Part shown: in pieces, positions 1 to 63,330 of the stretch
Layout: every line of letters begins with the position of its first letter
Position numbering within the stretch: the first letter of the stretch is position 1
DNA from: Gammaproteobacteria bacterium
GTDB lineage: Bacteria > Pseudomonadota > Gammaproteobacteria > Eutrophobiales > Eutrophobiaceae
Length of the DNA stretch: 63,330 nt
Direction: 5' to 3'
Assembly (NCBI GenBank): GCA_021773245.1
Contig: JAJFKK010000004.1
Location: 1 to 63,330 of the forward strand
Notes under the pieces: model-generated
The model's database searches: none
What the model saw: the letters and a program-made list of their open reading frames with translations, nothing else
What the model was told of the DNA's origin: nothing
Program-made: the position numbers and the translations under genes

Positions 1-1223
1 CCAAATCCTGCCCATGCGTAGGCAACTAAATCCAATACATTATTGTCTGCTTGCAAAGCAAGAGTTGTTGCGAAGAGGGTGAGTAAAATAACAGCCACTT
101 TACCTAACATCATTAACTGTTTATCGGTGGCTTTTATATTAATGATTTTATAAATGTCTTCAGTTATAGCTGAAGAGGCGACCAATAATTGTGAATCGGC
201 GGTGCTCATAATGGCAGCGAGGATCGCAGCTAAACAAATACCTGCGGGTATCGGGTGTAACAATAGCTGTAGTAATTCGATAAACACTTTTTCGCTATCG
301 CTGGCTTGTAATTCATTGCCTAATAATGCGATACCTGAAAAACCAATTAATAATGCGCTAATTAAACTTATGGCGGTCCAGATAAGAGCAATAAAACGCG
401 CTTTTGGAATCTTCTCTTCTGACTCTATTGCCATAAAACGAACCAGTATGTGGGGTTGTCCAAAGTAACCGAGTCCCCATGCTAATAGCGAAACAATACC
501 AATAAAGCCCAAAGGTTCATTTATTGCGCTGGTATAAGGATTAAGCAACTCAGTATTGATAATAGATATCCAGTCAAACAAGGCATCAAAACCATGAATG
601 CTGTAAATAGAAACAATGGCCACATAGCTTAAAGCCAGTGCCATTAATAAGCCTTGTATTAAATCAGTCCATGAGACAGCAAGAAAACCACCCAAACAGG
701 TATAGGTAAGTATTGTTAATGCGCCAATGATGACAGCCCATTGATAAGAAAGACCAAAAACCGATTCGAATAACTTGCCGCCAGCAACCAGTCCCGAACT
801 GGTATAAAACAAATAAAATAAAAGAATAAAAATTGCCGAAATAATTCGTAATAAATGAGATGAGTCATTAAAACGAAATTCAAAATACTCAGGAATGGTT
901 AGCGCATTGTTTAATGATTGAGTCTGAACACGTAAACGAGGAGCAACAAAATGCCAGTTAGTACTGGTGCCAATGTACAAACCAACAGCAATCCAGATTG
1001 CTTCAAAGCCGGCAACGTAAGCATAGCCGGGTAAACCTAATAATAACCAAGCACTCATGTCCGATGCGCCGGCACTAATTGCAGTAGTCCAGCTGCCAAG
1101 CTTTCTGCCGCCGAGTATATAGTCTGATTGATTATGTGTGCGACGCAAGGCAAGCCAACCGATTGCAAAAACCATCAGCAGATAAGCGCTAAAGGTAATA
1201 AAGGTGATGTTTTGATCCGTCAT
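1..1223 (-). CDS. putP: Sodium/proline symporter (3' end runs off the window)
   Basis: Not in the ORF track. Manual translation from ATG 1223 gives MTDQNITFITFSAYLLMVFAIG...DYILGGRKLGSWTTAISAGASDMSAWLLLGLPG, and later LAWGLGYFGQPHIL (SSF/PutP motifs). Confidence 0.9.
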   Translation of the reverse strand, partial: MTDQNITFITFSAYLLMVFAIGWLALRRTHNQSDYILGGRKLGSWTTAISAGASDMSAWLLLGLPGYAYVAGFEAIWIAVGLYIGTSTNWHFVAPRLRVQTQSLNNALTIPEYFEFRFNDSSHLLRIISAIFILLFYLFYTSSGLVAGGKLFESVFGLSYQWAVIIGALTILTYTCLGGFLAVSWTDLIQGLLMALALSYVAIVSIYSIHGFDALFDWISIINTELLNPYTSAINEPLGFIGIVSLLAWGLGYFGQPHILVRFMAIESEEKIPKARFIALIWTAISLISALLIGFSGIALLGNELQASDSEKVFIELLQLLLHPIPAGICLAAILAAIMSTADSQLLVASSAITEDIYKIINIKATDKQLMMLGKVAVILLTLFATTLALQADNNVLDLVAYAWAGF

Positions 1224-1235
1224 CAGTGTTTTAGA

Positions 1236-2234
1236 CTAAATCGTTTCATGACAGGGGAAGAACTTTTCAGCCGGGATATGTTGCGTAATAATGTTTTCGC
1301 AAAAATCCAACATCTCATGACGAATTTCTGCCGGATAGCCAATGTTATTTTTTTCTTCAGCCTGAGGAGACGCAAATAACTTTTCATCAGGATAAAGTTT
1401 TTCCAGTTTTCGAAAGTAATCTTTAGGCAATCTAAATCCACCTAAACTAATCGAATGTGTTAACTCAGGGTTAATCTTTGAAAAAATTTCGTTAAATAAT
1501 TCGCTGTATTCTTTAGCATAATCTTTTGTGTAGATGAGCGGGTCAAAACGCAAACCAATTTGCCAACCGGCTTCTTGTAGATCTAATAGGGCTTGTAATC
1601 GTTTGTTTATATCAGGTACTTTATGTTCAAGTGTTCTGGCAATTTTATCTGGCGTAAAACTAAATGCGATAACACAATTCTTAATTGGCTCTCGTTTTAA
1701 CAAACTGCGTATCTGCGTACTCTTGGTTCTTAACTCAAGTAATGCTCGCGGATTGCTTTCAAGGAAAGGTAAAAATTCACTGGTAAAGTCCGTGACAGGA
1801 TCAAGTGCAAGACTGTCACAATCATAGCCAGAGAAAAAATGAACAGCTTCTTCATCATGCTGATTTAATAACAATTGCATCTCTTCGATAAAGTCTTCGT
1901 AATTTACAAATAAAACATAATGTGCAGATTGAAACTTGCCTTGTAAAAAACAATAACGACAGTCATACAGGCAATTTAGCATGTGTGAAAAATAATAATT
2001 AAGTTCTGCGCCAATGGCGTATTCTTTAGGTGAAGGCAATACCAAACCTTTATGTTTTCTTGCCAGAATTAACGCCGCTTGTTTTTTTTGTAATCGGAAG
2101 TTCTGCGACTTGCTATTAAATACTTCACCATAACGTTGACAAGATATTTTCGTTGCATCGGGAAAACGTTTAAGGATAGCCAGAGTTCGTGGGTGATTAG
2201 CGATCTCTTCTTCTATGTATATCGTGCTAATCAT
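1236..2234 (-). CDS. Spore photoproduct lyase-like radical SAM protein
   Basis: CLYDCRYC radical SAM motif; ELRTKS and GLRFDP segments typical of the SPL family; ATG 2234 overlaps the upstream stop. Confidence 0.8.
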   Translation of the reverse strand: MISTIYIEEEIANHPRTLAILKRFPDATKISCQRYGEVFNSKSQNFRLQKKQAALILARKHKGLVLPSPKEYAIGAELNYYFSHMLNCLYDCRYCFLQGKFQSAHYVLFVNYEDFIEEMQLLLNQHDEEAVHFFSGYDCDSLALDPVTDFTSEFLPFLESNPRALLELRTKSTQIRSLLKREPIKNCVIAFSFTPDKIARTLEHKVPDINKRLQALLDLQEAGWQIGLRFDPLIYTKDYAKEYSELFNEIFSKINPELTHSISLGGFRLPKDYFRKLEKLYPDEKLFASPQAEEKNNIGYPAEIRHEMLDFCENIITQHIPAEKFFPCHETI

Positions 2235-3045
2235 GAATTGCAAACTCTGAATTATTTATCGTATCTCGTAATGTTTTTAATACAGCTTTGCCCGATTTAT
2301 TATCAGCAATTAATTGCATGACATCTTCGTCAGGCAAACGTAATGACCATTGACGCAATAAACGTGATAACTGAAGACTTTCAGATTGTGTGAAATGCAA
2401 TTTTTCTATTAAGTGTTGATAATGCTCTGGTTCGGCAGTAATAGAATAAATTTCTGTCGACAAGGGTTTAAGCCTATCAATTAGTTTCTCTATTATTTGA
2501 ACTTGTGCGGAAATCATTTTTTTTACTTTATCGGCATTAACTGTAGCCGTGTCTTGTTCAGTGTTGTCTGAAATAATTTTTAAGCAATGAATTAATTCAG
2601 CCGAGCCTAAGCGTATGGCTATCTGATAAAAAGCAGAGGATTCCATATCATATAGTGAGTCTTGATAATCCGTTGACGGTTTATCTAATGTAATTAAATG
2701 AGTGCTTTTACAAGGAGAGTTAAAAATAATCTGCGGATACCAGGTAGTATTGTCATGATTATCAGTAATTTTATTAACCAGACGCACTTCACCTAGCGGG
2801 ATATTCGCATGCCCGGCAACGCCAATGTTTAACCAGATGTCACTAGCAGCAGTATTCAAACATGCATGTTGGTAACTCACTGCTGCGGCCATATTTAGTT
2901 TGCCGATGCCTGTAATGGTTAAACTTATTTCTTTGTCTTTCGATTGATAGATGCGAAACAAATCAAACTCTTTTAAATCTGGCAGCTTAAAATGTTGAAT
3001 GAGTGGTTGAGCTTCACAAGGAAGAGCGCAGAAGATATGAATCAT
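2227..3045 (-). CDS. MTA/SAH nucleosidase / nucleoside phosphorylase-fold protein
   Basis: ALPCEA, TGIGK, NIGVAG, DMES and KIISD motifs of the PNP_UDP_1 fold. Confidence 0.7.
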   Translation of the reverse strand: MIHIFCALPCEAQPLIQHFKLPDLKEFDLFRIYQSKDKEISLTITGIGKLNMAAAVSYQHACLNTAASDIWLNIGVAGHANIPLGEVRLVNKITDNHDNTTWYPQIIFNSPCKSTHLITLDKPSTDYQDSLYDMESSAFYQIAIRLGSAELIHCLKIISDNTEQDTATVNADKVKKMISAQVQIIEKLIDRLKPLSTEIYSITAEPEHYQHLIEKLHFTQSESLQLSRLLRQWSLRLPDEDVMQLIADNKSGKAVLKTLRDTINNSEFAIHD

Positions 3046-3051
3046 GATGTT

Positions 3052-3894
3052 TTAATAATGTTCAGCAGTTTGATTTGAATAATGCGCTAGTAATGTTTCG
3101 AATTTGTCACTGTATTCATTCTTGCCGTGTTTTTCTGCGCCTTTCAAAAAGAGTGTAAGCTTGTGAAGCAACATGTCTTTTGCTGCTTTTAAATCTTCTT
3201 TATTTAAATGTTTTGATTTGATTATTTTTTCCAATGCAATAATACGAAAACGATCCATGCCCCAGTGTTGTCGAGATAACTGATCGTCATGACCACCATA
3301 TTTATTCGTTAAGGCTTCATCAATAAATAATACCGGATACTGGCAACAAATCCGTAGCCACATATCGTAATCTTCACATGCAGCCAGGGTTTCATCAAAT
3401 AAACCGATTTCATTAAATAATGTTTTCTTAATCATCACAGAAGAGGGAGAAATAACGCATAGTGGCAAGCAGTGCTGGAAAATATGACCACCCATTTTTT
3501 TATGTTTTTTACCCTGATTTAATATTTTTCCATTTCTAAACCACGTTTCATTAGTATGACAGATTAAATAATCTGGATTTTCAGTCAGTGCGATAACTTG
3601 GTTTTCCAGTTTATTGGCTTGCCAACTATCGTCAGAATCTAACAGGCAAAGCCAATTTGATGTCGAATTCTTAATACCTTCGTTACGCGCAGCACTAACA
3701 CCTTTATTCTCTTGCCTTAAATATTTAACTTGAGGATATTCACGTTCAACTAATTTTTCTGTTTCATCAGTAGAGCCATCATCGACAACAATAATCTCAT
3801 TAACAGGATAAGTTTGAGCGAGAACAGCATCGACTGCCCGTTTTAGAAGCGAAGCTCGATTATAAGTTGGAATAATCACTGAGATTTTATACAT
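3052..3894 (-). CDS. Family 2 glycosyltransferase
   Basis: SVIIPTYNR, VDDGSTD, ARNEG, LDSDD and EDYD motifs. Confidence 0.9.
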   Translation of the reverse strand: MYKISVIIPTYNRASLLKRAVDAVLAQTYPVNEIIVVDDGSTDETEKLVEREYPQVKYLRQENKGVSAARNEGIKNSTSNWLCLLDSDDSWQANKLENQVIALTENPDYLICHTNETWFRNGKILNQGKKHKKMGGHIFQHCLPLCVISPSSVMIKKTLFNEIGLFDETLAACEDYDMWLRICCQYPVLFIDEALTNKYGGHDDQLSRQHWGMDRFRIIALEKIIKSKHLNKEDLKAAKDMLLHKLTLFLKGAEKHGKNEYSDKFETLLAHYSNQTAEHY

Positions 3895-3974
3895 AGCTAA
3901 TTCTTGAGTTTACAGTGGGTAGGTTTAGAATAGCGCGCTCACCATAAACGACTTAAATTATAATTGAAACCTTG

Positions 3975-4730
3975 ATGAATCGCCTAAAAGATAAAATTGC
4001 TGTGATTACCGGCGCTAGCAGTGGTATTGGCCGCGGGATTGCCGAAGCTTTCACTAAAGAAGGCGCGGATATAGTCGTCAATTACAACAAATCTAAAGAC
4101 AGTGCAGAATCTCTTGTCGAAGAGATTAAGGTGTCCGGCAGACGAGCGATTGCAGTACAGGCAAACATGGCAGATGAAGATGATATTGATCGTTTAATCG
4201 CAAAAGCCATAGAAGAGTTTGGACGAATAGATATATGGGTCAATAATGCAGGCGCAGATATTCTTACCGGCACAGGCGCTGCTGCCGAAATACATGAAAA
4301 ACTTGAACATCTCATCGAAGTTGATTTAAAAGGGACGATTAAAGCCTGTTGGTCAGTAACACCGACTATGCAAGAGCAGGGGCACGGTGTGATAGTGAAT
4401 ATGGGTTGGGATTTATCTACACATGGCTTTGAAGGTACTAACCCGCAAATTTTTGCTGCAACAAAAGCGGGTGTTTTAGGCTTCACGCGTTCATTTGCGA
4501 AAACAGTGGGTCCGGAAATCCGAGTCAATATGGTTTCTCCTGGTTGGATATCAACATCGTTTGCTGAAGAGCATATGGATGACGCATATTATCAGGCACG
4601 AATAAAAGAAATTCCTCTAGCCCGGTTTGGTAGGCCAGAAGATGTTGCTGCCGCGGCTGTTTTCCTCGCTTCGGACGATGCTTCATATCTAACCGGCGAA
4701 GCAATAAAGATTAATGGTGGCTTGGTCTAA
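3975..4730 (+). CDS. SDR family oxidoreductase (atypical, FxxxK)
   Basis: TGASSGIG, NNAG, VNMVSPGWI and RFGRPEDVA motifs. Confidence 0.88.
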   Translation: MNRLKDKIAVITGASSGIGRGIAEAFTKEGADIVVNYNKSKDSAESLVEEIKVSGRRAIAVQANMADEDDIDRLIAKAIEEFGRIDIWVNNAGADILTGTGAAAEIHEKLEHLIEVDLKGTIKACWSVTPTMQEQGHGVIVNMGWDLSTHGFEGTNPQIFAATKAGVLGFTRSFAKTVGPEIRVNMVSPGWISTSFAEEHMDDAYYQARIKEIPLARFGRPEDVAAAAVFLASDDASYLTGEAIKINGGLV

Positions 4731-5113
4731 TGTCTGAAGAAGATAAAAAGAAAGGGCTAAAAGTTCGCACTGAGGTGATGGGCGAGGCGTTTGTTCAACG
4801 TGCAATCAACAACAGCACTGAATTAACTGAGCCATTACAAGATTGGATTAATGAACATGCGTGGGGCTCGACATGGCAACGCGAAGGTATTTCGAAGCAA
4901 ACGCGATCATTAATCACCATTGCCATGTTAGCAGCATTGAAATCGCCAACTGAATTGAAAGGTCATGTGCGTGGTGCGCTGAATAACGGATGTAGCGTCG
5001 AGGAAATACAAGAGGTGTTATTACATTCGATTGCTTATTGTGGTGCGCCAGCAGCACAAGAAGCCTTTCGCGCGGCACAAGAAGTTATTGATGAGTGGCA
5101 AAAAAAGACTTAA
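4730..5113 (+). CDS. Carboxymuconolactone decarboxylase family protein
   Basis: AWGSTWQR, RSLITIAMLAAL, ELKGHVRGALNNG and YCGAP motifs. Confidence 0.85.
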   Translation: MSEEDKKKGLKVRTEVMGEAFVQRAINNSTELTEPLQDWINEHAWGSTWQREGISKQTRSLITIAMLAALKSPTELKGHVRGALNNGCSVEEIQEVLLHSIAYCGAPAAQEAFRAAQEVIDEWQKKT

Positions 5114-5129
5114 TTCAGATAATTAAGTT

Positions 5130-7538
5130 TTAAGAATCTTTGTTATTTTTGATATGATTCGAGCTAACAAGCAAGTCATTTAAGGGGAGTGGTTTCCCAA
5201 TACCATAGCCCTGCGCATAATTAACTCCAATCTCTCTAAGCATGCCTTTGATCTCATCATTCTCGACAAATTCAGCAATGGTTTTCATACCCATTACTTG
5301 GCCAATCTCATTAATCGATTTGACCATGGCATGGTCGATTGGATCATCAGCAATATCTTTGACAAACATGCCATCGATCTTCAGGAAATCGACAGGGAGG
5401 TTTTTTAAATAAGCAAACGATGATAAACCGCTACCAAAATCATCCAACGCAAACCGACAGCCTAATTCCTTTAACGTCGAAATGAATTTCATCGCCATGC
5501 TCAAATTGGATATGGCTGCCGTCTCGGTAATTTCAAAGCATATTTTATGTCCATCAATACTGGATTTATCCAATTGTACGACGATGAAGTCCAATACGTC
5601 CGGGTTGGTCAATGATGCACCGGAGAGGTTAATAGAGCAGAAATTAATGTCTTCTAGAAAAGTAGGATTATTTGCTAATAAGTCAAAGGCATGTTCAATG
5701 ACCCAGTAATCTACTTTTGAAATCAGGTTATAGCGTTCTGCGGCAGGTAGAAATGCTCCCGGTGGAATAATCTCGCCGCTATCATCAAGCATTCGTATGA
5801 GGAGCTCATAGTGTATATTTTTGTTAGCAGTGTCCAAAGGCTCAATGATCTGTGCATAAAGACAGAACCGATCTTCTTCAAGAGCGTGATTCAGACGAGC
5901 CACCCATTGCATCTCACCATGACGCTGGGCTATATCGATATCATCAGCGTGAGAAACATGAATGCGGTTACGGCCTTGATCTTTGGCCATATAGCAGGCG
6001 GCATCGGCATCTTTTAATAACTCGGTTAAATTAGGGGTCATCTCAGTAATCGCTACCAAACCAATACTGACGCCGACTTTGAACGTTTGCCCTTCCCATG
6101 CAAATTGATAATCCTGAATAGTTTTTTGTAACGATATGGCTACCCGATGCGCATCATCCAGTGAACAATGCTCCATTAATACACCGAATTCATCTCCGCC
6201 AAGCCGAGCCAAAGTGTCGCGAACTCTTACAACATTTTTAAGTTCTGTTGTCAGTTGACGCAACATTTCATCACCGGCCATATGGCCACAGGTATCATTG
6301 ACAACTTTGAATTGATCCAGATCCATAAAACAAAGTGCATGACTACTTTGAGTTGATCCGATGGTTAATAGTAAGCGTTCAGCACGACGCTCAAATTCAC
6401 GTCTATTTATCAGATCGGTTAAATCATCATGAGACGCCTGATATGTTAATTTTTCTCCTGCTTTTTTAAGTTCGCTGATGTCGTGTACGGTTGACCAGAT
6501 GCATTCATTATTATCTTCATCTTTGATTAGAGAACCGTTTAATAGAACGGGTACTGTAGAGCCATTTTTATGAATGTATTCCTTTTCATAAGGTCCATAT
6601 TGGCCTGTCTCAAGAATAGATTGAAGTTGTTCTTTTTCTTGTGCTTCATATCTAGGTGGTGTGATTTCCCAATATGTCAGCTTTAATGCTTCATCCTTGC
6701 TATAACCAATAATATCGAGATAGCCTTGATTGACCTCAATTAAACTGCCATCCATATTACACAATGCCATTCCTACTTGTGATGTTTCAAACATGGCACG
6801 GTATTTCTCTTCCGATGATTGCAATTTTTTTTCTATATTTTTGCGGTCGGTGATATCAATTGCCGAACCCAGAAATTGGCTAATGTTACCGTGCTTGTCA
6901 TAGAGTGGGCTCAAAACCAGGTCAATAGTAATGAATTCATTTTCTCCAGCCCGAACCCGTTCATCATAACGCACCACCTCTCCTTTTTTGGCGGTATGTA
7001 ATGCCTTCTGTAAGCGATTTTGTACATCACTTGAATAAGAGCACCAATAAGTATCGATAAAGAATTTACCGATAACATCTTCACGTTTTAACGAAGCTCT
7101 TTCGATCGCGGCTTTATTTGCATCAATGAGTATTCCTTCAATTGAAATTAAGCCAACAAAGCTAAACATGCTATCGAAGATCTTCCTTACCATTGCCTCA
7201 CTTTCACTTAAGTCTTTTCTTGACTTGAGAATTAATATTCCCGTCAAGGTTGAAAGCCAAATGAGGAAAATGGAGAGACTACGATTTAAATAAACTTTCC
7301 ATTCTTCGCTACCACTTGGAGAGGCAATGAATCCAATTAGAACAAAAATTGTGCAGATGATGGCTGCGAGCAATAAATATTTCTTCTGATTTGAGAATAA
7401 TGAGATAAATATAACGGCAACATAGGACACACCAAACGCGACACCAAGTGGGATCTGCAAATCTATAAAGAGAAGTGTTACAGCTAGAACTATAGAAATG
7501 AAAAAATAATCAGCAGATTTTATATTTAATTTTGCCAT
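5130..7538 (-). CDS. Membrane-anchored PAS-PAS-GGDEF-EAL diguanylate cyclase/phosphodiesterase
   Basis: N-terminal TM helices, two PAS/PAC domains, RLGGDEF, ELLIR, EITET, LDDFGSG and DFLKIDG. Confidence 0.92.
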   Translation of the reverse strand: MAKLNIKSADYFFISIVLAVTLLFIDLQIPLGVAFGVSYVAVIFISLFSNQKKYLLLAAIICTIFVLIGFIASPSGSEEWKVYLNRSLSIFLIWLSTLTGILILKSRKDLSESEAMVRKIFDSMFSFVGLISIEGILIDANKAAIERASLKREDVIGKFFIDTYWCSYSSDVQNRLQKALHTAKKGEVVRYDERVRAGENEFITIDLVLSPLYDKHGNISQFLGSAIDITDRKNIEKKLQSSEEKYRAMFETSQVGMALCNMDGSLIEVNQGYLDIIGYSKDEALKLTYWEITPPRYEAQEKEQLQSILETGQYGPYEKEYIHKNGSTVPVLLNGSLIKDEDNNECIWSTVHDISELKKAGEKLTYQASHDDLTDLINRREFERRAERLLLTIGSTQSSHALCFMDLDQFKVVNDTCGHMAGDEMLRQLTTELKNVVRVRDTLARLGGDEFGVLMEHCSLDDAHRVAISLQKTIQDYQFAWEGQTFKVGVSIGLVAITEMTPNLTELLKDADAACYMAKDQGRNRIHVSHADDIDIAQRHGEMQWVARLNHALEEDRFCLYAQIIEPLDTANKNIHYELLIRMLDDSGEIIPPGAFLPAAERYNLISKVDYWVIEHAFDLLANNPTFLEDINFCSINLSGASLTNPDVLDFIVVQLDKSSIDGHKICFEITETAAISNLSMAMKFISTLKELGCRFALDDFGSGLSSFAYLKNLPVDFLKIDGMFVKDIADDPIDHAMVKSINEIGQVMGMKTIAEFVENDEIKGMLREIGVNYAQGYGIGKPLPLNDLLVSSNHIKNNKDS

Positions 7539-7575
7539 TTATTTATTATCGACTTCGATCAAAATGACTGCAGAA

Positions 7576-8091
7576 TTAATAGTGTATCAAAGAATGAATA
7601 TTATATTTTGCCAGTTTATCTCTACCCTTAAGAAAGTCGAGTTCGACGACAAAAGCACAAGCGACTACTTCTGCACCTAATTTTTCAACTAACTCACAGC
7701 TAGCCGCAGCTGTTCCGCCGGTTGCTAACAAATCATCTACTAATAAAACTTTATCGCCTTTTTCCAATGCATCGATATGTACTTCTAGAGAAGCAGAGCC
7801 ATATTCGAGATCATAAGACATGGATTCAACGTCATAGGGAAGCTTTCCAGGTTTACGTAAAGGGATGAAGCCAATGCCAAGTTCCCATGCAGCGAGAGAG
7901 CCAAAGATAAAACCGCGAGCTTCCATTCCTGCAACCGCTGTAATGTCCTTTCCTAAAAAAGGATGAATTAATTGATGTACCGCCAATTTTAGCATCGCTG
8001 GGTCTTTCACCAACGGGGTAATGTCCTTAAATTGAATACCTGGCTCAGGAAAGTCAGGTATATTTCGGATATGTGCTTCTAAGCGTTCCAT
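7576..8091 (-). CDS. apt: Adenine phosphoribosyltransferase
   Basis: PDFPEPGIQFKDIT, EARGF, RKPGKLP and VDDLLATGGT. Confidence 0.96.
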   Translation of the reverse strand: MERLEAHIRNIPDFPEPGIQFKDITPLVKDPAMLKLAVHQLIHPFLGKDITAVAGMEARGFIFGSLAAWELGIGFIPLRKPGKLPYDVESMSYDLEYGSASLEVHIDALEKGDKVLLVDDLLATGGTAAASCELVEKLGAEVVACAFVVELDFLKGRDKLAKYNIHSLIHY

Positions 8092-8158
8092 CTTGTATCT
8101 CCAATTGCGTTATAATTTTCGCACTATAATAACGAGTAATCAAAAAGAGGGGGAGACT

Positions 8159-8572
8159 ATGTGTGCATTACTTAAGCAATATGGCCCATTAGTCGGCCGA
8201 ATTCTGCTATCAGCTATCTTTATACTGGCTGGCTTTCATAAGATTACCGGCTTTGAAAATACAGCAGGCTATATGGCGAGCAAAGGTCTACCTATGACTG
8301 AAGTACTATTGGTATTAACCATCATTATAGAATTGGCTGGCGGCATCATGTTACTAGTAGGTTGGCAGGCACGCTGGGCCGCAACAGCTATTTTTCTATT
8401 TTTAATACCGGTGACATTGGTCTTTCATCCATTCTGGTCATTCGAAGCACAGGAAGCTATGACGCAATATCATGCATTCATGAAAAACCTGGCGATCATG
8501 GGTGGCATGTTGTTCGTCATGATTCATGGATCGGGTCCTTTAAGTCTCGGCAAAGATCATTGTGAAAAATAA
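8159..8572 (+). CDS. DoxX family membrane protein
   Basis: GRILL..IFILAG..KI and FMKNLAIMGG motifs; SD GGGGGAG before ATG 8159. Confidence 0.85.
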   Translation: MCALLKQYGPLVGRILLSAIFILAGFHKITGFENTAGYMASKGLPMTEVLLVLTIIIELAGGIMLLVGWQARWAATAIFLFLIPVTLVFHPFWSFEAQEAMTQYHAFMKNLAIMGGMLFVMIHGSGPLSLGKDHCEK

Positions 8573-8577
8573 ATCGA

Positions 8578-9246
8578 ATGCAATCTTTTGAAGTTATTTA
8601 TAAAAAAGCGATAGATCGTTGTGATGGAGAAGAGGCAGTCGAAAATGCATTGCCGCATCCACGCACGATAAAACAGCTTAAAAAACTCACCGATGAGTTT
8701 TGTTTATCCAATATGACGTGCCGTATATTTCAAGCGGGTTTGAATCGAAAGATTATCGATAATAAGTGGCCGGCCTTTGAAGAAGTATTTCATCAATTCA
8801 ATATTGATGTCGTTCGAATGATGAGCAACGAAGCTTTAGAAGCATTGATGCATGAAAAACGGATTGTACGTCACTGGGGTAAAATTCAAAGCGTACGCCA
8901 TAATGCGCAAGCGATTTATGAGTTTAATGAAGAACAGGGTGGATTTGTAAATACACTGGCAGAATGGCCTTCAAGTAATATTGTTTCTCTATGGGATGTG
9001 CTAAAAAAACAATTTAAACAATTGGGTGGTGCTTCGGGGCCTTATTTCTTACGTCGAGTTAAAAAAGATTCTTTTTTATTAACAGCAGATGTTGTCAGAG
9101 CCTTGATGAATTGGGGTGCAATTGATGAAGTTCCTAAAAATAAGAAACAAAAACAATATGTTCAAGATTGTATGAATGAATGGCATGCGGAAAGTGGACG
9201 ATCGTATAGCCAAATGAGTATGATTCTAGCGTTGTCGATTGATTAA
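8578..9246 (+). CDS. DNA-3-methyladenine glycosylase I family protein
   Basis: IFQAGL, KWPAFEEVF, IVRHWGKI..V..NA and LKKQFKQLGG. Confidence 0.75.
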   Translation: MQSFEVIYKKAIDRCDGEEAVENALPHPRTIKQLKKLTDEFCLSNMTCRIFQAGLNRKIIDNKWPAFEEVFHQFNIDVVRMMSNEALEALMHEKRIVRHWGKIQSVRHNAQAIYEFNEEQGGFVNTLAEWPSSNIVSLWDVLKKQFKQLGGASGPYFLRRVKKDSFLLTADVVRALMNWGAIDEVPKNKKQKQYVQDCMNEWHAESGRSYSQMSMILALSID

Positions 9247-9252
9247 TTGATT

Positions 9253-9747
9253 ATGGGACGTTGGCGACCACCTGCACCTAAATCTGCGCCGTATATTACG
9301 CCGACAGGTTATTTGAAGCTTGAGAAAGAAACAGCCGCGCTCTGGTCTAAACGAAATGAAGTAGCAAAAGCTGTAACAGTTGCTGCCGCAGAAGGTGATC
9401 GTTCAGAGAATGCTGAATATATTTATCGTAAAAAACAATTGCGTGAAATTGATGGTCGCCTTGGTTATTTACAACGACGTATGCCGAAATTAACCGTGGT
9501 AAGAGATGTTCAGGATAAAGAACGAATATTTTTTGGTGCATGGGTGAATGTGGAAGACGTCAATGGTAAAGAGTCACGCTATCGTATCGTTGGCGCCGAT
9601 GAGTTTGATGAGGATGAACATTACATTACTGTTGATTCACCATTGGCTAAACTGTTATTGGGTAAAAAGTGTGATGATGAAGTCGTGCTTGAGACAAATG
9701 GAACGAAACAAGAACTTTATGTGACAAACATTGAATATGAAAACTAA
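9253..9747 (+). CDS. greB: Transcription elongation factor GreB
   Basis: AAAEGDRSENAEYIYRKKQLREID and DSPLAK. Confidence 0.92.
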   Translation: MGRWRPPAPKSAPYITPTGYLKLEKETAALWSKRNEVAKAVTVAAAEGDRSENAEYIYRKKQLREIDGRLGYLQRRMPKLTVVRDVQDKERIFFGAWVNVEDVNGKESRYRIVGADEFDEDEHYITVDSPLAKLLLGKKCDDEVVLETNGTKQELYVTNIEYEN

Positions 9748-9787
9748 ATAAACTATGAAAATGATTGTTCGGACCTTCTGTTAATAT

Positions 9788-12022
9788 CTAACTTTTTCCC
9801 GAAGGACTATGCTTAACCAATTTACTGATTTTATTTTTCCAGCTGTTCTCAACCTTCTCGGTATCATCAGAATCAACTAGCTTTGCTAAATTGATATAGT
9901 CTGTTTTACCCGTTCCTAATACAGGAATTTTATCGACAGATAATACGGTTTTAGGAATAGTTAGTTCACCAATTTGATTTATTTTAGCCGCTTGTTGTAA
10001 TTCTTTTCGTTCAGCAGCTTGCTTCTCTGTGACGAGAATAATTCGTTCGCCTTTCCGGTCATCATAAACTGCTGTTGCGGCATGACTAATATCAGGCCAG
10101 GTTAATGCTGCTAATTCTTCAACGGCGGATAGCGATACCATTTCTCCGCCAATTTTAGCAAAACGTTTCGCTCGACCTAATATAATAATATTGCCTTCAT
10201 TATCAATATCGGCAATATCACCGGTATCATACCAACCTGATCCTCGCTCGGTTGAGGGCGGATGTATTTTTCCAGGTTTGTCATGAAATAAGTAGCCTTG
10301 CATAACGTTCGGACCTTTTACGACTAAGTGACCACCATGCTCAATTCCCTCTACAGGTTTTATATAGCATTCCATATCAGGGATGATACGACCAACGGTT
10401 CCAGCTTCGTTTGACATTAAAGTATTAATGGAAATAACAGGACTGGTTTCAGTAACGCCATAACCTTGAATGATTCTAATACCATATTTATTAGCCCATA
10501 AACGTATGGTGTCGTCATGTAACTTTTCTGCACCGGCGACAACGCACCTTAGTGAGTTGAAATCATAAGGATGTGCATATCGCGCATAAGACTTGAAAAA
10601 AGTATTTGTGCCAAAGAAGATAGTTGCGCGAAGTTCGTAGATCAATTCAGGAATAATTCGATAATGTAACGGTGTGGGGTAAAGAAAAGTTCGTGCACCA
10701 CCAAACAGAGGCATTAAAAAACCAGCGTTAAGTCCAAAAGAATGGAATAACGGCAAGCAGCTAAAAACTAATTCAGAAGGGTTAAAGTAAATATGGCACC
10801 TTACTTGACAATAGTTTGCTAAAAGGTTGCCGTGAGACAATACAACACCCTTTGGATGACCTTCTGAACCTGAAGTAAAAAGGATGACAGCGGCTGAATC
10901 AGGGTTCGTATTTATTTTTTGTTTGGCATAATGTTTCTCAGGATTAAAACTCATTAAGAGTGCCAATAATTTATTACCTAAGCCGATTTCATTTCTTAAA
11001 TCTTCCAGATAAATAACAGTATGATTTTTTTCTAAATCCTCCGCCATTTTTTCAAGTTTTGCATTTGTAATAAAACGTCTTGAAGTAAAAATTGTTTTAA
11101 CTTGTGCTGTTTGGCAAGCACGGTTTACGGCGAGCATGCCAGAAGAGAAATTCAACATTGCTGGTACACGGCCAATAAATTGCAGCGCAAAGAATAATAC
11201 TGGTAGGGCATTAACATTCGGCATTAATACGCCAATATGTTCACCCGATGATGTTTGTTTTTTGATTAATTGGCTTAATAAAATACTGCGAAGGATTAAT
11301 GTTTTGTAGCTTAATGTTTCTCGACTAATATCTTCTATTAATACTTGTTTTTTGTCGAAGCTATTGCTTGCAGCAAGCATGGCAGAGTAAAGCGTTCTTT
11401 TTTGATCAAAACTTGTGTAAGACAATTTACACATGATGTCATACATTCTTCTTGAAGCTGCTCTTCTTCGAGCATGGCCAGTAATTTCAGGCGGGAGGTT
11501 TAATTTTTCTGGTGGGAGTATGCTTAACCTTATCTTCGGAAACCAACGTACATAACCCCGACCTTTCATGTAAGACAAACGACTAAATTGAGCGCCTTCA
11601 ATACATATGGGAAGAATAGTGGCGCCGCTTTTATCTGCAATTAAACCCGGGCCGTCATATATTTTCATTAAAGTGCCAGTTCTAGTGATACGACCTTCAG
11701 GAAAAATAATAGCTTTGTTGTCTTGTTTAATGAACTTAATAATTGATTTCATTGATAATGGATTTAAGGTATCCATTTCAAACAAGTGAACAAAATATAG
11801 AAAAGGTTTAAAGGCTTTTTTTGCAGCAATCTCGGTATTAATAGCAAAGGTAGGTGTTTCAGGTAACCATGCGTACATCAAAATACCATCAAGCAATGAT
11901 GTATGATTGGCAATAATTAAGACACGATCACCAGCTTTATCATAATTCTCGAGTCCAGTGACTTCAACTCGATATAATAATCGTAGAATTAGTCTCCAGC
12001 TTAATTTAAACAGGCGAGTCAT
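9788..12022 (-). CDS. aas: Bifunctional 2-acyl-GPE acyltransferase / acyl-ACP synthetase
   Basis: NHTSLLD and FPEG acyltransferase motifs; FTSGSEGHPKG, GYGVTE and YDTGD AMP-binding motifs. Confidence 0.88.
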   Translation of the reverse strand: MTRLFKLSWRLILRLLYRVEVTGLENYDKAGDRVLIIANHTSLLDGILMYAWLPETPTFAINTEIAAKKAFKPFLYFVHLFEMDTLNPLSMKSIIKFIKQDNKAIIFPEGRITRTGTLMKIYDGPGLIADKSGATILPICIEGAQFSRLSYMKGRGYVRWFPKIRLSILPPEKLNLPPEITGHARRRAASRRMYDIMCKLSYTSFDQKRTLYSAMLAASNSFDKKQVLIEDISRETLSYKTLILRSILLSQLIKKQTSSGEHIGVLMPNVNALPVLFFALQFIGRVPAMLNFSSGMLAVNRACQTAQVKTIFTSRRFITNAKLEKMAEDLEKNHTVIYLEDLRNEIGLGNKLLALLMSFNPEKHYAKQKINTNPDSAAVILFTSGSEGHPKGVVLSHGNLLANYCQVRCHIYFNPSELVFSCLPLFHSFGLNAGFLMPLFGGARTFLYPTPLHYRIIPELIYELRATIFFGTNTFFKSYARYAHPYDFNSLRCVVAGAEKLHDDTIRLWANKYGIRIIQGYGVTETSPVISINTLMSNEAGTVGRIIPDMECYIKPVEGIEHGGHLVVKGPNVMQGYLFHDKPGKIHPPSTERGSGWYDTGDIADIDNEGNIIILGRAKRFAKIGGEMVSLSAVEELAALTWPDISHAATAVYDDRKGERIILVTEKQAAERKELQQAAKINQIGELTIPKTVLSVDKIPVLGTGKTDYINLAKLVDSDDTEKVENSWKNKISKLVKHSPSGKS

Positions 12023-12104
12023 GTGACTATTGTACGTTTAAATGTACCGGCATGAGAAGTAATACGCTTTTAGTAATAAGCAGCGGTTATGTAAGTGGTT
12101 TTAT

Positions 12105-13721
12105 TTAAGCGCCAGTAACGGTCTGTTGAACGATTAAACTTTGTCCTGGTTGCAAATGTTTGCGTTTATTTAAATTATTCCATTTAAGTAAATCTTTAAC
12201 ATGGATATCAAATTTTCTGGCGATTAACCAAAGAGAGTCACCATCTTGAACTACATAAGAATTAGCGTTTAAAGTTGGTTTCTTCGCAGCTGTTTTTATA
12301 ATTGAACCATCTTCGTTCTCTTCATCTTTAACCCAGACAGTTAATTTTTGCCCAAGTCGTAATACACCTTTCTTTGAAATACCGTTCCAACGCGTTAATT
12401 GACTAACACTGATGCCATAATGACGGCCGATATCCCAAAGATTGTCACCACGTTTTACCGAGTAAATGTAACGTTTACCATCACCGGTGGTTTTCAGACC
12501 CTTAAATTTTCTCGAATCGGCGCTTAATGTGTAGTACTTTTTAGATTCTTTTGCTGTAGGAATTAGTAATGTATGCCCAGCGCGGATTCGATTACTTCTA
12601 AGACGATTTACTTCTTTTAAAGCTGAAATACTGGTGAGATACCGGTTCGCGATCACACCTAATGACTCGCCTGACCGAATAACATGTTTTTTCCATGTAA
12701 TGCGTTCCGATTTGGGTATCGCATTTATTTGTTGTTTAAAGTTTTCTGCAGTATTAACAGGAACAAGTATTCGATGAGGTCCATTAGGAGCTGTTGCCCA
12801 ACGATTAAAGCCAGGGTTTAAGGTATAAACTTCATCCATTGTTAATCCGGATAACTTTGAAACAGTGGATAAATCAATTTGACTACCAATATCGACGCTT
12901 TCGAAATAAGGTTTATTTGCAATCGTTTTGAATTTTATTTTATGTTTATCGCTATTTTTCAATACTTCAGCTATCGCTAATAAACTGGGAACATAGTTAC
13001 GTGTTTCGCGAGGTAAACGTAAAGACCAAAAATCGGTTTTCTTTCCCTTTGCTTTATTCTTTCTAATAGCACGTTCAACATTGCCTTCGCCAGAGTTATA
13101 AGCGGCAAGTGCATGAAACCAATTACCGTTAAATCTTTTGTGCAAGTTTTCAAGATAATCCAATGCCGCATCGGTTGCTGCAACAATGTCACGACGACCG
13201 TCATACCACCAATTCTGTTTTAAACCGTAATGTTTACCGGTGCCGGGAATAAATTGCCAAATACCGGAAGCACGTGCCGGTGAATAGGCAAAAGGTTGAT
13301 AAGCGCTTTCGACAATAGGCAATAACGCTATATCAAGTGGCATATTACGTTCTTTTAATTTTGTGATGATATGAAACAAATACGGTTCAGCACGTTCAGC
13401 AACGCGGGTAATATATTCTTGATTACGAGCAAACCAGGCGGTTTTTTGTTGAACGCTACTTCTGTCGAGATGACGATCTAATTCCAAACCATCTTTTAGC
13501 AAAAGCCAAATATCGGAATAGTCTTTCTGTTTAGCTACTTTATTAAGATCATTACCAACATCAATGCCTTGTGCAGGTTCAGATAGTTGAGAACTCAGCG
13601 CAAGTTGCTGATGATTTACGGTCGGGGTTGCTTCGACTTGCTCAGGTCGGGTTGAAGAGAAATTACAGCCACTTATTACTAGTAGCACAAAGCAAATAAT
13701 TGCTTTACGTATCATATGCAT
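12105..13721 (-). CDS. mltD: Membrane-bound lytic murein transglycosylase D (SLT + LysM domains)
   Basis: Lipobox ISGC; VES, GIWQF and AYNSGEG; three LysM repeats; adjacent to gloB. Confidence 0.92.
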   Translation of the reverse strand: MHMIRKAIICFVLLVISGCNFSSTRPEQVEATPTVNHQQLALSSQLSEPAQGIDVGNDLNKVAKQKDYSDIWLLLKDGLELDRHLDRSSVQQKTAWFARNQEYITRVAERAEPYLFHIITKLKERNMPLDIALLPIVESAYQPFAYSPARASGIWQFIPGTGKHYGLKQNWWYDGRRDIVAATDAALDYLENLHKRFNGNWFHALAAYNSGEGNVERAIRKNKAKGKKTDFWSLRLPRETRNYVPSLLAIAEVLKNSDKHKIKFKTIANKPYFESVDIGSQIDLSTVSKLSGLTMDEVYTLNPGFNRWATAPNGPHRILVPVNTAENFKQQINAIPKSERITWKKHVIRSGESLGVIANRYLTSISALKEVNRLRSNRIRAGHTLLIPTAKESKKYYTLSADSRKFKGLKTTGDGKRYIYSVKRGDNLWDIGRHYGISVSQLTRWNGISKKGVLRLGQKLTVWVKDEENEDGSIIKTAAKKPTLNANSYVVQDGDSLWLIARKFDIHVKDLLKWNNLNKRKHLQPGQSLIVQQTVTGA

Positions 13722-13773
13722 GGCCGAATCCTAGGGATCAGACGCCTTTCGGTCAAGTAGTTTATGAGTACTC

Positions 13774-14550
13774 CTAAAAATTGTCTTTCCACTGCCGTAC
13801 TGCAGCAAAAACCTCATGTGGTTTTTCTAATTTTTCACCCGAATGTTCACGTGCGGCATTAATCACACTGGATTCCTCACAACGCAGAAAAGGATTGGTT
13901 TGTTTTTCAGTTTTTAGCGTTGTTGGAACCGTGGGTTTACCTTTTTCTCTCGCTTGTCGCGCCTGACTTAAACATTCTTGAGTAGCAGTGTTCTCAGGTT
14001 CAACAGTCGTCGCAAATTGCAGGTTTGAAACAGTATATTCATGACCGCAATATAGCAGTGTGTCGTCAGGTAATGCCTTGAATTTAGATAATGAGGCATG
14101 CATTTGAGGCGGTGTGCCTTCAAACATGCGGCCACAACCGGCTGCGAAGAGTGTATCGCCACTAAAGACCATTCCCTCGGCATAATAAGCTATTGCGCCT
14201 AATGTATGTCCGGGGACATCCATAATTGTTAAATCCAAATCCAGTTCGGACAATGAAACAGTATCGCCTTCACCTACAGGGTGGGTGCTGCCTTTTACTG
14301 ACTCCGTTTTTGGCGTGTAGACCGGAATATCATATTTTTCGGTAATTGCTGGAATACCGTCCACATGATCCCAGTGACGGTGAGTGATTAAAATGGCAAT
14401 AGGAATCAATTTTTCGGACTCAATCAGGTCAAGCAAAGGCCCAGCTTCGCCTGGATCAACAATTGCGACATGATTACTTGCCTTATTTTTCAGCAACCAG
14501 ATATAGTTATAGTGATCTTGTAAGGCAGGTAGGGGTATTATCTCTAACAT
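13774..14550 (-). CDS. gloB: Hydroxyacylglutathione hydrolase (glyoxalase II)
   Basis: THRHWDH, GHT, GDTLF..GCG, CGHEYT and TNPFLR. Confidence 0.95.
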   Translation of the reverse strand: MLEIIPLPALQDHYNYIWLLKNKASNHVAIVDPGEAGPLLDLIESEKLIPIAILITHRHWDHVDGIPAITEKYDIPVYTPKTESVKGSTHPVGEGDTVSLSELDLDLTIMDVPGHTLGAIAYYAEGMVFSGDTLFAAGCGRMFEGTPPQMHASLSKFKALPDDTLLYCGHEYTVSNLQFATTVEPENTATQECLSQARQAREKGKPTVPTTLKTEKQTNPFLRCEESSVINAAREHSGEKLEKPHEVFAAVRQWKDNF

Positions 14551-14620
14551 AGTTTAACCTAGGGTTCGCATCTGGGTTTATGCTGGCAGCACAGTTAACC
14601 AGAGTCAATATGCAAAAAAT

Positions 14621-15394
14621 ATGAGTGACGACAATAAAATTGCAACGTTAAGAGAAAAGTTCTCAAGCTGGTTCGCCAGTCCTTTAGGTAAGCGCGTGTT
14701 TGCAGCCGAAGAAGAACAGATGCAAGACATCTTGCCCGATATGTTTGGTTATCATATTTTACAATATGGCTACTCAGCCGAATCAAACTATCTAAATTCA
14801 TCTCGCATTGCGGATAAAACGATACTCTTTCTTGATGAAACCGAAATAAACAACAACCTGAAAGCGATTCACACCAGTGCTGAAGAATTACCTGTCGCAG
14901 CAGATAGTATTGATGTCGTTGTCTTGCCGCATATTCTGGAATACTCAAAAGATTCGCATAAATTATTACGCGAAATGGATCGGGCATTGATTGGCGATGG
15001 TCGTGTTGTGATAATCGGTATTAATCCCATCAGTCTTTGGGGGTTGTGGCATCTATTTTTATGTTGGTGGGGAAAAATGCCATGGAGTGGACGTTTGATT
15101 TCAATTCCAAAAATAAAAGACTGGTTGTCCTTACTCGACTTTGAAGTTGAGAAAACAAAATGCTTTTTCTTTTCCCCACCATTGCGAAATCAGAATCTTT
15201 TAAATAAATTACTACCATTAGAACGCTTTGGTCGATATTGCTGGCCAATATTCGGTGGCTTGTATATTGTCGTTGCAAAAAAACGCACCGTACCTCTAAA
15301 CCCAATCAAGATGAAATGGAAAGCAAAACGGAAAGTAATTGGTGCTGGTGTAGTAGAGCCAACAACAAGAAATCAATTTAAAGTTAATGACTGA
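14621..15394 (+). CDS. SAM-dependent methyltransferase (YafS-like)
   Basis: DVVVLPHILE and NPISLWG; canonical position between gloB and rnhA. Confidence 0.85.
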   Translation: MSDDNKIATLREKFSSWFASPLGKRVFAAEEEQMQDILPDMFGYHILQYGYSAESNYLNSSRIADKTILFLDETEINNNLKAIHTSAEELPVAADSIDVVVLPHILEYSKDSHKLLREMDRALIGDGRVVIIGINPISLWGLWHLFLCWWGKMPWSGRLISIPKIKDWLSLLDFEVEKTKCFFFSPPLRNQNLLNKLLPLERFGRYCWPIFGGLYIVVAKKRTVPLNPIKMKWKAKRKVIGAGVVEPTTRNQFKVND

Positions 15395-15402
15395 AAAAAT
15401 AG

Positions 15403-15583
15403 ATACCCGTGATATCTGGAAATGCGTGAATTTAGAGTGCTTCCGTTTTTATTCAGGGCAAGGCGCGACGATGCGCATGGCTACCCCCTGTAAAGAGGAC
15501 ACCAACAGTAGGCGCTTTAGGCGACGCCGCCATGGATAAAAAGGGGAGTGCTATAAACAGGGATTTCCAGGTATCACGGGTAT
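15403..15583. mobile_element. ERIC-like MITE (~181 bp) inserted in the 5' end of rnhA
   Basis: 21-bp terminal inverted repeats ATACCCGTGATATCTGGAAAT / ATTTCCAGGTATCACGGGTAT (1 mismatch); internal IR TTCCGTTTTTATTCA / TGGATAAAAAGGGGA. Confidence 0.85.
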
Positions 15584-16002
15584 TAATCTATTCCGATGGC
15601 GCTTGCCGTGGGAATCCGGGTCCAGGCGGATGGGGAACTTTACTTAAATATAACGGCACAGAAAAAGAACTCTATGGTGCTGAGGAAGACACGACAAATA
15701 ATCGCATGGAACTGATGGGCGCGATAAGTGGATTAGAATCCTTAACCAAGCCATGCGAAGTTGTTTTAACAACTGATTCACAATATGTCATGAAAGGTAT
15801 CACGGAATGGATGGAAGGTTGGAAAAGCCGCAACTGGAAAACCGCAGCAAAGAAACCGGTAAAAAATCAAGACCTTTGGATACGTTTAGATGAAGCCTGC
15901 CAACCGCATCAAATAAAATGGCAATGGGTGAAAGGACATAGTGGTCATGAGGAAAATGAACGTGTCGATCTACTCGCTAACAAAGCTATAGATGAAATGT
16001 AA
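15532..16002 (+). CDS. rnhA: Ribonuclease HI (native start at 15387 is separated by the MITE; this ATG lies within the MITE)
   Basis: [28 protein letters not shown] and [13 protein letters not shown]. Confidence 0.93.
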
Positions 16003-16017
16003 CGTTAAGGATAGCGA

Positions 16018-16734
16018 ATGAGACAAATCATACTCGATACAGAAACAACCGGACTTGAACCCAAGCAAGGTCATCGCATTATTGAAATCGGTTGTGTTGA
16101 ATTAATTAACCGCCGTAATACCGGGCAGCACTACCATCAATACATCAATCCTAATCGCGAGATTGATGAAGGTGCGTTTAATGTACATGGTATTAGTACA
16201 GAGTTTCTTTCAGATAAACCGCTCTTTAAAGATATCGCACAAGAATTTATCGATTTCATTCGTGATAGCGAATTGATTATTCATAACGCACCGTTTGATG
16301 TTGGCTTTATCGATGCAGAATTTAAAAAACTCGGCAGAAAGTGGGGCAAGACAGAACACTACTGTACTGTGACTGATACCTTAACCATGGCGCGTGAAAA
16401 ACATCCCGGGCAAAAGAACAATCTTGATGCCTTATGTAAACGTTATGAAATAGATAATTCAAAACGTGATTTACACGGCGCATTACTCGATGCTCAAATC
16501 TTACTTGATGTGTATTTGGCCATGACAGGAGGCCAGGAAACTTTAGCCTTAGGATCGCACGAAGAACAAGAAGCCGCAGAACAAAATGCGGTGAGATTAA
16601 ATGATACTAACCGTAAGCCGTTACCAATAATTCAACCGACTGAAGATGAACTCGCTGCACATGAAAAGTATCTTGAGTTATTAAGAGAAAAGAGTGGCGG
16701 CAAGTGTGTGTGGGTTGACAATGGATACGAATAA
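16018..16734 (+). CDS. dnaQ: DNA polymerase III epsilon subunit
   Basis: LDTETTG, HNAPFD and HGALLDA exonuclease motifs. Confidence 0.96.
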   Translation: MRQIILDTETTGLEPKQGHRIIEIGCVELINRRNTGQHYHQYINPNREIDEGAFNVHGISTEFLSDKPLFKDIAQEFIDFIRDSELIIHNAPFDVGFIDAEFKKLGRKWGKTEHYCTVTDTLTMAREKHPGQKNNLDALCKRYEIDNSKRDLHGALLDAQILLDVYLAMTGGQETLALGSHEEQEAAEQNAVRLNDTNRKPLPIIQPTEDELAAHEKYLELLREKSGGKCVWVDNGYE

Positions 16735-16821
16735 ATAATTATTAATTTAGTGCCAATCGTTAATTTCTTCTTTGTTATATCATTCAAAATAAATTTTATA
16801 TTCATCGGGCCCCATTAACTT

Positions 16822-17544
16822 ATGTTATTAGATGTTTTTTTTGTAGTTGTTGTAACTTCAATAATCCAGTCTATCTTTGGTGTAGGCGTCTTACTTTTTG
16901 GCACGCCAGCTTTATTAATACTGGGATATGATTTTATTGGGTCAGTAATTATTCTTCTTCCTATTTCCTTAGTAATAAATTTTCTCCAAGTCTCTAAAGA
17001 TTATAAGAAAATAAATATAAAGTTTTATAAAAGAATAATTTTATATTCGATTCCGTTTATAGTTTTTCTTTTATTTATTGTGGCCAAATTTGAAGTAAAA
17101 ATTGAATTAGTGGTTGGAGTTTTTCTTTTGATTATTGCAATGAAAGAAAGCTTTCCTAAGCTAAATCACTATCTTGAGTCATTGATGAAATATGAAAAAT
17201 TATATTTAATGATCACAGGAGTCGTTCATGGAGCCACAAACCTAGGTGGTTCAATGTTAACGGCAATGGTCTATAGTAAGAAACATAATAAAAGCGTAAC
17301 GCGTGTAACGATAGCTATATCTTATGCAACCTTTGCCTTGTTTCAATTGGCAACATTATTTTTTGTGTTTGATAAATCAAAAATTGATTTTATAGCAATT
17401 GCTTGTTACGTGTTTGTTGGTATAACGGCTTTTTTAATTACTGAAACATTGGTTTATATGAAAATTAGCAATCAGAAATATACTAAATTATTTTCAATGT
17501 TTTTATTTGTGACTGGAATGTTAGTTTGCTTTAAGTCGCTATAA
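16822..17544 (+). CDS. TauE/SafE (TSUP) family sulfite exporter-like membrane protein
   Basis: QSIFGVG..LFGTP and GVVHGATNLGG duplicated motif; about 8 TM segments; very AT-rich. Confidence 0.7.
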   Translation: MLLDVFFVVVVTSIIQSIFGVGVLLFGTPALLILGYDFIGSVIILLPISLVINFLQVSKDYKKINIKFYKRIILYSIPFIVFLLFIVAKFEVKIELVVGVFLLIIAMKESFPKLNHYLESLMKYEKLYLMITGVVHGATNLGGSMLTAMVYSKKHNKSVTRVTIAISYATFALFQLATLFFVFDKSKIDFIAIACYVFVGITAFLITETLVYMKISNQKYTKLFSMFLFVTGMLVCFKSL

Positions 17545-17590
17545 CAACCCTATTAGTATTTTCAAAATACCGGAGAGGGGACGAAAAATA

Positions 17591-17624
17591 ATTGAGAGCA
17601 GCAGTTACTACTCTCAATCAAAAA
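17591..17624 (-). terminator. Intrinsic terminator between the convergent TSUP gene and grxD
   Basis: ATTGAGAGCAG...CTACTCTCAAT hairpin flanked by A-runs. Confidence 0.55.
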
Positions 17625-17627
17625 TTA

Positions 17628-17942
17628 TTATTTTACCGCTTCTTGCGTCATTTTTTGTAATTCACCTTTTTCATGCAAGTCCATGACGATGTCACAGCCG
17701 CCGACGAGTTCGCCTTTGACGAAGACTTGTGGGAAAGTTGGCCAGTTTGAGTATTGTGGCAAGTTGGCCCGCATGTCTGGATTTGCTAGTACATCGACGA
17801 ATGTGAATTCGACTTCGCATTCTTTTAATGCTTGTGACGTTTTCATTGAGAAACCGCATTGTGGGAAATCAGGTGAGCCTTTCATGAAAAGCACAACTGG
17901 GTTTTCTTCTACGGTTTTTTTAATTTCTTCCATTATTTCCAT
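17628..17942 (-). CDS. grxD: Monothiol glutaredoxin Grx4
   Basis: FMKG..PQCGFS, WPTFPQ and GGCD. Confidence 0.95.
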   Translation of the reverse strand: MEIMEEIKKTVEENPVVLFMKGSPDFPQCGFSMKTSQALKECEVEFTFVDVLANPDMRANLPQYSNWPTFPQVFVKGELVGGCDIVMDLHEKGELQKMTQEAVK

Positions 17943-18181
17943 TCGGTATTACCTCGGTGAGTATGTCTGGGTTATTTAATTGATTGTCGCGGATTATACC
18001 TAAAAGCGTTATCTGATCACTATCTTAGGCTAAGGTATTGATTATATTTGTCCAATACATGAAATTTTGACAGATTATCTTGTGTTTGGGGGTGTCAGCC
18101 TGTATCCAGACCAGTATAATCCCGTCCCAACATCATCTTTATATATAAGAAGTCTTTTATCATTTTTCGGGGGAATTACAT

Positions 18182-18772
18182 ATGAATCCACTTAAGTCAG
18201 TGCACGGTACGATCGCGCTTGGTTTTGTTACATCAATTATCATCATGCTTGTCGTTGATGGTGTTGGTGATTTTAATCTTTGGTCTTTTGTCGTTTGGTT
18301 GCACGTCTTTGCTGGTGTTATCTGGATTGGTCTGCTTTATTATTTTAATTTCGTTCAAGTCCCTGCTGTTGGCGTAGCTTTAGCTGATGAAGGCGGTCCT
18401 GGTCCTGCAGCGATTAATAAATATGTTGCTCCTCGAGCGTTGTGGTGGTTTCGTTGGGGTGCTTTAGCAACTTGGTTAACCGGCGCATCTGCATTGGAAG
18501 CGATGGGTGTTGGTATTAAGGATGCGTTCATGTTGCAAGACGGCGCTTTAATTATCGGTCTTGGTGCATGGATGGGAACGATCATGTTGTTTAATGTTTG
18601 GGTATTAATCTGGCCAAACCAAAAGAAAATTTTAGGTATGGTTGAAGCAACTGCCGATGAAATTGCTAAAGGTAAGGTTGTTGCATTAATGGCATCAAGA
18701 ACCAATACCTTTCTTTCTATACCCATGATCATGTGTATGGTTGGACAAGGGCATGGTGGTTTGCCACTATAA
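18182..18772 (+). CDS. PuuD / urate-oxidase-N (DUF989) family membrane protein without a cytochrome c domain
   Basis: WLHVFAGVIWIGLLYYFNF, WFRWGA..TWLTG, NVWVLIWPNQK and SRTN. Confidence 0.75.
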   Translation: MNPLKSVHGTIALGFVTSIIIMLVVDGVGDFNLWSFVVWLHVFAGVIWIGLLYYFNFVQVPAVGVALADEGGPGPAAINKYVAPRALWWFRWGALATWLTGASALEAMGVGIKDAFMLQDGALIIGLGAWMGTIMLFNVWVLIWPNQKKILGMVEATADEIAKGKVVALMASRTNTFLSIPMIMCMVGQGHGGLPL

Positions 18773-18797
18773 TATAGAATTACATTAGTTTGTTCTG

Positions 18798-18823
18798 AGC
18801 CCGGCTTGTTGCCGGGCTTTGTT
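18798..18823 (+). terminator. Intrinsic terminator
   Basis: AGCCCGGC-TTGTT-GCCGGGCT followed by TTGTT. Confidence 0.75.
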
Positions 18824-19095
18824 ATTTATAGGACGTAAAGTATGCCGCGGGTGCAGGATGCACAGGAGCGGCGATTTATAGGACGTAAAGGCAAAAAATA
18901 TGCTCCTGCATTTTTTGCACTTCCACCATCCATGGCGGTCGTATGCCGCGGGTGCAGGACGATATACATGGATGAATGAGTGTCACGAGAGGACACGATT
19001 ACAGGACGTAATCGGTAGAGTCGAGTCTGGAACAGACACCGAGGAGTCCGAAGTGACCGCACAGGAGCGGCGATTTATAGTTATAGGACGTAATC
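18824..19095. repeat. Tandem and nested array of ~50-bp two-hairpin micro-elements
   Basis: A 50-bp unit (18824-18873) is repeated from 18874. The second copy carries inserts at 18891-18941 and 18960-19057, and the latter contains 18996-19042. Confidence 0.85.
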
Positions 19096-19111
19096 AATTT
19101 TTGGTAAATAA

Positions 19112-20302
19112 ATGATGAGTAGTGCATTAATGTCAAATTATCAGCCGTTGTCGGTCGAGTTTAAAAGTGGAGCAGGTGCTTGGCTAACGGACGTCGACGG
19201 CCAGCGATATCTTGATGCATTAAGTGGAATTGCTGTCTGCGGATTAGGTCATGCGCATCCTGCTGTGCAAGAAGCTGTTGCTGATCAAGCTGGGAAATTG
19301 ATTCACACCTCAAATATTTATCGTATTCCCTTGCAAGAAAAGCTTGCTGAAAAATTAGTTGCACACTCCGGCATGGATAAAGTCTTCTTTGGTAATTCCG
19401 GTGCGGAAGCGAATGAAGCAGCAATTAAACTCGCGCGTCTTTACGGGAATAATAAGGGTGTTAGTAATCCTGTCATTGTCGTGATGGAAAAAAGTTTTCA
19501 TGGGCGAACCATGGCGACATTAACCGCAACCGGGAATGATAAGGTTAAAAAAGGTTTTGCGCCTTTAGTCGAAGGCTTTAAGCATATTCCATATAACAAT
19601 CTTAATGCCTTAAATGAAATTGCAGAGACAACAGAGAACATTGTCGCTGTTATGGTTGAACCGATATTGGGAGAGGGTGGTGTTGTTATTCCTGATGACG
19701 GATATTTGAAAGCTATACGAACATTTTGCGATGAACATGATTGTTTAATGATACTGGATGAAATTCAAACCGGTATGTGTCGAACTGGCGAATGGTTTGC
19801 CTTTCAACACGAAGATATTAAACCAGATATTATGACGTTGGCAAAAGCATTAGGTAATGGCGTGCCGATTGGTGCATGTTTAGCAAGTGGTGCAGCTGCA
19901 AATTTATTTCAACCAGGAAGTCATGGTTCTACTTTCGGTGGTAATCCTCTCGCTGCAAGAGCGGCGCTATCTGTGATTGAAGTATTAGAAGATGAAAAGC
20001 TTGACGTACGTGTAAAAGTGTTGGGAAATCGCTTGTTAGAGGGCTTTAAACAAAGTTTAAGCGGAATAAATGGAATAAAAGAGATTCGTGGTAGAGGTTT
20101 GATGTTGGGCATCGAACTTGAAAAGGATTGTACTGATTTAGTTGGTTTGGCATTAGATGAAAAGTTATTAATTAACGTTACTGCGGGTAATGTAATTCGT
20201 TTATTGCCTCCTTTGGTTATAAGTAATGATGAAGCTGATGAAATAGTGTCTAAATTATGCAGCTTGCTCATAAAATATCTGAATAGGTCTTCGCACGAAT
20301 GA
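19112..20302 (+). CDS. argD: Acetylornithine aminotransferase
   Basis: NSGAEANE, FHGRT, DEIQTG, AKALGNG and HGSTFGGNP; upstream of argF. Confidence 0.93.
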   Translation: MMSSALMSNYQPLSVEFKSGAGAWLTDVDGQRYLDALSGIAVCGLGHAHPAVQEAVADQAGKLIHTSNIYRIPLQEKLAEKLVAHSGMDKVFFGNSGAEANEAAIKLARLYGNNKGVSNPVIVVMEKSFHGRTMATLTATGNDKVKKGFAPLVEGFKHIPYNNLNALNEIAETTENIVAVMVEPILGEGGVVIPDDGYLKAIRTFCDEHDCLMILDEIQTGMCRTGEWFAFQHEDIKPDIMTLAKALGNGVPIGACLASGAAANLFQPGSHGSTFGGNPLAARAALSVIEVLEDEKLDVRVKVLGNRLLEGFKQSLSGINGIKEIRGRGLMLGIELEKDCTDLVGLALDEKLLINVTAGNVIRLLPPLVISNDEADEIVSKLCSLLIKYLNRSSHE

Positions 20303-20422
20303 TCCTTTGTCTCAATACGTCGTTAAAAATGTGCTCGAATGCTCATTTATTTAATATAAACTCCGCTTCTGCGCGCATTTTTGCCTCGTCTGATAACAAA
20401 GTTTCAATTCGTGCAAAAATCT
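20285..20422. mobile_element. MITE-like element overlapping the argD 3' end
   Basis: Imperfect terminal IR AGGTCTTCGCACGAA / TTCGTGCAAAAATCT (12/15); inner IRs AAAAATGTGC / GCGCATTTTT and TTTAT / ATAAA. Confidence 0.65.
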
Positions 20423-20443
20423 CTTATCGATAAAGGTGTAGTT

Positions 20444-21346
20444 ATGGAAACAAGACATTTTTTAACGTTAAATAGTTTGAGTCGCGATGAATTGCTCTCA
20501 ATTATTAATCGTGCAGAAGTATTAAAGAAACAATTCATAGAAAAAAGCTATGAATCAACACTTGAGAGTCGAGTGTTGGGAATGATTTTTGAAAAATCAT
20601 CAACGCGTACGCGTGTTTCGTTTGAAGCGGGCATGGCGCAGTTAGGTGGACATGCTATTTATCTTGCACCAACCGGTACACAGATAGGTCGCGGTGAACC
20701 TTTAGAAGATACGGCGCGTGTCTTATCAAAAATGGTTGATTGCATCATGTTAAGAACGTTCGAGCATGAACGCATTGAACGATTTGCAGAGTATTCTGAT
20801 GTGCCAGTGATTAATGGTTTATCGGATAGTTATCATCCCTGTCAGTTGTTAGCCGATTTATTAACCCATTATGAAAAACGCGGCTCTATTGAAGGTAAAA
20901 AAGTCGTTTGGTTTGGTGATGGTAACAATATGTGTCACTCCTACATGAATGCTGCAAAGATTCTTGATTTTCAATTGATCGTTTCTGGCCCGGAAGGGTT
21001 TGATCCAGATCCAAAAATACTTGAAGGGACAAAAACTAATGTTGTTATTGAACGTAATCCTAAGCAAGCAGCGAAAAATGCAGATGTTATTGTGACTGAT
21101 GTTTGGGCAAGCATGGGACAGGAAGAAGAGCAAAAAGAACGCATGCAAAAGTTTGCACAATATCAGGTCAATACTGATTTGATGGAATGTGCAAACGGTG
21201 ATGCACTCTTTATGCATTGTTTGCCTGCGCATCGAGGTGAAGAAGTCTCCGAGAATGTATTAGAAGGGCCACAAAGTGTTGTTTGGGAAGAAGCAGGGAA
21301 TCGTTTACATTCTCAAAAAGCACTGCTGGAATTTTTAATTGGCTAA
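20444..21346 (+). CDS. argF: Ornithine carbamoyltransferase
   Basis: STRTR, HPCQ, TDVWASMG and HCLP; ATG 20444 follows AAGGTG. Confidence 0.95.
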   Translation: METRHFLTLNSLSRDELLSIINRAEVLKKQFIEKSYESTLESRVLGMIFEKSSTRTRVSFEAGMAQLGGHAIYLAPTGTQIGRGEPLEDTARVLSKMVDCIMLRTFEHERIERFAEYSDVPVINGLSDSYHPCQLLADLLTHYEKRGSIEGKKVVWFGDGNNMCHSYMNAAKILDFQLIVSGPEGFDPDPKILEGTKTNVVIERNPKQAAKNADVIVTDVWASMGQEEEQKERMQKFAQYQVNTDLMECANGDALFMHCLPAHRGEEVSENVLEGPQSVVWEEAGNRLHSQKALLEFLIG

Positions 21347-21362
21347 TTATAACAATTTCTAA

Positions 21363-22121
21363 ATGCATTTTTTATTAAGTAACGATGATGGTTATCAAGC
21401 ACCCGGTTTAGCTGCTTTAGCTGAAGCACTTGCCGAATTAGGTAAAGTAACTGTTGTTGCTCCTGATCGCGATCGCAGTGGCGCGAGTAATTCACTTACA
21501 TTAGATGCACCGTTGCATGTCAAACAAGATAGTCGCGGTTTTCATTATGTAAATGGTACACCGACGGATTGTGTTCATCTTGCTGTTACGGGTTTATTAG
21601 AAGAAGAACCTGACATGGTAATTAGTGGTATTAACTCGGGCGCGAATATGGGTGATGATGTGCTTTATTCCGGTACAGTAGCTGCGGCAATGGAAGGGCG
21701 TTTTCTTGGATGTCCTGCTATTGCTTTCTCTTTGGCGAGTAGAAACCCTGATGATTATTCCTCTGCTGTTATTGTGGCTAAAAAAATCATTGAATCAATC
21801 ATGCAACAACCCTCCGAATATTCATTCGAAGATGCATTATTAAATATTAATATTCCAGACCTTAAACACGAACAGATAGACGGTTTTGAAGTGACTCGTT
21901 TAGGTAGTCGTCATAAAGCTGAGCCGGCACAAGAAGCGTTTGATCCAAAAGGTCGAAAAGTTTATTGGGTAGGTCCTGTTGGTTCGGAACAAGATGCAGG
22001 CGAGGGAACAGATTTTCATGCGATACGAAAAAACAAAGTATCAATCACGCCATTGCAAATTGATTTAACCCGTCATGAAGCATTACCGACGTTAACAAAT
22101 TGGCTAGAGACGTTGAAATGA
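21363..22121 (+). CDS. surE: 5'/3'-nucleotidase SurE
   Basis: [20 protein letters not shown] and YSGTV. Confidence 0.96.
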
Positions 22122-22786
22122 TGTCAGCCGATCACAGTGGTATAGGAATGACGTCACAACGCACGCGTGATCGTCTCGCTGATACCTTAGTAGATATGGG
22201 CATTAAATCTAACCTTGTACTTGATGCTATTCGTAATACACCAAGACACCTTTTTGTTGACGAAGCATTGGCAACACGCGCTTATGAAAATACAGCATTA
22301 CCTATAGGTTTTAGCCAAACGATTTCGCAACCTTATATCGTTGCGAAAATGACAGAAGCATTGATTAAAGACAAACAACTTGAGAATGTATTAGAAGTCG
22401 GTACAGGTTGCGGTTATCAAACGGTGATTATGGCGCAATTTACAAAACGTATTTATACGGTTGAAAGAATAAATGGCCTGTTAATACGTGCACGAGAACG
22501 TTTTCAAAAATTAGCTATTACCAATATTCGTAGTAAACACGCTGATGGTAATATTGGTTGGTCCGCGAATGCGCCATTTGATGGTATTATTGTTGCGGCT
22601 GCACCGATAGGTGTGCCAGATGCATTGAAAGAACAATTGGCTATTGATGGCCGATTAATTATACCGGTAGGTAAGTCCGGTGATCAGAAATTATTATTAA
22701 TAACCCGCAGGGAAGAGGGCTATGAAGAAGAAATTATTGATTCAGTCAGTTTTGTTCCTATGCTCGGTGGTATTGATAAGACTTAA
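22118..22786 (+). CDS. pcm: Protein-L-isoaspartate O-methyltransferase
   Basis: [16 protein letters not shown] and FVPM; surE-pcm-nlpD-rpoS synteny. Confidence 0.95.
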
Positions 22787-22812
22787 AAAATGACAGGTAT
22801 AAGAGTGATAAT

Positions 22813-23676
22813 ATGAGTCACCAATATAATATTGTTATTTGTTTGTTAACACTTATTTTGCTTCAGGCCTGCGCCGGGCGAGGTGTCGCACCTGTTGCAA
22901 ACCGTGGCGAAGTCAAAGAAGTTCCTGCAACAACTACTCAAAGATCGAGCAAATCTCAACTTAAACCCGTTAAGAAGCCTAAAAAAGTAGTACAAAATAA
23001 AACGGGTTATCATATCGTTGGTGAAGGCGACACCCTTTATTCAATCGCATGGCGTTACAATTTTGATTACAAAGAAGTTGCCGGTTGGAATCAGGTTAAA
23101 GCACCTTACACAATTTATCCCGGTCAATTGATTCGTTTAAAGCCAGTATTAAAAAAGAAAGCTGTGCCTTTAAAGAAACCTGAAACAACCGTTAAAAAAG
23201 TTATTCCTAAGCAGCCGCTACCTAAAAAAGCATCAAAACCAGTTCAGAAAAAACCAAAAGTTGTTGCTAAGAAAGTTAATACAAAAAAAACATTACCCAA
23301 AGGACCCGTAAAATGGTCTTGGCCTACAAGTGGGAAAATCGCGAAGACGAATTCACCTACCTCAAAAAAGGGGCTTGATATATTAGGACGCGCTGGACAA
23401 CAAGTTAAAGCGGCAGGTGCAGGTGAAGTTGTTTATAGTGGAGGTGGACTTCTTGGCTACGGAAAGCTTATTATCATTAAACACAATGAAACGTACTTAA
23501 GTGCCTATGCGTATAACAACAAACTTTTGGTCAAGGAAGGCGACATAGTGAAAGCTGGAGAAGCTATTTCCGAAATGGGGCAGGATCACACCGGTCGCAC
23601 TGTGCTCCACTTTGAAATACGTAAAGACGGTAAACCCATTAACCCTACAAAGTATCTTCCCAAGAAACGTGCCTAA
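22813..23676 (+). CDS. nlpD: LysM/M23 lipoprotein NlpD
   Basis: Lipobox LQAC; LysM GDTLYSIA; M23 LHFEIR. Confidence 0.92.
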   Translation: MSHQYNIVICLLTLILLQACAGRGVAPVANRGEVKEVPATTTQRSSKSQLKPVKKPKKVVQNKTGYHIVGEGDTLYSIAWRYNFDYKEVAGWNQVKAPYTIYPGQLIRLKPVLKKKAVPLKKPETTVKKVIPKQPLPKKASKPVQKKPKVVAKKVNTKKTLPKGPVKWSWPTSGKIAKTNSPTSKKGLDILGRAGQQVKAAGAGEVVYSGGGLLGYGKLIIIKHNETYLSAYAYNNKLLVKEGDIVKAGEAISEMGQDHTGRTVLHFEIRKDGKPINPTKYLPKKRA

Positions 23677-23694
23677 TTAAGATCGACACTACTA

Positions 23695-24702
23695 ATGAAA
23701 GACGAAGATACAAAATCAGATACTAATCCGGACTTAGCAAATAGCGAGATTGAAGATACTCAGTTGACCGGTGAAGATATAAAACTGAGTGAGACTGAAG
23801 AAGATACAGTAAAAGAAACTAATGAAAAAACACCCGAAATTGTAAGTGCGCCTGTTTCAGCGGGTGATCTTGATGCGACACGCTTATATTTGAATGAAAT
23901 CGGTTTTTCGCCATTATTAACAGCAGAAGAAGAAGTTTATTTTTCACGAAAATTATTAAAAGGCGATGCAAGCGCGAAAAAGCGCATGATCGAAAGTAAT
24001 TTACGCCTTGTTGTAAAAATTGCCCGTCGATACATGAATCGTGGTTTAGCGCTCCTCGATTTGATTGAAGAAGGAAATCTTGGTTTGATTCGAGCGGTAG
24101 AAAAGTTTGACCCGGAAAGAGGTTTTCGTTTTTCAACATATGCGACCTGGTGGATAAGACAAACGATAGAACGTGGATTGATGAACCAAACACGTACAGT
24201 ACGTTTACCAATACATGTTGTAAAAGAGATTAATATCTATTTACGTGCGGCACGAAAACTATCACAAACATTGGATCGCGAACCGACGTCACAAGATGTC
24301 GCTGATATGCTTGACCAACCAATCGATGATGTTAAGCGCATGTTGGGATTATATGAACGCGAAACATCAGTTGATTCTCCAAGTCCTTATGACCCGGATA
24401 AGTCTTTATTGGATACTTTGCCTGATGAACAAAACCTGGATCCGTCGTTATTGATACAGAATAGCGATGTAAAAGAGCATATTGATACATGGTTAAACTT
24501 ACTTACTGATAAGCAATGTGCTGTCGTTGAGCATCGTTTTGGCTTACATGGCCGAGAAGTAGCAACGTTGGAAGAAATTGGTAATGAATTAGGCGTAACA
24601 CGTGAACGCGTCAGACAGATACAGATAGAAGCAATTAAACGTTTGAGACAGATATTGTTACGCGAGGGGTTTTCTCTCGATACACTGAATATGGAGAATT
24701 AG
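23695..24702 (+). CDS. rpoS: RNA polymerase sigma factor RpoS
   Basis: [21 protein letters not shown] and WWIRQTIER; follows nlpD. Confidence 0.95.
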
Positions 24703-25079
24703 TTAGAGGCTAAAAACAAGCAGGCGACGACATTTCTGCCCTCATCAATCAATAAATTATAGCTGCGGCATGCTGCACCGGTATTCATTATTTCAAAACC
24801 GATATTTTTTGATGTTAAATGGGAGAGTAACTCATAGTTTTGGTATGCGGAGTCATTTCCTATACCGAGTAAAATGACTTCAGGTTGCCAGGCAATGACT
24901 TTATCCATGTGTTGCAATGCAAGATCTTTATAAGAGTTTACGGACCAATTTTCAATTAACTGATCTTTTGAAATGACTAAATTTGATTCAATTACTTTAT
25001 GTTTTAGCGTAAATGAATCATCAGAATAGGAAATAATTTTATTTGATGCGGAATTTTCGCTATCAAGTTCGATCTTCAT
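24699..25079 (-). CDS. Mth938-like (DUF498) protein
   Basis: PEVILLG and [20 protein letters not shown]; SD AAGGA before ATG 25079. Confidence 0.85.
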
Positions 25080-25141
25080 AGATGTAATATCCTTTTTTAG
25101 AAAAATAATTATATTGTAGTAATAGAACGAGGGGTAATTAA

Positions 25142-25795
<654 letters not shown>

Positions 25796-26007
25796 CTTTT
25801 AACATTCATACTAAAGATTAAGCATATAAAACGATGTTTTGTTGTGTAAATAACAATAAAAATGCATTTTTTTTTGTAAACATGAAAGATTTTTTTAAAA
25901 AATAATAGTAAAAAGATAAAACATGACTATAATTGCAATGTGTTTGTTTAATGTTATGTATACATTTTGTTAAAATAAATTATTCAGTATTAGGGGAGTC
26001 TCTAACT

Positions 26008-26319
26008 ATGGCGAAGAAAAAAGCAAAGAAGAAGACTGCAAAGAGAAAAGTTGCAAAGAAAAAAGCTAAGAAGAAAGTAGCTAAAAAGAAAGCTAAGAAA
26101 AAAACTTCTAAGAAGAAAGCGAAGAAAAAAGCTTCTAAGAAGAAAGCTAAGAAAAAAGCTACTAGGAAAAAGGCTAAGAAAAAAGCTTCTAAGAAGAAAG
26201 CAAAGAAAAAAACTTCTAAGAAGAAAGCTAAAAAGAAAGTAGCTAAAAAGAAGGCTAAGAAAAAAGCTTCTAAGAAAAAGGCTAAAAAGAAGGCCAAAAA
26301 AAAATCTAGAAGAAGATAA
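26008..26319 (+). CDS. Histone H1-like Lys/Ala-rich basic protein
   Basis: SD GGGGAG before ATG 26008; about ten 9-aa repeats KKKAKKK-(A/T/V)-(S/A/T) with synonymous codon variation. Confidence 0.8.
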   Translation: MAKKKAKKKTAKRKVAKKKAKKKVAKKKAKKKTSKKKAKKKASKKKAKKKATRKKAKKKASKKKAKKKTSKKKAKKKVAKKKAKKKASKKKAKKKAKKKSRRR

Positions 26320-26326
26320 GCAGAAA

Positions 26327-26434
26327 ATGACATCAGGTCAGCGTGATAAACAACGCAGAGAAAAGGCCAGATCAGTCATAGAAGCAAGAAAAGAACGCCG
26401 TAAGGCGTTAGTTGAAAGTTTACTTAAGTTATAA
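26327..26434 (+). CDS. Small basic protein, 35 aa (not in the ORF track)
   Basis: MTSGQRDKQRREKARSVIEARKERRKALVESLLKL*; starts 7 nt after the H1-like stop and ends before the terminator. Confidence 0.5.
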   Translation: MTSGQRDKQRREKARSVIEARKERRKALVESLLKL

Positions 26435-26461
26435 ATAGTGAGATTTCTTCTAAAAAATATT

Positions 26462-26489
26462 AAAGCCCCGTTTTTACGGGGCTTTTTTT
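26462..26489 (+). terminator. Intrinsic terminator
   Basis: AAAGCCCCGT-TTTT-ACGGGGCTTTTTTT. Confidence 0.85.
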
Positions 26490-26490
26490 A

Positions 26491-26580
26491 TTTACATGGA
26501 CGTAATGTCAGGAATATTGTTCCTACACCAACAGTAGGCGCTTTAGGCGATTACTAAGTGCCTACATCCATGACATTTTG
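26491..26580. repeat. Relic of hairpin micro-elements; shares 26 bp with the rnhA MITE
   Basis: TTAC-ATGGAC-GTAA hairpin and CCTACATCCATG; 26525-26550 is identical to 15499-15524. Confidence 0.65.
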
Positions 26581-26680
26581 TCAGTATTGGCTCTCATATG
26601 TGATTCATGTTTTACGTAATTGAGTTATTCTTATCTTCTCGCTGAGAATTAATAAACTATTTTCCAAATAACGCTGTTTC

Positions 26681-28954
26681 ATGGCTAAAAAACGTAAAAC
26701 TTCCCGTAAACGAAAACCTCAATCTAAACAAAAGAATAAATCCAGACTTAAACTATGGATGGTTCAAGCATTAGTTATTCTTGTATGTGTTTTTCTTTCG
26801 TATTGTGCCTTTATCGATTTTCAGATCAGAAAAGAGTTTGAAGGTAAACGTTGGTCGGTTCCCGCTAGAGTTTATGCACAACCTGTTGAGCTATATGTGG
26901 GACGAAAATTTGAACAAAAAGCATTAATTGGTCAATTACAAAATGCTTCATATCAAGCTGTTAAAAAGTTAATCAAGCAAGGGCAGTTTAGTAGTCGTGC
27001 ATCAGTAATCGACATATATACCAGACAATTTCATTACTGGGATGGCTTTGAAGAAGCAAAAAAAATACGAATTCAAATTAAAAATGGGCATATTACAAAA
27101 ATTACCTCATTAAATAATGATGACAGCATTGAAATTGTACGCTTAAGTCCGGCGTTAATAGGTAAAATATTCCCTTTGCACGATGAAGATCGCGTGCTCA
27201 TCTCTTATGAAGAGATACCCACTTCATTAAAAAAAGCGTTGATAGCTGTAGAAGACAGACATTTTTTTGAACATTTTGGAATTGATCCAAAAGGTATTTT
27301 ACGTTCCATTTTTACAAATTTAATAGCAGGTAAAATTGCGCAAGGCGGTAGTACTTTAACTCAACAATTAATCAAAAATATGTTTTTGACTCGTGAAAGG
27401 ACTTATTCACGTAAGTTGAATGAGATATTGATGGCCTTAATGTTGGAATATCACTATTCAAAAGAAAGTATTCTTGCGGCCTATGTTAATGAGATTTATT
27501 TAGGTCAAAATGGTGCACGTAGTATTCATGGTTTTGGCACTGCAGCGGAGTTTTATTTTTCTAAACCGTTAAATGAATTAAATATAGCTGAAATTTCATT
27601 ATTAGTGGGCTTGGTTAAAGGTGCTTCGTATTACAATCCACGGAAAAACCCGGAAAGAGCACTAAACCGACGGAATCTAGTACTAAAGTTATTACAGCAG
27701 CAAGGTTTTATAAAAGTTTCAGAATTCGATAAAGCCTCAAAACTTCCTTTAGGTGTGAATAAAAAACCAAATTGGACTAGCGCCAAATATCCCGCTTATC
27801 TTGATTTGGTTCGACGTCATATCAAGCGCGATTATCGTATTGATGATCTTAGAAATGAAGGTTTACAGATACACACGACACTCGATGTTGAAAAACAAGA
27901 AACGGCGCAAGATAGTGTTAAATTTAGCTTGTCGAAACTGGATAAGGCAAAAGGCTTTAAGTCAGGAGAACTGCAAACAGCATTAGTCATGGTTGAGCAA
28001 CATAGTGGTGAAGTAGTCGCCCTTGTCGGAGATCGAAATAAGCAAAGAAATGCCTTCAATCGTGCCCTTGATGCAAAAAGACCAATAGGATCATTAATAA
28101 AACCAGCTATCTATATGACCGCTTTACAACGACCAAATAAATATCATGTTCTTAGTTCGCTTGATGATTCTAAACTTGTATTAAAACAAGCTAATGGTAA
28201 ATCATGGGCACCAAATAATTATGATCATAAAACGCATGGTAAAGTGCCGTTAGTCAGATCGATTGCTAAATCCTATAATATTTCGACGGTACGACTTGGT
28301 ATGAGTCTTGGTTTAGGTAGTGTCATTCAAACATTAAAAAATCTTGGCGTTACTTCACCTATAGCCGAGTTACCTTCAATTTTACTTGGTGCATTAAATC
28401 TATCTCCCTATGAAGTAACGCAAATGTATCAAACGATTGCCAGTGGCGGTTTGCAAATTCCGTTGAAATCAATTCGAGCAGTACTTAATAAAGAAGGTGA
28501 ACCAATCAAGCGATATGACTTGGCAGTGCGTGAATATATCGAACCAGAAACAGCTTTTTTAACACAATATTTATTAACAGAAGTTGTTCAAAATGGCACG
28601 GCAAAGCGATTAACACGTGAGCTACCTTCTTTAATGCCTTTAGCTGGTAAAACAGGAACAACAAATGCCTTAAGAGACAGCTGGTTCGCAGGTTTCGGCG
28701 ATCGCTTGTTAGCCGTCGTTTGGATCGGTCGCGATGATAACCAGACGGCTAAATTGACAGGTTCAACTGGTGCAATGCAAATTTGGCTCGATATAATGAA
28801 GAAAATAAAACCTGAGCCATTAAGTTTGATAGAGCCGGAAGAAATTGAATGGTATGAGTTTCCTGATATGAGTAATCCTGTTGAAAGCTGTAATAAAACT
28901 AAAGCATATCCTGTTGTAAAAAAACATGTACCTAATTATATTAATTGTTATTAA
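26681..28954 (+). CDS. mrcB: Penicillin-binding protein 1B
   Basis: UB2H region, EDRHF, QGGSTLTQQ, SLIK, SYN and KTG. Confidence 0.93.
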   Translation: MAKKRKTSRKRKPQSKQKNKSRLKLWMVQALVILVCVFLSYCAFIDFQIRKEFEGKRWSVPARVYAQPVELYVGRKFEQKALIGQLQNASYQAVKKLIKQGQFSSRASVIDIYTRQFHYWDGFEEAKKIRIQIKNGHITKITSLNNDDSIEIVRLSPALIGKIFPLHDEDRVLISYEEIPTSLKKALIAVEDRHFFEHFGIDPKGILRSIFTNLIAGKIAQGGSTLTQQLIKNMFLTRERTYSRKLNEILMALMLEYHYSKESILAAYVNEIYLGQNGARSIHGFGTAAEFYFSKPLNELNIAEISLLVGLVKGASYYNPRKNPERALNRRNLVLKLLQQQGFIKVSEFDKASKLPLGVNKKPNWTSAKYPAYLDLVRRHIKRDYRIDDLRNEGLQIHTTLDVEKQETAQDSVKFSLSKLDKAKGFKSGELQTALVMVEQHSGEVVALVGDRNKQRNAFNRALDAKRPIGSLIKPAIYMTALQRPNKYHVLSSLDDSKLVLKQANGKSWAPNNYDHKTHGKVPLVRSIAKSYNISTVRLGMSLGLGSVIQTLKNLGVTSPIAELPSILLGALNLSPYEVTQMYQTIASGGLQIPLKSIRAVLNKEGEPIKRYDLAVREYIEPETAFLTQYLLTEVVQNGTAKRLTRELPSLMPLAGKTGTTNALRDSWFAGFGDRLLAVVWIGRDDNQTAKLTGSTGAMQIWLDIMKKIKPEPLSLIEPEEIEWYEFPDMSNPVESCNKTKAYPVVKKHVPNYINCY

Positions 28955-28970
28955 ATAAGTACGTAACATT

Positions 28971-29480
28971 ATGACTATTCAAAAAATCATTTTGTCGTTA
29001 ATTATATTGCTTTTGACTGCATGTGCAGAGCAAGCGACAAAATCTGTTGAGCTTATCCCTGTAGAAGAAAGACATTCTCCAGTAGAACGGGGAAAACTTA
29101 CGACTGAAAAACCAAAAGTAGTCGCTACTAAAAAAAGTAAGGCAGTCGATGAACAAAAAGAACCGGTTATTACTGCTTTGCTAAATGATGCAAATCGTTT
29201 TTCGAAGCAAGGGCATAGTGAAAAAGCGGTAGCAACATTAGAGCGTGCGCTGCGTATAGAACCGAAAAATGCATTGCTATGGCATCACCTTGCCGCTGTT
29301 CGCATGCAACAACAGCAATGGCAGCAAGCGATAGTTATGGCCAGAAAGTCGAATGCTTTGGCCGGTAGTAATAAACAATTAAAGTCTGATAACTGGGCTT
29401 TGATAGCCGCTGCTTATGATAGTCTAGGTAATAAAGAAAAAGCGAATGAAGCAAGAAACAAACAGACAGGACAAGGCTGA
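28971..29480 (+). CDS. TPR lipoprotein, LpoP-like PBP1B activator
   Basis: Lipobox LTAC; TPR A..LERALRIEP; directly downstream of mrcB. Confidence 0.75.
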   Translation: MTIQKIILSLIILLLTACAEQATKSVELIPVEERHSPVERGKLTTEKPKVVATKKSKAVDEQKEPVITALLNDANRFSKQGHSEKAVATLERALRIEPKNALLWHHLAAVRMQQQQWQQAIVMARKSNALAGSNKQLKSDNWALIAAAYDSLGNKEKANEARNKQTGQG

Positions 29481-29481
29481 G

Positions 29482-29763
29482 CTACAAAGTTTGTCCAGGC
29501 ACCTTTCCTTTAAGCATATATGCAAATGCGATAGTTTCAGCTACAGCAACGTAAAGTTCTCTAGGAATTTCTTCGTCTAATTTTAATTTTGCCAATAGAT
29601 CAACTAAGTCAGGTTCTTCACGAATCGGAATGTCATATTCTTTTGCCAAAGCAATAATCTCATCTGCGATTTCTCCCGTTCCTTTTGCTGATAAGGTAGG
29701 AGCGCAGACGCCATCATAGTTTAAGGCGACAGCTTTATTAGGCGTTTGTACTAGATCAGTCAT
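29482..29763 (-). CDS. FlhB/EscU C-terminal-domain-only protein
   Basis: AVALNY..AP..AKG.G.IA..I and EIP.ELY.AVAE. Confidence 0.88.
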   Translation of the reverse strand: MTDLVQTPNKAVALNYDGVCAPTLSAKGTGEIADEIIALAKEYDIPIREEPDLVDLLAKLKLDEEIPRELYVAVAETIAFAYMLKGKVPGQTL

Positions 29764-31034
29764 ATTGAAATATTAATAAAGTTTTTAGATGGGAGTTGAA
29801 CCTTTGCTTCTAACGGAGCCTCATCAAGACAAACGATTTTTCCTGTTGATAAGCCGCAACGTTCTATTTGTTTATCGAGAAGAGATAAATTGTCCTTGAT
29901 AAGAGAACTGAGTGTTTCATTATCTGACCACAGTGTTGCATTTATTTCCTTGTTAATGACTGATAATTTTGCTGATATTGAGCCAATGTTTTCAAAGTTT
30001 ATTTTTAAATTGCTTGACCATAACTGTTGTTCAGTATTTTTTGATTTTGATTCTTTATCTTTTTGAATGTCGAGTTTGAGTAAATCAATATTTTGTTTGT
30101 CCTTAACAGGTATTTCAACAGACCATAATGGAGATTGATTATCATGAGTAACTATTGCTTTAGATTGATTTACTTCTATCCGAGCTAGTGATGATTCAAC
30201 TTGTTTGCTGGCAGCTTCAGTATTAGCTTTTAAAATGAGTTCCATAGCTTTGGCAGTCTCATTAGTTTTTGTAGCCGGGTTTTTCCCTGCTTCAGTTGCT
30301 GTTAAGAAATGATTGTTTCTGAAGGTGTTTTCTTCAATCTCAGCGTTTTGAGTATATTTAGAAAAGACATTTAAGAGCTGTAATAAATTTGTTTTTAAAT
30401 CTTTTGAAACTCCCTGATTGTTTGTCGATATTTGTCTATTAGACAGAGTTGTTTTTTTTAATTGTTCTGAAGTTTTCAGAAAAATGTTTAGTTTTTTATT
30501 AATTACGTCAGAAAATAATTTTTCTTCAAGGAATAAGCCTGAGTTTTTTATTGCTGTTTTCAAACCAGCTTCATTGTTTACGTTTGTCCTAGTTGGTAAT
30601 TGTTCAATCATTTTTCTGAATTGTTGTTCTATCGGTGCGGGTAAGGCTTTAATAGTTTCCTTAACATTACTCGAAACTTGATTTAATACATTTGTTAATT
30701 TTTCCATGCCGGCTTGTTTTGGTATGCTTTCTCGCAGTAGTTGTTGTTTAGCTTCAAAAACTATTTTTGGCGAACTTTGTTGCAATACACGAAGTACGGC
30801 TGGATTATCTTGTTTTTCTACAACGAGCTTTAATTGTTCACCTACAATAAGCGGTTTACTTTGATTAGCATTGGCTTCCACTTGTTGGTTTCCAATTTGT
30901 AAAAGAACTGGCCCTGCGGGTTTATGAGAAGTAACGGTTGCATTCAATATCTGACCTATAAACCATTGAGATGAGTTCAGTTGCGTAGCTTTGACTGATA
31001 AAGAGGAAGATAGGATTGCTGGTTGAATATCCAT
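29760..31034 (-). CDS. FliK-like (hook-length control C-terminal domain) protein
   Basis: SGLFLE, DLK..LL and W..EIP motifs; C-terminal beta-rich domain; overlaps the FlhB-like gene. Confidence 0.7.
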   Translation of the reverse strand: MDIQPAILSSSLSVKATQLNSSQWFIGQILNATVTSHKPAGPVLLQIGNQQVEANANQSKPLIVGEQLKLVVEKQDNPAVLRVLQQSSPKIVFEAKQQLLRESIPKQAGMEKLTNVLNQVSSNVKETIKALPAPIEQQFRKMIEQLPTRTNVNNEAGLKTAIKNSGLFLEEKLFSDVINKKLNIFLKTSEQLKKTTLSNRQISTNNQGVSKDLKTNLLQLLNVFSKYTQNAEIEENTFRNNHFLTATEAGKNPATKTNETAKAMELILKANTEAASKQVESSLARIEVNQSKAIVTHDNQSPLWSVEIPVKDKQNIDLLKLDIQKDKESKSKNTEQQLWSSNLKINFENIGSISAKLSVINKEINATLWSDNETLSSLIKDNLSLLDKQIERCGLSTGKIVCLDEAPLEAKVQLPSKNFINISI

Positions 31035-31105
31035 ACCAGTTTAGCGTCATTTTGGCACGAAACTTGAGATGTATTTTATACAATTTAGAGTATCGGGGAA
31101 GTAGC

Positions 31106-31984
31106 TTGGTAGAACGAAGATTATGGTTTGTAAGGCGAAATGGGCATGTAAAAGGCCCATTTTTGTCTGCGCAAATTACGAGAAATATCCTTCTAGGACG
31201 ATTACGTCCCGATGATGAACTGAGTCCAGATGAAAAAAAATGGCATCCCGTTGCTAAATATCGAGAACTTTACCCTGATGTAATGCAAGACGATCCAGTA
31301 GATCAAGAAAAACTCAACGTTGCAAAAATACAGGTAGATGAACGAGTTTCTGAGCAACGATTACAAAAAGAAAATATGGCAAATGAACGACGCCAAACCA
31401 GGGAACGCCGAGGAAATGAATCAGAATTAATGTTAGTCCATAGAGAAAATAGAAGAGAATTAAATCAGGTCTATAAAAATAAACAGAAACGCTCTAAATT
31501 ACCTACGGTATCAATCATTTTTTCTATAGTAGTCATTATTGTCTTTGGCTTTGTTCTCAATCCGGATAAGAATAATACGGAAGTCGATTGTTCAATGCCG
31601 GCAAATGCGGGAGTGAACTGGAGTAACTGTAGTTTCATTAAGTTGAATGTAGAAAATAAAAACCTTGAGTCGTCAATTTTAACAGACGCGAAATTAAATG
31701 AATCAAACTTATTGGGTGTTAATCTTTCTGGTTCAGATATGGCCTATGCGGAAATAAGTGCAAGTGACTTGAGTTATGCAAACCTTGAAGGTGCTCGTTT
31801 AATTGGTGCAAATTTGAAAAAAACAGATTTACGATATGCTAATTTAAAAGATGCTGATCTATCTTACGCTGATTTGAGTGGCGCTATGTTAGCTGGAGCA
31901 AATACAATTAATACGCGCTTTGATAATACGATTTGGACCAATGGTCAATTATGTAAAAAAGGGTCTATAGGAACTTGTCAGTAA
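31106..31984 (+). CDS. Membrane-anchored pentapeptide-repeat protein
   Basis: N-terminal W..R...V.GPF (GYF_2-like); one TM; A(D/N)LxxA repeats flanked by Cys; probable TTG start after GGGGA. Confidence 0.78.
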   Translation: MVERRLWFVRRNGHVKGPFLSAQITRNILLGRLRPDDELSPDEKKWHPVAKYRELYPDVMQDDPVDQEKLNVAKIQVDERVSEQRLQKENMANERRQTRERRGNESELMLVHRENRRELNQVYKNKQKRSKLPTVSIIFSIVVIIVFGFVLNPDKNNTEVDCSMPANAGVNWSNCSFIKLNVENKNLESSILTDAKLNESNLLGVNLSGSDMAYAEISASDLSYANLEGARLIGANLKKTDLRYANLKDADLSYADLSGAMLAGANTINTRFDNTIWTNGQLCKKGSIGTCQ

Positions 31985-32023
31985 ATCAATAAGAATAAGT
32001 GTTTAGTATGGATTATATTTTGC

Positions 32024-33394
32024 TCATGAATAATATTCAGCAGTATACCGCCAAGCTTTCTCAGCTGACTCAGACGATTTTATTCCAGCCTTTCTTTTTA
32101 GTTCACTAATAAATTGTTTTGCGTCTTTTATTGATTCCCAGACTACTGGCAAAAACGTAGCTTTAGCATTACCTTTAGAAATAATAATTCCATCGATATT
32201 AGGGCGTAGTTGATTTATTAAGTGTTGTTCATTATCGAATGGTAATGAAACGGCAGGTGTTAATATTGATAAACTGATTTCAACGTGTTTATATTCTTCA
32301 GTGCTAAGTGGTTTAAAACGCGGATCAGAAAATGCCGCAGCATAAGCATATTGAGCAACGGCATTTATTAAAGGCGTGTGTGCTTCGGTTGTGCCTATGC
32401 ATCCGCGTAATTGTCCGTTTAGTTTTAAAGTAATAAAAACCGCATAATTTTTCTTAAGATGCTCTGAAACGGATTCTATTGAAGGTTGATATGCTTTTTT
32501 AGATTCTAGGCCGTGTTCAATACTTTTATGAATAACACCAAAGATAAGTGCTTGGTCTTCTTTGTTAAGTATCCTGTTTTCATATAATGCGTAAGCACCA
32601 TAACCGACAACACGATCTTTGGTCCCTGCAGTATCGCCTGAATTACACAGTTCTAATGTTTGAATAGACATATTTTTTTCGTTGGCAAGTTTTAATAAGC
32701 CACGCATAGGCATACAACCGCATGCTTGTTTTGAGTCTATGTTTTTATAATCAAAGTTCTCTATAAGAGATGTAGTGTTGCTATCTATCTCACAAGCGGT
32801 TTCATAATCGAGAAAATGACTAAGATCTGAACTAATAACAATCAAGGTTTCTTCGCCACCCCATAATTCATCAAGAATGGTTGCCACTTGGTCAGGTGCA
32901 GCATCACCGACTAGTAAAGGTATGAGCGTAAAGTCATTTAACACTTTTTGTAAGAAAGGTAGATGGACTTCAAGACTGTGTTCCTGCTCATGTGCTGCAT
33001 CCAGAAAATTTACATAGGGATACTTGCTTTCTAAATCACTTAATACAGTAGTGTCGATAGGAATATTACCCAGTGGCGTAGCAAAGTGTGTGTTTGATGC
33101 TAAGGCAATTCCTTGAATATAAACGCGATGCGTCGGACCTAATAAAACAACGCGTGTGATTATATTTTTTATTTTGCCAACATTTGAATAAACACTCGCT
33201 GCGGTTTGGCCTGAATAGATATATCCTGCATGTGGCGCAATGATCGCTTTTGGCGGTTCGATATCGGTAGCCTCTATCGCCAGATATTCATCGAGCATGT
33301 TATTTAATTGACTGACATCCTTGGGATAAAAGCTACCGGCAACCGCAGTCGGTCTAATTGAAATAGGGCGTTGATTAATAGGTGTAGAGTTCAT
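32024..33394 (-). CDS. Fused AmmeMemoRadiSam protein B (Memo) + protein A (AMMECR1)
   Basis: VAGSFYP, PHAGYIYSG, EHSLEV and SSDLSH (Memo); FITL..LRGCIG, DPRF and ATFLP.VW (AMMECR1). Confidence 0.9.
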   Translation of the reverse strand: MNSTPINQRPISIRPTAVAGSFYPKDVSQLNNMLDEYLAIEATDIEPPKAIIAPHAGYIYSGQTAASVYSNVGKIKNIITRVVLLGPTHRVYIQGIALASNTHFATPLGNIPIDTTVLSDLESKYPYVNFLDAAHEQEHSLEVHLPFLQKVLNDFTLIPLLVGDAAPDQVATILDELWGGEETLIVISSDLSHFLDYETACEIDSNTTSLIENFDYKNIDSKQACGCMPMRGLLKLANEKNMSIQTLELCNSGDTAGTKDRVVGYGAYALYENRILNKEDQALIFGVIHKSIEHGLESKKAYQPSIESVSEHLKKNYAVFITLKLNGQLRGCIGTTEAHTPLINAVAQYAYAAAFSDPRFKPLSTEEYKHVEISLSILTPAVSLPFDNEQHLINQLRPNIDGIIISKGNAKATFLPVVWESIKDAKQFISELKRKAGIKSSESAEKAWRYTAEYYS

Positions 33395-33466
33395 ATATAG
33401 TTAATTAATAGTTTCTAACTAAATTATAGAACTAAAATTATTTTATAGACATTTGTTGTTGAAAAT

Positions 33467-34540
33467 ATGCAAACAGTTAAAACGAAATACTGGCATAAAC
33501 TCGATGATGGTCGAGTTCAGTGCGATCTTTGCCCACGAGAATGTAAATTGAAAAATGGCCAATCTGGTCTTTGTTTCGTGCGAGCTTGTGAAGACGATCA
33601 AATTGTTTTAACGACTTATGGCCGATCCAGTGGTTTTTGTATCGATCCTATAGAAAAGAAACCGTTAAACCATTATTACCCTGGTACGTCTGTACTTTCT
33701 TTTGGTACAGCAGGTTGTAATCTGGCGTGTAAATTTTGCCAAAACTGGGATATCAGTAAATCTCGACAGATGGATACCTTAGCAGATGCTGCTAGTCCTG
33801 AGGCATTGGCACAAGCTGCAAAAAAGTTGGGATGTCGGAGTATCGCCTTTACTTATAACGATCCTGTTATTTTCCACGAATATGCGATTGATGTAGCAGA
33901 TGCTTGTCATGAACTAAATGTAAAAACCGTTGCAGTTTCAGCAGGTTACGTTTTACCCGAGCCAAGAAAAGAATTTTATGAGCATATTGATGCGGTGAAT
34001 ATCGACTTAAAGGCATTTACTGAAGATTTTTATCATCGAATTACCGGCAGTCATCTTGCCAATGTATTGGAGACATTGGCTTACTTGAAGCATGAGACAG
34101 ATGTTTGGTTTGAAATAACGAATTTAGTTATTCCTGGCGAAAACGATTCTGAAAAAGAAATAAATCAAATGACGGAATGGATCCTTTCAGAATTAGGCCC
34201 GGATGTGCCGTTGCATTTTTCAGCATTCCATCCAGATTGGAAAATGCGTGATAAAGCTCGAACCAGCCTAGAAACCTTACAAAAAGCGAGATCCATAGCC
34301 ATTATGAATGGCTTAAATTATGTTTATACCGGAAATGTACATGATCGAGAGGGCGATACGACTTATTGTCATCAATGTGGAGAAGAATTAATCATTCGGG
34401 ATTGGTATGAGATTAAGGCTTGGTCAATGAATCAAACTGGAGCATGCCCTAAATGTAATAACGTGTGTGCCGGAGTATTCGACAAAGAGCACGGAAAATG
34501 GGGCTCTAAAAGGGTTCCCGTCAAATTAAACGATTCATAG
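33467..34540 (+). CDS. AmmeMemoRadiSam system radical SAM enzyme
   Basis: CDLCP, DPIEKKPL, CNLACKFCQNW and YVYTGNV; C-terminal Zn-ribbon cysteines. Confidence 0.92.
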   Translation: MQTVKTKYWHKLDDGRVQCDLCPRECKLKNGQSGLCFVRACEDDQIVLTTYGRSSGFCIDPIEKKPLNHYYPGTSVLSFGTAGCNLACKFCQNWDISKSRQMDTLADAASPEALAQAAKKLGCRSIAFTYNDPVIFHEYAIDVADACHELNVKTVAVSAGYVLPEPRKEFYEHIDAVNIDLKAFTEDFYHRITGSHLANVLETLAYLKHETDVWFEITNLVIPGENDSEKEINQMTEWILSELGPDVPLHFSAFHPDWKMRDKARTSLETLQKARSIAIMNGLNYVYTGNVHDREGDTTYCHQCGEELIIRDWYEIKAWSMNQTGACPKCNNVCAGVFDKEHGKWGSKRVPVKLNDS

Positions 34541-34573
34541 TTAACACTAATTAAATCAAACGCATAAAGTGTC

Positions 34574-34610
34574 TTGAAAATCATCATCTGGCACTGTACT
34601 ATTCGCGACC
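34574..34610 (+). promoter_or_regulatory. Sigma70 promoter of the tRNA-fMet/rimP operon
   Basis: TTGAAA-17 bp-TACTAT followed by a GC-rich discriminator TCGCGACC. Confidence 0.7.
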
Positions 34611-34615
34611 TCTGA

Positions 34616-34692
<77 letters not shown>

Positions 34693-34728
34693 ATTTTTGT
34701 GTGGCGAAGTAATCAGATGCGAATAATT

Positions 34729-34752
34729 AAGGCCCCTGTATTGGGGTCTTTT
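34729..34752 (+). terminator. Terminator/attenuator after the tRNA
   Basis: AAGGCCCC-TGTATT-GGGGTCTTTT. Confidence 0.7.
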
Positions 34753-34845
34753 GCTATGTGGATAAAATTAGTCTTAGCAAGTGGGCCTTGTGGCACTCCT
34801 TATATAAACTGACTATAATTATTCTCGAATTTTTGTTTTTTGTAA

Positions 34846-34874
34846 GTGGGCCTTGAGCCCATTTTTTGTTTTTG
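34846..34874 (+). promoter_or_regulatory. rimP leader hairpin
   Basis: GTGGGC-CTTGA-GCCCAT followed by a T-tract just upstream of rimP. Confidence 0.6.
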
Positions 34875-34878
34875 GATT

Positions 34879-35334
34879 ATGTATAGACAAAATCAGGTCT
34901 TGCTCGATTTATTTGAGAATGAAGTAGCTTCTTTAGGTTATGAACTGCTTGGTATTGAAGTTAACCAGAGTACTCATGGCTCAATATTACGAGTGTATAT
35001 CGATAAAGAAGGCGGAATAGTCGTTGAAGACTGTGTTGCAGTGAGCCGACAACTATCAGGTGTGCTTGATGTTGAAGACCCGATTAAAGGTAATTACGAC
35101 TTGGAAGTGTCATCTCCTGGTATGGATAGACCCTTGTTTACAGTAGAACAGTTTAAGAAGGTGTTAGGTGAAACAATTAAATTGAAGTTATATGAGAAAT
35201 ATAACGACAGAAAACGTTTCTCAGGAATTTTAAAAGCAGTTGATGAAGAAGAAGTTGTTATCAATTGTGACAATGAAGAATACAAAGTGCCTTTTAGATT
35301 AATAGATCGTGCACGTTTAGTTCCACAGTTTTAA
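34879..35334 (+). CDS. rimP: Ribosome maturation factor RimP
   Basis: LRVYID, DC..VSRQ and LEVSSPG.DRPL. Confidence 0.95.
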   Translation: MYRQNQVLLDLFENEVASLGYELLGIEVNQSTHGSILRVYIDKEGGIVVEDCVAVSRQLSGVLDVEDPIKGNYDLEVSSPGMDRPLFTVEQFKKVLGETIKLKLYEKYNDRKRFSGILKAVDEEEVVINCDNEEYKVPFRLIDRARLVPQF

Positions 35335-35356
35335 TTCATATTAATGAGTAAAGTAA

Positions 35357-36877
35357 ATGAATAAAGAAATATTAATGGTTGTTGATGTTGTTAGTAATGA
35401 AAAAGGTGTTGCTAAAGACATTATTTTTGAAGCTATAGAAGCTGCACTTGCGAGTGCAACCAAAAAGCGAAATCGTGAAGACATAGAAGCACGCGTTGCT
35501 ATTGATCGTGAAACTGGTGATTACAGTACGTTTCGTTGTTGGGAAGTGATTGATGAGGACTTTGCATTAATCGAAGCTCCTACCAGACAGGTTTCTTTAT
35601 CGGATGCCAAAGAAAAACAATCAGATATAGAAGCTGGACAATTTATTGAAGAGCCAATGGATTCAGTTGAGTTTGGTCGAATTGCAGCACAAGCAGCAAA
35701 GCAAGTTATTGTACAAAAAGTGCGTGAAGCTGAGCGTGCGCAAGTATTGGATGCTTATCAAGATCGCGTTGGTGAAATGGTCAGCGGTGTTGTTAAACGT
35801 TCGGAACGCAGTGGTATCATTCTTGATCTTGGCAGTAATGCAGAAGCATTTATTCCTCGAGAAGAGTTAATTCCTCGTGAAGCGACTCGCCCTGGTGATC
35901 GTATCCGCGCCTACTTAAAAGAAATTAAACCGGAAGTAACTCGCGGGCCACAATTGTATTTAAGTCGAACTGCGCCTGAATTATTGATCGACTTATTTAA
36001 AATTGAAGTGCCAGAAATAAACGAAGGTATGATAGATATTATTAACGGTGCAAGAGACCCTGGTGCCAGAGCAAAAATTGCGGTTAAAGCAAATGATCCA
36101 AGAATTGATCCTATTGGTGCATGTGTTGGTATGCGTGGGTCCCGAGTTCAAGCTGTTTCTAATGAATTAGGTGGTGAACGCGTCGATATTATTCTTTGGG
36201 ATGAAAATCCAGCACAGTTTGTTATTAACGCAATGGCGCCTGCCGAAGTGGCATCAATTATGGTTGATGAAGACGAACACACGATGGATGTTGCAGTTGC
36301 TGAAGAAAACCTATCTCAAGCGATCGGTCGTGGTGGCCAGAATGTAAAACTCGCTAGTGAATTAACGGGTTGGGAATTGAATGTTATGTCAGTTGAACAA
36401 GCTGATGAAAAGAGTGAAGCTGAAGCTGAAACATTACAAACCATGTTTATGGAACAACTTGATGTTGATGAGGAAATGGCACTTATTCTAGTACAAGAAG
36501 GTTTTTCAAGTGTTGAAGAAGTTGCTTACGTTCCAGAAAAAGAAATGCAAGCGATTGAAGAATTTGATGATGATTTAGTTAAAGAATTACGTGATCGTGC
36601 TAACGATATTATGTTGACGCGCGCAATTGCTAACGAAGAAAAGTTAGGCGATGAAAAGCCAGCTGAAGATTTACTGACAATGGATGGTATGAACAAATCG
36701 TTGGCTTATCAATTAGCGGGTAGAGGTGTGATAACTATGGATGATTTGGCTGAGCAATCAGTTGATGAATTAATGGAAATAACTGAGCTTGATAAAGATA
36801 GTGCAGGAAAGTTAATTATGACTGCGCGTATACCTTGGTTTGAATCTGAAGAATCAAATGATGAGGATGATGATTAA
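35357..36877 (+). CDS. nusA: Transcription termination factor NusA
   Basis: [10 protein letters not shown]; S1/KH domains; [12 protein letters not shown]; acidic repeats. Confidence 0.97.
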
Positions 36878-39369
36878 TGCCTGAAGTTACTGTCAGTGAA
36901 TTTGCCGCCGATGTTGGTGTCGCTGTAGAGCGTATACAAGAACAATTGGTTGAAGCAGGTCTTTCTAAAAAGAAAGCCGATGAGGTTATTTCCGATTCTG
37001 AAAAATCTGAATTATTAGCTTTTTTGAGAAAGAAGCACGGTAAAGATGAAGGCGCAAAAAAAATAACTTTACGACGAAAAACGACGAGTGAGCTTAAAGT
37101 TAATGTTGCTACTCAGGGTAGAGCGAAACCGCAATCGAAGACAGTTAATGTAGAATTTCGAAAAAAACGCACCTACGCAAAACGTGGCGACCTCGCTGAA
37201 ACAGCTAAACAGGAAGAAGAAGCTGCTGCAAAATTAGTAGCAGATCAGGAAGCTGCAGAAGCTAAGTTGAAACAGGAAGCTGATGAAGCTGAGGCTGCTA
37301 AAATTGCTGCAGAAGCAAAACAACAAGAAGAAGCTGCTGCAAAAGAAGCCGCAGAGGCAGTTGCACAAGTCGTCGTTGAAACGCCTAGTGAGCCCGCAGC
37401 AGAAATTAAACCAGTGGTTCCTCCCGTAGTTGAAAAAACGGATTCAAAAAAAGCTCCAGGTAAAGATAAAAAAGAACGTACACGTCATGGTCGACAAGAA
37501 TTACATGTTGCAACAAAAGGATCTGGGCGACGACGCAATAAGAAGCCAAAGAGACAATCCGTAGTCCATCAGTCTGGAAATCAAGAACATGGTTTTGAAA
37601 AACCAACAGCGCCTGTTGTTAAAGAGATTGATGTGCCTGAAAGTATTTCAGTTGCTGATTTAGCGCAACGCATGTCAGTGAAAAGTTCTGAAGTCATCAA
37701 AGTTATGATGGGTTTAGGTACGATGGCGACGATCAACCAGATTATTGATCAAGACACGGCTGCTGTTGTTGTTGAAGAAATGGGGCATACCCCAAAATTG
37801 AAAAAAGACAATGCGCTTGAAGAAGAGATGATTCAGGCAACACAACAAGATGGCGAGCAAGTTAATCGTGCGCCTGTTGTGACTATTATGGGGCATGTTG
37901 ACCATGGTAAAACCTCATTATTGGATTTCATTCGTCGAAGTAAAGTAGCTGCTGGCGAAGCCGGCGGTATTACGCAACATATCGGCGCCTATCGTGTTAA
38001 AACCGATAACGGTGAAATCACTTTTCTTGATACTCCTGGTCATGAAGCATTTACTGCTATGCGTGCTCGCGGTGCAAAAGTAACTGATATTGTTATTATT
38101 GTGGTCGCTGCTGATGATGGTGTTATGCCGCAGACAGAAGAAGCTGTTAAACATGCTAAAGCATCCAATGTACCTATTATTATTGCTGTTAATAAAATCG
38201 ATAAAGAGAATGCTGATCCTGATCGTGTTAAACAGGAATTGTCAAAATTTGAAGTAATTCCTGAAGACTGGGGCGGTGATACTCAATTTATGAATGTATC
38301 TGCGTTGACGGGTGAAGGCGTTGATGCCTTATTAGAAAGTATTTTACTGCAATCAGAAATACTGGAACTAAAAGCCGTTGCGACAGGTGCTGCATCAGGT
38401 GCAGTCGTTGAATCTCGATTAGATAAAGGTCGTGGACCTGTTGCGAGTATTCTTGTTCAAAACGGAACACTGAAAAAAGGTGATGTCGTCTTAAGTGGTC
38501 ATGAGTTTGGACGTGTCAGAGCGATGATTGATGACACGGGTAATGAAGTTGTTACAGCAGGCCCATCAACTCCGGTAGAAATTCTTGGTTTGTCAGGAAC
38601 TCCTAATGCTGGTGATGAAATGATTGTTGTACCTGATGAAAAGAAAGCTAGGGAAATAGCGTTATTCAGACAAGGTAAATACCGCGAGACGAAGATGGCT
38701 CAGCAGCATGCATCGAAACTTGAAAATGTAATGAATCAAATGGCCGAAGGTGAGGTTGCTTCATTAACTTTATTGATTAAAGCGGATGTGCATGGTTCGT
38801 CAGAAGCATTAGTTGATGCTTTAACACGTTTGAATACGGATGAAGTCAAAGTCAGTATCGTCAGTAGTGGTGTTGGTGGTATTACTGAATCCGATGTTAA
38901 TCTTGCTATGGCTTCCAGTGCTGTTGTTATAGGTTTTAATGTCCGTGCTGATGCGAGTGCGCGTAAGTTAATTGATGCTGAAGGTATTGATTTACGTTAC
39001 TACAGTATTATTTATGATGTTATCGATGATGTTAAGGCTGCTCTAAGTGGCATGCTATCACCTGATATACGTGAAGAAATTACCGGTGTTGCGGAAGTTA
39101 AAGAAGTTTTCCGCTCTCCAAAATTTGGCGATATTGCAGGCTGTATGGTGATTACAGGCCGCGTTAATCGAAATAATCCTATTCGCGTGCTACGTGATAA
39201 TGTTGTTATTTACGAAGGTGAGCTTGAATCATTACGTCGTTTTAAAGATGATGTGAATGAAGTTAAGTCTGGAACTGACTGTGGTATTGGTGTCAAAAAT
39301 TATGCCGATGTTCAACCCGGTGATCAGATTGAAGTGTTCGAGCGTATTAGTGTTGATCGTACAATCTAA
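36877..39369 (+). CDS. infB: Translation initiation factor IF-2
   Basis: [22 protein letters not shown] and NKID. Confidence 0.98.
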
Positions 39370-39782
39370 TGCCAAAAGAATTCGGGCGTAACCAACGCGT
39401 TGCCCAGTTTATAAAAGAAGAACTCTCTGTATTAGTACAACGAGAATTTCCTCTAAATCAACATGGCATGATCACCTTAACGAATGTTGATGTGAGTTCA
39501 GATTTAGGAAGCGCCACTATTTATATTACCGTACTAAGCGGTGACTCAAGCAATTCTAATGACGATGAATCCACTTTATCTACATCCACGGATGTAAGAG
39601 AAAAATTAGTGGCAGAACTGAATGAGAAGAAAGGACTGTTTCGACAAGAAATATCACACATGCTGACATCAAGAGGTGTGCCTACCCTACGTTTTAAATA
39701 CGATGAGTCAATTGAACGTGCTCAGCGGCTTACCGATATTATTAATTCTGTTAGTCAGAGTGATGACGAACCATCTGATTAA
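39369..39782 (+). CDS. rbfA: 30S ribosome-binding factor A
   Basis: R.QRVA, VDVSSDL and P.LRFKYD.S; synteny. Confidence 0.93.
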   Translation: MPKEFGRNQRVAQFIKEELSVLVQREFPLNQHGMITLTNVDVSSDLGSATIYITVLSGDSSNSNDDESTLSTSTDVREKLVAELNEKKGLFRQEISHMLTSRGVPTLRFKYDESIERAQRLTDIINSVSQSDDEPSD

Positions 39783-39802
39783 GTAGCTTTGATTTAGTAT
39801 TA

Positions 39803-40735
39803 ATGACCAGACAAAGAAAAAAACGCGGTCGAGATATCAGCGGCATCCTCGTATTGGATAAACCAGCAGGAATGAGTTCCAATGGTGCCTTACAGCATAT
39901 TAAGCGTCTCTTTAATGCAAATAAAGCAGGACATACTGGAAATCTTGATGTTCCTGCGACAGGTTTGTTACCTATTTGTTTGGGTGAAGCAACGAAAGTA
40001 TCTGCTTATTTATTGGATTCAAACAAAACTTATCGTGCACGATGTAAATTAGGTATTACAACGACAACAGGCGATGCTGCTGGCGAAGTCCTTTCAGAAC
40101 TGGCAGTTCCTGAAATATCAGAATTAAAATTACAACAGGTATTAAAACAATTCATTGGTGAAATAGAGCAAGTTCCTCCAATGTACTCTGCACTTAAACA
40201 TAATGGTAAGCGCCTGTATGAATTGGCATATAAGGGTATCGAAGTAGAACGAAAGTCTAGAAATATCACCATTCATAGTATAAAGCTTGATGATTTTGCT
40301 GATGATGAATTTGAAATAACGGTGGCTTGCACAAAAGGAACCTATATCAGGACTTTGGCAGAGGACATTGGTCAGAAATTAGGCTGTGGTGCACATATAT
40401 TAACTTTACGCAGACTTGAAGCTGGTCCATTCAAGGAATCGCAAATGTTCACCCCTGCAAAATTACAAGAAATTGCCGAACAAGGAATAGAGCAACTTGA
40501 TAAATTGTTGTTGCCTATGGATCTTGCATTGATGGATTTTCCTGAAATCAGCTTATCTGAAGATGTTGCATATTACCTTTGTCAGGGACAGGCAGTTACT
40601 GTCTCGGGGCTACCCAAATCGGGTCGATTAAGAATATATAACAAGTCTGACCAATTCCTTGGTTTAGGAGAGGTTTCTGACGATGGTCGCCTTGCTCCTA
40701 AGCGATTGATTAATCAGGTAGAATTAGAAAGTTAG
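39803..40735 (+). CDS. truB: tRNA pseudouridine(55) synthase
   Basis: LDKP.G, KAGHTGNLD, QVPPMYSALK and KGTYIR. Confidence 0.96.
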   Translation: MTRQRKKRGRDISGILVLDKPAGMSSNGALQHIKRLFNANKAGHTGNLDVPATGLLPICLGEATKVSAYLLDSNKTYRARCKLGITTTTGDAAGEVLSELAVPEISELKLQQVLKQFIGEIEQVPPMYSALKHNGKRLYELAYKGIEVERKSRNITIHSIKLDDFADDEFEITVACTKGTYIRTLAEDIGQKLGCGAHILTLRRLEAGPFKESQMFTPAKLQEIAEQGIEQLDKLLLPMDLALMDFPEISLSEDVAYYLCQGQAVTVSGLPKSGRLRIYNKSDQFLGLGEVSDDGRLAPKRLINQVELES

Positions 40736-40837
40736 AGAACAAGGTAAAATTTCGATGTTTCGCTTGTTACAGTGGAAATGCGCGGGTACAATACGCGCAA
40801 ATTTGATATAGCATAAGAGTTGCAGGAGTATTTGAAT

Positions 40838-41107
40838 ATGGCATTAAGTTGTGAAGATAAGGCGGGGATAGTCAAGGATTATCAGCGCGGCACCAATGAT
40901 ACCGGTTCTCCGGAAGTACAAGTTGCTTTGTTGACGTCTCGCATTACTGATTTATCTGGTCATTTCAAAGAACACGTCAAAGACCATCATTCAAGACAAG
41001 GTCTATTAAGAATGGTAAATCAAAGACGTAAATTACTTGATTACCTGAAAGGTGCAGATCTTAATCGCTATCGCGATTTGATCGGTCGTCTCGGTCTACG
41101 TAAATAA
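40838..41107 (+). CDS. rpsO: 30S ribosomal protein S15
   Basis: [13 protein letters not shown] and KDHHSR.GL; SD AGGAG. Confidence 0.97.
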
Positions 41108-41146
41108 CAACTTTTCGGCATTCATGCCAATAAGAAAACCATATTA

Positions 41147-41170
41147 TAAACCCGCTTTTGCGGGTTTTAA
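41147..41170 (+). terminator. Terminator after rpsO
   Basis: AAACCCGC-TTTT-GCGGGTTTT. Confidence 0.75.
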
Positions 41171-41231
41171 TGTTTTATAAAATCATATTATCTTTAAATA
41201 ACTAATCAACATTATCTGTTAGGGAAAATCC

Positions 41232-43334
41232 ATGAGCGTGGTAACAAAAGAATTTCAATTCGGTAGTCATAAAGTCACTTTAGAAACAGGCAGAATAGCC
41301 AGACAAGCAGACGGTGCTGTTATGGTTAGTATGGGGGACACTGTTGTATTGGTCACCTGTGTTGCTAAAAAACAAGCAAGGGAAGGGCAAGATTTCTTTC
41401 CATTAACAGTTGATTATCAAGAAAAGAATTATGCTGCAGGTAGAATACCGGGTGGTTTTTTCAAAAGAGAAGGTCGTCCTTCAGAGAAAGAAACCTTAAC
41501 TTGTCGGTTAATTGATCGACCTATTCGACCTCTTTTTCCAAAAGGGTTTAAAAACGAAGTTCAGATCATTGTGACTGTCATGTCGCTTGACCCAGAGATT
41601 AATCCTGATATCCCGGCAATTATCGGTGCTTCGGCAGCAATTAGTCTTACTGGTGCACCTTTTAGTGGGCCTGTAGGTGCTGCTCGTGTTGGTTATATTG
41701 ATGGACAGTACGTACTCAACCCATCACTTACAGAATTAGAAGACTCTCAACTGGAACTGGTTGTTGCTGGTACCGATACATCAGTACTGATGGTTGAATC
41801 TGAAGCAAAGCAGTTATCTGAAGATATTATGTTAGGCGCTGTCATGTTTGGACATGAGAGTTTTCAAGTTGTTATTGAAAACATAAGAGCGATGGCTGAA
41901 GAAGCAAATACTAAATCTTGGGATTGGGTTGCTAAAGATAAAGACGAAGCACTCGAAAGCGAAATTCAATCACGTGCAGGAGATCTTGTGCGAGAAGCTT
42001 ATAGCATTCAAGATAAACTTGAACGTAAAGAACGTTTAAGTGAAATCAAGAAAGAAGTTGTTGAAGGCATGACCGAAGGTGAAGATCCTCAATGGTCGGC
42101 TGCTGTCATTGTTGGCGCTATAGAATCACTGGAAAGTCATATTGTTCGTAGCAGTGTACTGTCTGGTGAAAATCGTATTGATGGTCGTGATTCAAAAACG
42201 ATTCGACCGATTACTGTTGAAACAGGCGTATTACCTCGCACACATGGTTCTGCATTATTTACTCGCGGTGAAACACAGGCGATAGTTGTTGTTACTTTAG
42301 GTACACAACGTGATGCACAAATTATTGATGCAATTGAAGGTTCTTTTAAAGATCCATTCATGTTCCATTATAACTTCCCTCCATTTTGCGTGAATGAAAC
42401 CGGTCGTGTTGGTACGCCAAAACGTCGTGAGATTGGTCATGGACGTTTAGCCAAACGTGGCATTTTAGGTGTCATGCCTAATATGGAAGAATTCCCTTAC
42501 GCAATCCGTGTTGTTTCTGAAATTACCGAATCAAACGGATCAAGTTCTATGGCTTCAGTTTGTGGTAGTAGTTTGGCTCTAATGGATGCCGGTGTTGAAC
42601 TAGATGCGCCTGTTGCAGGTATTGCGATGGGCTTGATTAAAGATGACGATAAGTTTGTTGTCCTTTCTGACATCATGGGTGATGAAGATCATTTAGGAGA
42701 CATGGACTTTAAAGTGGCCGGTTCTGAAAAGGGCATTACTGCTTTGCAAATGGATATCAAAATTGATGGTATCACTAAAGAAATCATGGAAGTTGCACTA
42801 CATCAAGCACAGGAAGGACGTTTACATATTCTTGGTAAGATGAATGCCGTGCTATCTAATCACAATGAAGAAATGTCTGAATTTGCTCCACGTATTACTA
42901 CAATCAAAATTCATCCTGACAAAATTCGTGATGTTATCGGTAAAGGTGGTGCAACGATTCGCGCTATTTGTGAAGAAACCGGCGCAACCGTTGATATCGA
43001 TGATGATGGTACGGTTAAGATTGCTGCTACCGATAAAGCTGCAGGTGATGCAGCGCTGAAACGTGTTGAACAAATTACTGCTGATATCGAAGTAGGTAAA
43101 ATTTACGAAGGTAAAGTTGCCAAGTTGATGGACTTCGGTGCTTTCGTCAATATTCTTCCTGGTAAAGATGGCTTGGTTCATATTTCACAAATCTGTGAAG
43201 AACGCGTTGAGAATGTTAGCGATAAGCTCAGCGAGGGCGATATGGTGCAAGTTAAAGTACTCGAAGTTGATAGACAAGGCCGTGTTCGTCTTAGTATGAA
43301 AGCGGTTAATGAGGAAGCGGCAGCTAGCGAATAA
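41232..43334 (+). CDS. pnp: Polyribonucleotide nucleotidyltransferase
   Basis: [22 protein letters not shown] and GDMDFK; KH and S1 domains. Confidence 0.98.
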
Positions 43335-43357
43335 GTTTTTTCCTTAAGCAATAAATC

Positions 43358-43384
43358 AAAAAAGGGCCTTTAGGCCCTTTTTTT
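43358..43384 (+). terminator. Intrinsic terminator after pnp
   Basis: AAAAAAGGGCC-TTTA-GGCCCTTTTTTT. Confidence 0.88.
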
Positions 43385-43401
43385 ATGTCTATGGATAAAC
43401 T

Positions 43402-43479
43402 GGTCAAAAAATTGCTCCTCGGCTTTAGCTTCCCTGCGTCGCACTACCTCCTCCATCCCTGGAGTCGTACTTTTTTGCA
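43402..43479 (-). repeat. Nested hairpin micro-elements (49-bp element at 43419-43467 inside a host hairpin)
   Basis: Minus strand reads GCAAAAAAGTA[CGACTCCAGGGATGGAGGAGGTAG...GCCGA]GGAGCAATTTTTTGAC; the host resembles 18891-18918. Confidence 0.75.
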
Positions 43480-43496
43480 TAGATTCTAAATCGATT

Positions 43497-43525
43497 TAAC
43501 CCGATCTGTATTTTAAGACGTTCTT
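43497..43525 (+). promoter_or_regulatory. Putative ECF autoregulatory promoter
   Basis: TAACCCG-N15-CGTTCTT (AAC/CGT ECF pattern), about 45 bp upstream of the ECF sigma gene. Confidence 0.5.
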
Positions 43526-43571
43526 ACTAAGAACTAGTCATAAGCTAGCTATTGGGGATACACTTTATGCA

Positions 43572-44129
43572 ATGGATAACGATGTATCAGATGAAAGTCT
43601 AATGATGAGCTATGCCTCAGGTGACACTGCGGCGTTTGAGACGTTATATCTGCGACATAAAGGTCCAGTCTATCGTTATGTGCTTAACCTTTGCCGTAAT
43701 GAAGCTATTGCGGAAGAATTATTTCAGGAAGTCTGGATGAAATTAATTAACTCCAGAGAAAGGTATGAAGTTAAGGCAAAGTTTACAACATATCTTTATA
43801 AACTGGCTCATAACCAATTTATTGATCATTATCGAAAGCAAAATGTCAGGATAGTGGTTGACCAATCAGTTGAAGTAGATGAAGTTGAACAGGAGCCATT
43901 ACAACGAAATAATCCTGAAAAGCAAACGCAAACAAACCAAACTATTAATAAGTTAAGTGAATTACTGCAATCATTGCCAAATGAGCAACAAGAAGTATTC
44001 ATATTAAGGGAAGAGGCGGGAATGAGTGTTCCTGAGATTGCAGAGACGTTAGGTATTAATCAGGAAGCGGCAAAGAGTCGTCTTCGGTATGCAATAAATA
44101 AATTACGCGCAGGCTTGAACGACGAATAA
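43572..44129 (+). CDS. ECF RNA polymerase sigma factor
   Basis: SDE.LM..Y..GD..AFE.LY, AEELFQEVW and EIAE....AAKSRLRYA. Confidence 0.92.
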   Translation: MDNDVSDESLMMSYASGDTAAFETLYLRHKGPVYRYVLNLCRNEAIAEELFQEVWMKLINSRERYEVKAKFTTYLYKLAHNQFIDHYRKQNVRIVVDQSVEVDEVEQEPLQRNNPEKQTQTNQTINKLSELLQSLPNEQQEVFILREEAGMSVPEIAETLGINQEAAKSRLRYAINKLRAGLNDE

Positions 44130-44132
44130 GTT

Positions 44133-44954
44133 ATGACGAATAACAATCAAAATGATAAAGAATTAAATGATTATCTGGATGGCGATTCAGATTTATCAAA
44201 AGCTTATCGTGGACAAAATAATGTAGAACCATCTGTGCAACTGGATGAAAAAATATTGTCTGCTGCAAAAAAAGCAGTTAGTAATAACAGGCATGGAGAG
44301 AAACCGCGATATCATAAATCACCGTGGACATTACCCGTATCTATAGCTGCGATGATAACTTTGAGTGTTAGTCTGGTAGTCACAATGCAACAGGAAACAG
44401 GCCAACCATTAATAAGTGAGCCTGAAGTTGAAATGTTTGATTCCGCAGCCGTAATCGAAGAGTCAGCAATGTCTGTAATGACAAGTAAAGATGATTCATC
44501 AGTCACAGGTGAAGTTGAACTAAAGCAAAGTAATGGTAGACGCGTTGATGCTCCAGCGTCAGCAGCATTAGGTGCAGCAGCAGACTTTTATCGTGCAGAA
44601 GAAAAAACAGAAACCCCGCAAGCGAGAATGAAAGCATTGCCAGCGAAAAAAATGATGCTAAAGGAAAAAGCGCGTTCAGATTCAGAAATTATAGAAAAAA
44701 GACAGTATTCAGATGACAAAATAAAAGTTATTGAAGCAGGGCAAACAGGCTTTGATGAAATTGAACTTGATGCTATGACAATTCAATCGGAAAGCGATGA
44801 ATTGAAAATAATAAAAAAATTATGGGACGCAGGTGAGTTTGCTGCGGCAAAAGAAGCCTTTAATAAATTTAAAACTGAATATCCTGATATTTCTGAAGAA
44901 AGTATAAAGGATTCACTAGGGACTAATGTATACGATGAATTACTTGAATTTTAA
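44133..44954 (+). CDS. Putative membrane anti-sigma factor
   Basis: EPS..LD..IL.AA, one TM helix, C-terminal A...F...YP; 3 nt downstream of the ECF sigma. Confidence 0.65.
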   Translation: MTNNNQNDKELNDYLDGDSDLSKAYRGQNNVEPSVQLDEKILSAAKKAVSNNRHGEKPRYHKSPWTLPVSIAAMITLSVSLVVTMQQETGQPLISEPEVEMFDSAAVIEESAMSVMTSKDDSSVTGEVELKQSNGRRVDAPASAALGAAADFYRAEEKTETPQARMKALPAKKMMLKEKARSDSEIIEKRQYSDDKIKVIEAGQTGFDEIELDAMTIQSESDELKIIKKLWDAGEFAAAKEAFNKFKTEYPDISEESIKDSLGTNVYDELLEF

Positions 44955-45152
44955 TTTCAAAAAGCTATTTAAAATTGATGTTTAACTTGCCAATGATTAG
45001 CAATTTATTGACTATATTCGTTTAGTTTTGATCTGTATCAATAATAATAATGCAATGATCTTCTATAAATAAATAGATAAATTAAATCTACAGTGAATAT
45101 TTGATGGTACCTAACAACTTATTCGCTAAGTTTACTATTAACGGAAAAAATT

Positions 45153-46016
45153 ATGACTAAGAAAAAAGCAGTTAAAAAACCAATTAAAAAAGCAGATGCC
45201 TATCATGAGGATGACCCAAGACTGAAAGGAGAGAAAGAGGAAAAACTATCGAAAAAGTTTTACGAGAAAGAGTTGTTTCGGCTTCAAGTGGAACTGGTTA
45301 AGCTCCAGGAATGGGTGAAGGAGAAAAAGCTTAAAGTTGTAATTGTATTTGAAGGTCGTGATGCCGCCGGTAAAGGGGGGGTAATAAAGCGTATTATGCA
45401 ACACATGAACCCTCGAATCTGTAATATCGTTGCATTACCTGCACCTACGGAACGAGAAAAAACACAGTGGTACTTTCAACGCTATACTGCGCATTTACCA
45501 GCAGCGGGTGAGATCGCACTATTTGACCGGAGCTGGTATAACCGCGCTGGAGTTGAGAGGGTAATGGAGTTCTGTACCGAAGATGAATATCAGGAGTTTT
45601 TGCGTTTCTGCCCGGAATTCGAATGCTCGTTGGTGCGCTCCGGGATTATCCTTATCAAGTATTGGTTTTCGGTGAGTAATGTTGAGCAGGAGCAACGTTT
45701 TAAGGCTCGTGCTTTGGAAAGACATAAACTCTGGAAACTAAGTCCGATGGATATGGAATCCAGATCACGTTGGATGGATTACTCCAAGTGTAAGGATGAT
45801 ATGTTTTTCAATACAGATATCCCACAGGCACCCTGGTACGTTGTTCCTTCAGATGATAAGAAACGCGCTCGATTGAATTGTATTTCTCATCTGCTGAATG
45901 TGATTCCATATAAGGATTTGAAGCCCGTTGTCCCGAAAATTCCTCCGTTAAAGGAAGGAAAAGGTTATAAACGCTCGGCGATGCATACACAAACATTTGT
46001 ACCGAAAAAATATTAA
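45153..46016 (+). CDS. ppk2: Polyphosphate kinase 2
   Basis: FEGRDAAGKGG, FDRSWYNRAG and DDKKRARLN. Confidence 0.95.
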   Translation: MTKKKAVKKPIKKADAYHEDDPRLKGEKEEKLSKKFYEKELFRLQVELVKLQEWVKEKKLKVVIVFEGRDAAGKGGVIKRIMQHMNPRICNIVALPAPTEREKTQWYFQRYTAHLPAAGEIALFDRSWYNRAGVERVMEFCTEDEYQEFLRFCPEFECSLVRSGIILIKYWFSVSNVEQEQRFKARALERHKLWKLSPMDMESRSRWMDYSKCKDDMFFNTDIPQAPWYVVPSDDKKRARLNCISHLLNVIPYKDLKPVVPKIPPLKEGKGYKRSAMHTQTFVPKKY

Positions 46017-46089
46017 TTAGTTTTGAATAATTCGTAATTAAAAATTGTTTTGGGTTAGCAGTGTCACTTTTTTATTTTGGCTGAACTAT

Positions 46090-46119
46090 AAAAAAAGAGC
46101 CATGCGAGTGCATGGCTCT
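46090..46119 (-). terminator. Terminator of the peroxiredoxin gene
   Basis: AGAGCCATGC-GAGT-GCATGGCTCT with an A-run on the left (T-tail on the minus strand). Confidence 0.8.
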
Positions 46120-46157
46120 AATACTTAACTTACTGGATAAGGGAATATGTTAAGTCG

Positions 46158-46907
46158 TTATGCTGCTTTTTGTGACTTATCTTTCAAGTATGTTTCAAGC
46201 TCATCTGCGGTACCAATCAGATTTCCACCTATAAAAACTTGAGGTGTTGTTGTTGCTCCAGAGATTGCACGTAATGAACGACTGGTTATACCTTGTCCTA
46301 ATTCAATTTCTTCGTAAGGCATACCGTGCGCATCTAGTGTTTTTCTTGCTCGTTCACAATGGATACAACCTTTACGAGAAATAATTGATACGAATTCAGG
46401 TTTAACAGCATTTTCATTGATGTAGTTTAACATCGTGTCAGCATCGGATACTTCGAATGGGTCGCCTTCAACTTCTGGTTCGATAAACATTTTTTCAACT
46501 TTCTTATCTTTAACCAACATTGAATAGCGCCAAGAACGATCACCAAAACCAAGGTCTTTTTTACCTACCAACATTCCCATGCCATCGGTGAACTCACCAT
46601 TGCCATCAGGAAGTACAGTAATATTATTTGATTCCTGATTTTCCTTCCATGCATTCATCACAAAGGTATCGTTAACTGACAAACAAATTATTTCATCTAC
46701 GCCATTTTGTTTGAACACAGGTGCTAACTCATTAAATCGTGGTAAATGCGTGCTTGAGCAAGTTGGTGTAAATGCACCTGGTAGCGAAAATACAGCAACT
46801 GTTTTACCTGCAAATAATTCATCACTTGTTATGCTTTTCCATTCACCATTTTCAATGACACGAAATGTAACGTCAGGTATGTTTTGACCTTCTCTATTTT
46901 CTAACAT
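46158..46907 (-). CDS. Hybrid peroxiredoxin (Prx5)-glutaredoxin, Pgdx-like
   Basis: PGAFTPTCS, VNDTFVM.AW and RSWRYSM; Grx domain CIHC and TTPQVF. Confidence 0.92.
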   Translation of the reverse strand: MLENREGQNIPDVTFRVIENGEWKSITSDELFAGKTVAVFSLPGAFTPTCSSTHLPRFNELAPVFKQNGVDEIICLSVNDTFVMNAWKENQESNNITVLPDGNGEFTDGMGMLVGKKDLGFGDRSWRYSMLVKDKKVEKMFIEPEVEGDPFEVSDADTMLNYINENAVKPEFVSIISRKGCIHCERARKTLDAHGMPYEEIELGQGITSRSLRAISGATTTPQVFIGGNLIGTADELETYLKDKSQKAA

Positions 46908-46997
46908 TGGTTTTTCTCCTAAAAGGCTAGTTTTAAATTTCGGAGAACTTTAGTAGTAGAAGCATATTAATTAAAATTATTTTTTTTTATTAGGTAA

Positions 46998-47012
46998 ATA
47001 GAAAAAAACTAT
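46998..47012. promoter_or_regulatory. OxyR-type ATAG-N7-CTAT site
   Basis: ATAGAAAAAAACTAT about 90 bp upstream of the peroxiredoxin start. Confidence 0.5.
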
Positions 47013-47036
47013 CATGAGGTGCTTTAATGCCGAGGA

Positions 47037-47528
47037 TTAATGTAACTGGCTACTTGAAGCACTTTCTCCGTGTTTACCTAATTTCCATTCAGCGCGATCA
47101 ATGCTTTGCATGAGTAAAGAATAAAACATATAGAGTAGACTATCGTTGAGATTGTAGGTGATTCCTTGACCTGATTCCGATTGAATTATTAATACGAAAT
47201 TTCCCTGTTCGTCATTTCCTGTTTTTATACCGAAGGCGAGAACGCCATCTTCGCCTAAGGGATGTGTTTTTGTTGTTTCTTCAACATAAGGTTTTTCGAA
47301 AGCGCCTTCTTTGAAAAACTTTTTTGTTTCTTTTTGTGAGCTTAATGTTGTTGTGCCACCGCGTTTTTCAATTTCTGTATCGAAAATATTAACGAGTAAT
47401 TTTGCATATCGACGCGTTAACCAGATTAAATATTCGTCGTTATTCTTAGTTGATGTTCTTAATAATATACGATCTTCCTTGTTAGAATATTGCATATTAA
47501 TTTGGTGTAGTTGATTAGTTTCAGCCAC
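47037..47528 (-). CDS. Hypothetical protein
   Basis: 163-aa ORF starting 3 nt after the PQQ gene; EDRILLR and WLTRR motifs. Confidence 0.7.
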   Translation of the reverse strand: MAETNQLHQINMQYSNKEDRILLRTSTKNNDEYLIWLTRRYAKLLVNIFDTEIEKRGGTTTLSSQKETKKFFKEGAFEKPYVEETTKTHPLGEDGVLAFGIKTGNDEQGNFVLIIQSESGQGITYNLNDSLLYMFYSLLMQSIDRAEWKLGKHGESASSSQLH

Positions 47529-47531
47529 TTA

Positions 47532-49301
47532 TTACTCTTCCAATACGAAAGTTAATATCTCATCGCCTGTTTTATAGCCATATATCTTATTTCCACCTGC
47601 GGCGACGCTAATATATTGTTTCCCATTAATACTATATGTAATAGGCGGTGCATTTACGCCATAATCCGCTTTATATTGCCACAATGCTTTACCAGTATAT
47701 GCATCAAAGGCATTAAAGTTTTCATTTCCTTCACCTGTGAATACAATATTACCCGCGGTTGTTAATGCGCCTCCAACCATTGGATCATCTATCTTATTTT
47801 GCCACGCTATTTCACCTGTACTTGTATTAATTGCGGTGAATGTGCCCCAATCAGGTTCGCCGGTTTTTTGAAAGAATGTATAACTTTCCCAAGGTCTACC
47901 AGGTTGTGGATTTAATTGGCGTGAAATAAACAATGAAGGTTGATAAGTTCCTGAGATATAAGCCATATTCGTTTTCGGATTAAAAGCAACCGGTGACCAT
48001 GATGTTGCCCCAAGTGTTCCAGGAACGATACGTGTACCTTCTTCTGAAGGTAAGGCAAATAAATTTTCTTGTTGTATAAATGGCTCAGATTTACGAATTA
48101 ATTTTCCGGTTTCACGATCATGAATAAAAAACCAACCAAGTTTGCTCGCTTGACCAATTGCTTTGATTGTTTTGCCGTTATCATCGTAATCAAATAAAAC
48201 AGGTGGACTTGCGACATCATAGCCCCAACGGTCATGTGGTACTTGTTGGTAATACCAACGTAGCTTTCCTGTTTTTAATTCAAGTGCAACTAAGCTCACT
48301 GTATATAAGTTGTCACCGGGGCGAGTAGAACCATCCATTTGCGGAGAAGGGTTGCCTGTACCGATATACATTAGGCCCAATTCAGTATCGATAGCGGGTG
48401 TTGTCCAAATTGAACCACCGCCTAACTTCCAGGTGTCTGAATGTTTTTTAAATAGTTCTTTTTCTTTTGCAATATCTCTATTTAGTTTCGGACCGTAATC
48501 TAATTGCGTTGTCCATTGTCCTTCCCAACCTTCTTCTGGCACGCTATACCAGCGCCAAAGTTCTTCAGCTGATTCGATATCATATGCCACCATAAAACCA
48601 CGTAAGCCGTGCCCGCCACCAGAAAAACTACCAACAGATAAAATTTGTTCCCCATCTTTTTCTTGTTCAAGATGTAAGCCGTAACCAGCGCCTGTTATAC
48701 CAATATAGATAATGCCATCATAAATTTGTGGGGCTAAATTTGCGCTATATCCGGTTTGTCCTGTCTGTGTTGCGCCTTCAAATTCTTTTATATCAATAAC
48801 AGCATTTATTACTTCTGCTTTACCTGCTGAAGTATCTGTTATGGCTTTATCCCATATAACATTGCCGTTCTTTTTATCGAGTGCAATCAAACGACCATCA
48901 ATCGTGACTGTGTAAACTTTCCCATTAGCTAATGCTGGGCCACGATTAGCTGGGCCGCAACAAAAGTTATTACTTTTGAGTTGATGCTGGTAACGCCACA
49001 ACTCTTCGCCTGAAGATGCATCTAGTGCAACAACATCATTGAAGGGAGTTGTAATGTACATTATTCCATCTTCGACAAGTGGATTGGTTTGGAAGGTATT
49101 TTTTTTCCCCGTTTTATATTTCCAGGCAAGTTTTAACTTTGCTACATTACTTCGATTAATTTGTTTTAGCGGGCTATATCGCTGATTATTATATTCTCGT
49201 CCATATAATGACCAATCAGTATTTACTTTCATTTCGTCTGCCATGGCATAAGTCGGTACCAGAAGAAATAGAATAAAGACAATTTTTTTTCTTAAATACA
49301 T
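47532..49301 (-). CDS. PQQ-dependent dehydrogenase family beta-propeller (atypical active site)
   Basis: Signal peptide; QRYSPL.QIN..NV..L; CC..NRG; GGGSIW; GTGNP; W-docking repeats. Confidence 0.88.
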   Translation of the reverse strand: MYLRKKIVFILFLLVPTYAMADEMKVNTDWSLYGREYNNQRYSPLKQINRSNVAKLKLAWKYKTGKKNTFQTNPLVEDGIMYITTPFNDVVALDASSGEELWRYQHQLKSNNFCCGPANRGPALANGKVYTVTIDGRLIALDKKNGNVIWDKAITDTSAGKAEVINAVIDIKEFEGATQTGQTGYSANLAPQIYDGIIYIGITGAGYGLHLEQEKDGEQILSVGSFSGGGHGLRGFMVAYDIESAEELWRWYSVPEEGWEGQWTTQLDYGPKLNRDIAKEKELFKKHSDTWKLGGGSIWTTPAIDTELGLMYIGTGNPSPQMDGSTRPGDNLYTVSLVALELKTGKLRWYYQQVPHDRWGYDVASPPVLFDYDDNGKTIKAIGQASKLGWFFIHDRETGKLIRKSEPFIQQENLFALPSEEGTRIVPGTLGATSWSPVAFNPKTNMAYISGTYQPSLFISRQLNPQPGRPWESYTFFQKTGEPDWGTFTAINTSTGEIAWQNKIDDPMVGGALTTAGNIVFTGEGNENFNAFDAYTGKALWQYKADYGVNAPPITYSINGKQYISVAAGGNKIYGYKTGDEILTFVLEE

Positions 49302-49374
49302 TGTTTTCTCGGGAGTATGTTTTGTTAAAGTGTAACTGAGAATATAGGTTCATTGAAATAGAGTTATTATATTT

Positions 49375-50283
49375 ATGCAAAGTCGTAGTATTTTTCTTCT
49401 GCCTATTGGCGCAGTTTTAATTTCCTGTATTGCTATGCTTTATCCCTCGATATTAGTAGATGGTGGCAAAGCAATTGTGCCTTTATTAGGCCTAATTATG
49501 TTTTCGATGGGGCTAACATTAGAAGCATCTGACTTTAAACGAGTATTAAAGCAACCTAAATTAATATTTATTGGTGTAGCTTTACAATATATTGCGATGC
49601 CATTGATAGCTTTAATAATAGCAAAAATTTTAAATTTACCTGATCTTTTAACAGCAGGTTTAATCTTGCTTGGTGCTTGCCCTGGAGGAACCGCTTCTAA
49701 TGTAATCTGTTTTTTAGCTCGTGCAAATGTTGCGCTATCAGTTTCATTAACAGCAATGTCTACTTTGTTAGCAGTAGTCTTAACACCATTGCTGACCTTA
49801 CTTTATGTAGATAAAAGCATTGATGTGCCTGTACTTAATATGATTAAAAACTTATTTTTAATCGTAGTTTTTCCTGTTTTATCGGGTGTCCTGATCAATA
49901 CGTACTTTCATCGACGACTTAATAATATTAAGTCATATTTACCACTGATTTCTGTAATATCAATTATCTTTATAATCGGTGTTATTGTTGCTAAAAATCA
50001 ATCACAGCTATTTGACCTAGGTTTGTTGTTATTTTGTGCAATAGCTTTGCATAATTTATTCGGCCTAATTGCCGGTTATAGTATTCCTAAACTATTGGGT
50101 TACGATGAAATGACCTGTAAAACGCTTTCAATCGAGGTTGGCATGCAAAACTCAGGGTTAGCCGTTGTCTTAGCCAATCAATATTTTTCTATTGTGGCAG
50201 CATTGCCTGCTGCATTGTTTAGTATTTGGCATAATGTTACAGGTTCAGTTTTAGCTGCTTATTGGTCTAAGGCAGATGATTGA
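49375..50283 (+). CDS. Bile acid:sodium symporter family (PanS-like)
   Basis: MFSMGLTL, CPGGTASNV, EVGMQNSGLA and FSIWHN. Confidence 0.9.
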   Translation: MQSRSIFLLPIGAVLISCIAMLYPSILVDGGKAIVPLLGLIMFSMGLTLEASDFKRVLKQPKLIFIGVALQYIAMPLIALIIAKILNLPDLLTAGLILLGACPGGTASNVICFLARANVALSVSLTAMSTLLAVVLTPLLTLLYVDKSIDVPVLNMIKNLFLIVVFPVLSGVLINTYFHRRLNNIKSYLPLISVISIIFIIGVIVAKNQSQLFDLGLLLFCAIALHNLFGLIAGYSIPKLLGYDEMTCKTLSIEVGMQNSGLAVVLANQYFSIVAALPAALFSIWHNVTGSVLAAYWSKADD

Positions 50284-50986
50284 AATAAAGAACATTAAAA
50301 CTATTTGTTTATTTCTTTCATTACTCTGTGTCGGATGTTCAAAAAATGAAAATTCTTATTTCCCATTAACTAAAGGATATAAGTGGCAATATGATGTTGC
50401 ATTAACAACGCGGGACGGGTTACAAAAGCAAAAATATATTTTTAATAATCTTGGTAAAGGTGATTTAAATGGTGTCTCTGTCTATATGCGTGAATCGCTA
50501 GATGGTTCAGTTTTATATTATTCAATTTCAGATGACGGCATATATTATTTAGGAAATAGAGATAGTCAAAGCATTCATTCAGAGTTCAATGAAGATAAGC
50601 AACTTGTTCTTCCTGAAGAATTATCTGTCGGCACAGAATGGGAATATACAACTATAACCAAGTTACTGAAAAAAACAGGACCTCCGCAAAAGACCGAGTT
50701 TGAAATATTGGCTGAAGTTCCATTAGAAATAAAAATTGAATCATTAAATGAAACGGTGATTGTGCCTGCAGGGCGTTTCATTAATTGTATGAAAATTTCA
50801 ATGAGTGGTTTTGCTTTTAAAGATGCGGGAAATTATATTGGATTAACTATGGTGAGTGTTAAACAGATGAATTGGTATGCATCTGGAATTGGATTGGTCA
50901 AGATGGAGCGATTAGAAACAACAGAGCGCAAAGCTTTGGACAAAGGTTCATTATTAATTGAATTAGCTAAGTTTGAGTCGGGTTAA
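50276..50986 (+). CDS. Hypothetical lipoprotein
   Basis: Lipobox CVGC; YFPL..G..W.Y, V.VPAG.F..C and WYA.GIGLVK. Confidence 0.7.
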   Translation: MIEIKNIKTICLFLSLLCVGCSKNENSYFPLTKGYKWQYDVALTTRDGLQKQKYIFNNLGKGDLNGVSVYMRESLDGSVLYYSISDDGIYYLGNRDSQSIHSEFNEDKQLVLPEELSVGTEWEYTTITKLLKKTGPPQKTEFEILAEVPLEIKIESLNETVIVPAGRFINCMKISMSGFAFKDAGNYIGLTMVSVKQMNWYASGIGLVKMERLETTERKALDKGSLLIELAKFESG

Positions 50987-50988
50987 AT

Positions 50989-51564
50989 TTACTTTGTAAC
51001 TCTTAAATCAATAATTCGTTCTTCAGTAACCAAAATATCAAGTGGCATATCGGTTTTCTCTAACGGTAATTTATCAACAATTTGAATTTCAAAAGCAATT
51101 CCAATTTTTGTTTTCACTTTATTTCTTGAAAACCAACGATCATAATATCCTCTTCCATAACCGAGTCGCTCTCCCCGTTCTGTAAAACCGAGTCCAGGCG
51201 TAATTGCAATATCAAAAGGATCTGATGCTGCTTGACTAGATTTTGGCGTCAAGATACCCATTTCGTCAGGTTCTAAATCTGATAAATTATCTAATGAAAC
51301 AGCACGCATTTCGGTTTTCCCCATGATTTTGGGTACTGCTAGAGCCAATTTTCGCTCTAAAAAGTCCGATATCAGTGCTTGCGTTTCAACTTCACTTAAA
51401 TAGGATATGTAGCAAAAAAGGCTTTTTGCTTGAATAAATTCATCTATTTCATGTAAAAATTGATGAATTTGTTGACTCATCTTGGTACGACTGTTTACAG
51501 GGAGCTCGGAACGACGCTTTTTTATCTCATCTCTGAGTTGCTTTTTTTGTTCATGTAAACTCAT
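50989..51564 (-). CDS. 5-formyltetrahydrofolate cyclo-ligase
   Basis: K..LR, PGLGF..G.RLGYGRGYYDR and D..VTE. Confidence 0.92.
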   Translation of the reverse strand: MSLHEQKKQLRDEIKKRRSELPVNSRTKMSQQIHQFLHEIDEFIQAKSLFCYISYLSEVETQALISDFLERKLALAVPKIMGKTEMRAVSLDNLSDLEPDEMGILTPKSSQAASDPFDIAITPGLGFTERGERLGYGRGYYDRWFSRNKVKTKIGIAFEIQIVDKLPLEKTDMPLDILVTEERIIDLRVTK

Positions 51565-51803
51565 AGGTAATTATTAAAAAGCTATATTATTCAGTAGTAT
51601 ATGTGATTATTCTAAATGTTAAATTATTATCTAATTTGGTGTTTTTGTATATGGTTTTAACAACTATACTTAATCACATTCTACATGGCGTAAAAGTACT
51701 GTCTTTACTTTCTTTTTCGACGTTTTTACGTACAATAGCGCCTTTTTTCGAGCGGATACTTTCGTCCGCAGTAATTCAGAATTTTATAGAGGTCATCAGA
51801 CAG

Positions 51804-52058
51804 ATGGTAACAATTAGATTGTCCCGAACAGGCGCAAAGAGAAACCCTTATTACCACGTTGTGGTTATTGATAGCCGTAAAAAGGATAGTGGCCGTCCAC
51901 TAGAGCGACTTGGTTTTTTTAATCCATCTGCTACAGGCCAGGAAATTTCACTTAAACTAGAAATGGATCGCATTGATCACTGGGTATCACAAGGTGCGCA
52001 GTTATCTGAGCGAGTTTCAAAATTGATTAAAGACAACGCAGCCTCAGCTGCGGCGTAG
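51804..52058 (+). CDS. rpsP: 30S ribosomal protein S16
   Basis: [15 protein letters not shown] and ERLGFFNP; true start 51804. Confidence 0.96.
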
Positions 52059-52117
52059 TTGAAAGTTAATAGTACTCAAGTTATTTTTGATTTAGGCAAA
52101 AGAAAGCATTTTTATTA

Positions 52118-52639
52118 ATGCAGGAAGACAAGTCCCAAATTAGAGTAGGTCGAATCGGTGGGGCACATGGTATACGAGGTTGGCTCAAGATTATGTCGTA
52201 TACCCGACCTAAAGAAAATATTTTTACTTATTCACCTTGGCTGATCTATGTGAATGATGCATGGAAAGAGATTGAGATAGAAGAACATCAGCAACGAGGA
52301 GAACGATTGCTGGTGAAAATGTCAGGAATAGAATGTCCTGAAGATGCTCGTAGTTATATGAATTGTGATTTAGCAATTAAATCCGAGCAACTACCGACCT
52401 TAAACGAAGGTGAATATTACTGGCATGATTTGATTGGTCTTGAGGTGTTTAATCAAGATGAAATTAATATCGGTAAGATCAGTAAGGTAACAGAAACAGG
52501 TGCGAACGATGTACTTGTTATAAGTAAAGATAGTGAGAATAAAAATAACATATTGATTCCATTAGTGATGGAGATATATGTAAAACAAGTTGATTTGATT
52601 GCCAGGACAATGCATGTCGATTGGCAGATTGATGAATAA
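52118..52639 (+). CDS. rimM: Ribosome maturation factor RimM
   Basis: [17 protein letters not shown] and ETGANDV. Confidence 0.95.
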
Positions 52640-53382
52640 TGTATCAGCTTGATGTCATTACACTATTTCCGGAAATGTTTTCTCCGGTCTTAGAAAGTGG
52701 TGTTATCGGTAGAGCAGTGACAGATGAACTGCTGCAGTTTAGAAGTTGGAATCCTCGTGATTTTACTGGTGATAAACACCGGACAGTTGATGATAGGCCT
52801 TATGGCGGTGGACCAGGTATGGTCATGATGTATGAACCTGTGTGCGCTGCTATTAATAAAGCAAAACAGGCTCAACCTGATACAAAGGTGATTTATTTAT
52901 CACCACAAGGCAGACGATTAGACCAAAATGGTATTAACGCACTGTCTAAACGAAGTGGAATGATCTTGGTTTCCGGGCGTTATGAAGGTATTGATGAACG
53001 TGTTATCGATACTGAGATAGATGAGGAATGGTCAATCGGTGATTATGTCCTTAGTGGCGGTGAACTTGCCGCAATGGTGTTAATAGATAGTGTCTGCCGA
53101 ACTTTGCCTGGCGTTTTAGGGCATGAAGATTCAGCTATTGAAGATTCATTTGTTGACGGTTTATTGGACTATCCGCATTATACGCGACCTGAACAAGTTG
53201 ACGGTCATTCGGTACCGGATGTTTTACTGAGCGGTAACCATGAGAATATACGGCGTTGGCGGTTAAAGCAGGCGTTAGGAAAAACCTGGCGAAGTCGGCC
53301 AGATTTAATTGAGTCAATTAAGCTCAATGACGAACAGAAGGGATTGTTACAGGAATATATCACTGAAACTGAACAATCTTGA
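52639..53382 (+). CDS. trmD: tRNA (guanine-37-N1)-methyltransferase
   Basis: [21 protein letters not shown] and [11 protein letters not shown]. Confidence 0.97.
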
Positions 53383-53421
53383 AGAACAACTAATATATAG
53401 ATATGTGATTGGAGTATTAAA

Positions 53422-53778
53422 ATGGCTAACATTATTGAACAACTAGACGCTGAGCAAATGACTCGTGAAATTCCTGAATTTGCAGCAGGCGATACGATTG
53501 TCGTTCAAGTAAAAGTAAAAGAAGGTGACCGTGAGCGTTTACAGGCTTTTGAAGGTGTTGTTATCGCGAAAAAAAATCGTGGAATAAACTCATCTTTTAC
53601 TGTTCGTAAAATTTCTTCTGGTGAAGGAGTAGAACGTGTATTTCAGACATATAGTCCTATGGTTGCTGAAATTAAGGTGAAACGAAGCGGTGATGTACGT
53701 CGTGCAAAATTGTATTACATGCGTGACCTTCGTGGTAAAGCAGCGCGTATTAAAGAAAAAATTAAAGCAAAAAAATAG
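53422..53778 (+). CDS. rplS: 50S ribosomal protein L19
   Basis: [18 protein letters not shown] and RRAKLYY. Confidence 0.97.
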
Positions 53779-53970
53779 CTAAACGCACAAAATACTATGT
53801 CGAGCTGGTTACTCCAGCTCGGTATATGTAGAATCTGGTTTTTAATCATTAATCACCAGCCATTTGAAATCAAAAAAAAAACAAGATTTCGAAAACCTAT
53901 ATTTAATACCGATTAAATATATGGGTGTTAATTCTTACACAAATCAAACTGCTAATTCAGCTTTTTGTTT

Positions 53971-54891
53971 ATGAATCCCAATACTCAAAATCAAGATGAT
54001 CTTCTAAATAAATCAAAGCAGCTTGTCGATTCTTTTTTAGATGCGTTATGGATGGAACGTGGTTTAAGCGAAAACACATTGTCAGCTTATCGAAGTGATT
54101 TATACAAATTTTCACTGTGGTTAGAACAACAAAAAGTTGAATTAATTAATGTAGAAGCAAATGAAATACTTTCTTATCTTGCTTTAGCAGAAAGTAAATC
54201 AGCGAGAACAGTTGCTCGACGCTTATCAAGTTTACGACGTTTATATGAGTATTTGTTGAGAGAAGATTTAATCAAACATAACCCGGTGAGTAATGTTGAT
54301 GCTCCAAGGCTTGGTCGCTCTTTACCAAAATCATTAACTGAATCAGAAGTTGAAGCGTTGCTCGACGCACCTGATATAGAAGATATGCTTGGTATCCGTG
54401 ATAGATGCATGTTGGAATTGTTATATGCGACTGGTCTACGTGTTTCAGAACTTGTCAGTTTGACAGTTCAACAAGTTAATTTAAGACAAGGTGTTGTTCG
54501 AGTTACAGGGAAGGGCAACAAAGAACGTCTCGTACCTTTAGGTGAAGAGGCTTCACTATGGATAGAAAAATATTTGTCATCATCACGAAATGAAATACTC
54601 AATAATAAAATGTCGGATGCATTATTTCCAAGTAAACGTAGCAAGGCAATGACGCGTCAAACATTTTGGTACATGATTAAACGTTATGCTGTTGTAGCAG
54701 GAATTAATAAAACATTGTCTCCGCACGTTCTTCGACATGCGTTTGCTACACATTTAATTAATCATGGTGCTGATTTAAGAGTAGTTCAAATGTTATTGGG
54801 ACATAGTGATATATCAACGACACAAATTTATACCCATGTTGCCAGAGAACGATTAAAGGATTTACATGGCGAGCATCACCCAAGAGGCTGA
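53971..54891 (+). CDS. xerD: Site-specific tyrosine recombinase XerD
   Basis: ERGLSENT..AYR.DL, YATGLRVSEL, HVLRHAFATH and LLGHSDISTTQIYTH. Confidence 0.95.
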   Translation: MNPNTQNQDDLLNKSKQLVDSFLDALWMERGLSENTLSAYRSDLYKFSLWLEQQKVELINVEANEILSYLALAESKSARTVARRLSSLRRLYEYLLREDLIKHNPVSNVDAPRLGRSLPKSLTESEVEALLDAPDIEDMLGIRDRCMLELLYATGLRVSELVSLTVQQVNLRQGVVRVTGKGNKERLVPLGEEASLWIEKYLSSSRNEILNNKMSDALFPSKRSKAMTRQTFWYMIKRYAVVAGINKTLSPHVLRHAFATHLINHGADLRVVQMLLGHSDISTTQIYTHVARERLKDLHGEHHPRG

Positions 54892-54898
54892 GTGATTT

Positions 54899-56686
54899 TT
54901 AAGTCTGGTCTTGAGGTAATACTGAATAAACTTCTTCTAGCGTTGTAAGTCCATCGGCTATTTTTTGTGCACCACCTATTTTTAAGGGACGCATGCCGGT
55001 TTTTAAAGCAATTTTACGTAAAGTATCGATGTCTGTATGTGATGTAATATTTTCTCGTAGTGTATTGTTCATGGTTAATATTTCATAAATACCTGCACGA
55101 CCCATATAACCAGTATGTCTGCATTCGTCACAACCAACGGGTTTGCATATCTTAGGAGGCATTTTTAATTTATTTGGTTTGGCAAATTCTTCCCAACTTT
55201 GTTTGTCTGTTGCAACAAGTTCTTTGCAATGAACACATAAAGTTCTTAATAAGCGTTGTGCGACGATGCCTTGCAAAGTCGCTTTTAGTAAAAAGGGCTG
55301 CATACCAAGGTCAATTAAACGAGTTATGGCAGAAGGCGCATCATTGGTATGCAAACTGGATAAAACAAGGTGCCCGGTAAGTGCTGCTTGAATGGCAATG
55401 TCAGCTGTTTCCTGATCACGAATTTCCCCAATCATTATGATGTCAGGGTCTTGCCTAAGCAGTGTTCTTACACCGGATGCAAAATCAACATCAATCGCTT
55501 TTTGAACCTGCATTTGATTAAACTGAGGATCAACCATTTCAATCGGGTCTTCAATTGTGCAAATATTGATTTCGGGTCGGGCAATCTGATTGAGAGCTGA
55601 ATATAAGGTGGTTGTTTTTCCTGAACCTGTCGGACCAGTGATGAGGACAATGCCGTGTGGATTATTCAGCATTTCATTCAACTGCACTTGATCATGTTGA
55701 GTAAAGCCAAGTTGTTTGTAGCTTTTAACCAGCATTTCCGGATCAAAAATACGCATGACCAACTTTTCACCGAAAGTTGTCGGCATGGTAGACAATCGCA
55801 TTTCAACTTCTTTTCCTGATGGTGTAATTGTTTTAACTCTGCCATCTTGTGGTCGACGTCGGTCAGTGACATCCATGCGACCCAGGGATTTTAAGCGACT
55901 GGTAATGGCTCCCATCAAGGTTACTGGAAGTTCGTGAACAATATGTAAAACACTGTCGATCCTGAAACGGATACGTCCTTTTTCTCTTCGTGGTTCGAGA
56001 TGGATATCGCTGGCGCGTTGTTCAAAAGCAAACTGCAATAACCAGTCAACAATGCTGACAATATGTTGGTCGTTTGCATCGGGTTCTCCTGCTTTTCCCA
56101 TTTGAACCAGTTGTTCAAAATTTTGAATTAGTGCAATCGGCTCATCTTTCTTTTCATTGGTAGCACCGATAATCGACTTACTAATGCCATAAAACTCCAC
56201 CAGATAGCGTTCTAGATCTCTGGGGTTAATGATGACGCGTTTGATTTTTCTATCAGCAATATGCTCTAGTTCTTTTTCCCATGAGGTAATAAACGGTTCA
56301 CAGGTCGCAATAGTGAGTTCTGTTTCATTTACCTCTATAGGTAATATTTTTAATTTTGAGGCGTAGGCTTGAGAAACGACAGAGGTAATTTTTTGCACAT
56401 CAATTTTTAAAGGATCAATGCGCAAATAAGGTTGGTCTATTTTATCGGCAAACCATTTTGTTAATGTTTCTAAACTTAGTGGGTAGCTAGGTTTTGTTGA
56501 AGATTGCCAACCTTGTTCGGCTACAGATATTAGCGGGTGAATTTGAATTTTTGTTTGGTCAGCACATATATTCGCTAGTTGGACGCGCTGCTGTGCTTTA
56601 ATCAGTCCATCTTTTTCAAGCAGATCAAGTATATAGGCAAGCTCAAGCTTGGTTTCTAGGCTCTGTTTTTTTACTGTGTTATTCAT
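54899..56686 (-). CDS. GspE/PilB family secretion ATPase
   Basis: ASDIHLEP, GPTGSGKT, EDPIE, LRQDPD and GHLVLSSLHTND; tetracysteine motif. Confidence 0.92.
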   Translation of the reverse strand: MNNTVKKQSLETKLELAYILDLLEKDGLIKAQQRVQLANICADQTKIQIHPLISVAEQGWQSSTKPSYPLSLETLTKWFADKIDQPYLRIDPLKIDVQKITSVVSQAYASKLKILPIEVNETELTIATCEPFITSWEKELEHIADRKIKRVIINPRDLERYLVEFYGISKSIIGATNEKKDEPIALIQNFEQLVQMGKAGEPDANDQHIVSIVDWLLQFAFEQRASDIHLEPRREKGRIRFRIDSVLHIVHELPVTLMGAITSRLKSLGRMDVTDRRRPQDGRVKTITPSGKEVEMRLSTMPTTFGEKLVMRIFDPEMLVKSYKQLGFTQHDQVQLNEMLNNPHGIVLITGPTGSGKTTTLYSALNQIARPEINICTIEDPIEMVDPQFNQMQVQKAIDVDFASGVRTLLRQDPDIIMIGEIRDQETADIAIQAALTGHLVLSSLHTNDAPSAITRLIDLGMQPFLLKATLQGIVAQRLLRTLCVHCKELVATDKQSWEEFAKPNKLKMPPKICKPVGCDECRHTGYMGRAGIYEILTMNNTLRENITSHTDIDTLRKIALKTGMRPLKIGGAQKIADGLTTLEEVYSVLPQDQT

Positions 56687-56887
56687 CAAAAATTCGTTTT
56701 CTATGTATTAAATAGATTGATACTGACTTTATCATGGAAAAAACGGCACATCGAATGGTAATCATTGAAAATAGTTTTAATGTAAGGGAACAGACAGTCT
56801 GTATAATGGTCTGATTCTTATTGAATTTGGCAATACTTAAAAATAGTGAAGAATTGTCTGACGGTATTATAACTTACTGGAGTTAAC

Positions 56888-57598
56888 ATGAAGTTTAGCG
56901 CGATTTTTTTATTTGGATTATTTCTATCATCTAATGTTTTTGCTGATGATTCCTTAAAAGAAGAATTAAACACGGCAATCTCTCGATTTTTGCCGGATGT
57001 TAAGGTTGATAGCATTCAGCCCACACCTATTGAAGGACTTTATCAAGTTATGATAGGCCCAGATGTTATTTATATGACTCGTGATGGATCTTATGTCATC
57101 AAAGGTGAAATACTCGACATCAAGGAGAGAAGAAATTTAACAGAAGATGTTCGTGCTGGAACACGAGTTAATTTACTCAAAGCTATAAACGAAGATGAAT
57201 ACATCGAATTCGCAGGTGAGAATGCAAATAATTTTATTTATGTTTTTACAGATATTGATTGTGGTTATTGCAGAAAACTTCATCGTGACGTACCTGAATT
57301 AAATGCAAGAGGTATAAGCGTGCGTTATCTTGCCTATCCTCGTGCGGGTGTGGAATCTGCAGCAGGGAAGGAAATGAGTCAGGTCTGGTGTGCGGAAGAT
57401 CGTCAACATGCATTAACAGCAGCTAAGAACAGAGAGTCGTTTGAAGGAAAAACTTGTGATGACCCGGTTGCAGAACAATATGTTCTTGGTCAGAAACTTG
57501 GTGTACGAGGTACACCATCAATTTATCTAGCGAATGGAAGGAATCTCCCCGGCTATTTACCACCAGATGAAATTGAGAAACAACTTAAGCTTAAGTAA
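56888..57598 (+). CDS. dsbC: Thiol:disulfide isomerase DsbC
   Basis: Signal peptide; FTDIDCGYC and GTP. Confidence 0.92.
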   Translation: MKFSAIFLFGLFLSSNVFADDSLKEELNTAISRFLPDVKVDSIQPTPIEGLYQVMIGPDVIYMTRDGSYVIKGEILDIKERRNLTEDVRAGTRVNLLKAINEDEYIEFAGENANNFIYVFTDIDCGYCRKLHRDVPELNARGISVRYLAYPRAGVESAAGKEMSQVWCAEDRQHALTAAKNRESFEGKTCDDPVAEQYVLGQKLGVRGTPSIYLANGRNLPGYLPPDEIEKQLKLK

Positions 57599-57610
57599 CG
57601 TATTTAGCTA

Positions 57611-58348
57611 TTATCCAGACGTATTATCTAGGCCTAGTCCTTTTAGTGATTTAATAATCGCAGTTGATAAACGATCATCTTTTTCGGTGCTTGTTACTTT
57701 GATGGGTAGAAAATTCAAATCATAAGCACACCATAAAAAAGTTTCCTGCTTTTTATTTTTTTTATGAAGCGCGAGTTTGATTGTTTTAAATTCACCAAGT
57801 GGCGTTTTTAGCGTTTCGTCGGCAATACGTTCGAATACATATTGTTTTATTTTCCCACCATCAGCAATAGCATAGCTTTCAGGTATCTGTCCTGACATAA
57901 GATCAGACATAATAGTTAATTGATAAAGTAATTTATCCTGAATGCCTTTTTGGATTTGCATATGCCAAGTTGAGTCGTTAACACGATTAGTGATCTGATT
58001 CTTATTCCAGTTAAAATTGATCTCTGCGTCTCTTTCTTTTTTACCTTTAGTATGGTGATAGGTGTAATTCAGAGGCGTGAAATAAGAATCAATCAAATCC
58101 CATGTGCTCACTTCAAGTATGTGTACTTTTTTTAATAAGGCAATGAAGCCGGTGGTTTTGCTTTCAGAACTAAAGCTGTATGTGCCATTTTCAAGTTGGA
58201 AAAAGCGTCTTTCCATCAATCCAACTTGAGTATCATTACTGTATAAAGTGTAGTTGGCTTCAAAAAAACCAGGCATTTCTTCGTCCGCAAAGCATAATTG
58301 CGTACTTATTAGTGCATAAAGTAAAAATAGATGCGTTTTAACCAACAT
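57611..58348 (-). CDS. Exported DUF3108-like protein
   Basis: Signal peptide; P..Y, QDKL, E.L.TPLG.F.T and W.A.....P motifs. Confidence 0.7.
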   Translation of the reverse strand: MLVKTHLFLLYALISTQLCFADEEMPGFFEANYTLYSNDTQVGLMERRFFQLENGTYSFSSESKTTGFIALLKKVHILEVSTWDLIDSYFTPLNYTYHHTKGKKERDAEINFNWNKNQITNRVNDSTWHMQIQKGIQDKLLYQLTIMSDLMSGQIPESYAIADGGKIKQYVFERIADETLKTPLGEFKTIKLALHKKNKKQETFLWCAYDLNFLPIKVTSTEKDDRLSTAIIKSLKGLGLDNTSG

Positions 58349-58419
58349 ATTGAATACTATGACAATTATCGTGTGTTAAAATTCCTTGAATTGACCTAAA
58401 TAATAACTAGTAAATTGTA

Positions 58420-59847
58420 ATGCAAGAAATCGTTTTTAAGCCAATTGAATCAGCAAAAGTTTTAGTCGTTGGCGATATTATACTTGATCAATATATATAT
58501 GGTGAAACGAATAGAATTTCACCTGAAGCACCGGTACCTGTGGTACGTGTCAAAGAGACTGAGGAGCGTCCTGGTGGAGCAGCAAATGTTGCTGTTAATA
58601 TTTCATCACTTGGGGTCGCTGTCCAACTATTGGGGGTCACGGGAAATGATGAATCCTCTTCAAGGTTATCAAAAATTCTTAGTGATAAAGGAGTGGAATG
58701 CCATTTCGTGCATCAAGAGGGATTCCCGACCATAACTAAACAACGGGTATTAAGTCAGCATCAGCAGTTAATTCGTCTCGATTATGAAAATGAATCAAAT
58801 AATATTGATACACAGACTCTTTTAGAAAAATATATAGATTTAATTGATTCTGTAAATGTCATTATCCTTTCAGACTATGCCAAAGGAAGTCTTGATAGAG
58901 TCCAAACGCTAATAAAATATGCAAACGAAAAAAATGTCACCGTATTAGTTGATCCTAAATCAAATAACTTTAGTTGTTATAGCGAAGCAAGTGTAATTAC
59001 GCCAAATTTAAAAGAATTTGAAGCTGTTGTAGGTGAATGTTTATCAAATGATGACTTGATAGAGAAGGGAACTGAGCTTTGTAAAAATTTACAACTAAAA
59101 GCATTATTGGTGACACGTGGTGAAAAAGGAATGACCTTGCTGCAAGAAAATCAACAACCTTTTCACCTTAAGGCTGAAACACATGAAGTTTATGATGTTA
59201 CTGGTGCGGGTGATACTGTGATTGCCGTATTAGGCGCTGCATTAGCATGTGATCTTGAATTACAACAAGCAACAACGTTGGCTAATACAGCAGCTGGTTT
59301 GGTAGTAGAAAAACTGGGGTCAGCGACTGTTACAACAGATGAACTAAATGGAGCTAACAGTAATAAGTATCAATCATCAATATCGATGAATGGCAATTCG
59401 CTATTAGAAGTAATTAATCAGGCTAAACGAAATGGCGAGCAAATCGTTATGACGAATGGATGCTTTGATATTTTGCATACAGGCCATATTAATTATTTAA
59501 TAAAAGCAAAAACACTCGGCGATCGTTTAATCATTGCTGTTAATGATGATGATTCAGTAAAACGATTAAAAGGTAATTCAAGGCCAATAAATTCTGTCGA
59601 TAGCAGAATGACTGTTTTAGCTGCGCTAGCTTGCGTCGACTGGGTTGTACCTTTTAGTGAAGATACACCAGAGCAGCTGATTACTTTATTTGAACCTGAT
59701 ATTTTGGTTAAAGGTGGTGACTATACTGAAGAACAAATTGCAGGAGCTAATAGTGTTAGAAAAACAGGTGGTGATGTTGTTATTTTACCATTTGAAGACG
59801 GTTGCTCAACGTCATTGATATTAGAAAAAATAAAAGGAAATACATAG
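58420..59847 (+). CDS. hldE: Bifunctional heptose 7-phosphate kinase / heptose 1-phosphate adenylyltransferase
   Basis: RISPEAPVPV, DVTGAGDT, TNGCFDILH.GH and KGGDY. Confidence 0.96.
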   Translation: MQEIVFKPIESAKVLVVGDIILDQYIYGETNRISPEAPVPVVRVKETEERPGGAANVAVNISSLGVAVQLLGVTGNDESSSRLSKILSDKGVECHFVHQEGFPTITKQRVLSQHQQLIRLDYENESNNIDTQTLLEKYIDLIDSVNVIILSDYAKGSLDRVQTLIKYANEKNVTVLVDPKSNNFSCYSEASVITPNLKEFEAVVGECLSNDDLIEKGTELCKNLQLKALLVTRGEKGMTLLQENQQPFHLKAETHEVYDVTGAGDTVIAVLGAALACDLELQQATTLANTAAGLVVEKLGSATVTTDELNGANSNKYQSSISMNGNSLLEVINQAKRNGEQIVMTNGCFDILHTGHINYLIKAKTLGDRLIIAVNDDDSVKRLKGNSRPINSVDSRMTVLAALACVDWVVPFSEDTPEQLITLFEPDILVKGGDYTEEQIAGANSVRKTGGDVVILPFEDGCSTSLILEKIKGNT

Positions 59848-59855
59848 AGGTTAAT

Positions 59856-60803
59856 ATGATTGTTGTTACTGGAGGTGCCGGTTTTATAGGAAGTCAGATC
59901 GTAGCCGGTTTAAATAGACTTGGCAGAGAAGATATTATTGTTGTTGATGATCTAACTGATGGTAAAAAATATAAAAATCTAGTTGTAAATAAAATTGCTG
60001 ATTATATAGATAAAGTAGAGTTCAGGAGATTAATTTCTGAACGTAATAATCTTTGCGATCAGATTGAATTTATCTTTCATCAAGGTGCTTGCTCTACAAC
60101 GACAGAGTGGGATGGGCAATACATGATGGATAATAATTACACCTATTCAAAAGAATTACTTCACTTTTGCATTGAACGTAGCATTCCCTTTGTTTATGCC
60201 TCAAGTGCAGCAGTCTATGGTCTCAACAGCAAATTTTCAGAAGAGCCTGCTAATGAACAACCTGTTAATGTTTACGGTTATTCAAAATTATTGTTTGATA
60301 ATTATGTGAGAAGATTAAGTGCCGACATAAATTCTCAAGTTGTTGGCTTACGTTACTTTAATGTGTATGGCCCAAGAGAGTCACATAAAGCAGGAATGGC
60401 AAGTGTTATATTTCATTTTAATAATCAGATAAAAGAGACAGGTGAATTAAATTTGTTTGAAGGTAGCGATGGTTATGCCGACGGAGAACAATTACGAGAC
60501 TTTGTGTTCATTGATGATGTAGTGAATATTAATTTGTGGATGATGGAACATCCAATAGCATCAGGTGTCTTCAATGTTGGTACAGGTAAAGCAAATAGTT
60601 TTAATGATGTCGCAAATAATGTTGTCGAATGGCATGGAAAAGGAAGAGTTAAGTATATTGAGTTTCCTGATAAATTGAGGGGCAGTTATCAAAGTTTCAC
60701 AGAAGCAAATCTTACTGATTTACGTTCTGTTGGATGTGACTATGAATTTACTTCTCTGAACTATGGCGTTAACGCTTATTTGAATGCGCTTAATTCAGAA
60801 TAA
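59856..60803 (+). CDS. hldD: ADP-L-glycero-D-manno-heptose 6-epimerase
   Basis: MIVVTGGAGFIGS, HQGACS.TTEWDG, YGYSK and YQSFT.A. Confidence 0.95.
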   Translation: MIVVTGGAGFIGSQIVAGLNRLGREDIIVVDDLTDGKKYKNLVVNKIADYIDKVEFRRLISERNNLCDQIEFIFHQGACSTTTEWDGQYMMDNNYTYSKELLHFCIERSIPFVYASSAAVYGLNSKFSEEPANEQPVNVYGYSKLLFDNYVRRLSADINSQVVGLRYFNVYGPRESHKAGMASVIFHFNNQIKETGELNLFEGSDGYADGEQLRDFVFIDDVVNINLWMMEHPIASGVFNVGTGKANSFNDVANNVVEWHGKGRVKYIEFPDKLRGSYQSFTEANLTDLRSVGCDYEFTSLNYGVNAYLNALNSE

Positions 60804-60829
60804 TTTTTAACTTAAAGTTTGAAAAACAA

Positions 60830-62110
60830 TTGCGATTTATTTATACGCTTGTAATTTACCTGCTTATCCCTTTTGTTCTGTTAAGACTTTTTTTTCTAGG
60901 GCTAAAAATCCCTGCGTACAGAACACGCTGGCAAGAAAGATTCGGTTTTTTTTCCTGGGAAAATAAAGATAAGCCGGTTCTTTGGGTGCATGCTGTCTCA
61001 GTAGGTGAAGTTAATGCTGCAACTCCAATAATTAATTTTTTTCTTGAACAATATTCTCAATATCAAATTCTTGTTACAACGGTAACTCCTACAGGGGCAT
61101 ACACGATTGAACAAAACTATGGCAATGATGTTGCTCATTTATATTTGCCCTACGATTTGCCTTTTTCAATAAAGAAATTTATTAATACGATAAATCCATC
61201 GATATTAATAACAATGGAAACAGAAATTTGGCCGAATCTTTATAATGTTTGTGAGTTTTCTAATATTCCAATCTTAATCGTTAATGCGCGATTGAGCGAA
61301 AAGTCATCTAAAGGTTATCGTTTGGTGTCGGGATTAATGAAGCAAACATTAATGAAAGTAAATATGATCGCGGCGCAAACTAAAAAGGATGCAGAAAGAT
61401 TTATTTCATTTGGTGCTGATAAAGATAAAGTTTTTGTGACTGGTAATTTAAAATTTGATATCACTGTGCCGCATAGTATCACCGAGGAAGCTGAGTCATT
61501 AAAACGTTATTTTTCTGTAAACAGGCCTATTTGGATTGCTGCGAGTACTCAGGAAGGTGAAGAAGAGATAATTATAAAAGCACATAAAAAAATATTAATA
61601 GAATATCCCGATGCAATATTAATTCTTGCTCCTCGTCACCCTGAAAGAGTTAATAAGGTAGCTATATTATGTGAATCAGCTGATATCAAATATGTTAAAC
61701 GAACAGAACAGCGTAGTTTTTCTAAAGGATCAAGTGCATATATCCTAGATACTTTAGGAGAATTACAGCTACACTATGCTGCATCGCAGATTGCATTTGT
61801 CGGTGGAAGCCTTGTCAAGACAGGCGGACAGAATATGATGGAGCCAGCAAGTTTAGGTTTGCCCGTTATTTCTGGCATACATACATATAATTTTAGAGAA
61901 ATAACAGAGTTGCTCTTCGAACAAGGAGCGCTAATTTCTGTTTCTAATGAGCAAGAGTTGGCTAATGAAGTTTGCAAGTTATTGAGTGATGCTAACCTAA
62001 GGCATAACATTGGTGAAAAAGCCCAACAGGTGATTGAAAAAAACAAAGGCAATATCGATAGATTAATAGAAATAGTAGAGCCGTATTTATCGGCTAATGA
62101 AACTTATTAA
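60830..62110 (+). CDS. waaA: 3-deoxy-D-manno-octulosonic acid transferase
   Basis: WVHAVSVGE, ETEIWPN, GNLKFD, PRHPER and DTLGEL. Confidence 0.95.
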   Translation: MRFIYTLVIYLLIPFVLLRLFFLGLKIPAYRTRWQERFGFFSWENKDKPVLWVHAVSVGEVNAATPIINFFLEQYSQYQILVTTVTPTGAYTIEQNYGNDVAHLYLPYDLPFSIKKFINTINPSILITMETEIWPNLYNVCEFSNIPILIVNARLSEKSSKGYRLVSGLMKQTLMKVNMIAAQTKKDAERFISFGADKDKVFVTGNLKFDITVPHSITEEAESLKRYFSVNRPIWIAASTQEGEEEIIIKAHKKILIEYPDAILILAPRHPERVNKVAILCESADIKYVKRTEQRSFSKGSSAYILDTLGELQLHYAASQIAFVGGSLVKTGGQNMMEPASLGLPVISGIHTYNFREITELLFEQGALISVSNEQELANEVCKLLSDANLRHNIGEKAQQVIEKNKGNIDRLIEIVEPYLSANETY

Positions 62111-62189
62111 TATGAAGTTATCTAAACGTATAACTTCAGACTAAACCGACATCGATTTTTGCGATTTATACAAAATTTTAGGAGATTTA

Positions 62190-62597
62190 ATGATGAAAAA
62201 GCTATTTATTGGTATTACTGTATTTTTGTTAAGCACCAGTTCTGTATTAGCAAATGAATATTCAACAGATGAAACTGTCCATTTTGCACTGAGTTGTATG
62301 GACAAATTAGGCGGACAAACTGATGAAAATTTTTACACATGCACGTGCCGATATGATGCCATTAGAGCGGCGATGACATTTAGTGATTATGAAGAAGGTA
62401 TTACCTTTGAACGAAACAAACCTATGCCTGGTGAAAAAGGCGGATCCTTCAGAGATAATCAAAGAGGCAAACGTTTTTATGAAGAGTTAATTAAAGTTAG
62501 AGAAGCCGCTGATGCAAGTTGTATTGTGGTTAAGCATGTTAAATTAATAAAACCAACCGTCGTTGATGATCAAAGAAGTAAGAATACAGAAGAGTAA
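62190..62597 (+). CDS. Small exported Cys-containing hypothetical protein
   Basis: SD AGGAG; signal peptide; C..CTC..C pattern. Confidence 0.7.
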   Translation: MMKKLFIGITVFLLSTSSVLANEYSTDETVHFALSCMDKLGGQTDENFYTCTCRYDAIRAAMTFSDYEEGITFERNKPMPGEKGGSFRDNQRGKRFYEELIKVREAADASCIVVKHVKLIKPTVVDDQRSKNTEE

Positions 62598-62616
62598 GCA
62601 TTAAATGCTATTGGAT

Positions 62617-62648
62617 TACAGTGAGGTTTTTACCTCACTGTAGTTTTT
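62617..62648. terminator. Terminator between convergent genes
   Basis: TACAGTGAGGT-TTTT-ACCTCACTGTA followed by GTTTTT. Confidence 0.75.
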
Positions 62649-62651
62649 AAA

Positions 62652-63330
62652 TTAAGACGCCTTCACTTCATGAGTCGAACTAAAGGCATTCTTCTTGGTA
62701 TCAGTGCCTTTCACCGTTATTACCCCTTCTTCCATAGGGACAAAGTAAAAACGTAAGGCCGGATCCATACTTACTGAAAAAGTTAACAAGGCTTTAACAA
62801 CGGGCTTACCATTGTAGTCAACTTCGAAGGTATCCATAAAAAATGCCGGTGGAATTACTCTTGAGCCAATCCTTAACGGTGCCATACCGGTGATATTCGG
62901 ATGACGTACTTTGACTTGCATTAGATTGGGTTCACCGAAAGCCACATCACCCACCACTTTCATTTTCATTTTACCCAACAGTTTTCTGGAGTCTTCCATA
63001 CTGGCCGGGGGTGGCGCAGAGCAAGCACCTTTAGCGCGGACAAAGCTCTTGGTCATATACAGTTCACCGGTATTCAATTCAGCAACCGTGCGTACAAAGC
63101 TAAAGGTATCGACACGAATACGCATCGCCAAGTCGGCTTTACCGCTATCCGGGGTGAATTCAAACATGCCGACAAGCGGCATCGGGTTCATATCCACAAA
63201 GATATGCATTTTCTTAATATAGCGTTCTTTGGTTTGCGGGATTTTAGTATGAACCGAGATGGGCACAATCGACGCATCTTCGGCCGTATAAGGGGCTTTT
63301 ATTTCAAGAATATTCTGCTCAGTACCTTCG
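62652..63330 (-). CDS. Fused SoxYZ-like carrier of the quinoprotein-dehydrogenase-associated type (5' end off the window)
   Basis: Open to the window edge (APYTAEDASIVP); D.NP.P, RIRVD, KGACSAP (SoxY-like GGC equivalent), HPN.TG and S.S.DP (SoxZ-like). Confidence 0.8.
   Translation of the reverse strand, partial: EGTEQNILEIKAPYTAEDASIVPISVHTKIPQTKERYIKKMHIFVDMNPMPLVGMFEFTPDSGKADLAMRIRVDTFSFVRTVAELNTGELYMTKSFVRAKGACSAPPPASMEDSRKLLGKMKMKVVGDVAFGEPNLMQVKVRHPNITGMAPLRIGSRVIPPAFFMDTFEVDYNGKPVVKALLTFSVSMDPALRFYFVPMEEGVITVKGTDTKKNAFSSTHEVKAS

What the first reader, a model, noticed from the sequence alone, without database searches (positions are those of the whole stretch)
18824..19095. Russian-doll nest of ~50-bp 'CGA / GGA-loop' two-hairpin micro-elements: candidate undescribed mobile element family
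Seen in sequence: the spacer parses into four sequence-divergent units of near-equal length. A (50 bp, tandem) is CGA-TTTAT[AGGAC]GTAAA-GTAT-GCCGC..GTGCA[GGA]TGCAC..GCGG. B (18891-18941, 51 bp, minus strand) is CGA-CCGCCA[TGGA]TGGTGG-AAGT-GCAAAAAA-TGC[AGGA]GCA..TTTTTTGC. C (18960-19057 without D, 51 bp) is CGA-TATAC[ATGGAT]GAATG..GTCAC..GGAC[AGGA]GTCC..GTGAC. D (18996-19042, 47 bp) is CGA-TTAC[AGGAC]GTAATC-GGTAG..GTCTG[GAA]CAGAC-ACCGA. Removing D restores C. Removing B and C restores a second copy of A with one T>C difference. All start with CGA (the first A copy lacks it), and all have hairpin 1, a short linker and hairpin 2. Stems differ but stay paired, and loops stay GGA-like. There are no terminal inverted repeats or clear target duplication. 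Inference: conserved structure over divergent sequence, plus clean insertion, suggests ssDNA- or RNA-structure-guided mobilisation by an enzyme acting in trans (HUH/RAYT-like or reverse-transcriptase-based). No such enzyme is encoded in this window.
Basis: partly seen in the sequence, partly recalled or inferred. Interest (0 to 1): 0.85.

Follow-up and report, generated by a model that had tools for sequence, protein, structure and literature searches.

The report
Nested tiny hairpin repeat elements
The spacer in front of this aminotransferase gene is packed with 47-51-base hairpin elements inserted one inside another, and they belong to a widespread, apparently undescribed family of tiny mobile repeats in Gammaproteobacteria.

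Summary
Window 18825-19073 contains five copies of four kinds of 47-51-bp two-hairpin units. Unit D sits inside C. B and C sit inside a second copy of A, and removing them restores A with one T>C change. The same spacer in 11 same-genus genomes is 76-184 bp instead of 340, and 4 of the 11 have no unit. D recurs with the same ends elsewhere in this genome and in 88 places in public genomes. A strict motif for D-like units hits 42 of 401 sampled genomes of the class, while the reversed motif hits none. Stems covary while the loops stay C-ANGGAN-G. In 108 distinct contexts the units start with CG, end with CCGA, and lie between an A and a G, usually in the loop or linker of another hairpin. They have no inverted ends and no target duplication. 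Unit counts track REP-type tyrosine (HUH) transposase genes (genus rho 0.76; class odds ratio 4.5, control family 1.26). However, no such gene is flanked by the units, and this genome has none. Best reading: a new self-nesting variant of REP-like elements, with the mobilising enzyme unproven.

The parts
18182..18772 (+). Upstream gene: membrane protein with a Urate_ox_N-type region
   Evidence: ORF list; Pfam PF06181, E 1.5e-15
18798..18824 (+). Terminator-like hairpin of the upstream gene (8-bp arms) plus TTTGTTA. The first unit starts directly after its last A.
   Evidence: Inverted repeat I3 at 18798-18805 / 18811-18818; sequence; conserved in all 11 orthologous spacers
18825..18874 (+). 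Unit A, copy 1 (50 bp, type 1): weak hairpin 1 with AGGAC loop, GTATG linker, long hairpin 2 with GGA loop, 3' CGA
   Evidence: fold z -2.7. One contig of run X3 joins 18823 to 18874, which is a one-copy variant.
18875..18890 (+). Unit A, copy 2, piece 1 (hairpin 1)
   Evidence: Exact 17-nt repeat of 18824-18840
18891..18941 (-). Unit B (51 bp, minus strand), inserted in A2's linker just before TATG: CGA, hairpin 1 with TGGA loop, AAGTG, hairpin 2 with AGGA loop
   Evidence: fold z -4.5. B-like copies lie at C31, C88 and C132 at 88-89% identity. Minus-strand B-like units sit at the same linker position in C132 and C63.
18942..18959 (+). Unit A, copy 2, piece 2 (linker and 5' half of hairpin 2, up to GCAGGA)
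   Evidence: Exact 19-nt repeat of 18840-18858
18960..18995 (+). Unit C, piece 1 (type 1), inserted in the loop of A2's hairpin 2
   Evidence: An uninterrupted C-like unit inside an A-like unit is seen in orthologous spacer L007.
18996..19042 (+). Unit D (47 bp, type 2), inserted in the loop of C's hairpin 2 (GGACA^GGAGTCC): CGA, hairpin 1, GGTAGAG, hairpin 2, CCGA
   Evidence: Model R1 gives 60.3 bits, E 2.4e-10; fold z -3.6. Copies at C34 (97.9%) and C132 (93.6%) sit at the same site of C-like hosts. There are 88 places in public genomes.
19043..19057 (+). Unit C, piece 2
   Evidence: The fold closes C's stems around D.
19058..19073 (+). Unit A, copy 2, piece 3 (3' half of hairpin 2, ends in CGA; carries the T>C change)
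   Evidence: 22-nt repeat of 18860-18881; reconstituted A2 is 97.96% identical to A1
19074..19095 (+). Remnant resembling hairpin 1 of A (TTTATAG + TTATAGGACGTAATC)
   Evidence: Direct-repeat families D1 and D2
19112..20302 (+). Downstream gene: class-III aminotransferase (argD-like)
   Evidence: ORF; Pfam PF00202, E 5.9e-119
43418..43467 (-). Another type-2 unit of the family elsewhere in the window, next to a hairpin-1-like stem placed right after a terminator
   Evidence: Model R1 gives 25.8 bits, E 0.0077; sequence. Hairpin 2 is weak (fold z -0.37).

Best explanation
The spacer holds members of a family of 47-51-bp non-coding, non-autonomous repeat units. They behave like very small REP-type mobile elements.

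Each unit is read on one strand as: 5' CG, then hairpin 1 (variable stem, loop C-ANGGAN-G), then a short linker that begins GT(A/G), then hairpin 2 with a GGA loop, then CGA at the 3' end. The linker is GGTAGAG in D-like type-2 units, GTATG in A, and GTG in B and C.

Shown here: units lie without inverted ends or target duplication between an A and (mostly) a G. This site is usually in the loop or linker of an existing hairpin, which can be another unit, an ordinary GTAG-headed REP, or the spot just past a terminator's T-run. Because every unit brings new loops and linkers of this kind, later units land inside earlier ones and build the Russian doll.

Inferred: the units move as single-stranded DNA, cut and rejoined in trans by a REP-associated tyrosine (HUH, Y1) transposase. 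The assembly of this genome has no such gene. Its copies are therefore either relics or are moved by something not yet identified.

My odds: about 0.85 that this is a real, insertion-competent dispersed family, and about 0.4 that a RAYT-type enzyme moves it.
For: 1. Clean nesting. Removing the inserts restores A at 97.96% identity.

2. Empty sites. The orthologous spacer is 76-184 bp in 11 same-genus genomes, against 340 here, and 4 of the 11 have no unit. L007 has an A-like unit holding a C-like unit, without B or D.

3. Same ends elsewhere. D occurs at C34 and C132, in 88 stretches of the species-representative genomes, and in 91 aligned copies.

4. Spread. A strict motif hits 42 of 401 sampled genomes of the class (37 of 320 genera), and the reversed control hits 0.

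5. Copy pattern. In the matches printed, copies within a genome are near-identical while hairpin-2 stems differ between genomes by paired changes. I read this from the listing and did not count it.

6. Structure under constraint. In hairpin 1, 5 of 7 pairs change on both sides. 96.6% of cells are paired, against 86.9% in shuffles (0 of 500 shuffles reach it) and 33-50% when the partners are slid.

7. Junctions in 108 distinct contexts:
- base -1 is A in 100 of 107
- the start is CGA in 68 and CGC in 30
- the end is CCGA in 104
- base +1 is G in 91

8. Insertion into loops of unrelated GTAG-headed REPs in three other genomes (L144, L147-L150, L155-L156).

9. In G000, at least 10 arrays start right after a terminator T-run.

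10. Enzyme link, genus level. Model counts per genome run 0-118. The 8 genomes with a Y1 gene have a median of 45, and the 15 without have a median of 7 (Mann-Whitney p 4e-4; Spearman 0.76). Controls give rve 0.47, DDE_Tnp_1 0.39 and genome size 0.59.

11. Enzyme link, class level. 37 of the 42 motif-positive genomes have Y1_Tnp, against 223 of 358 others (odds ratio 4.5, p 5.5e-4). For rve the figures are 32 of 42 against 257 of 358 (odds ratio 1.26, p 0.72).

12. The genus Y1 proteins match NCBIfam 'REP-associated tyrosine transposase' at 77-82 bits, with a cut-off of 80.

13. Published work on REPs describes a GT(A/G)G head 5' of the palindrome, and cleavage by the E. coli enzyme at C|T (passages of PMC2817692 and PMC3333891). 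Type-2 units carry GGTAGAG before hairpin 2, and their A^G target reads C|T on the other strand.
Against: - No Y1_Tnp gene was found in G000 (96.6% complete) or in the single-contig genome G004, although they carry 23 and 8 model matches. In all, 15 of 23 genus genomes lack one.
- The defining arrangement, a RAYT gene flanked by its own REPs, is not met. There were 0 model matches in 34 Y1 loci (100.7 kb). In 14 genus RAYT loci holding 15 genes there were 4 matches, and only one is adjacent, lying 16 nt after a stop codon. Three of the four genus RAYT flanks I read carry GGGGTCA-type inverted repeats instead (two of them GGGGTCAGGTCTTGAAT...).
- Only one of the two junctions reads C|T. The other reads G|T.
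- No excised circle was seen. The only strain-level difference seen was a one-copy versus two-copy variant of A.
- Composites such as C+D may spread as one piece, so repeated use of the same site is not fully independent evidence.
- The correlations are not corrected for shared ancestry, and genome size itself correlates with unit count (0.59).
- Part of the conservation of hairpin 2 in my alignments is forced by the search pattern.
Confidence: 0.6

Rival explanations
1. The units are kept for a function in RNA. Each would be a two-hairpin binding module for a CsrA/Rsm dimer, acting as a decoy or regulator when transcribed in untranslated regions. The nesting would then be a by-product of how such modules multiply.
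For: - Hairpin-1 loops fit the published CsrA/RsmE consensus. CANGGANG is present in 40 of 56 distinct D-type copies. The consensus sequences RUACARGGAUGU and A/U-CANGGANG-U/A come from passages of PMC4347634 and PMC6849547.
- Each unit has two GGA loops about 25 nt apart.
- ANGGAN loops are 4-8 times more common than control loops in intergenic DNA.
- In stems, G.T pairs outnumber A.C pairs 22 to 9, which fits folding of the GGA strand.
- CsrA is present in 17 of 23 genus genomes and in 8 of 10 other carriers.
Against: - No CsrA gene was found in G000, nor in G003, which is 100% complete and has 13 units.
- Unit counts do not differ between genomes with and without CsrA (p 0.75).
- Between same-direction genes, D-type units lie 17 times co-oriented and 14 times antisense (crude ORF calls).
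- Outermost units start beyond terminators.
- B is inverted inside A, and nesting splits the host's GGA loops.
- There is no match to CsrB, Rsm or any other Rfam family.
- RNA binding does not explain the fixed CG...CCGA ends or the A^G sites.
Confidence: 0.2
2. The units are mobile, but they are moved by an enzyme other than a RAYT. Candidates would be an unrecognised recombinase or nuclease that acts on hairpin loops, or a host repair process that copies units into broken hairpin loops.
For: - Units persist in 12 genus genomes that have no Y1 gene (15 lack the gene; 3 of those have 0 matches).
- No Y1 gene is flanked by units.
- The targets are loops of many unrelated hairpins.
- D is 94-98% identical between species whose flanking genes are 72-85% identical.
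Against: - No candidate gene recurs near the 88 D-type loci. The commonest neighbour clusters are protein kinases (8 loci) and ABC ATPases (6 loci).
- RVT_1 and IS110 transposases were found only in G000 among 5 genomes searched.
- TnpB was found in 0 of 23 genus genomes.
- The Y1 association is specific when compared with rve.
Confidence: 0.25
3. No transposition takes place. The arrays would grow by local duplication, slippage and gene conversion between similar hairpin arrays, and the appearance of insertions would come from recombination between composite copies.
For: - Tandem A copies occur here and in L045.
- A one-copy variant exists in another metagenome, with 17 nt of overlap at the joint.
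- The C+D composite recurs at three loci.
- Tandem and nested runs occur in L050, L065 and L085.
Against: - Single units with identical ends lie in unrelated, non-repeat contexts and in loops of unrelated REPs in several genomes.
- A different 47-bp unit occupies the same site of a C-like host in C63.
- The conserved A / CG...CCGA / G junctions in 108 contexts are not expected from slippage.
Confidence: 0.1

Closest known systems
REP / BIME elements with REP-associated tyrosine transposases (RAYT, TnpA-REP)
   Same: - Short intergenic imperfect palindromes, mostly at the 3' ends of genes, in tens to over a hundred copies.
- A GT(A/G)G head 5' of a hairpin (GGTAGAG before hairpin 2 of type-2 units).
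- Stems kept by paired changes.
- Mosaic clusters.
- Statistical association with Y1/RAYT genes.
   Different: - Each unit is two different hairpins in one orientation, not an inverted REP pair.
- Units nest inside each other's loops and linkers.
- Loops are conserved as C-ANGGAN-G.
- Ends are fixed as CG...CCGA.
- RAYT genes are not flanked by the units.
- Many carrier genomes have no RAYT.
IS200/IS605 family and its short derivatives (palindrome-associated elements)
   Same: - No inverted ends and no target duplication.
- A hairpin near each end.
- Orientation-specific insertion 3' of a short target.
- Presumed single-strand mechanism by a Y1 HUH enzyme. The family's properties are recalled, apart from the abstracts seen.
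   Different: - The units are only 47-51 bp.
- No full-length parent element with the same ends was found.
- TnpB is present in 0 of 23 genus genomes.
- The target is little more than A^G inside a loop.
Insertion sequences that target REP hairpins (IS1397-type, IS110-family such as ISPpu9)
   Same: Insertion into REP palindromes (search listings and abstract starts of PMC1525189 and PMC12288879).
   Different: Those elements are gene-bearing insertion sequences of 1-2 kb. Here the inserted element is itself a 47-51-bp gene-less hairpin unit.
CsrB / RsmY / RsmZ sponge RNAs
   Same: Many GGA motifs displayed in hairpin loops that fit the CsrA/RsmE consensus.
   Different: - The units are dispersed at dozens of loci in both orientations.
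- They have no promoter of their own and often lie past terminators.
- They match no Rfam family.
- Their numbers are independent of CsrA presence.
[quoted passage not shown]
   Same: Small, non-autonomous, intergenic, multi-copy elements.
   Different: The units have no terminal inverted repeats and no target duplication. A true MITE of about 170 bp with inverted ends exists in the same genome for comparison.

Membership tests
REP / RAYT system | GT(A/G)G head directly 5' of an imperfect palindrome (passages of PMC2817692 and PMC3333891) | tested here: inconclusive
   Type-2 units carry GGTAGAG, which is GTAG plus 2 nt, before hairpin 2. This holds in the window's D and in all class-wide motif matches, but that motif required it. 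A has GTATG, and B and C have GTG, before hairpin 2.
REP / RAYT system | The RAYT gene is flanked by two of its REPs in inverted orientation | tested here: not met
   There were 0 model R1 matches in 34 Y1 loci. One of 15 genus RAYT genes has a unit, on one side only. Three of the four genus RAYT flanks read carry GGGGTCA-type inverted repeats instead.
REP / RAYT system | A RAYT gene is present in genomes that carry the repeats | tested here: inconclusive
   Class sample: 37 of 42 carriers have Y1_Tnp (odds ratio 4.5, p 5.5e-4; control rve 1.26). Genus: Spearman 0.76. However, none was found in G000 or G004, and 15 of 23 genus genomes lack one.
REP / RAYT system | REPs are arranged as inverted pairs (BIME / REPIN) | tested here: not met
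   Units are nested or tandem and mostly co-oriented.
IS200/IS605-derived short elements | Hairpins near both ends, no inverted ends, no target duplication | tested here: met
IS200/IS605-derived short elements | Ends shared with a full-length transposase-bearing parent element | tested here: not met
   No unit was found at any of the 34 + 14 Y1 loci apart from one one-sided case. No recurrent transposase-like neighbour was seen in the two commonest neighbour clusters at the D loci, the only ones checked against Pfam.
IS200/IS605-derived short elements | Insertion 3' of a conserved tetra- or pentanucleotide | tested here: inconclusive
   Only base -1 (A in 100 of 107) and base +1 (G in 91 of 108) are conserved. 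The commonest preceding four bases are GGTA (30) and AGTA (11), which come from host linkers.
CsrB/Rsm-type sponge RNA | Several GGA motifs in hairpin loops matching the CsrA consensus | tested here: met
   CANGGANG in 40 of 56 copies; consensus
CsrB/Rsm-type sponge RNA | A discrete RNA gene matching a curated family | tested here: not met
   No Rfam match in window 18000-20000 at E up to 10, nor in 8 array-rich loci at E up to 0.1
CsrB/Rsm-type sponge RNA | It is transcribed and binds CsrA | not testable with these tools
   No RNA run is listed for this DNA. CsrA presence does not predict unit number.
MITE | Terminal inverted repeats and a target-site duplication | tested here: not met

The most novel reading that the evidence does not exclude
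These would be a self-targeting class of about 48-nt single-strand hairpin elements, the smallest mobile DNA units known. Each copy would create new landing sites (A^G in its own loops and linker). They would invade the loops of ordinary REPs and the 3' side of terminators. Their loops would double as high-affinity CsrA sites, so that their spread scatters portable CsrA-binding modules through untranslated regions of roughly a tenth of gammaproteobacterial genera.
Probability: 0.15. Interest if true: 0.9.

Novelty: new variant of a known kind. Interest (0 to 1): 0.72.

Why it matters
How REP-like repeats spread is still an open question. This family offers unusually readable evidence on it. 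The units have exact ends (CG...CCGA) and a simple target (A^G in hairpin loops and linkers). The nests record the order of insertion events. Unit numbers vary between sister species from 0 to 118 and track a candidate enzyme.

If a RAYT-type enzyme moves the units, they would give a defined 47-nt substrate for studying single-strand transposition. If not, an unknown loop-targeting activity is at work. The resemblance of the loops to the optimal CsrA site also raises a testable question: do mobile repeats spread binding sites for a global RNA regulator?

Practically, these units break short-read assemblies. The source-run contigs laid on this stretch end at 19015 and start at 19024, inside D. 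They also create spurious open reading frames of about 100 residues across arrays.

Tried and rejected
- Crude hairpin counts with perfect 5-bp stems, or with 4-bp stems allowing wobble pairs, showed no GGA enrichment because background hairpins dominate. I replaced them with the loop-specific count.
- Rfam gave nothing relevant in the window stretch or in 8 array-rich loci.
- Viral contigs gave 0 matches to the D pattern.
- Sequencing runs: no RNA holder is listed, so expression could not be examined. Laying contigs of 4 DNA runs gave only the one-copy A variant in X3. A joint at 18945/18986 looks like the C132 paralogue (my inference from the matching letters, not checked) rather than a variant of this locus. 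Uncovered parts are not interpreted.
- Reverse transcriptase, IS110 transposase and TnpB as mobilisers: RVT_1 and DEDD_Tnp_IS110 were each found in 1 of 5 genomes (G000 only), and TnpB in 0 of 23.
- Neighbour-gene clustering around 88 D-type loci gave no recurrent transposase-like family in the two commonest clusters, the only ones checked against Pfam.
- The CANGGANG motif upstream of 9 of 15 genus RAYT genes turned out to be their ribosome-binding site (CAAGGAAG or CAAGGAGG, 4-7 nt before the ATG), not a unit.
- Orientation of D-type units relative to neighbouring genes used crude ORF calls. Of 91 copies, 20 were scored 'inside an ORF', mostly spurious frames spanning arrays, and 17 lay at locus edges. 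I treat these numbers as rough.
- I did not build models for type-1 (A, C) or B-type units, so the class-wide figures refer to type-2 units only.
- Supplementary files of papers were not consulted. REP tables in the supplements of the RAYT papers could hold similar repeats.
- What I saw of each paper: passages found by term search in PMC4347634, PMC6849547, PMC2817692 and PMC3333891; search listings and abstract starts only for PMC1525189, PMC12288879, PMC1702495 and 10.1101/2021.07.10.451892.
- The statement that the units are not in print rests only.
- The class tallies, and the tests, include four genomes flagged unpublished (G071, G173, G327, G339). None is motif-positive and all four are Y1- and rve-positive. 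Leaving them out changes 223 of 358 to 219 of 354.
Full report
WHAT IS THERE

The window is contig C107 of a 2.73-Mb, 38.5% G+C draft genome in 183 contigs. The finding lies in the spacer between a membrane-protein gene (18182-18772, Urate_ox_N region) and a class-III aminotransferase gene (19112-20302).

After the upstream gene's terminator-like hairpin (18798-18818), the spacer reads as follows:
- A1: 18825-18874
- A2: in three pieces, 18875-18890, 18942-18959 and 19058-19073
- B: 18891-18941, minus strand, inside A2's linker
- C: 18960-18995 plus 19043-19057, inside the loop of A2's second hairpin
- D: 18996-19042, inside the loop of C's second hairpin

Exact 17-, 19- and 22-nt repeats bracket the inserts. 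Slicing the inserts out restores A at 97.96% identity over 49 nt.

IT IS A DISPERSED FAMILY WITH EMPTY SITES

In 11 same-genus genomes the same spacer is 76-184 bp, against 340 here.
- Four of them (L002, L005, L006, L010) go from the terminator to the start codon with no unit.
- L004 and L011 hold one A-like unit.
- L007 holds an A-like unit with a C-like unit inside, and no B or D.

Within this genome D recurs at C34 (97.9%) and C132 (93.6%), both at the same loop position of a C-like host. In C63 a different 47-bp unit that also starts CGA and ends CGA occupies that same position. B-like units lie in minus orientation at the same linker position, just before TATG, in C132 and C63.

A 23-nt pattern from D occurs in 88 stretches of the one-genome-per-species collection. 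Most are labelled as uncultured Gammaproteobacteria. It does not occur in viral contigs.

ANATOMY

In 91 D-type copies the part GGTAGAG-TCGAGTCTGGAACAGAGACCGA is constant. This is partly because the search pattern required it. Hairpin 1 has many different stems around a C-ANGGAN-G loop.

On 45 distinct copies, 5 of the 7 hairpin-1 pairs show changes on both sides. 96.6% of cells are paired, against 86.9% in shuffles (0 of 500 shuffles reach it) and 33-50% when partners are slid.

A strict motif (CANGGANG, 3-7 nt, GGTAGAG, 14-24 nt, CCGAG) is found in 42 of 401 sampled genomes of the class, covering 37 of 320 genera. The reversed motif is found in none. In the matches printed, copies within a genome are near-identical, while hairpin-2 stems differ between genomes by paired changes (for example CAAC/GTTG, TAAC/GTTA, TCCT/AGGA, CGGC/GCCG). 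I read this from the listing and did not count it.

In this genome's intergenic DNA, ANGGAN-loop hairpins number 50, against 6-13 for control loops.

WHERE THE UNITS SIT

Model R1, built on the 45 copies, finds 162 matches in 689 kb of stored loci. In 108 distinct contexts:
- the base before the unit is A in 100 of 107
- the unit starts CGA (68) or CGC (30)
- the unit ends CCGA (104)
- the next base is G in 91

The commonest hosts are the GGTA^GAG linker and the GGA loops of other units. Units also sit in the apical loops of ordinary GTAG-headed REPs of three other genomes (L144, L147-L150, L155-L156). In G000 the outermost unit of at least 10 arrays starts directly after a terminator's T-run plus A. 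There are no inverted ends and no target duplication.

This targeting explains the Russian doll. Each unit brings new loops and a new linker of the preferred kind.

WHO MOVES THEM

Candidates not supported:
- This genome has no Y1_Tnp match.
- RVT_1 and IS110 transposases are absent from four other unit-bearing genus genomes.
- TnpB is absent from all 23 genus genomes.
- No transposase-like neighbour recurs in the two commonest neighbour clusters at the 88 D loci, the only ones checked against Pfam.

Evidence pointing to a Y1/RAYT enzyme:
- In the genus, model counts per genome run from 0 to 118. The 8 genomes with a Y1 gene hold 13-118 units with a median of 45. The 15 without hold 0-23 with a median of 7 (p 4e-4; Spearman 0.76).
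- Control families correlate less: rve 0.47 and DDE_Tnp_1 0.39. The two genomes richest in insertion sequences have only 13 and 0 units. Genome size correlates at 0.59.
- In the class sample, 37 of 42 motif-positive genomes have Y1_Tnp, against 223 of 358 others (odds ratio 4.5, p 5.5e-4). For rve the figures are 32 of 42 against 257 of 358 (odds ratio 1.26, p 0.72).
- The genus Y1 proteins are RAYT-like (NCBIfam NF047646, 77-82 bits, cut-off 80).
- Published REPs have a GT(A/G)G head before the palindrome, and the E. coli enzyme needs that head and cuts at C|T (passages seen). Type-2 units carry GGTAGAG before hairpin 2, and their A^G target is C|T on the other strand.

Evidence against it:
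- None of 34 Y1 loci holds a unit.
- Only 1 of 15 genus RAYT genes has a unit beside it.
- Three of the four genus RAYT flanks I read carry GGGGTCA-type inverted repeats instead. Relics of the GGGGTCAGGTCTTGAAT form exist in G000, and one of them is itself split by a unit array.
- The second junction reads G|T.
- The single-contig genome G004 has 8 units and no Y1 gene.

I therefore hold the RAYT mechanism at about 0.4. I hold the reading as a mobile REP-like family at about 0.85.

THE CsrA RESEMBLANCE

The hairpin-1 loop is the published optimal CsrA/RsmE site, present in 40 of 56 copies. Each unit has two GGA loops.

Several results argue against CsrA binding as the main reason the units exist:
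- CsrA is not found in 6 of 23 genus genomes, including G000 and a 100%-complete genome with 13 units.
- Unit number does not depend on CsrA presence (p 0.75).
- Units occur in both orientations between same-direction genes (17 against 14, rough).
- Nesting splits host loops.

It remains a testable side property.

NOVELTY

No Rfam family matches. No paper in the searchable library holds the unit strings or describes nested hairpin repeats of this kind. Supplements were not searchable.

I file it as a new variant of the REP-like kind. It differs from known REPs in being two-hairpin, one-orientation and self-nesting, and in having fixed ends and conserved GGA loops.

CAVEATS
- Counts come from draft genomes and from one unit type.
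- Related genomes are not independent.
- Four unpublished genomes are included in the class tallies.

Noticed in passing
window 15395-15531, and about 24 other loci in G000 (for example C18:13679-13938, C62:4259-4487): A MITE of about 170 bp with terminal inverted repeats (TATACCCGTGATAC...). It is the most abundant intergenic repeat in this genome. Its interior also carries GGA-type hairpins.
   Followed up: partly
window 15497-15520 and 26508-26531; also C34:17200-17230, C80:9450-9475, C3:5340-5365: A 23-nt unit (CACCAACAGTAGGCGCTTTAGGCG) is present in some MITE copies and absent at the same place in others. It also occurs inside hairpin arrays. It looks like a still smaller inserted element with a GTAG motif.
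   Followed up: no
window 26481-26575: A third hairpin array in the window starts directly after a terminator (…GGGGCTTTTTTTA) with a TTTACATGGACGTAA hairpin.
   Followed up: no
G000 C132:10500-10700, C33:12200-12450, C146:42150-42369, C13:20850-20990, C88:600-800: A repeat of about 200 bp, often near contig ends. It has two GGA-loop hairpins and a conserved GGCCAC...GTGGCC stem. It may be a larger structured element or RNA gene family.
   Followed up: no
G000 as a whole; genus genomes G003, G008, G016, G018, G032: No CsrA gene was found in 6 of 23 genus genomes, including one that is 100% complete. The other 17 have one or two copies.
   Followed up: partly
L104-L106 and L157-L170 (RAYT loci of genus relatives): Some RAYT-like proteins carry C-terminal extensions that resemble the DNA-binding end of DnaA or a sigma-70 region (L105 and L106). 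Their flanks carry GGGGTCA-type inverted repeats (3 of 4 flanks read). In 9 of 15, the ribosome-binding site reads CAAGGAAG or CAAGGAGG, which is a CsrA-like site.
   Followed up: partly
L092:7763-7809 and L064:5732-5778: Two D-type units lie inside long open reading frames (about 1665 and 557 residues by crude calling). These could be insertions into coding sequence.
   Followed up: no
window 18823/18874, in run X3: A contig from a different study's sediment metagenome carries this spacer with one A copy instead of two. The joint has 17 nt of overlap.
   Followed up: partly
G000 C151:10880-11140: About 250 nt after a terminator hold at least 8 GGA motifs, 5 of them in hairpins, and the hairpins are not nested. 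This may be a candidate CsrB/Rsm-like RNA or another array.
   Followed up: no
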